Part shown: positions 1-29,511 of the stretch, in pieces
Layout of the letters: each line of letters begins with the position of its first letter
How positions within the stretch are numbered: the first letter of the stretch is position 1
Notes under the pieces: model-generated
Told to the model about the DNA's origin: nothing
What the model saw: the letters and a program-made list of their open reading frames with translations, nothing else
Database searches by the model: none
NCBI GenBank assembly: GCA_046732395.1
Contig: JBKPNB010000156.1
Span: forward strand, 1 to 29,511
DNA: 29,511 nt
Direction: 5' to 3'
Source of the DNA: Actinomycetota bacterium
GTDB taxonomy: Bacteria > Actinomycetota > Thermoleophilia > Solirubrobacterales > 70-9
Position numbers and translations under genes: made by a program

Positions 1-426
1 GATCCAGGCGATGCTGAATGAGAAGACCAGGAGCAGTCCCGCCGCAAACAGCACGCCAACCGCGCCGCCCCCCGGGCGAAAGCCATGGCGAGTCCAAGCG
101 CGATCACGATCGCCGCGGCGAGCACGTTACGGGCAGCGTCCCCGAGCAGGGCTCCGACGAGCGGCGCTGGGCGCCAGATCGGCAGCGAGCGGAAACGGTC
201 AAAGACCGCCCTTGGTGATGTCGGTGTTGAGCCCGACTCCGGTTAGACGCTGACCAACACCAAGGTCATCGCCAGCGTTCCGGGCAGCAGCGACTGCAGG
301 TAGGTGCCGCTCGAGCCCGAGAGGGCCCCGCTGAACAGGTAGGTGAACATCACCGTGAACAGGATCGGATGAAGACGACGTCCGCGAGCTGCTCCGGCAC
401 GTGCTTGATCTTCAGCAACGCCCGCC
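1..426 (-). pseudogene. ABC-2 type transporter permease (DrrB-like), frameshifted fragment lacking its N-terminus and running off the window edge
   Basis: Joining minus-strand frames gives RALLKIKHVPEQLADVVFIPILFTVMFTYLFSGALSG...YLQSLLPG...[38 protein letters not shown]...ALGLAMGFRPGGGAVGV, typical of DrrB-family permeases. About five single-base indels are needed in about 430 bp. Confidence 0.8.
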
Positions 427-432
427 GTCGAC

Positions 433-709
433 TCGAAGGGCGCGACACCCTGATCGGGCCGGCTATCGGCTCGATCACTCGTGGGTCGACAGCCCGGTGT
501 TCGATGAGGACGGGCACCTCGTGCACGAGCGCGGGGTGACCAAGTCCCCGGGTCTTTACTTTCTCGGCCTCACCTGGCAGCACACTCGCGGCTCCGCCCT
601 GATCGGCTTCGTGAGGGACGACGCCGCGCATATCGCCGAACAGGTCCGCGCCTACGCGCGGCCGCGCGGCACCGGTTGTGCCGGAGCGAGTCGGGTAACC
701 ACGAGATGA
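433..709 (+). pseudogene. C-terminal fragment of a CzcO/ArsO-like flavin-dependent oxidoreductase
   Basis: GYRLDHSWVDSPVFDEDGHLVHERGVTKSPGLYFLGLTWQHTRGSALIGFVRDDAAHIAEQV matches the C-terminus of CzcO-type flavoprotein monooxygenases. No N-terminal FAD-binding GxGxxG region is present upstream. Confidence 0.75.
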
Positions 710-737
710 GGGACTCCCAACCTCAACAGGAGAAGCC

Positions 738-2357
738 ATGGCCACAGATTCACCTCACTTCCCAACCGAGACAGCGGGCCTTCCCGAAGCCCGCGCCCCC
801 GAGCAGGTGGAGCTCGCCGACGGCGACGAGTTCGAGCTCAAGATCGCGCCTGTGGTCAAGGAGATCGGGGACGCCGGGGTCCGGATGCTCGCCTACAACG
901 GCTCGATCCCGGGTCCGACTCTGCGGGTCAAGGAGGGCGCGGAGATCGTCGTCGACGTGGTCAACGAGGGCGACATGGAGAACACCGTCCACTGGCACGG
1001 CCTGAGGCTCGAGAACCGCTACGACGGGACCCACGAGACCCAGGCCCCGATCCCCGTCGGCGGCAGCTTCAAGGCTCGCGTCGCCTTTCCCGATCCGGGT
1101 GCCTACTGGTACCACCCGCACATTCGCGAGGACTATGGCCAGGAGATGGGCCTTTACGGCAATGTCATCGTCGAGCCCGCCGCCCCCGACTACTGGCCGC
1201 CGGTACACCGCGAGGTGGCCGTGACCCTTGACGACATCCTGCTCGAGGACGGCAAGGTCGCGCCCTTCAGTCGCGCCGAGACCACCCATTCGGCAATGGG
1301 CCGCTTCGGCGACGTGATGCTGGTCGGCGGCGTGACCGATCTCGAGCTCGCCGCCGCCTCAGGCGAGGTGGTCCGTTTCTACCTGACCAACACCGCCAAC
1401 ACCCGGGTCTTCAAGGTCCAGCTGCCCGGCGCACGGATGAAGCTGGTCGGTGGCGACAGCGGCCACGTCGAGCGAGAGGAGCTGGTCGAGAGCGTGATCC
1501 TCGCGCCTTCGGAGCGAGCGGTCGTCGACGTCCGCTTCGACGAGCCGGGTGATCTCACCCTCGAACACCGCACACCCGGCCGGGTCTACCCGCTGGCCCG
1601 AATCCAGGTCGCCGAGGAACGGGCCGAGCCCACGCTCGAGGCCGAGTTCGAGGAGCTACGCACCAACGCCGATCTCGCTGCCGAGCGCGAGCGCATCGCC
1701 GCCGATCTCGAGCGCGACCCTGACAAGACCCTGGCCTTCATCGCCGAGATGGACCTCGGCGCCCCCGACGGCGAGGGCCCGGTGATCTACACCTGCCCGA
1801 TGCACCCAGAGGTGGTGAGCGAGGAGCAGGGCAAGTGCCCGGAGTGCGGGATGAAGCTCCTGCCCTCGGAGCTAGTCGGCGAGGCCGGTCATGGCCCTGA
1901 GGCCGATGGCCACGAGGGACACGACCACTCTGGCCACGAGCACTCGACCGCCGACGGGATCGAGTGGGAGGACGACATGGTCGACATCAACAAGCTGACG
2001 ACTCCGGCGAACATGCGCTGGAAGCTGATCGACCGCGATGCCGGCGCCGAGAACCGGGCCATCGACTGGCGGTTCCGGGTCGGTGACCGGGTCAAGATCC
2101 GCCTTCTCAACGAGATGGCCGGGGATCACCCGATGCACCATCCCTTCCACATCCACGGCGCCGGCCGCTTTCTGGTTCTGGCCCGCGATGGGGTCGTCGA
2201 GCCGAACCTGGTCTGGACCGACACGGTCTTGATCCCAGCCGGCCAGGCCGTCGACATCCTCCTCGACGTCACCAATCCGGGTCGGTGGATGGCTCATTGC
2301 CACATCGCCGAGCACCACGAGAGCGGAATGATGTTCAGCTTCGAGGTGGTCGAGTGA
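738..2357 (+). CDS. Multicopper oxidase with an inserted heavy-metal-binding motif and His-rich linker
   Basis: All four Cu-ligand motifs present: VHWHG, WYHPH, HPMHHPFHIHG, HCHIAEHHESGMM. YTCPMHP...CPECGM motif at about 1788-1853. RBS AGGAG upstream of the ATG. No signal peptide visible. Confidence 0.95.
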   Translation: MATDSPHFPTETAGLPEARAPEQVELADGDEFELKIAPVVKEIGDAGVRMLAYNGSIPGPTLRVKEGAEIVVDVVNEGDMENTVHWHGLRLENRYDGTHETQAPIPVGGSFKARVAFPDPGAYWYHPHIREDYGQEMGLYGNVIVEPAAPDYWPPVHREVAVTLDDILLEDGKVAPFSRAETTHSAMGRFGDVMLVGGVTDLELAAASGEVVRFYLTNTANTRVFKVQLPGARMKLVGGDSGHVEREELVESVILAPSERAVVDVRFDEPGDLTLEHRTPGRVYPLARIQVAEERAEPTLEAEFEELRTNADLAAERERIAADLERDPDKTLAFIAEMDLGAPDGEGPVIYTCPMHPEVVSEEQGKCPECGMKLLPSELVGEAGHGPEADGHEGHDHSGHEHSTADGIEWEDDMVDINKLTTPANMRWKLIDRDAGAENRAIDWRFRVGDRVKIRLLNEMAGDHPMHHPFHIHGAGRFLVLARDGVVEPNLVWTDTVLIPAGQAVDILLDVTNPGRWMAHCHIAEHHESGMMFSFEVVE

Positions 2358-3112
2358 GGGTCGCCTTCGTCGTCTATCCCGACTTCACGGCGCTTGACGT
2401 GGTCGGCCCCTACGAGGTCATCAGCCGCTGGCCCGACGCCGACGTCCACTTCCTGGCGACCTCGCCCGGTCCGGTGCGGACCGATTGCGGCCTCACCGTC
2501 ATCCCGACCGATACACCCGAGACGGTGCCCGATCCCGATCTGATCGTCGTACCCGGCAGTGGCAACCCATTGCCGGTGCTCGACGACCGCGTGCTGATCG
2601 ACTGGCTTCGGAGCGCGGCGCCCGGCTGCGAGCGGACCGCTTCGGTGTGCACGGGCGCCGGCCTTTATGCCGCCGCGGGCCTGCTCGCGGGCAAGAAGAC
2701 GAGCACCCACTGGGGCTTTCGCGACGTCGTGCGCGCCTATGGAGTCGAGGTGGTTGACGACCGGGTGGTCTGGCAGGGCAACCACGTCAGCTGCGCCGGG
2801 GTGTCGGCCGGGATCGACATGGCTTTGTCTCTCACCGAGCGCGTTCACGGGCGCGAGCTGGCCGAGGCGCTCCAGCTCGTCATCGAGTACGACCCGCAAC
2901 CGCCGTTCGACACCGGCTCGCTGGAGAAGGCCGGGCCCGCCACCGAGCGCCGCGCCATGGAGGTCCTGATCACGGCTGCCGGTCTCACTCGGATGAAGGT
3001 CGCTGCAAAGATGGGGCGCGCGATCATGCGGGCGCGCATCGCTCGAGCTCGCCGGGCCCTGGGCGGGCCGCGGGCGGCGGACCGGCGAGCGGTCGAGCGC
3101 GCTCCGAGCTAG
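2354..3112 (+). CDS. DJ-1/PfpI family protein (isonitrile hydratase-like subfamily)
   Basis: RVAFVVYPDFTALDVVGPYEV, nucleophile elbow SVCTGA, AGVSAGID, IEYDPQPPF. GTG start overlaps the oxidase stop (GTGA). Confidence 0.9.
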   Translation: MRVAFVVYPDFTALDVVGPYEVISRWPDADVHFLATSPGPVRTDCGLTVIPTDTPETVPDPDLIVVPGSGNPLPVLDDRVLIDWLRSAAPGCERTASVCTGAGLYAAAGLLAGKKTSTHWGFRDVVRAYGVEVVDDRVVWQGNHVSCAGVSAGIDMALSLTERVHGRELAEALQLVIEYDPQPPFDTGSLEKAGPATERRAMEVLITAAGLTRMKVAAKMGRAIMRARIARARRALGGPRAADRRAVERAPS

Positions 3113-3401
3113 GCGCCCGAGCGAGACGCGAGGGCGGCGCGGTCCGCCGATCCGTGCTGCGCGGCGGCATTCGCGCGACACCCAGAGCGGTTCGCGGGGT
3201 CGTGGAATTGCTCATCTAGATCACCGCGATTCCTGGAGAGGGGCTGCGGCCGGCGCGCGACCTTGCGCTAGCAATCGGCGTCACCACGAGCGCCGTCCTG
3301 CGGGCCCCTCGCGCGCGGGGCGTTTCGCGGCTGCCGTGGTGAACCTCACGGTCCCGGGGCGAGTAGCTACGAGAGAGTCCCCGATCAAGGGAGGTCATTC
3401 G

Positions 3402-3635
3402 ATGAGGCGACTCGTATTGGCCGGACTCCTGTCACTGGCCATCGTTCTGGGAACGGCTGGAACGGCGCTGGCCACGCACTGCTACGTCGCAGACAAGCCA
3501 GCTGGCGCTGGGACGAACGGTGCGTTCCAGAGGGAGGAAGGCGACCCGGTCGACACCTTCAAGTGGGATCTGCCCGACCCAGCCCACGAGCGGGGTAGCC
3601 AGACCCACGGCATCCTCGAGCTCGAGGAGGAGTAG
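3402..3635 (+). CDS. Small secreted hypothetical protein (77 aa)
   Basis: GGGAGG RBS about 7 nt upstream. MRRLVLAGLLSLAIVLGTAGTALA reads as a Sec signal peptide. Followed by a hairpin. Confidence 0.55.
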   Translation: MRRLVLAGLLSLAIVLGTAGTALATHCYVADKPAGAGTNGAFQREEGDPVDTFKWDLPDPAHERGSQTHGILELEEE

Positions 3636-3649
3636 CAAGATCCACGGGA

Positions 3650-3672
3650 GATGCGGGGCCGCGTCCCGCATC
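3650..3672. terminator. GC-rich hairpin after the small secreted ORF
   Basis: GATGCGGG / CCCGCATC 8-bp perfect arms, 15 nt after the stop. No U-tract. Confidence 0.4.
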
Positions 3673-3753
3673 GAGCGGGGTCAGTGCTGATCGGGACGAC
3701 GCGGCGATCCAGGCGCGGACCGCTCCCGAGGAGGCCGATTGGCCCTCGGATCG

Positions 3754-3784
3754 GCGAAGGGGCGGCCAAGGCCGCCCCTTTCGC
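3754..3784. terminator. Strong hairpin between convergent genes
   Basis: GCGAAGGGGCGGCC-AA-GGCCGCCCCTTTCGC near-perfect inverted repeat between the 3402 (+) and 3868 (-) genes. Confidence 0.5.
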
Positions 3785-3867
3785 TCGGTGAGGAGGCAAA
3801 CGACTAGGTCGCGGTGGACCCGGAGACCGGCCGCGCGCGCGAGCGGCATCGACCACACCGATGGCGA

Positions 3868-4233
3868 CTAGGACTCGCCCGAGGGCTCCTGGGCGTCCAT
3901 GCGGATGACCAGGCCCTCCGCGAACCGGTAGCGGTGGCGGACGCGCGAGTCGGAGATGAGCTCGCCGGTGCTCGCGTCCCGGACCACCTGGTGGACGTCG
4001 ACCTTGACGCTGCCGTCGGCCTCCTCGGCGAAGCCCTCCGGCTCGACCGTGCTAGAGATAGCCGCGAATTGCCGGCGCCAGTAGTCGCGGACGGCCGCGC
4101 GGCCGACCACGCGGCCGCCTTCCCAGGCATTCGGCCAATCGACGTCGGGATGCATCAGCGCGATCGCGGCCTCGAGGTCGCGCCCGTTGAAGGCCCTGTA
4201 GGCGGAGCGCAGGAGCTGCTCGGCCTCTGACAC
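3868..4233 (-). CDS. NTF2/SnoaL-like (ketosteroid isomerase-like) protein
   Basis: AYRAFNGRDLEAAIALMHPDVDWPNAWEGGRVVGRAAVRDYW is a typical SnoaL-like N-terminus. 121 aa. Confidence 0.9.
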   Translation of the reverse strand: MSEAEQLLRSAYRAFNGRDLEAAIALMHPDVDWPNAWEGGRVVGRAAVRDYWRRQFAAISSTVEPEGFAEEADGSVKVDVHQVVRDASTGELISDSRVRHRYRFAEGLVIRMDAQEPSGES

Positions 4234-4546
4234 CCGGCCAACCTAGCGGAGCGACTGAATTGGATTCACGTGCGCGGCAGCGGCGGCGCGGCGCGAGGGC
4301 GGGCGCGCCAGAATACGAGCCTTGACGGTGGCTCCGCGGACCGGTGCAGCTGGCGGGTCCGAAGCGCCCGCTCACGAGCGTGCCCCTATCCGCTTGGCAG
4401 CGTCAACCTCACCCGCAACGGGCCGCGGGCGGCGCGGGGAACCCACTCTTCGCGAGCCAGAAGGCGGGCAAGGCGCGAAACGCAGGTAATCGCGAAGCGA
4501 TATTTGTAGATCCCGCTGGAGCGAGAATGCGAATATCTAGCCGAGG

Positions 4547-4978
4547 GTGGCCGCCGCAATCGAGAGGGGCTTCATCGAGCGCTACCAAGCGGCCGCACGG
4601 AGCTTCTCGCGGGGCGATCCCGGGCCGGTGAAGGCGCTCTTCTCACACACGGAAGATGTCACGTTGGCCAATCCGTTCGGCCCGGCCGTCCGCGGCTGGG
4701 GGCAAGGTTTCGACTGCTCTTGACTTCGCCTCCTCGCGCTTCAGCGAGGGAGGCGTCGAAGACTTCGAGATCGTCGCGTCCTACCGAGTGGCGATCTCGT
4801 GACGCTGCTGGCGACGGAGCGATGGGAGGCGAGGGTCGGAGATCGGCCCGAGGTCGAGCGCTTCGAGCTGCGGGTAACGAGCAAACTGCGGCGAGAGGAC
4901 GGCGAATGGAAGCTCATCCATCGTCATGCCGATCCGATCGCGACGTCGGACGCGGAAGGCCCGCTCCGGCGCGGCTGA
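4547..4978 (+). pseudogene. NTF2-like (YybH/DUF4440-type) protein interrupted by two compensating frameshifts
   Basis: FIERYQAAARSFSRGDPGPVKALFSHTEDVTLANPFGPAVRGW, then after a shift in the G5 run at 4698-4702 KVSTALDFASSRF, then after a second shift near 4784 SGDLVTLLATERW...LRVTSKLRREDGEWKLIHRHADP. Confidence 0.8.
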
Positions 4979-5080
4979 CGGTTCACACCAATTTCGTGCG
5001 GGAGCGGGTTGACCGGCGACGCTCGCGCCAGTGGCCCGCGAGTCCGGCGCCAAGCGGGCCGAGATCGCGAAGGGACGGCG

Positions 5081-5293
5081 TCAGCGCGGCTCGCCCGGCG
5101 TCTTCTGCTCAGCGTCGCGCAGTCGGTGGAGGGCGCCCGCCGCGGACGTGTAGATGCTCTCGTGCCCGTCGTCCCAGTGAATCCGATAGCGGGGCGAGCC
5201 GTTGCCGAACTTCTCCTCGACCGTGCCCGTTCGGGCCGCGCGCTTGGTCGACTCCGACTCTACCTCGACGCGATCACCTATCTCGAGATCCAT
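5081..5293 (-). CDS. DUF1918 domain (SH3-like) small protein
   Basis: MDLEIGDRVEVES...GTVEE...GSPRYRIHWDDGHESIY resembles DUF1918 proteins. GGGAGG RBS upstream of the ATG at 5293. Confidence 0.75.
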   Translation of the reverse strand: MDLEIGDRVEVESESTKRAARTGTVEEKFGNGSPRYRIHWDDGHESIYTSAAGALHRLRDAEQKTPGEPR

Positions 5294-5588
5294 TTCTCGC
5301 CTCCCGGTCTGCTCTGAGGTCGAGGGTAGTACGGCGTTGCCGATGATGGCGCCTGACGCTCGCAATTCGCCTCGTACTTCCGATCGGATCGCTCACCGGA
5401 TCTCGTGGTCTCGGACGGACGAGACGCAGCCGTGCGGCGCTGGTTCAGCCGCGCGCTCGCTCTCCGTGGCAAGCAAGGCGTATCGGGGCAGGGTCCCGCG
5501 CTGGCTTCGTCTCGGAACTCCGTCTGCCGCCGCGAAAGAAAAGATCGAGGCGCAACGCATTTCCGGTATAGGCTCGCCCGAGAGTCCC

Positions 5589-6485
5589 TTGTGTAGATGG
5601 CGGTTGATCTCGTGCCTCGTCGCGGCCGCGACCATCGCCGTCGGCGCGGTCACCCCCGTCGCGGGCGCCCGGCATCCGGCGCCCCCGAATGGGCGGATCG
5701 CGTTCTCCAGCGACCGCGACGGCGACAACGAGATCTACTCGATGTGGCCGAACGGGACCCACGTTCGCAAGCTCACCAATAACCACCACGATGACTACGC
5801 GCCCGCCTTCTCTCCTAACGGGCGCTCGATCGCGTTTGTCTCGGACCGCGCCGGCAACTTCGAGATCTATTCGATGCGCGCGAACGGCACCGGCGTTCGC
5901 CGCCTCACCCATGATCCGGCCTACGACGACGACCCGACCTACTCCCCCCGCGGGACCCGGATCGCCTTCGAACGCGGCGACGAGCCGTCCCGTGACATCT
6001 ACACGATGAGCTCCAGCGGCGGCGACGAGCGCAACCTCACGGCAAGCTCGTGGGCGGACGACTGGGGCCCGGCCTACGCTCCCAGTGGGCAGCGCATCGC
6101 GTTCGTCTCCGTCACCGGCGGGGCGACGTTCGTCTTTGACATCCGCCCGGACGGGACCGACATGCGCGAGCTCTTGGAACGGGCTCGCTACTTCGCGCCG
6201 GCTTACTCGCCGAACGGGCGCTGGCTCGCCGTGGCGGAGGCGGGCGGTGTCGGAAAGACCGAGATCTTCCGATATCGGCTGACGGATGGCTACATGCAGC
6301 GGCTCACTCACGACAACGTCGGCGACTTCGGCCCCGCCTACTCGCCGAACGGGCGCTCCATCGCCTTCGAGGCCTCGCACGCAGGCGGCCTCGACATCTA
6401 CCGGATGCGGGCCAACGGAACCCATGTCCAGCGGCTCACGCAAGCCCGCGCCGACGATGCCTACCCGACCTGGGCAGTGCGTTAG
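5589..6485 (+). CDS. Secreted TolB-like / PD40-repeat beta-propeller protein
   Basis: Six repeats of the pattern P.[FY]SP.G..IAF......IY.M...G....RLT. Hydrophobic signal-like N-terminus. Start codon uncertain; TTG at 5589 chosen. Confidence 0.85.
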   Translation: MCRWRLISCLVAAATIAVGAVTPVAGARHPAPPNGRIAFSSDRDGDNEIYSMWPNGTHVRKLTNNHHDDYAPAFSPNGRSIAFVSDRAGNFEIYSMRANGTGVRRLTHDPAYDDDPTYSPRGTRIAFERGDEPSRDIYTMSSSGGDERNLTASSWADDWGPAYAPSGQRIAFVSVTGGATFVFDIRPDGTDMRELLERARYFAPAYSPNGRWLAVAEAGGVGKTEIFRYRLTDGYMQRLTHDNVGDFGPAYSPNGRSIAFEASHAGGLDIYRMRANGTHVQRLTQARADDAYPTWAVR

Positions 6486-6666
6486 ATGCAGGCAAGCGCG
6501 CAGCTCGAGCACCCCTTGTCGATCGGCTCGAGTAGCGCGCTGAGGCCAGGCGAGCAGTAGCCGGGCGCCCATGGGCGCCCTTTCCGTTTGCCTCGAAGGG
6601 GGTGGCCGATGGCGCTTTGGCGCCGGCCGGCGCGCGGCCCTGCTGCGCGCGCCTGGGTTACCCCGG

Positions 6667-7401
6667 TTACCTTCGGAGGCGGATCGCGTTCAGATCCTGT
6701 TCCCGCACCTCAGCGATGCGGGCGAGCAGGTCGTCTACGTCGTCGTGCTCGGCGTGGAGGTAGCGGCCGGCGAGCGCGTCGTAATGGCCCGTCGCCAGCT
6801 TGCGAACGAGCTCCGGCGCCAGCTCCGGCGGCGTCCAGGGCGCGTCGTCTGGGAGCGTCCCCGCCGTCATCTCGGTGCGCACGAGCCCGGGGCCGAAGAA
6901 GAAGACGGGGATCCGGCCTTCGAGCTCTGCGGCGAGGGTCTCGCCGTAGCGGCAGACCGCCGCCTTACTCGCCGGATACGCCGTCTTCCCCGAGCCGCTT
7001 GGAAGGTAGGCCGCACCGCTCCCGGTGATCACGATCCGGCCGCCGCCGCGGTCGAGCATTCCGGCGATCACTGCGCTGCAGCAGAGATGCACGCCGAGGA
7101 CGTTCACCTCGAAGACGTGCCACCAGTAGGCGGGATCGACCTTCCAGGTGGCGCCGTCCGGGTTACCGACGCCGGCGTTCGCGACCAGCAGGTCCACCGG
7201 GTCGGCTCCGGCGACCGCGCGCTCGACCGATCGGCGGTTCGCCACATCGACCTGCACCCACTCCCCGCCGATCTCGTCCGCGACCGCCTCTACCTGCGCT
7301 CGGCTGCGGGCGCCGACGACGACCTCCCAGCCGTCGCCCGCGAGCGAGCGCGCGATCCCCGCGCCGATCCCGCGGCCACCGCCGGTGACGAGCGCCTTCA
7401 T
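6667..7401 (-). CDS. Classical short-chain dehydrogenase/reductase (SDR)
   Basis: ALVTGGGRGIG, LVANAG, VFEVNVLG, catalytic YPASK (YxxxK). Confidence 0.92.
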   Translation of the reverse strand: MKALVTGGGRGIGAGIARSLAGDGWEVVVGARSRAQVEAVADEIGGEWVQVDVANRRSVERAVAGADPVDLLVANAGVGNPDGATWKVDPAYWWHVFEVNVLGVHLCCSAVIAGMLDRGGGRIVITGSGAAYLPSGSGKTAYPASKAAVCRYGETLAAELEGRIPVFFFGPGLVRTEMTAGTLPDDAPWTPPELAPELVRKLATGHYDALAGRYLHAEHDDVDDLLARIAEVREQDLNAIRLRR

Positions 7402-7534
7402 GCGCGGAATCGTATTGACGACCCGACATCCCGCGGGGTCTATCGGCGAATTTCGACGGCGACGACCAGCAGGTGAGGACCGCCGAACTGTTCCGTTTCC
7501 TCGTCTGCCTCGAGTTCCGGTGCAACGGCGGTTG

Positions 7535-8236
7535 TCATGGCGTTTGGTCTCCGTGTGGTGGTTGGGGTCGTTCGACGCTTTGGTCTCCGGGCCGGCCGGC
7601 GGAGAGGATCGTCTCCACGAGCCCGGTGACGACGTCGTAGACGTGTCCCGAGACGGTGATGCGCGGGGAGATGGCGGGCGCGGAGCGGAGACGCTCGACG
7701 TCGCTCGTGACCGTCGCCGCGGGTTCGAGGATTGCGTGCTCGCGCAGGGTCGACTCCTCGGCGCCGATCCGCTCGGCGTAGCGGCGGCGGAAGGTGTCGT
7801 CGGCCAGCGCGGCGGTTCCGCATTGGGTGTGGTGGATCACGGCGACCTCGAACAGGGGGCCGTCCGGTAGGACGGTCTCGGCGATCTGGCCGAGGAAGGC
7901 GACGTCGTTGATCACCTCGGGGGTGACCCGCCCGCCGACGTTGCGCACGACGATGGCGTCGCTGAGTTCGAGGCCCAGGAAGTGGGCGGGGTCGACGCGC
8001 GGGTCGAGGCACGTGATGACGAACAGGCGTAGGTTGGGAAAGACGACGGCGTCCTTGTGGCCGCCGGCGGCGGCGAAGGCGCGGTTGCGCGCGAGCGCTG
8101 GCTCGATGCTGGCCGCTCCGGTCTCGCTGGGGCTGGCCAGCTCGAATCCGGTCGCCTGACCGATGACGGGGCCGGCGGGTGGTGTGGCTTGTTGGTTGCT
8201 CACGGGTTTCTCCTTGTTCGGTTCCCCGTAGCTCAT
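7535..8236 (-). CDS. Beta-class carbonic anhydrase (clade D / Rv1284-like)
   Basis: Zn-ligand motifs CLDPR (CxDxR) and HHTQCG (HxxC), plus VRNVGGRV and GHVYDVVTG. Start is either ATG 8236 (ATGA overlap with the upstream stop) or GTG 8203 (own AAGGAG RBS). Confidence 0.9.
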   Translation of the reverse strand: MSYGEPNKEKPVSNQQATPPAGPVIGQATGFELASPSETGAASIEPALARNRAFAAAGGHKDAVVFPNLRLFVITCLDPRVDPAHFLGLELSDAIVVRNVGGRVTPEVINDVAFLGQIAETVLPDGPLFEVAVIHHTQCGTAALADDTFRRRYAERIGAEESTLREHAILEPAATVTSDVERLRSAPAISPRITVSGHVYDVVTGLVETILSAGRPGDQSVERPQPPHGDQTP

Positions 8237-9333
8237 GGGGTTGTGTCTCCTGTCGCCTCCGGTGTGGGGCGGATGGCCTGGCCGACGCCGTGGGCGCGCG
8301 CAAGTCCCCGGATCGCACCTGCGAGCAGGTCTGGATGCTCGGAGGTCGTCAGATGCCCACCCGGGAACGACTGGATGTCGACCCCGAGCGGCGCTAGCCG
8401 TTCGCGCGCGGCTGCGATCTGTCGGGGCTCGAAGGGGTCCTCTTCGCTGCCCGCGACGTGAAAGGCGACCGTGTCCCCGAGCTCGCGGGCGATCGCCGCG
8501 AGATCCCACCGCGCGGCGTTACGGCGATGCTCGTCGACGAACCCCGCGGCGCGATGCATGAATGCCGCGCCGCTGCGGCGGCGGATTGCGTCGCTCAGGT
8601 CGGCGAGCTCGGCCGCGCTCACCTCGTAGGACGGGGAGAAGAGCTTCGCGGCGCGGAGCGTCGCTTCCAGCACGCCCGGCACGTGCTGGCCGAACCACAT
8701 CGCCACCCCGCCGACCGGCGTCCGGAGCATCGGCGTTGTGTCCCACGGGTGCGAATGGCAATCCGCGAACAACCCACCGTTGACGATGAACACCGCGTCG
8801 ATCGTCGTATCCAGATGCTCGCCCGCGGCGTCGCGCTGTTGCTGGCGGCGCAGCAGCTCGAGCAGTGCCAGCGAGGAGTAGTCGAACGTGACGACCATCG
8901 TGCGGCGAATGCCGTGCGCCCGCCACTGCGCCTCGATGAGATCGGCCCGCTCCATCGACGAGTAGCGGTGGCGCGTGGGCTTGTCGGAGTCACCCTGGCC
9001 GAGATACTCGACGTACAGGCGCGGGCCGGGGCGGGGGCCCAGGTAGCGGTCGACCTGCGCGTAACCGTAGGAGCCGTCTGGATACCCCGGCAGCATCGTC
9101 AGCCACCGGGTGTCAGCGTCAACTGGCGGCGCCGCGACGACCTTCTCGAAGACGTGCAGTAGCTGCGAGGAACCCTCGCCGGCCGCTGTCTCGAGCATGG
9201 TCTTCGCGATCGGGTCATACGGCCGGCGGGCTCCGGAGGCGAACCACTCGGAGGCGGTCACGCGCTGGTCGTTTGCCTCGTCCGTCGCGGGGTCTTGCGG
9301 CGCTGTGGTTGTCTGGGTGGCGGTGCTGGCCAT
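8233..9333 (-). CDS. Alpha/beta hydrolase, MEST/epoxide-hydrolase-like (Asp nucleophile)
   Basis: LPGYPDGSY (HGFP-like oxyanion loop), EYLGQGDSDKP, TFDYS nucleophile elbow, NGGLF, GGHLTTSEHP catalytic His. AGAAAGG RBS. Confidence 0.88.
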   Translation of the reverse strand: MASTATQTTTAPQDPATDEANDQRVTASEWFASGARRPYDPIAKTMLETAAGEGSSQLLHVFEKVVAAPPVDADTRWLTMLPGYPDGSYGYAQVDRYLGPRPGPRLYVEYLGQGDSDKPTRHRYSSMERADLIEAQWRAHGIRRTMVVTFDYSSLALLELLRRQQQRDAAGEHLDTTIDAVFIVNGGLFADCHSHPWDTTPMLRTPVGGVAMWFGQHVPGVLEATLRAAKLFSPSYEVSAAELADLSDAIRRRSGAAFMHRAAGFVDEHRRNAARWDLAAIARELGDTVAFHVAGSEEDPFEPRQIAAARERLAPLGVDIQSFPGGHLTTSEHPDLLAGAIRGLARAHGVGQAIRPTPEATGDTTP

Positions 9334-9354
9334 GGGGGACCTTTCTGGTTGAGG

Positions 9355-9400
9355 TGTGGACGCTGTCCACTATACGGGATTATGTGGACGCTGTCCACTA
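9355..9400. promoter_or_regulatory. Two identical palindromic operators (probable TetR sites)
   Basis: TGTGGACGCTGTCCACTA occurs at 9355-9372 and 9383-9400. Each contains GTGGAC-N3-GTCCAC. They overlap the -10 and -35 of the leftward promoter. Confidence 0.8.
9369..9397 (-). promoter_or_regulatory. Sigma70-type promoter for the hydrolase / carbonic anhydrase unit
   Basis: Minus strand reads TGGACA-17 nt-TATAGT; each hexamer is 5/6 to the TTGACA / TATAAT consensus. Confidence 0.7.
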
Positions 9401-9404
9401 CACT
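9399..9404 (+). promoter_or_regulatory. Possible -10 box for a leaderless TetR mRNA
   Basis: TACACT (TAnnnT) lies 7 nt before the GTG at 9412. No RBS is visible. Confidence 0.4.
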
Positions 9405-9411
9405 TCTGTGA

Positions 9412-10068
9412 GTGCCATCACGCGACGAGACGACCGCCGGACACACGCAGGCGAGCGATCGTCCTGGGCGCCGGGGACCGCGGCGCCGCGGCGCTGTCCG
9501 GTCTGCACTCATCGGGGCCGGGGTCGAGCTCGCCCGATCGGGCGGCCCGGACGCGGTCGTGCTGCGCGAGGTGACGCGGATGGTCGGGGTCGTTCCCAAT
9601 GCCGCCTATCGGCATTTCGCCGACCGCGACGCGCTACTCGGGGCGGTCCGCGACGAGGCGGTCAGAGAGCTCGCTCACCACATGGCCAACGGGATGAGCC
9701 GGGTCCGCGCGGGAGCGCACACACCGACGGGCGCGCGGCTCCGTCTGCGGGCAGTCGGCAGGGCATATCTCGACTTCGCCCGCACAGAGCCCGGCCTCTT
9801 CGACATCGCATTCACGGCATCCGACCACCCGATCAGCGCGGCGAGCGATGAGCCACAACCATTGGAATATCTCCAGGCCGCGCTCGACAACCTCGTCCAG
9901 GCGGGAGTCATGGATCCGGCGCGCCGACCCAACATCGAGTATCCGACGTGGGCCACCGTCCACGGACTCGCGGCCCTCCTCCGGGGGCCTCTGCGCTCGC
10001 TGTCAGACCGCGAGAAGACGCGGCTCGAGACCCAGACGCTGGCCTTCATCTGGGCGTCCCTGAGCTGA
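9412..10068 (+). CDS. TetR/AcrR family regulator with WHG-type C-terminal domain
   Basis: HTH LREVTRMVGVVPNAAYRHFADRDALL; AYLDFARTEPGLF; WATVHGLAALL. Confidence 0.93.
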   Translation: MPSRDETTAGHTQASDRPGRRGPRRRGAVRSALIGAGVELARSGGPDAVVLREVTRMVGVVPNAAYRHFADRDALLGAVRDEAVRELAHHMANGMSRVRAGAHTPTGARLRLRAVGRAYLDFARTEPGLFDIAFTASDHPISAASDEPQPLEYLQAALDNLVQAGVMDPARRPNIEYPTWATVHGLAALLRGPLRSLSDREKTRLETQTLAFIWASLS

Positions 10069-10123
10069 GCACGGACCCGTGAGCCGGGGACTCGCGGTCG
10101 CGGTTATCCCGTTCCAAGCGGAG

Positions 10124-10158
10124 GTCGACTGACCGCCTGGCCTGACCGCTCAGTCGAC
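10124..10158. terminator. Inverted repeat downstream of tetR
   Basis: GTCGACTGA / TCAGTCGAC perfect 9-bp arms with a 17-nt loop. Confidence 0.35.
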
Positions 10159-10175
10159 GAGAATCGGCTACTCGG

Positions 10176-10305
10176 CTCCGCATCGCCAAGGCGGCGAGCG
10201 AGCGCTACGGCTGGCCGCTCCACGTGGTCGAGGGGGCCGGCGACGATGCGCCGCTCGAGCAGCCCGAGGCGTTCCCGGCGGCGCTCCGCGCCGCGGCCGG
10301 GGTGG
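10176..10305 (+). pseudogene. C-terminal fragment of an alpha/beta hydrolase
   Basis: LRIAKAASERYGWPLHVVEGAGDDAPLEQPEAF resembles the C-terminus of actinobacterial alpha/beta hydrolases. The rest of the gene is absent. Confidence 0.6.
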
Positions 10306-10325
10306 TTTGCGGGAGGACGCTCGCG

Positions 10326-10560
10326 AACTATCGGCTCGCCTACGCGCTCGGGTTCCACCCGTGGGAGGACCTGGCGGATCACCCGCCCTTCACCGACACC
10401 CTCCTCGGGCTCGTCGCCGGCGAAGAGGACGGACGCGAGCCGCCGTTCGGTAGGGCCCTCGACATCGGCACCGGCAGCGCGTTTGGGCCACTCGGCTGGC
10501 GGAGCGCGGCTGGGAGGTGACCGGCATCGACGTCGTCGAAAAGGCGCTCAGCCGCGCCGG
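10326..10560 (+). pseudogene. N-terminal fragment of a class I SAM-dependent methyltransferase
   Basis: NYRLAYALGFHPWEDL...GRALDIGTGSA (motif I), one-base deletion near 10483, then VWATRLAERGWEVTGIDVVEKALSRA (motif II). No C-terminal half. Confidence 0.75.
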
Positions 10561-10567
10561 CGCCGGG

Positions 10568-10696
10568 CTCGAGGAGCTGCTCACGGCGTTCGACCGCGAC
10601 CAGCGCGAGGCGGCGACCGCCCCGCCCGGACCGCTGCTCGTCGTGGCTGGCGCCGGGGGCGGGAAATTTGAGGTCGTGCGTCCAGCGAAGACTTGA
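10568..10696 (+). pseudogene. N-terminal fragment of a UvrD/PcrA-type SF1 helicase
   Basis: LLTAFDRDQREAATAPPGPLLVVAGAGGGK resembles the Q-motif plus Walker A (LnxxQxxA...GPLLVxAGAGSGKT). Stop follows about 10 codons later. Confidence 0.6.
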
Positions 10697-10825
10697 CTTT
10701 CATGCGTCGTCCCAAGCGGGCGTCGGCGTGGGCGCGAAATGCGCTCTCGCTTCGTCGAAAGGACGGGGGGGTCATGCTCCCCATGGTTCGTGCTGTGACG
10801 AGGTCGAGCGGGAACGCCGGTGGGG

Positions 10826-11632
10826 TCAGGAGCGCTGGCGCAGCAGGAAGTCGAGCGTCGCGCGGTTGAAGGTCTCGGGGTCCTCGTGCAGCTCGGCGTG
10901 CGACAGGTGGTCGAGGACCGCCATCTCGCTCCCGCCGATCCCGCTCTTTAGCGGCTCGGCGGAGCGCGCGCCGCAGACGAGGTCGCGCGCTCCGAAGGTG
11001 ATCTGTGTCGGAACGTCGATCTCGCGCAGCGCCGCGCTCGCGTCGTGAGCCAGGACCGCGTCGGTCTGGGCGAGGAACGCCTCCACGGGCTGCGCGGGGC
11101 GGCCACGCACGAAGTCCACTAGCGTGTCGACGGACTCCGGCCGGTCGACGTACATCTCGGGCGTGAAGCACCACGGGAAGATGCCCTGGATCACGACGTC
11201 CGCTACGGTCGGCAGCGCGGACGCGAGCGTGCGCCACTGCTCGACGACGATCTTCAGATAGTCGTCGGTGGCGTGCCAGCCGCTGTGCAACGAGAGCGAG
11301 CGCACGCGGCCCGGATGGCGGGCGGCCAGGTGGATGCCCACGGCGGCACCGAGCGACATGCCCGCCACGTGGGCCCGCTCGATCCCGATCGCGCCGAGGA
11401 AGGCGGCGATCTGGTCCGCATAGCCGTCGGTCGAGTACGGCCCGGCCGGCTTGTCGCTCTCGCCCGAACCGGGAAGGTCGATCGCGATGCAGCTGAAGTG
11501 CTCGGTGTAGGCCGGGAGCTGGAACGCGTAGCAGGCGTGGTCGGCGGCCGTGTACGGGATCAGCAGCAGCGGCTCGCCCTCGCCCTGGACGTCGTAGTTG
11601 ATCGTGAGCCCGTTCACCTCGGCCTGTGGCAT
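10826..11632 (-). CDS. Alpha/beta hydrolase (enol-lactonase/esterase-like)
   Basis: YDVQGEGEPLLLI, DLPGSGESDKP, GMSLG nucleophile elbow, LSHAELHEDP. AGGAGG RBS upstream of the ATG at 11632. Confidence 0.92.
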   Translation of the reverse strand: MPQAEVNGLTINYDVQGEGEPLLLIPYTAADHACYAFQLPAYTEHFSCIAIDLPGSGESDKPAGPYSTDGYADQIAAFLGAIGIERAHVAGMSLGAAVGIHLAARHPGRVRSLSLHSGWHATDDYLKIVVEQWRTLASALPTVADVVIQGIFPWCFTPEMYVDRPESVDTLVDFVRGRPAQPVEAFLAQTDAVLAHDASAALREIDVPTQITFGARDLVCGARSAEPLKSGIGGSEMAVLDHLSHAELHEDPETFNRATLDFLLRQRS

Positions 11633-12024
11633 CCTCGCTCCCTCCTGGCTTCTTGACCGGCGGGACGCCGGCGGTTGGCGGGCATCTTGACCTCCCTCGA
11701 TCGACTGGGCGGAGGCCATGCGATTCGCAACCGAGGACGAGACCCGCGGCCCGGCCCCCGTCCATGGGATAGGGCGACTCTAATGTCCTTGTGCCCGTTG
11801 GCGCAAGGATGCGGCGAGCCGCACCTGCTTACCGATCACGTCGGCGCCCCTCACGCCCGGGCAAGGCGATGGGGGTCCGCCTATGCGACGAGCTCGACGG
11901 CGCCCGCGAGTCCCGCGCGCCGCCGCATCAACGGAAACTCCGGAAGCCGGGGAGAGGGAGCTTGCGGAAGTGCGCGCCTCTGCCGTCTATCGCAGTAGTC
12001 GTGCGAGTGTGGTCAGGCGCCTCG

Positions 12025-13056
12025 TCAGCAGCTATCGAGAGCCTCACCGTTGACGCAGGTGTCCATGCCGGAACCCCCAAACAGGCTGTCGAAGTCCTTT
12101 CCGCCGTCGAGAAAGTCGTTCCCGGCCCGCCCGAGGAGGTCGTCATTTCCGCGCCGCCCGCGGAGTCGGTTCGGGAGATCGTCGCCGATCAGCGAATCGT
12201 TGAAGCGCGAGCCGACTAGGTTCTCGATCCCCGTAAGGGTGTCCGAGCCCGCGCCGGTGGCCGTTCCATCGCGAAGGCTCGCGGTGACCGAGCCGAAGGT
12301 GCGCTTGAAGTACGCGGTGTCCTCGCCCGAGCCACCGAAGAAAACGTTGTTGCTGACGCTGCCGAAGAGCCTGTCGTTGTCCTCCCCGGCGTTCAGGGTC
12401 ATGCCGCCGGTCCCGGCGCGAAGCTTGTCGTTTCCCTGAAAGCCGAACAGCTCGGTGAAGATCTCGAAGTCGCCCCCCGTGCCGAAGCCGCCGCTGGCGT
12501 CGAGCACATCCTTTGCCGCGCCGCCGTCGAACTGCACGGCTTCAACCTCGTTCACGGTCACGTCCGGGTCCCGCACGGCCTCGGCGCCGTTCAGGTTGAT
12601 CCCGAGGGTCCCGAAGCCGATTCTGTTGGCCGTGCCGGTGCCCTCGATGAAAAGCTGATCGGAGTCGATGCCGAGGTCGACGCTGAACTCGATCTCGCTC
12701 GACCCATCACCCTCGTCGGTGGCGCCCGGCGCGAAGGGCGCTGCGAAGGTGTCGATCTCGAGCGCGTCGCTCGCCCCGGATCCCGACACCGTGATCGTGT
12801 CGGTGTTCGTCGTCGTCGCGGTGGCGCAGGCCCCGGGCAGGACAGCGAACTGGTCCTGGATTTGGCCGGTCGCCGGATCGACGCCCAACTGGCCGAACCC
12901 GTTCAGGCCGAGGCTCAGGTTGCCGTTGACGAAGCTCGTGCAGCTGACCGCCGCGCTTGCTGGGGCGGCGAGCAGGAGCGAAATCACGAGCGCCGATCCA
13001 ATCGCGAGCGCCGTAGCGACGAGCGTTTGGGGTCGCGTGAGGGATGTCGTATGCAT
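12025..13056 (-). CDS. Secreted calcium-binding protein with RTX/hemolysin-type GGxGxD repeats
   Basis: Sec signal ending APASAA. Nonapeptide repeats such as FFGGSGEDT, LRGRRGNDD, LLGRAGNDF, LDGGKDFDS, LFGGSGMDT. GGGAGG RBS. Confidence 0.88.
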   Translation of the reverse strand: MHTTSLTRPQTLVATALAIGSALVISLLLAAPASAAVSCTSFVNGNLSLGLNGFGQLGVDPATGQIQDQFAVLPGACATATTTNTDTITVSGSGASDALEIDTFAAPFAPGATDEGDGSSEIEFSVDLGIDSDQLFIEGTGTANRIGFGTLGINLNGAEAVRDPDVTVNEVEAVQFDGGAAKDVLDASGGFGTGGDFEIFTELFGFQGNDKLRAGTGGMTLNAGEDNDRLFGSVSNNVFFGGSGEDTAYFKRTFGSVTASLRDGTATGAGSDTLTGIENLVGSRFNDSLIGDDLPNRLRGRRGNDDLLGRAGNDFLDGGKDFDSLFGGSGMDTCVNGEALDSC

Positions 13057-13723
13057 CGAAAGTCCTCCCGGTGGACGAGAGCCAGGTGCCACAAGTATCC
13101 CCTCGCGCCCCTCGAAGTGCAAGGCACTGCCCGGGAAACGAGGCTGCTACGAGCGCTCGACCGGGGCAACCTAGCGCTCGCGGAGCTGACCGCAAGGGAG
13201 TGCGGACACCTGGACCTCGGGGATTCGCTCCGCCCTTTCTTCTGATGCGGCGAGTAGTGCGGACTGATCCCGAGTTCTCCCCACGCTCAGGCGATCACGC
13301 GAGACTTACGACGCAAGCCGCCGTGGCCGGTGGCTTCCGTTTACTGGTGACCGGCCTCGAGCGCGCCGGGTGGGAGAGCCGGGGGCACGTGTCGGTACGG
13401 GGTTGGTGAATGTCGAGGCCTCGCCGCGCGCACACGGCGCCTGCTCGTCCGAGCTTCGCCATCTCGGCGCCCCCTTTTTCGAGCGACGCGGCACGCGCTC
13501 GCGCAGCTGCCCAAGTCCGCTCGCAGGCGACCGGCCACTACCTCAGCGAGCGGCAGGGCCGGTTGCTCTCGTATTGGTGTTGATCGAGACGTAGACGGCG
13601 CGCGATAATCGCGGTGGAGCGGGAGCAAGGTGATTCGCCGCAGCACCCACGCGTCCAGCACCCCCTGTCGGCGTAACCGAAAACCATTCCCCGGGGGCGC
13701 GTCCGGCTGAAACCGCGGCGAGG

Positions 13724-14131
13724 TCAGGCCCAGATCTCGTCGAAGCGATACTGGTCGTAGGGAAGCACCCAGCACTCCGCGATCTTGCCGTCAACGATGC
13801 GAAAGACGCCGGCGGTTTCCCACTCGAAGGTGTTGCCGTCGCGTTCCACCTGGCCGCCGGCGAAGATCACCGCTCGCTCATCGTCCGCAAGCACCCCGCG
13901 CACGGCGATCCGAAACGTGGCGTTCGCGAGCTCGCGTCTTGCGGCGAAGTAGCGCAGGACTTCGTCGCGGCCCCGGTAGTGGCCGGCGATCGCACTGCGA
14001 CCAGGTACGTGCCAGGCGACATCCTCGGCGAGCATGGCGCGCGCCGGTCCCTGCTCGCCTCCAGCGTAGAACCGATTCTGGCGGTCGTGAAAGTCGCGAA
14101 TCAGGCTCGAGTTCGGATGCTCCTCGGACAT
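13724..14131 (-). CDS. NTF2/SnoaL-like protein
   Basis: MLAEDVAWHVPGRSAIAGHYRGRDEVLRYF...VFRIVDGKIAECW...DQYRFDEIW. Confidence 0.88.
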   Translation of the reverse strand: MSEEHPNSSLIRDFHDRQNRFYAGGEQGPARAMLAEDVAWHVPGRSAIAGHYRGRDEVLRYFAARRELANATFRIAVRGVLADDERAVIFAGGQVERDGNTFEWETAGVFRIVDGKIAECWVLPYDQYRFDEIWA

Positions 14132-14187
14132 CGCTTCGGGGCGTCGGCGCCGCCGATCCAGCCGGTCCCCGGCCCTCGGTGCCTCCC

Positions 14188-14625
14188 CTAGCCTTCGGAT
14201 CGCATCGCCTCGGCGGGGATCGCACCGATGTCCCTCATGAACGTGAGCGTGTCCCACTGCCCCCAGGCCTCGGCGATCTTGCCGTCGTCGTCGAAGCGAT
14301 CGATTCCGATGCCGTTGACCGGGTCGCCTCTCTCGCCGGTCGGCTGCTGGCCCATGAACTCGTTCTCGAACGTCCCTCGGCCGCACCAGCGTGTGACTAC
14401 CTTGTCGCCGGCGGCGAAGATGTCCTCGATCGTGAACGAGAGGTCCGGAAACGCCCCGCGGTAGGCCTCGATCGCCCTCTTTACGCCGCCGAGGTTCTGG
14501 TCGCCCATGATTGGGTCGTGGCTGACGAAGCCCTCGGCGCAGACCTCATTCAGCACCTCGAGCCTCCCCTCGCCGAACGCCTCCTCGATAACCCGGCGCG
14601 ACGCGTCGATGTTCGCCTGAGCCAT
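14188..14625 (-). CDS. SnoaL-like ester cyclase family protein
   Basis: YRGAFPDLSFTIEDIFAAGDKVVTRW.G.GT....FMG..PTG...GIGIDRF.DGKIAEAWGQWD. AGGAGG RBS. Confidence 0.92.
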   Translation of the reverse strand: MAQANIDASRRVIEEAFGEGRLEVLNEVCAEGFVSHDPIMGDQNLGGVKRAIEAYRGAFPDLSFTIEDIFAAGDKVVTRWCGRGTFENEFMGQQPTGERGDPVNGIGIDRFDDDGKIAEAWGQWDTLTFMRDIGAIPAEAMRSEG

Positions 14626-14732
14626 TGAAACCTCCTGTTATCGCTCGTTGCGACCCTAAGTCCTCGGCGGACGACCTGCAAGGGGACCGCCCCGCTCCGA
14701 TTGAGTCGGTAGCTCCGGCGGCGAGGGTTTCG

Positions 14733-16223
14733 TCAGAGGGCGGCCACGACATCGGCGGCGTTGAGAAGGTCTGTGGTGGCGAACGATCCGGCTGGCCCGT
14801 ACGTGGGGGTCCAGTCGGGCTCTTGGCGCAGATAGGACTGCCCATCCCCCCGGATCAGCCCGATCATGACCTCGGCGACGATCCGACCCCCGACGGGGCC
14901 GAGGCCCTCGCCGTTTTGTGTGACCTCTGCCTCCCGGAGCACGTAGAACCAAAGCGGCGTGCGCGTGTCGAGGTGGAAGGGCTTGAGGTCGTCGAGGTCA
15001 GCCGGTGCCAGAACGGGCACCTTCATGGCGTGGGCCACGCGCTGACCTGAGGGAACCTTCATGGTGAGGTTACGCAACAGGTTGCGGGATGCGAGCGAGA
15101 TGGGCTCGTCCTGCGGCTGGCCCATCAGGTCGAACAGGGGCGTCGACAGCTTGGTGTCGATCCTCTTGTTTTGTCGCACCCTGCCATCGTCGAAGTCGAA
15201 AAAGGTCTGCCAGTCGATGAACCGTCGGGACGCTCGTTTTCCTCCTCGCAGGTCGGCCGGATCGTTCGGGTCGGCGGCGGCCGGATCGAAGATGAGGGCG
15301 AAGAACTGATGCGCCGGGTCGCTGACGCTCGTGCCGAAGTTGGCTCGGTAGCTCGGTCGCACCTGCGAGTGGCCGAAGCGATAGGCGGCGACCGAAAACT
15401 CGACCGGGATGTAGGGGTGATTGCGCCACCTGAAGTGCCTGGGTCCGTTGCTCAGCACGTCGTCGACGAGCTGGCCGCCCACCGTTCTGACCAGGAACTC
15501 GTGGATGACGAGCCACTGGTAGTGCCAGCGGACCACCCGCTGCGCCTCGGCGAAGATCTCTCCGGGCGTGTATCCGGGGCCCAACTCGGCGCTGACGTCG
15601 GCAACCACCTTGTTGTGGAAGCGAAGCAGCGCAAGGTGCAACTGAGAGACAATCAGGTTCTCGTCGTTCCGTGGGTCGCCGACGAGGGCGGTCTTCTGAG
15701 CGTTGCGCGGGACGTCGAACCGGGTCTTGTTGCCGACCGACACGGCCGCCGATCCCGGTATCTCCTCGGTCAGCAGCGTGGTCCGTCCCCCGTCGATCGT
15801 CGAGTCGTAGAGGTGAGGCGAGGCGACCGGACCGCCTCCGTAGACGCTGTCGAGGTCGAGAGCGGGGATACGGAAGTTCCGGATCGACTCCGGGTCCTGC
15901 TGACGAGCGAGACTCGACGTCGGATCAAAGGTCATGTCGTGGTCGAGGAACTGGCCCAAGAAGGTGAAACCCGCGGTGATCGCGGGATTGTCCGGATTGT
16001 TGGCGCTCTTCGCCGGGTCGGTGATCAAGGTGATCGGGTCGGACAGATCGTCGGCCGGATCCATTGGGCCGCCCTTCTCCCCGAGCTCCAAGAGCGCATC
16101 GCGGATCAACGGCGTGTCGGCGGCGAACGGCGGGAGGGTCGGGAACAGCCGCCCGAATCGGCCCTGATCGTAGAAGACCGACTGGGGAGTTGATTCGCCC
16201 AGCTGGGCATGACCGTGCGGCAT
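14733..16223 (-). CDS. Heme peroxidase, peroxidase-cyclooxygenase (animal-type) superfamily
   Basis: Distal GQFLDHDMTFD, LDLDSVYG, GDPRNDEN, proximal AAYRFGHSQVR, TPLWFYVLREAE, LGPVGGRIVAEV. Confidence 0.93.
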   Translation of the reverse strand: MPHGHAQLGESTPQSVFYDQGRFGRLFPTLPPFAADTPLIRDALLELGEKGGPMDPADDLSDPITLITDPAKSANNPDNPAITAGFTFLGQFLDHDMTFDPTSSLARQQDPESIRNFRIPALDLDSVYGGGPVASPHLYDSTIDGGRTTLLTEEIPGSAAVSVGNKTRFDVPRNAQKTALVGDPRNDENLIVSQLHLALLRFHNKVVADVSAELGPGYTPGEIFAEAQRVVRWHYQWLVIHEFLVRTVGGQLVDDVLSNGPRHFRWRNHPYIPVEFSVAAYRFGHSQVRPSYRANFGTSVSDPAHQFFALIFDPAAADPNDPADLRGGKRASRRFIDWQTFFDFDDGRVRQNKRIDTKLSTPLFDLMGQPQDEPISLASRNLLRNLTMKVPSGQRVAHAMKVPVLAPADLDDLKPFHLDTRTPLWFYVLREAEVTQNGEGLGPVGGRIVAEVMIGLIRGDGQSYLRQEPDWTPTYGPAGSFATTDLLNAADVVAAL

Positions 16224-16464
16224 GACCGTGGCACCTTCCGTTGCGGCCTAAGAGCCTTCGCCTTATACCGCATGCGCGCCACCCACGAGCGGCGGCGGAC
16301 TTCCCGCCCGTGCGATGCCCCCGCGGCGATGGCTTCGCGCAGGGCGACCTCTCGGGGCGCGAGCTCGGCGACTCGCGCAGGCGTGGTTGATCCGTCACGC
16401 AAGGCGTATTCTTTGCGCAGAGCCTGACGGCGACCACCGCCCTGAGCCCGGTAAGGAGTTGCGC

Positions 16465-18201
16465 GTGTCCGAAGGAACCGCCTCATCCGCCGCTTCCGGT
16501 CCGACGCTGTTCGTGCGCCAGTCGTCGGGGCTCGTGCGCAACGTCAGCGTCACGAACGCCCTGTTCTTCAATGTCGCGGCGTTCGTCGGCGTCGGCCTGA
16601 CGCTCTATCCGATCTTCTACTCGCTGGCCGACGTGCCGGTCTGGAAGCACGCCGGGATCTCGTCGTATGCCTGGGCCGCGATCTTCGCCGGCCTCTTCTG
16701 CGTTGTGCTGGCGATGATCTTCGCTTCGCTCACGTCGGCGATGCCGCGCTCGGGCGGGGACTACGTGTTCACGAGCCGCATCCTGCATCCCTTCCTCGGC
16801 TGGCTCGAGTCCTGGACGCTCGTGATCGCCTCCGTGCTGATCATCGCGTTCGAGGTGCCGCTCGTGCTGCGAAACCTCCAGATCACGGCGCGGATCATCG
16901 GGATCGGCCCGGGCGGCCACTTCTTCGATAACGCGAACACCTGGTTCACGGACTCCACCGGCGCGATCACCGGCACGCCGGGCTTCCTCGCCTCGCTCGT
17001 GGTGCTAGCGGTGATCGGCGCGATAGTGCTGCTGCCCACCCGCCGCTTCCATCGCGTCGTCACGGTGCTAGCCGGTTTCGGTGTCGCCGCGTTCATAGCG
17101 ATGTTCGTTTTCGGACTGCTGGCCACGGACCGCTCGAGCTTCGAGCAAAACCTGCCGCAATACACGGGCGGGATGAGCGCGGCGCACATCGCCGCAACGG
17201 GACAGGCGGACTTCCTGTCCTCGGGCGGGCAGAGCTTCCTCAGCGACATCTTCTCCACCACGGTGTTCCCGCTGTTCTTGTCGATCCTGCTCTTCCAGTA
17301 CATCGGCTTCCAGTACTCGGCCTACATCGCCGGCGAGGTGCGCGGCAACGTCCGCCGTGGCGTGCTGATCGCGCTGCTCGGGGCGCTCACGATCGGCGTG
17401 CTCGCCAACTCGCTCTACGTCGACGCGCTGTCGAATCACTTCGGGTTCGCCACGAACGTGAGCTGGGGCGCGAGCTACTGGGGCTTCAACACGCATCTCA
17501 GCGCGCTGCCGCTCGGGCAGCCCAACGCGATGCCGCTGCTCGCGGTGATCGCCAACCACAGCCTGTGGCCGATCTGGGCGCTGATCAGCCTCGCGGGCAC
17601 GCTGTTCCCGTTGCTCCTGTGCCCCGTCTACATCAACTTCATCAGCCGCATGCAGCTCGCCTGGAGCCTCGACCGGCAGGCGCCCGCCTGGTTCGGCGAG
17701 GTCAACGAGCGCCTGCGCGCGCCGCTGAACGCGATCCTGGCCACGCTCGCGCTGGCCGCGTTGTTCCTCTTCTTCCAGAACTACAAGGCGCTCCCCACCT
17801 TCCTGGCCACCACGGAGCACAAGCTCAACCTCGCCGGCACTGCCTGGTTCTCGATCACGATGGCGCTGCTCACCTGGACTCTCCCCGGCGTCAACGCCCT
17901 GCTCGCCCGCGTGCGGCGGCCGGGGCTGATGCGCAACGCGCCGTTTCGCAGGGTGCTGCCCCTCCTTGGGCTGGTCTGGCTCCTCTTCCCGCTCTGGATC
18001 TACATCTTCGCCGTCGGCAAGCCGATCGCGGACGCGCTCTCCGCGACGTCCGGCTCGCTCACGTACCTCGAGACGAACGGGATCATCGACGCGCTGCTGT
18101 TCTATGCCATCGGCATCGTGATCTACGTCGTCATGCGGCTGCGCACCCGGGCCGCCGGGGTGGACACGCGGATGCTCTTCGCCGAGATCCCACCCGACTG
18201 A
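16465..18201 (+). CDS. APC superfamily amino acid/polyamine permease (578 aa)
   Basis: LFVRQSSGLVR N-terminus, SAMPRSGGDYVFTSRILHP, YIAGEVR, about 12-14 hydrophobic segments by eye. AAGGAG RBS before the GTG at 16465. Confidence 0.92.
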   Translation: MSEGTASSAASGPTLFVRQSSGLVRNVSVTNALFFNVAAFVGVGLTLYPIFYSLADVPVWKHAGISSYAWAAIFAGLFCVVLAMIFASLTSAMPRSGGDYVFTSRILHPFLGWLESWTLVIASVLIIAFEVPLVLRNLQITARIIGIGPGGHFFDNANTWFTDSTGAITGTPGFLASLVVLAVIGAIVLLPTRRFHRVVTVLAGFGVAAFIAMFVFGLLATDRSSFEQNLPQYTGGMSAAHIAATGQADFLSSGGQSFLSDIFSTTVFPLFLSILLFQYIGFQYSAYIAGEVRGNVRRGVLIALLGALTIGVLANSLYVDALSNHFGFATNVSWGASYWGFNTHLSALPLGQPNAMPLLAVIANHSLWPIWALISLAGTLFPLLLCPVYINFISRMQLAWSLDRQAPAWFGEVNERLRAPLNAILATLALAALFLFFQNYKALPTFLATTEHKLNLAGTAWFSITMALLTWTLPGVNALLARVRRPGLMRNAPFRRVLPLLGLVWLLFPLWIYIFAVGKPIADALSATSGSLTYLETNGIIDALLFYAIGIVIYVVMRLRTRAAGVDTRMLFAEIPPD

Positions 18202-19172
18202 GTGGGGTTCGCCGAATAGCCACGCGGATCCACATCGCCAGCGACTTCCACGCCGCCGAGACCGCCTGGCGCAAGTTCATCAACGCGATCAGCATGAACG
18301 CCTACAACGCGGACGTGGCCCTGCTCGCCGGCGATCTGACGGGGAAGGCGATCGTGCCGATCGCGCGCACGGATAACGGCTACTCGGCGGAGTTGTTCGG
18401 CGCGCGACGCACGGCGCGCGACGAGGAAGAGCTGGCGCAGCTCGAGCGCGACATCGCGGACGTGGGCTACTACTCGTTTGTGACGAGCGCGGATGAGGCA
18501 GAGCGCCTGGCGGGCGACGAGGCGGCGCGGGAGGAACTCCTCGAGGCGCTCATGAGCGAGCGCGTCCAGGCCTGGATGGAACTCGCCACCGAGCGCCTGG
18601 CCGGCGGCGATGTCCCCCTCTACCTGATACCCGGCAACGACGACTCGTTCGTCATCGACCCCATCCTGAACCGCGAGGAGTACTTCCCGATCAACGCCGA
18701 CGGCCGAGTGCTCGACCTGCCCGGAGGACTCCAGCTGCTTTCCTACGGATGGTCGAACGAGACACCTTGGAAGACGCCACGTGAGGTGAGCGAAGACGAG
18801 CTGCACGAGCGGCTATCGAAGCTCGCCGACCAGGTACGCGACGCGCGCCGAGCGGTGTTCATGATCCACGTGCCGCCGTACGACTCCGGCCTCGACACGG
18901 CGCCGATACTCGACGAGAACCTGCGCCCCACGGTGTCGGCCGGGGACGTTCTGCGCGGGCCGGTCGGGTCGAGGGCCGTGCGGCGGCTGATCGAGGAGCG
19001 CCAGCCGCTGCTCGGCGTGCACGGGCATGTGCACGAGGCAGGGGGCGAGTACCGGCTCGGCGCGACGGTGTGTGTCAACCCTGGCAGCGAGGCGAACGAC
19101 GGCATCCTGCGGGGCTATCTCGTCGATGTCGCGGATGGCGAGGTTGAGCTCGTCCAGCGCATCGAGGGCTGA
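18198..19172 (+). CDS. Calcineurin-like metallophosphoesterase (Icc-related, uncharacterised)
   Basis: Motifs SDFH, GDLTGK, PGNDD, MIHVPP, HGHVHE, NPGS. No canonical start codon before motif I; candidates are CTG 18198 or ATA 18216. Confidence 0.9.
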   Translation: MSGVRRIATRIHIASDFHAAETAWRKFINAISMNAYNADVALLAGDLTGKAIVPIARTDNGYSAELFGARRTARDEEELAQLERDIADVGYYSFVTSADEAERLAGDEAAREELLEALMSERVQAWMELATERLAGGDVPLYLIPGNDDSFVIDPILNREEYFPINADGRVLDLPGGLQLLSYGWSNETPWKTPREVSEDELHERLSKLADQVRDARRAVFMIHVPPYDSGLDTAPILDENLRPTVSAGDVLRGPVGSRAVRRLIEERQPLLGVHGHVHEAGGEYRLGATVCVNPGSEANDGILRGYLVDVADGEVELVQRIEG

Positions 19173-19178
19173 GCGGGC

Positions 19179-19946
19179 GTGGCGGATCGAGGGATCGAGG
19201 TCAACCGCGGGCCGCTGGCGGACATCGTCGCCGAGGCGGAACGGGTGATGGACGGCGCCAAGGCGCGGGACGTTCCGCTGCGCCTGATCGGCGGGCTGGC
19301 CGTCCAGCTCCACACGCCCGCGATGCATCCGGCGCTCGCGCGCTCCTACGGGGATATCGACACGGCGACGGTGAAAGGGGAGGGCGGAGCGGTCACGGAG
19401 CTCTTGACCGGACTCGGCTACGAGCCCGCGCGCCAGTTCAACGCGCTCCAGGGGGCGAGCCGCCTCCTCTTTTACGACCGCGCGAACGCGCGCAAGCTCG
19501 ACGTGTTCGTGGGCGGTTTCGAGCTCAACCACTCGATCCCGATCACGGCGCGAATCGATGTGGAGGCGCGGACCATCCCCCTGGCCGAGCTGCTCCTGAC
19601 GAAGCTCCAGGTCGTGGAGTTCACGGAGAAGGACGTGCGCGATACGGTGGCGCTCCTCCTCGACCACGAGGTCGGCGACCACGATCGCGAGACGATCAAC
19701 GCCGACCTGATCGCGACGCTTACGGCGCGGGACTGGGGGCTCTGGCGCACCACCCAGCTGAACCTCGAGCGGCTACGCGAGGGCGTCGCCACGCTGGCGC
19801 TCGAGCCGGCCGATCGGCAGCTCGTGCTCGACCGCATCGACTCGCTCTGGGAGCGAATCGAGCGCGAGCCGAAGTCGAGGCGCTGGCGCCTGCGGGCCCG
19901 GGTGGGGGACCGGAAGCGCTGGTACGAGGTGCCCGACGAGGTCTGA
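19179..19946 (+). CDS. Pol-beta superfamily nucleotidyltransferase-like protein
   Basis: LRLIGGLAV followed by RSYGDID (GG...DxD) and a third Asp in KLDVFV, then a helical C-terminal region (LLLTKLQ, KDVRD, DWGLWRT). Starts 6 nt after the phosphoesterase stop. Confidence 0.8.
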   Translation: MADRGIEVNRGPLADIVAEAERVMDGAKARDVPLRLIGGLAVQLHTPAMHPALARSYGDIDTATVKGEGGAVTELLTGLGYEPARQFNALQGASRLLFYDRANARKLDVFVGGFELNHSIPITARIDVEARTIPLAELLLTKLQVVEFTEKDVRDTVALLLDHEVGDHDRETINADLIATLTARDWGLWRTTQLNLERLREGVATLALEPADRQLVLDRIDSLWERIEREPKSRRWRLRARVGDRKRWYEVPDEV

Positions 19947-20004
19947 CGGCCCGCGTTGCGCCACGAGCGGGCCCGCCGTGCCGCAAGGCTCGCGGCCGCC
20001 AGTC

Positions 20005-20292
20005 TCAGCTCTGGCCCAGCTCGGCCTTGATCTCGCAGCGGTCGACAGAGGCCCGCGTTCCCGGCGTGTCCGAGGGATCCATCGCGTCGAGGGCACCTTC
20101 GGCCGCCGCCATGTCGTCGGCGGTCTCGAAGAGCTGGATCACAACCGCGGTGCGCTGGTCCGCGTCGTGGAGAATCTGAACTCCCTTCGCGGGAATGTCC
20201 ACCGGTGGCCCCTGACGCGCCTCGGCCTCTGACAGGCGATCGGCCAGGTGATCGGGATCGACGCCGGTGAATCTGACTACGCGTGCGTGCAT
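20005..20292 (-). CDS. Small hypothetical protein, probable dimeric alpha+beta barrel (ABM-like) fold
   Basis: AGGAGG RBS. beta-alpha-beta-beta-alpha-beta-like pattern (MHARVVRF...VQILHD...TAVVIQLFETADDMAAAEGAL...VDRCEI). Fold is inferred. Confidence 0.7.
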   Translation of the reverse strand: MHARVVRFTGVDPDHLADRLSEAEARQGPPVDIPAKGVQILHDADQRTAVVIQLFETADDMAAAEGALDAMDPSDTPGTRASVDRCEIKAELGQS

Positions 20293-20491
20293 GACTCCTC
20301 CTTTTCGGTTGCCGCACGGGCGAACCTACACCGTCATCGCGACCCACCTGATCACCGCCACTTGGCGACGAGCGGCGATGGCGCCCCGGCTGACCCTAGC
20401 CGACGCTCGCCACGCGCGAGCCGCGCCGGACGTTTGCCCGCTGACCCTTCCCGGTCACGGGAGTGCGGAATCGGGTAGGGAGCCAGAGGGC

Positions 20492-22325
20492 ATGGCCGGA
20501 ACCACGCGCGGGAGATCCGCTGTGCTTCGGGGCGAGCAGCTTCGCGACGAGGGATACCTGCCGATCGAGGATGACGCGGCGATCGGCGACGGGCGCACCC
20601 TTGCCCTGGTCGGCATCGACGGGTCGATCGATTGGATGTGCCTGCCGAATCTCGACTCACCGAGCGTCTTCGCCGCTCTCCTGGACCCCGCGGGCGGCGG
20701 CAGCTTCAGCCTCGCACCGGCGATCCCGTATCAGGCGGAGCGCCGGTACCTGCCGCGGACGAACGTGGCTCGCACGGAGTACACGACCGACGCCGGTCGG
20801 GTTGGAGTGATCGACGCCGTGACGATCGACGGCGCCCAAGACGCCCCGTGGCGGGAACTCGTGCGCGAGGTCGAGGGGCTCGGCGGCGCGGTTCCGATGG
20901 GGTGGCGCTTCCACCCGCGCTTCGACTACGGGCGCTCCACCCCCGGTCCGACGAAGCTCGCCGGCGCCTTCCTCTACCGTCACGGAGGACTGCAGCTGGC
21001 GCTGAGCGCATGGGACGCCGGCAACCCCGCGTGGTCTCGGGGGCCCTCCACGGTAGCTTCGAGATCGGTCCGGGGGAGCGGCCCTGCTGGCGGTTGTGGC
21101 AAGCGACGACGTCGCGCTGCCGAGCCCCGCGCGGGCCGAGGTCGAGCGGCGGCTGGAGGCAACCGGCCGGCTCTGGCGTGAGTGGATCGGCCGGTGCACG
21201 TATCGAGGCCGTGGAGGGAGTCGGTCGAGCGAAGCCTGCTGGCAATCGGGCTTCTCGTCGATCGCCGCACCGGCGCGATCGCCGCGGCCGGCACCACCTC
21301 GCTCCCGGAGGCCATCGGGGGGAGTCGGAACTTCGACTACCGCTACGCCTGGGTGCGCGACCTCTCGTTCACGGTCGACGCCCTGCTGCAGGTCGGGATG
21401 GAGGAGCTCTCGCACGCGGGGCTCGCCTGGCTTCTGCGCGCGATCCGCGGTACCGAGCCGCGCGTCGACCCGGTCTACAAACTCGACGGGACGGTCTTGC
21501 GCTCCCAGCAGAAGCTCGAGCTCCCGGGCTACCGCTGCAGCGTGCCGGTGCATTTGGGAAACGAGGCGGGCACGCAGCTCCAGCTCGGCGGCTTCGGCGA
21601 TCTGATCGAGGCCGTCGCCCAGTATGTGGACCACGGACACGTGCTCGCGCCCTCCACCGGCGAGCGCATCGCCGATTGCGTCGACCTCCTTTGCGGCACC
21701 TGGGGCAATCCGGACGCGGGCCTGTGGAAGCTTGACGACCCCGGTCACTACATGACCTCGGTGCTGGACCGCGTTCGATCGCCTTCTCGCGCTGGTCGGC
21801 GAGGGCCAGGTCCCGGCGCGCCGCACGGATCGCTGGGACAGGGAGCGAGGACGGGTTCGCGACTACATCGAAACCCACCTTTGGTGGCCCGAGCGTCGGA
21901 GCTATGTGATGAAGGCGGGTAGCGAGGCGCTCGACTACGGGACGCTGCTGGCGGCGCGGCGGCGCTACACCGATCGCGACCGCCTGAGCGCGACGATCGA
22001 CGCCATCCGCGGCGAGCTGCAGGCGGACGGCCCGCTGCTCTACCGCTACAGCGGCATGCAGGGCAAGGAGAACGCGTTCCTGGCCTGCTCGTTCTGGTCG
22101 GTCGAGGCGCTCGCGCTCGCCGGACGTCGCGACGAGGCGGAGGCGGTGATGGAGGAAATGGTCGGGTTGGGAGGCGAGCTCGGGCTCTATTCCGAGGAGA
22201 TGGAGCCTTACTCGCACGCCTTTGTTGGCAACTTTCCGCAGGCGCTCACGCACCTCGCGCTCATCAACGCCGCGGCGATCCTGGCCGAGGAGGGAGAGGC
22301 GCGTACGGCTCGAGCGATCGAATGA
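20492..22325 (+). pseudogene. Glycoside hydrolase family 15 (glucoamylase/trehalase-like), four frameshifts
   Basis: AIGDGRTLALV...IDWMCLPNLDSPSVFAALLD, TTSLPE..GG.RNFDYRYAWVRD, QLGGFG, DAGLW, ENAFLACSFW, GLYSEE, GNFPQALTHLALINAA. Frame changes near 21028, 21081, 21210 and 21760. Confidence 0.88.
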
Positions 22326-22545
22326 TGTTGTCCAGCCGCCGCGCGGCCGGCGCCGCCAGCGGCCCGGCGGTCGCGACCGCGAGGGCCAACGCGCCGCCCG
22401 CGAGGAGGTCCGCGACGTAGTGCTCGCCGAGGTAGACGAGCGCGAAGCCGAGAAGGAGGGCATAGCCGAGCCCCGCCGCGCCGGCCGCGGGGCCCGCTGC
22501 TGCTGAGAGCGCGGCCGCGTGTTCGCGGACGTGGGTGAGCGAAGA
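22290..22545 (-). pseudogene. C-terminal fragment of a PAP2-superfamily membrane protein
   Basis: GFALVYLGEHYVADLLAG is the third PAP2 motif (xxxYLGxHYxxD). Upstream motifs are absent. Confidence 0.65.
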
Positions 22546-22667
22546 GCAACGCGGGCCCATCGGGATCGCCGTCGCGTTCGGGCCGGTGCTGTTCGGCTGG
22601 GTAGCGGGGCTGTGGGCCCGAGCGGCAAGAGGAAGACCCGGAACGAGCCGCCGAAGCGTTCGTTCCT

Positions 22668-22895
22668 CTAGCCGGCGAGCGGCAGGATCCTGTCGAGGCC
22701 CGTCAGCTCGAGCGTCCGAGCCACCTGGTCACGAACGCCGCGCACCTGGACCCGCTCCGAGGATGGGCCACCGCTGGCTCGAGCCAGGATCGATAGGCCA
22801 GTTGAATCGATGAAGGTGAGCGCGGAAAGGTCGAAGACGATCGTGTGAGCGTCGCTCTCGAGGGCTCGCTCGGTCACCTCGGCGACCGACCATGA
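22668..22895 (-). pseudogene. STAS domain / anti-sigma factor antagonist, apparently N-terminally truncated
   Basis: IVFDLSALTFIDSTGL with the phospho-acceptor Ser motif, and VARTLELTGLDRIL. No N-terminal GELD segment or clear start on this strand. Confidence 0.7.
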
Positions 22896-22975
22896 TCGCT
22901 CGAGTCCGGTCGTACCTGGACGCCGGCGGCAGCATCTTGTACCTGGGCGGAAATGCGATGTATTCGGCCGACCAC
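22892..22975 (+). pseudogene. Short fragment resembling N,N-dimethylformamidase beta-subunit family proteins
   Basis: VRSYLDAGGSILYLGGNAMY resembles the Y..GG.L.YLGGN..Y motif. Only about 25 codons, so weak support. Confidence 0.4.
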
Positions 22976-23227
22976 ACGCCTGCCCGCGCAGGACGGCGGC
23001 GAGCTCGACCAAACGATCACGGCGGCGACTCCCCCCCTTTGGTGGCAGCGGCTGGAGACAGATTGCTGGGAAGCGCCGCTGTTCGATGATGTCTCCGAGC
23101 TCGCACGGGATCACAACGACGCCCGTGGAGCGGTGATCGCGTGCCCCGCCTTCGGTTGCCGAAGGCGGGAAGGGAAGACGCCGAACTCGGGGCGCAGTTC
23201 GCCCGTGCCGGCCACCGTGGCGGCCGC

Positions 23228-23236
23228 TGCTAACGT
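23228..23236 (+). promoter_or_regulatory. Extended -10 promoter candidate for csp
   Basis: TGC-TAACGT (TGn-TAnnnT) about 105 nt upstream of the csp ATG, which would give a long 5' UTR as seen for cold-shock genes. Confidence 0.45.
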
Positions 23237-23341
23237 GAGCGTGGTCGGTGGCCGGCCGGTCCGGCCAACATGTGCCAGCGCTCCCCGTTCTTGGTTCTCA
23301 CGCCTCCGCGGTCCGCAGCACCGTCTCACAGGAGGCATCAG

Positions 23342-23545
23342 ATGCCCACCGGAACCATCAAGTGGTTCAGCGAGCAGAAGGGGTTCGGGTTCATCACGCC
23401 CGACGACGGCTCGAAGGACCTGTTCGTCCACCAGACCGCCCTCGTCGGTCTCGGGCTGCGCCCGCTGACCGAGGGGACCAAGGTCACCTACTCCGCCGAG
23501 TCCGGCGACAAGGGCCCGCGGGCCGTCGACGTCGGCGCCGTCTAG
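23342..23545 (+). CDS. cspA: Cold-shock domain protein (CspA family)
   Basis: MPTGTIKWFSEQKGFGFITPDDGSKDLFVH with RNP1 and RNP2, GDKGPRA. AGGAGG RBS. 67 aa. The paralog letter cannot be assigned from sequence alone. Confidence 0.95.
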   Translation: MPTGTIKWFSEQKGFGFITPDDGSKDLFVHQTALVGLGLRPLTEGTKVTYSAESGDKGPRAVDVGAV

Positions 23546-23944
23546 GTGGCCGATTCCGAGGCCGGCGCGCATCGAGCGCTGCCGGTCAAGATCAGCGATT
23601 CCCTGGCCGTGGTCTGGAAGCGGTACGCCGGCCGACGACCGATGGACGTCGAGACCGCGGTTCGCGGCAACAGGATTTGCTGCGTGCTCAAGGATTCCGT
23701 TCGGGGCTTCGACGAGGGCCTGACCACGGCCGAGTCGGGCGACGACGGTAAGCCCCTGCCTGCGCGCACAATCGCTCAGTATCGCCGGGAGGCGGTCGAC
23801 GCGGTGACGAGAACGACCCGGCGACGCGTGATGGCGTTCGTCAGCGATCACGATCGGAACAGCGACGTCGCTACCGAGGTCTTCATCCTCGACAGGCCGC
23901 CGCGGCGGCAATCGTCGATCTTCCTCGACCGCCGGCCCGACTGA
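23546..23944 (+). CDS. DUF2294 (MpsC-family) domain protein, divergent
   Basis: ISDSLAVVWKRYAGRRP...CVLKD...VTRTTRRRVMAFVSDHD...DVATEVFILD follows the DUF2294 pattern. The GTG directly follows the csp TAG. Confidence 0.65.
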   Translation: MADSEAGAHRALPVKISDSLAVVWKRYAGRRPMDVETAVRGNRICCVLKDSVRGFDEGLTTAESGDDGKPLPARTIAQYRREAVDAVTRTTRRRVMAFVSDHDRNSDVATEVFILDRPPRRQSSIFLDRRPD

Positions 23945-23970
23945 CCGAAGACCACGAAGAAAGGTTCAAG

Positions 23971-24180
23971 ATGGCACCCAGCATCACCTCCGAGCGAGTC
24001 CTCGCCACCGCGGGAGAGCTCGACCGAGATAAGTTCACCCGGGCCGACCTCGCCGACAAGCTCGGCGTGAGTCAGAAGGAACTCAAGTCCGCAATCAAGG
24101 CCGCTCGACAGTCGGGGCGCCTCGAGAAGGTCGGCGAGAACGACGATGGCAAGGGCGTTTTTCGCCTGACCGGCGAGTAG
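23971..24180 (+). CDS. Small winged helix-turn-helix protein
   Basis: FTRADLADKLGVSQKELKSAIKAARQSGRLEKVG...GVFRLT has an HTH plus wing pattern. GAAAGG RBS. Confidence 0.65.
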   Translation: MAPSITSERVLATAGELDRDKFTRADLADKLGVSQKELKSAIKAARQSGRLEKVGENDDGKGVFRLTGE

Positions 24181-24294
24181 CCGACGGCCGCCGATAGCGG
24201 GAACCCAGCCCCGGATCGTCCGCGGGCTATCGCCGGCGGCCTAACTCGACTCTTTCCCCTCGGCCGATGAGTTTGCAACGCCGGAGGGGTCGAT

Positions 24295-25188
24295 ATGGCC
24301 ATGACGACGATGCACATGCTTGAAGCCGCCGAGGCGGACATCGCCTACGACGTCGACGGCCCGCTGCCGACCGCCGACGGACGCCCGCCGCTGTTCATGA
24401 TCGGTCAGCCCATGGACGCCAGCGGATTCCGTACGTTGGCGTCGCACTTCCCGGACCGCACCGTGATCACATATGACCCGCGCGGCCTCGGCCGCAGCAC
24501 CCGCAAGGACAGCCGTGTCGATAATTCGCCCACGGTCCAGGCGGAAGATGTGCATGCGGTAATCGAGGCGCTCGGCGCTGGCCCGGTCGAGATGTTCGCG
24601 AGCAGCGGGGGGGCGGTCACCGCGCTCGCGCTGGTGGCGGCCCATCCCGACGATGTGACCGCCCTGGTGGCGCACGAGCCGCCGCTCATCCCGGTGCTGC
24701 CCGACGCCGCTGCGGCCGAGCGCGCCCGCGCGGGCTTTCGCGACGCCTACGAGGCGAAGGGCTGGGGTGCCGGCATGGCGGCCTTCATCGCGATGACGTC
24801 GTGGCGAGGCGAGTTCACCGACGACTACTTCGCGCAGCCCCCGGCCGATCCCGCCCAGTTCGGGATGCCGACCGACGACGACGGCTCCCGCGAGGACCCG
24901 CTCCTGTCCGACCGGTCCTGGGCCGTCAGCGGCTATCGCCCCGATGCCGAAGCCCTGGCCGCGGCGCCGACGCGCATCGTGATCGCTGTGGGCGAGGAGT
25001 CCCTGGGCACCTTCACCGGACGCACGGCGGTGGCCACCGCGGAGCTACTCGGTCAGCAGGCGACCGTGTTCCCGAGCCACCACGGCGGCTTCCTCGGCGG
25101 CGAGTCCGGGTACGCCGGCCAACCCGAAGCGTTCGCGCGCAAGTTGCGCGAGGTCCTCGACGACGACAGCCAGAAGCCGGCTCGGTAA
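24295..25188 (+). CDS. Alpha/beta hydrolase
   Basis: TYDPRGLGRS, FASSGGA nucleophile elbow, AHEPP, PSHHGGF. GGAGGGG RBS. Confidence 0.9.
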   Translation: MAMTTMHMLEAAEADIAYDVDGPLPTADGRPPLFMIGQPMDASGFRTLASHFPDRTVITYDPRGLGRSTRKDSRVDNSPTVQAEDVHAVIEALGAGPVEMFASSGGAVTALALVAAHPDDVTALVAHEPPLIPVLPDAAAAERARAGFRDAYEAKGWGAGMAAFIAMTSWRGEFTDDYFAQPPADPAQFGMPTDDDGSREDPLLSDRSWAVSGYRPDAEALAAAPTRIVIAVGEESLGTFTGRTAVATAELLGQQATVFPSHHGGFLGGESGYAGQPEAFARKLREVLDDDSQKPAR

Positions 25189-25199
25189 GCGGGCTTCTG
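25171..25199. terminator. Hairpin between convergent genes
   Basis: CAGAAGCC...GGCTTCTG inverted repeat spanning the hydrolase stop. Confidence 0.45.
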
Positions 25200-25234
25200 A
25201 CGTTTACGGAGACCGTGGGCTCCGGAGCTTGAGA

Positions 25235-26005
25235 TCAACCGGCCGCGAGCCACTCTTCGAAGCTGGGGCCGGCGAGCTTCGCGCCCGGGTTGGGGAGCGC
25301 GGCACCCTCGGCATAGGCCGTGGCGTCCGGGTCGTCCGGCTGGCGGCCCTCGCGAATCTCGAACGAGTCGCCCCGGCTGGCGAACAGCATGGCGGCTGCG
25401 TCGGCGAGACGCTCCGCCCGCGGGCCGGCGACCTCGGTGATCCTGCCGTTCTCGATCTCCGGCTCCTCGGCTGCGTCGGCGAGAGCTTCGGCGACGACGC
25501 GGGCGGCGACGAGCTGGGTTCGAAACTCGGGCACGTAGGCGACGCCGTCCTGGATCGTCCACCCGACCAGCTGCTCGACGAACTCGTGGAACTGGGCCGC
25601 GCGGACGATCCGGACCGGGAGCGGGCCTTCGAGCAGCGTCTTCTCCTGCGCCACCTTCGCCGCGTTGTAGCCGCCCTCGAACTTGTCGATGCCGATGATC
25701 GAGACGACGACGATCCGCCTCGCCCCGGCTTCTGCGCCGGCTCGCTGGAGGTTCCTTGCCGAAGCGGTGAAGAACGCGGTTGCCGCTTCCTCGTCGGGGG
25801 AGGGCCCCGTCGCCGTATCGATGATGGTCTCTGCCCCGGCTAGCGACTCGCGGAGACCCTCGCCGCTGACCACGTCGATCCCCTTCGAGCGCGCGATCGG
25901 GACCACATCGTGTCCGCGCTGCTCGAGGATCTCGACGAGGTGCGATCCGACCCGGCCGGTGGCTCCCGTGACAGCAATCTTCTGGCCCTGGTTTTCGGTC
26001 TGCAT
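25235..26005 (-). CDS. NAD(P)-binding atypical SDR (NmrA-like)
   Basis: KIAVTGATGRVGSHLV, SIIGID, YNAAK, VRAAQFHEF, EVAGP. GAAAGGA RBS before the ATG at 26005. Confidence 0.9.
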   Translation of the reverse strand: MQTENQGQKIAVTGATGRVGSHLVEILEQRGHDVVPIARSKGIDVVSGEGLRESLAGAETIIDTATGPSPDEEAATAFFTASARNLQRAGAEAGARRIVVVSIIGIDKFEGGYNAAKVAQEKTLLEGPLPVRIVRAAQFHEFVEQLVGWTIQDGVAYVPEFRTQLVAARVVAEALADAAEEPEIENGRITEVAGPRAERLADAAAMLFASRGDSFEIREGRQPDDPDATAYAEGAALPNPGAKLAGPSFEEWLAAG

Positions 26006-26115
26006 CGTTCTTCCTTTCTCAGCGATCGGCTGCGCTTTCCGCCGTTTCACCCTTACGACGAACGGGATCCGTTCAGATCGACAGCGGCCAATCGGAGAGG
26101 TCGCGGGATCTCCCG

Positions 26116-26424
26116 CTAGACGTCCTCGAGCTCGTAGATCATGCTTCGAACGCCGCCGTCCCGGGCGAGGTTCGCCACGTCATCAGCGGTAGCCTCGCCC
26201 TCGGGCGTCCGAAAGTCCCGCTGGAGCGCGTCCATGTCATCCCAGTCGAGCTCGGCGACGAGGTAATACGCGTCGCCGCCTCGGACGGGGCGAGCGTTGC
26301 GGCTGATCGTGTAGCGGCGAAGGCCGCGGAGCTTCTTCGCCAGCGGGATGTGGACCTCCCGGTAGTGGCGATCGAAGGCCTCGGCGTCTTCGGGCTCGTC
26401 GTAGAGGACCAGGAACCTCACCAT
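26116..26424 (-). CDS. EthD family reductase-like protein
   Basis: LVLY..PEDAEAFDRHYREVHIPLAKKLRGLRRY...VAELDWDD...TPEG...DDV. Confidence 0.9.
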   Translation of the reverse strand: MVRFLVLYDEPEDAEAFDRHYREVHIPLAKKLRGLRRYTISRNARPVRGGDAYYLVAELDWDDMDALQRDFRTPEGEATADDVANLARDGGVRSMIYELEDV

Positions 26425-26483
26425 CTCATCCGTCTCCTCGATTCAAAAGGGCGCCTCGTACATCGTCATCAAGCCGTCGTCAG

Positions 26484-26960
26484 CTAGGTCAACTTGACGA
26501 GCGCGGCAAGGAAGAGCGCGAAGGCGACCCAGGTGGCGGCGGCGCGGATCCAGTTGAGTGCGAAGTAGCGCCGCCGCGCGGCCTCCCATCCGCGGGGAAC
26601 GGCATCGGGGTTCCAGGCGAGCATGACGTCGTAGTTCGGCTCGGCGAGTCGGTTGGAGACAAGCAGGGGGCCCGCGATCGTGAGCGCGAGCCCGATCGCG
26701 GTGAGGACGAACGGCGCCTCGCCGATCTCGTCCAGGGCCACGAGCGCGGCTGCCGGCGCGACCACCATTCCGATGACGGCCACGTAGTTGATGGGCGCCT
26801 TGCGAGCGATCGGCAGGAAGGCGCGCAGGAAGCGCGCGAAATCGGGTCCGTCCATGCTCGCCAGCATCGGCTGGAGGACCAGCGTCAGCATCGCCAGCAG
26901 CCCCGACCACAGCCCCGAGAAGACGACGCTCGCGACGAGCGCCCACTCCTCCGCGGTCAC
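26484..26960 (-). CDS. DUF1772 / anthrone oxygenase-like membrane protein
   Basis: Four hydrophobic helices, C-terminal PNY....W...VP..WE..R.RY..LNWIRA pattern. Confidence 0.8.
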   Translation of the reverse strand: MTAEEWALVASVVFSGLWSGLLAMLTLVLQPMLASMDGPDFARFLRAFLPIARKAPINYVAVIGMVVAPAAALVALDEIGEAPFVLTAIGLALTIAGPLLVSNRLAEPNYDVMLAWNPDAVPRGWEAARRRYFALNWIRAAATWVAFALFLAALVKLT

Positions 26961-26970
26961 CTATCGGCGC

Positions 26971-27300
26971 TCAGGCCGCGACCGCGACGAACTCGGGGCT
27001 GTCGCTCGGCGGCAGCGGCTGAGGGTTCAGCCCGACGAAGTTGACCGTCGAGTTCGGCGGCAGCGGCTGGGGGTTCAGGGCCACCAGCTTGATCCGCGAG
27101 CCCGGCGGCAGCGGCTGCGGGTTGAGCGCGACGAGATTGATCGTCGCGTCCGGCGGCAGTGGCTGCGGGTTCAGCGCCACGAGCTCGATCGTCGCGTCGG
27201 GCGGCAGGGGCTGCGGGTTGAGCGCGACCAGGTTGATCGTCGCGCTGGGCGGCAGCGGCTGCGGGTTCAGCGCCACGAGGTGGACGCTCGGCTGGTCCAT
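26971..27300 (-). CDS. 109-aa tandem-repeat protein with six V[AG]LNPQPLPP units
   Basis: GGGAG RBS. The decapeptide is conserved while codons vary synonymously between copies, which indicates selection on the protein. Confidence 0.85.
   Translation of the reverse strand: MDQPSVHLVALNPQPLPPSATINLVALNPQPLPPDATIELVALNPQPLPPDATINLVALNPQPLPPGSRIKLVALNPQPLPPNSTVNFVGLNPQPLPPSDSPEFVAVAA
27007..27276 (-). repeat. Six-copy tandem repeat with a 48-bp period
   Basis: The 30-bp core starts at 27007, 27055, 27103, 27151, 27199 and 27247, separated by 18-bp variable spacers. Confidence 0.95.
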
Positions 27301-27334
27301 GTTCTCTCCCTTCCTGAGGTGGACCTGCGCGAGC

Positions 27335-27811
27335 CTATCCGTCCCCGGTCGAGGCGGAGGGCGTCGCGGCCTCGCCGGCAGCGCGCAGCTCCTCGGTCAA
27401 CTCCTCGGCCGCGTCCGGGCGCCCGTCGAGCCGCGCCGGAGTGTTCTGGAGGGCGAGGGCGCGCCACCCCTCGTCGGAGCGGACGGCGAGCATCAGCTGC
27501 ACCGCGTTCCGATCCGGCATCACATCCTCCCCGCCGGGGGGCACCATCCCCGCCACCGCGTGCAGCAGCGCCACCCCCTCGCTCACCGCGCGCACGCTTC
27601 TAACGATGCGTACATACGTGGCGACCTCGTGGTCGGCAAAGATCATCCCGAGCTGGCGGGCGATCTCATCGCGGCCATGCATCTCGCTGCCGTCGAAGCC
27701 GATCACCAGCGCGGCTTCGGTGAATTGCTCCGCATAAGCCCTCGCGTCCTGGCGGTTCCAGGCAGCGAGGATGTCGGCATGGAGCCGGCTAACGGCGTCG
27801 GTCTCGGCCAT
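27335..27811 (-). CDS. SgcJ/EcaC family NTF2-fold protein
   Basis: ILAAWNRQDARAYAEQF....VIGFDGS.MHGRDEI...IFADH...AVAGMVPPG...NAVQ...W....QNTPAR. Confidence 0.88.
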   Translation of the reverse strand: MAETDAVSRLHADILAAWNRQDARAYAEQFTEAALVIGFDGSEMHGRDEIARQLGMIFADHEVATYVRIVRSVRAVSEGVALLHAVAGMVPPGGEDVMPDRNAVQLMLAVRSDEGWRALALQNTPARLDGRPDAAEELTEELRAAGEAATPSASTGDG

Positions 27812-27846
27812 CTGCGGTCAGCCCATTCGTGTCGCCCTGACGCCGC

Positions 27847-29511
27847 TCAGAACGGGCTCAACTGCCAGGAGCCCTTCTCCGCCTGGGTGAGGCTGAAGTC
27901 GGAGTCGGCGTCGCCGGCCTGTTTGAAGGTCGAGCCCTGGAGTAGCTCCCAGTGGCCCTCGACCGAGCCCTTCGTGCCGCGAAGCTTGACGAAGCCCAGC
28001 TCCGGCGCCCGCCCGCCGACGTCGATGAGCTGCCAGACGCCGTTGCGCCCGGCCCGGGTCCCGAACTCGGTGCGGAAGTCTCCGGCCCGGCGATAGGAGC
28101 CCCGGCGGAGGGCGTCCCAGTGGACCGTGACGCGCCGTCGCGCGTGGCGGAGCTTGATGAAGCCGAGCTTCGGGGCCCCGTGCGCCCCCCCGAAGAGCTG
28201 CCAGCGGCCGTTCTTGCGCTCGGTCGTCCGGAAGTCGGAGCTGAAGATGCCGGTGCGGTGGTAGGACCCGCCTCGCAGCACGTCCCACCGCACTCCGACG
28301 CGCTTCCCTGGGGAGTGGCGGAGCTTGATGAAACCGAGCTTCGGGACGCCGTGGGAGCCGCCGAAGAGCTGCCAGTGGCCGTTCTTCCCGTCCGCCGGCC
28401 GGAAGTCGGAGGTGGCGGATCCCGCACGGTGATAAGAGCCGGCCTGGAGCGTGTCCCACTGGACCTCGACCGTGCCGTGGGCGTGGCGCTCCTTGATGAA
28501 GCCGAGCTCGGGGGCCCCGTTCGCCCGCCCGAACAGCTGCCAGTGACCATACCGGCCGGCGGCGGTTGAGAAATCGGAGGTCGCGTCGAGGCTCCGCTTG
28601 AAGGTGGCGCCGTCGAGGGAGTCGAGGTGGACCTCGACCGCCCCGCCCGTGTGCCGGGTCTTGATGAAGCTCAACTGGTTGGCGAAGGTGGGCCTGCCGC
28701 CCGCCCCGCCGTCCCCGCCGACGACGTCGCCGCTGCCCACGCCGACGGTGTCGGCGTCGAGCGCGTCGTTGTCGATCGAGATCGAGACCCCGCCGTACCT
28801 CTCGACGTGCCCGCCGCGGTACTGGTGGACGCGCTGGTGCCTGGCCCAGAGGCGGGCCGGCAGGTAGGGGTCGGCCGTCGTCGCCTTGCCGTTCCAGTTT
28901 GCGACCCAGATGTCATCGGGCTCTTTGTAGGTGGAGTCCGCCGCCCGGACGAGGTCGACGATTCCGGAGGCGCCGCTGCTGTAGACGCCCGACCGGTATC
29001 CGCTCGTGTGCAGTGCGTTCGTCCAGCCGGCGAGGAAGGCGAGGACCACCGAGCTGCTCGAGCCGCGCGCGTAGCCCTCCATGTCGAAGTAGATCGGGCT
29101 TCCGGGGCCGATCCCGAGGGCCTCGGCGCGCGCGACCGCGTCGGCGGCCGCCGACGCACCCTGCGCGGAGGCCCTCTTGGAGGCGATGGTGGCGCATCGG
29201 CACGACACCGACGGCGCCTGGAGCCCGACGTAGATCGGGATCAGATGCCAGCCGGCGGCGGTCTCGGCGGCGACCCAGGGCGCGGCCAGATTCGGCTGCA
29301 CGCAGGCGCTGTTGATCCCCCCGAGGTAGATCCCGACCGCGCGGTAGGGGGAGGCCTTCCAGGCCTTCATCGCACCGAACGACGGTGCCGAGCAGGTATC
29401 GAAGCCGAGCCCCTTGAAGGTCGATCCGCCCGTCGCGGCGACGGGGGCGAGGCTTCGCGCATGCGCGGCCGGGCCGAGCGTACGGTTCGTGCCGGCCCCC
29501 AGGCGCGGGGC
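27847..29511 (-). CDS. DUF1906 glycoside-hydrolase-like (putative peptidoglycan hydrolase) with C-terminal repeats; 5'-partial
   Basis: GLGFDTCSAP, YRAVGIYLGG, LIPIYVG, IYFDME, GVYSS, W.ANWN, HQYRGG. The frame stays open from the window end (555 codons), so the true start lies beyond 29511. Confidence 0.9.
   Translation of the reverse strand, partial: APRLGAGTNRTLGPAAHARSLAPVAATGGSTFKGLGFDTCSAPSFGAMKAWKASPYRAVGIYLGGINSACVQPNLAAPWVAAETAAGWHLIPIYVGLQAPSVSCRCATIASKRASAQGASAAADAVARAEALGIGPGSPIYFDMEGYARGSSSSVVLAFLAGWTNALHTSGYRSGVYSSGASGIVDLVRAADSTYKEPDDIWVANWNGKATTADPYLPARLWARHQRVHQYRGGHVERYGGVSISIDNDALDADTVGVGSGDVVGGDGGAGGRPTFANQLSFIKTRHTGGAVEVHLDSLDGATFKRSLDATSDFSTAAGRYGHWQLFGRANGAPELGFIKERHAHGTVEVQWDTLQAGSYHRAGSATSDFRPADGKNGHWQLFGGSHGVPKLGFIKLRHSPGKRVGVRWDVLRGGSYHRTGIFSSDFRTTERKNGRWQLFGGAHGAPKLGFIKLRHARRRVTVHWDALRRGSYRRAGDFRTEFGTRAGRNGVWQLIDVGGRAPELGFVKLRGTKGSVEGHWELLQGSTFKQAGDADSDFSLTQAEKGSWQLSPF
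27850..28680 (-). repeat. Five 56-57-aa protein repeats
   Basis: F[IV]K anchors at residues 235, 291, 347, 404 and 460 of the 507-aa ORF. Consensus P[EK]LGFIKxRH..G.V.V.W..L..GSY.RAG...SDF.....NG.WQLFG. Confidence 0.85.

Follow-up and report, generated by a model that had tools for sequence, protein, structure and literature searches.

A leaderless six-unit VALNPQPLPP repeat protein of Actinomycetota and the wider motif class to which it belongs

What kind of protein is built from six copies of one proline-rich decapeptide and little else? This question is raised by a small gene on the reverse strand of the window, i.e. the whole stretch of 29,511 nucleotides of actinomycetotal DNA analysed here. 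An earlier note, made from the sequence alone, had singled out the gene as a candidate undescribed system and offered three explanations for its product: a multi-core RiPP precursor, a beta-strand/polyproline-II structural repeat and a multivalent docking scaffold.

The gene, its repeats and its upstream region

The features of the locus are the following.

26971..27300, reverse strand: coding sequence of the 109-residue repeat protein, stop codon included (open reading frame translation, GC3 of 0.96, orthologs)
26989..27276, reverse strand: six tandem units of 48 nt (16 residues) covering residues 9-104, each V-[AG]-L-N-P-Q-P-L-P-P followed by x-x-x-[IVP]-x-[LF] (Tandem Repeats Finder, codon comparison)
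26974..26988, reverse strand: C-terminal FVAVAA piece (last residue of unit six plus VAVAA), degenerate start of a seventh unit and seventh predicted strand (ortholog alignment, model)
27306..27314, reverse strand: Shine-Dalgarno sequence GGAAGGGAG, 5 nt before the ATG (sequence reading)
27332..27337, reverse strand: -10-like box TAGGCT, which fits TANNNT, about 31 nt before the ATG (kept across orthologous loci)
26484..26960, reverse strand: 158-residue hydrophobic membrane protein, starting 10 nt after the repeat gene (open reading frame)

Translation of the open reading frame at 26971-27300 gives MDQPSVHL, six units of 16 residues and VAVAA. This layout, first read off in the earlier note, is matched by Tandem Repeats Finder, which reports a period of 48 nt with 5.8 copies and a score of 332. 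The GC content of the three codon positions (0.74/0.45/0.96, in a window with 69% GC) marks this frame as the coding frame. Positions 1-10 of the unit are the same in all six copies save for one change from A to G. Among the pairwise codon differences between the six units, 47 are synonymous and 5 non-synonymous in the ten-residue block; the hexapeptide block (positions 11-16) has 6 synonymous and 61 non-synonymous differences. As there is no in-frame ATG, GTG or TTG upstream of the start, the N-terminus of eight residues without a signal peptide is firm. The absence of any other domain is likewise upheld, since Pfam and NCBIfam searches at E<=0.01 returned no match except a sub-threshold one to CbiZ. 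The protein is thus leaderless and mildly acidic, and the whole of it is one repeat array of six full units and a seventh half unit. Where this copy has its TGA stop codon (26971-26973), most orthologs have a W or R codon in the alignment and run on with PAD or similar residues, so that the window copy is 4-5 residues shorter than the norm; a profile match to the protein reads through one TGA. We conclude that the gene is genuine, conserved and stand-alone and encodes a small protein of soil actinobacteria, and its repeat pattern cannot be due to chance.

The gene carries its own upstream signals. A Shine-Dalgarno sequence resembling GGAAGGAG precedes nearly all orthologous loci, and the TAGGCT box stands at the same distance in most of them despite differing upstream genes. 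In the window locus, the TAG of this box is at the same time the stop codon of the upstream SgcJ/EcaC gene. Across loci, the element conserved together with the gene amounts to about 45 nt and consists of a GG[AG]TAGGCT box, a short leader and the Shine-Dalgarno site. The box may therefore act as a promoter element, although a scan for the sigma-70 consensus and for terminators around the gene gave no match. Judged from these sequence signals, translation is probably strong. In a soil RNA library, one contig of 154 nt covers 27033-27177 with 4 differences, a weak hint of expression; carry-over of DNA is possible. A rhizosphere RNA library contained only motif-sized matches of 26-34 nt, which derive from other genes, and one contig of 188 nt with 13 differences over the neighbouring SgcJ/EcaC gene. 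A third data set yielded no contig that could be placed here.

Orthologs in Actinomycetota and the wider motif class

A scan with one genome per species found 24 orthologs, all in Actinomycetota and 54-86% identical. They belong to metagenome-assembled genomes (MAGs) of Thermoleophilaceae, Solirubrobacterales, 'Actinomycetes', Jiangellaceae and Acidimicrobiales, and to two cultured organisms, Phytohabitans sp. LJ34 and Fodinibacter luteus JCM 17809. Distribution of the gene is rare and patchy. At the order level, 3 of 200 other genomes had a clear ortholog, all from one Thermoleophilaceae genus, and 2 more matched weakly. Not one of 55 sampled genomes of the window's own family gave a match, and in a phylum-level sample it was 1 in 400 other genomes. 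Many database versions of the protein have spurious long N-terminal extensions from upstream GTG or TTG starts, and several metagenome copies are frameshifted within the array, probably because the 48-nt repeats were misassembled; comparisons by length are therefore unreliable for this family.

The orthologs share the start, the absence of a signal peptide, six units at strict 16-residue spacing and the seventh strand. Where the start was correctly placed, none of the Actinomycetota orthologs with the 16-residue period had an export signal. Copy number is six plus one in all intact orthologs. The ends vary: one clade terminates in FVAVAA[WR]PAD, and the clade from Acidimicrobiales and Fodinibacter has a longer N-terminus and a full seventh FVALNPQPLPP unit with the end NPQPLPPEPP. 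The 16-residue register persists even where the motif decays, for instance as ...LLAPGPQALAPDTTINL... in Fodinibacter and Acidimicrobiales MAGs, indicating that the register counts for more than single motif copies.

Selection acts differently on the two blocks of the unit. Over 17 orthologs, pN/pS is 0.08 for the motif block and 0.58 for the hexapeptide block. Together with the almost exclusively synonymous differences between the six units, the former value bears out the earlier proposal that the peptide itself is under selection. The pS of the conserved blocks is 0.45, which argues against a homogenisation of cassettes at the nucleotide level. When 25 orthologs with six repeats each are pooled, the entropy at positions 1-10 is 0.17-0.83 bits. 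Conservation extends to the hydrophobic positions 14 (I/L/V) and 16 (L/F), whose orthologous-column entropies are 0.57 and 0.34 bits. Positions 11-13 and 15 are polar and variable, 13 being mostly T and 15 mostly N, D or E. Hydrophobic residues at 14 and 16 next to polar ones at 11-13 and 15 give the in/out pattern of a strand. The hexapeptides, described as variable in the earlier note, do vary between the repeats of one protein, but they do not vary freely, because each repeat retains its own hexapeptide across the 25 orthologs. For example, repeat 2 is DATIEL with 72-100% agreement per position, the hexapeptide of repeat 4 has G in first place, and those of repeats 5 and 6 close with F. A repeat number and repeat identity that stay constant over three classes of Actinomycetota are what would be expected of a single folded unit in which inner and end coils are not alike. 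Such a pattern agrees with a single folded array of distinct coils and not with interchangeable cassettes.

The decapeptide is not restricted to these orthologs. A word-indexed protein search returned 314 proteins at E<=0.01, and an exhaustive profile search over 1.84 billion representatives (50% identity clusters) only 311 at E<=0.001, of which seven reached E<=1e-30. Among the retrieved proteins, 197 contain the [V][AS]LNPQPLPP unit at least twice. Members of the wider class stem from Acidobacteriota-type MAGs, Mycolicibacterium agri, Sphingomonas, Devosia, Bryobacteraceae and cyanobacteria, and their typical unit is [V][AS]LNPQPLPP[GKR] followed by an often low-complexity spacer of 13-27 residues. 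The variable motif position is L in 694 of 795 copies. By a crude test, about half of the retrieved members of this wider class start with a signal-peptide-like N-terminus, and some of the exported proteins are fused to Ig-like He_PIG or RTX modules. In the literature searched, no relevant paper on the motif or its variants was found. In the absence of a Pfam or NCBIfam match and of a paper, the designation as undescribed holds.

No partner gene was common to the seven wider-class loci compared, which include three syntenic mycobacterial copies. Directly upstream of a YCII gene, M. agri and related MAGs encode a protein that has a signal peptide and 3-4 NPQPLPPGPD units; at the M. agri locus, stop and start overlap. 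Next to the YCII gene lies an ECF-type sigma factor with DUF6596, and the loci are flanked by lspA-rluD-EamA and dnaE1 (one such stretch is L038 5001-7050). A Devosia member of the class also lies beside sigma-70 and rluD. The proximity of the Mycolicibacterium and Devosia members to sigma factors may be coincidental.

Genomic neighbourhood, predicted structure and competing readings

In the window, an SgcJ/EcaC NTF2-like gene lies 34 nt upstream of the repeat gene, which is followed by the membrane protein, EthD and SDR genes. This arrangement invites the idea of a natural-product operon, which was rejected because the context with SgcJ, EthD and SDR occurs in the window locus alone of 25 loci. 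The membrane protein had no Pfam match even at E<=1 and none in NCBIfam; a DUF1772 identity considered for it was thus dropped, and the gene is absent beside the repeat gene in all other loci compared. In an all-against-all comparison of the genes within 6 kb at 25 loci, no neighbour family was common to more than three loci. A Pfam scan of the 49 immediately flanking genes yielded at most three matches per family (Glyoxalase_6, SnoaL-like, methyltransferase). Co-occurring proteases or maturases, which the earlier note had in mind, did not turn up: none of these 49 genes encodes a protease, maturase, YcaO, radical SAM, ATP-grasp, lanthipeptide synthetase or peptidase-type exporter. Having conserved upstream elements of its own and no shared neighbour family, the gene needs no dedicated partner beside it.

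Three further observations concern the surroundings. In one Thermoleophilaceae MAG (6001-7632 of its locus) efp-nusB follows the repeat gene at a distance of 723 bp; linkage to efp was rejected as a general feature, since it was seen at 1 of 25 loci. In the window, the open reading frame at 27847-29511 (reverse strand), which runs off the window, encodes a glycoside-hydrolase-like domain of the Rv2525c kind (E 2e-49); after a linker rich in Gly come some five basic repeats, each of roughly 50-56 residues with the pattern LGFIK...WD.L...SDF...G.WQLF, that no Pfam model matched. An alpha/beta hydrolase at 24295-25188 (forward strand), 1.8 kb away, has a borderline match to the S33 'serine aminopeptidase' model and is not conserved near the repeat gene in other loci.

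The structure of the repeat protein was predicted twice with AlphaFold2.

Run 1, 8 sequences: pLDDT 77.5 (five models 48-78), pTM 0.66, seven strands of 5-7 residues, one per unit
Run 2, 25 sequences: pLDDT 64.9 (five models 60-65), pTM 0.53, six strands of 6-7 residues, one per unit

In both runs the strands fall on x-I-x-L-V-A-L, and NPQPLPPxx has no regular structure; a strand modelled at residues 103-107 corresponds to the C-terminal piece of the seventh unit. Foldseek against the PDB found nothing at E<=0.001 (best value 0.22), and the AFDB clusters retrieved were unnamed proteins only, with a best TM of 0.69. Weak structural matches in the Atlas were to hexapeptide and bactofilin-type clusters, and the Protein Atlas look-alike search had no usable match. 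In an exhaustive VIA-align comparison, model 1 ranked the CsgA curli fibril 8enq_A first (Z 6.6, rmsd 2.6 A over 80 residues), with left-handed beta-helices following at a Z lower by about two; a Z below 8 can mean a shared arrangement only. For model 2, the best Z was 2.6, to beta-helices, and the likeness to CsgA was not reproduced. Left-handed beta-helices scored Z 2.0-4.7 over both models. The nearest solved folds to the predicted models are thus all beta-solenoids. AlphaFold over-predicts solenoids for perfect repeats, and the models deserve moderate confidence: the solenoid class is reproducible between them, the geometry and the curli likeness are not.

From these data we infer, with a probability of roughly 0.4, that the protein is a self-contained stacked beta-strand/polyproline structural repeat that serves as a rigid or self-associating module. 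In each unit, the residues x-I-x-[L/F]-V-A-L would form a short, hydrophobic beta-strand with the invariant Asn as its cap, and a Pro-rich P-Q-P-L-P-P segment and a polar turn of 2-3 residues would follow. The units would stack in a solenoid-like manner, with the strands forming one parallel sheet and the proline segments returning as extended connectors of the polyproline-II type. In such a stack the invariant N and Q could form ladders and the I/L/V/A/L8 side chains the core. The role would be that of a rigid structural or self-associating module and not that of an enzyme, a regulator of known fold or a peptide precursor. A structural repeat of this type had been listed by the earlier note as an alternative to the RiPP idea. 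It has become the favoured reading, as both models have one strand per unit, with the reservation that confidence in them is moderate and their geometry is not reproducible. For self-association, prediction of a homodimer from two copies with a second predictor (score 0.00, chain pLDDT about 49) gave no evidence either way. Against a stacked fold stand the low chain pLDDT from this second predictor and the wider class, in which the motif occurs in exported proteins with irregular, often low-complexity spacers of 13-27 residues; such spacers would suit a linear motif acting on its own more than a fixed fold.

The main rival, possible if doubtful, treats the protein as a multivalent proline-rich ligand array. 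The chain would be largely disordered or polyproline-II, VALNPQPLPP would be a linear motif for a proline-recognising partner, either a protein or an envelope component, and having six of them would bring avidity or clustering. Across phyla, from Acidobacteriota-type bacteria to Mycolicibacterium, Sphingomonas, Devosia and cyanobacteria, it is indeed the ten-residue motif that is conserved and not the spacer. The range of motif spacings, the predominance of L at the variable position, the fusions to He_PIG and RTX modules in exported proteins and the unfolded chain returned by the second predictor point in the same direction. Nevertheless, neither the 25 loci of the subfamily nor the seven of the wider class have a recurrent candidate partner beside the gene. 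In addition, a 16-residue register and hydrophobic positions 14 and 16 that are kept where motifs decay are not needed for a ligand of the beads-on-a-string kind, and a leaderless protein among often exported carriers would require the shared partner on both sides of the membrane. The docking scaffold suggested by the earlier note therefore keeps its place owing to the conservation of the motif across phyla and is weakened by the lack of a recurrent partner.

A bolder form of the structural reading takes VALNPQPLPP for an unrecognised self-associating beta-strand/polyproline-II module that occurs across phyla. In the Actinomycetota protein, six copies at minimal spacing would build one beta-sheet backed by a stacked polyproline layer, with Asn/Gln ladders, and the product would be a polymerising or surface-coating, leaderless solenoid resembling functional amyloids and without a relative among solved structures. 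We consider this unlikely.

Still less probable is the multi-core RiPP precursor, in which VALNPQPLPP is the recognition sequence and the hexapeptides are cores that an enzyme encoded elsewhere releases or cyclises. The alternation of invariant and variable blocks and the position of the window gene among SgcJ/EcaC, EthD and SDR genes are in line with this idea, and some RiPP precursors, e.g. the prochlorosins, are encoded apart from their enzymes. However, eight N-terminal residues provide no leader, and the orthologs share this start position, preceded by a conserved Shine-Dalgarno sequence. No class of maturation enzyme is found in the genes flanking the 25 loci, and the SgcJ/EthD context is peculiar to the window. 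Copy number is constant, each repeat keeps its own supposed core, in which the hydrophobic positions 14 and 16 are fixed, and the pN/pS of the hexapeptides is not above 1. Furthermore, the flanks diverge synonymously instead of being homogenised, and the motif is found behind Sec signal peptides in the wider class. Without a leader, a maturase or shared neighbours, and with cores conserved per repeat, the RiPP proposal is not supported, and we regard it as very improbable.

Two minor readings are, even taken together, just as improbable. The six L-P-P-[DGNS] sites could make synthesis dependent on EF-P, as a sensor or reporter, in keeping with the six or seven PP-X sites within 109 residues and the one Thermoleophilaceae genome with the gene near efp-nusB, but diproline motifs are common in high-GC Actinomycetota and the other 24 loci lack this neighbourhood; the Thr/Asn rows at positions 13 and 15 could form an ice- or mineral-binding face, as a match to the Rhagium antifreeze protein (Z 3.2) might suggest, but this match is at noise level and, unlike in regular ice-binding arrays, the rows are interrupted in repeat 4 (R-I-K) and contain acidic residues. 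The probability that is left falls to something else.

Significance and comparison with known systems

A ten-residue motif that is nearly invariant across phyla and lies outside Pfam and NCBIfam models as well as the searched literature marks out a block of protein 'dark matter', for which the Actinomycetota branch offers the cleanest entry point: it is small, of fixed architecture and free of other domains. Tests of structure, localisation and knock-outs are feasible owing to the presence of the gene in Phytohabitans sp. LJ34 and Fodinibacter luteus JCM 17809. A stacked beta/polyproline fold, if true, would add a new repeat architecture; if the motif is a ligand, it would point to a widespread unrecognised recognition system. 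The tempting natural-product reading of the locus has been removed as unsupported.

Among known systems, precursors of the cyanobactin type (PatE-like) resemble the repeat protein in their small size and in the alternation of invariant flanks with short, more variable segments. They differ from it in that the repeat protein lacks a leader and, at the 25 loci, a PatA/PatG-type protease or maturase nearby; its cores are conserved by position and its flanks are free at synonymous sites. Cytoplasmic solenoids, namely left-handed beta-helices (hexapeptide) and bactofilins, resemble the repeat protein in so far as it is leaderless and predicted to stack one short strand per coil, and folds of this kind fill the weak structural match lists of both models. 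In contrast to them, the repeat protein has no Hexapep or Bactofilin Pfam match, and Z reaches only 2-4.7. Coils of 16 residues with seven Pro/Asn/Gln positions leave room for at most one sheet, unlike the left-handed beta-helix or bactofilin.

The amyloid beta-solenoids CsgA and FapC share with the repeat protein the small size, the limitation to 5-7 short imperfect repeats and an invariant Asn and Gln in each. For the two-layer beta-solenoid fold of CsgA the two models disagree: model 1 superposes on 8enq_A, and model 2 reaches its best Z with other solenoids. Unlike CsgA, the repeat protein is devoid of a Sec signal, of csgB/E/F/G-like neighbours and of a Curlin-repeat Pfam match, and its unit is one strand plus a proline-rich connector, whereas that of CsgA is strand-loop-strand.

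The closest relative is the wider ALNPQPLPP class, with several near-invariant [V][AS]LNPQPLPP units in stand-alone genes that mostly encode no other domain. Its members often have a signal peptide, spacers of 13-27 residues and G, K or R after the motif. The protein described here is a compact, leaderless Actinomycetota branch of this unannotated class, distinguished by its strict 16-residue period, six-plus-one copies, an I-x-L strand in each spacer and a FVAVAAWPAD-type end.
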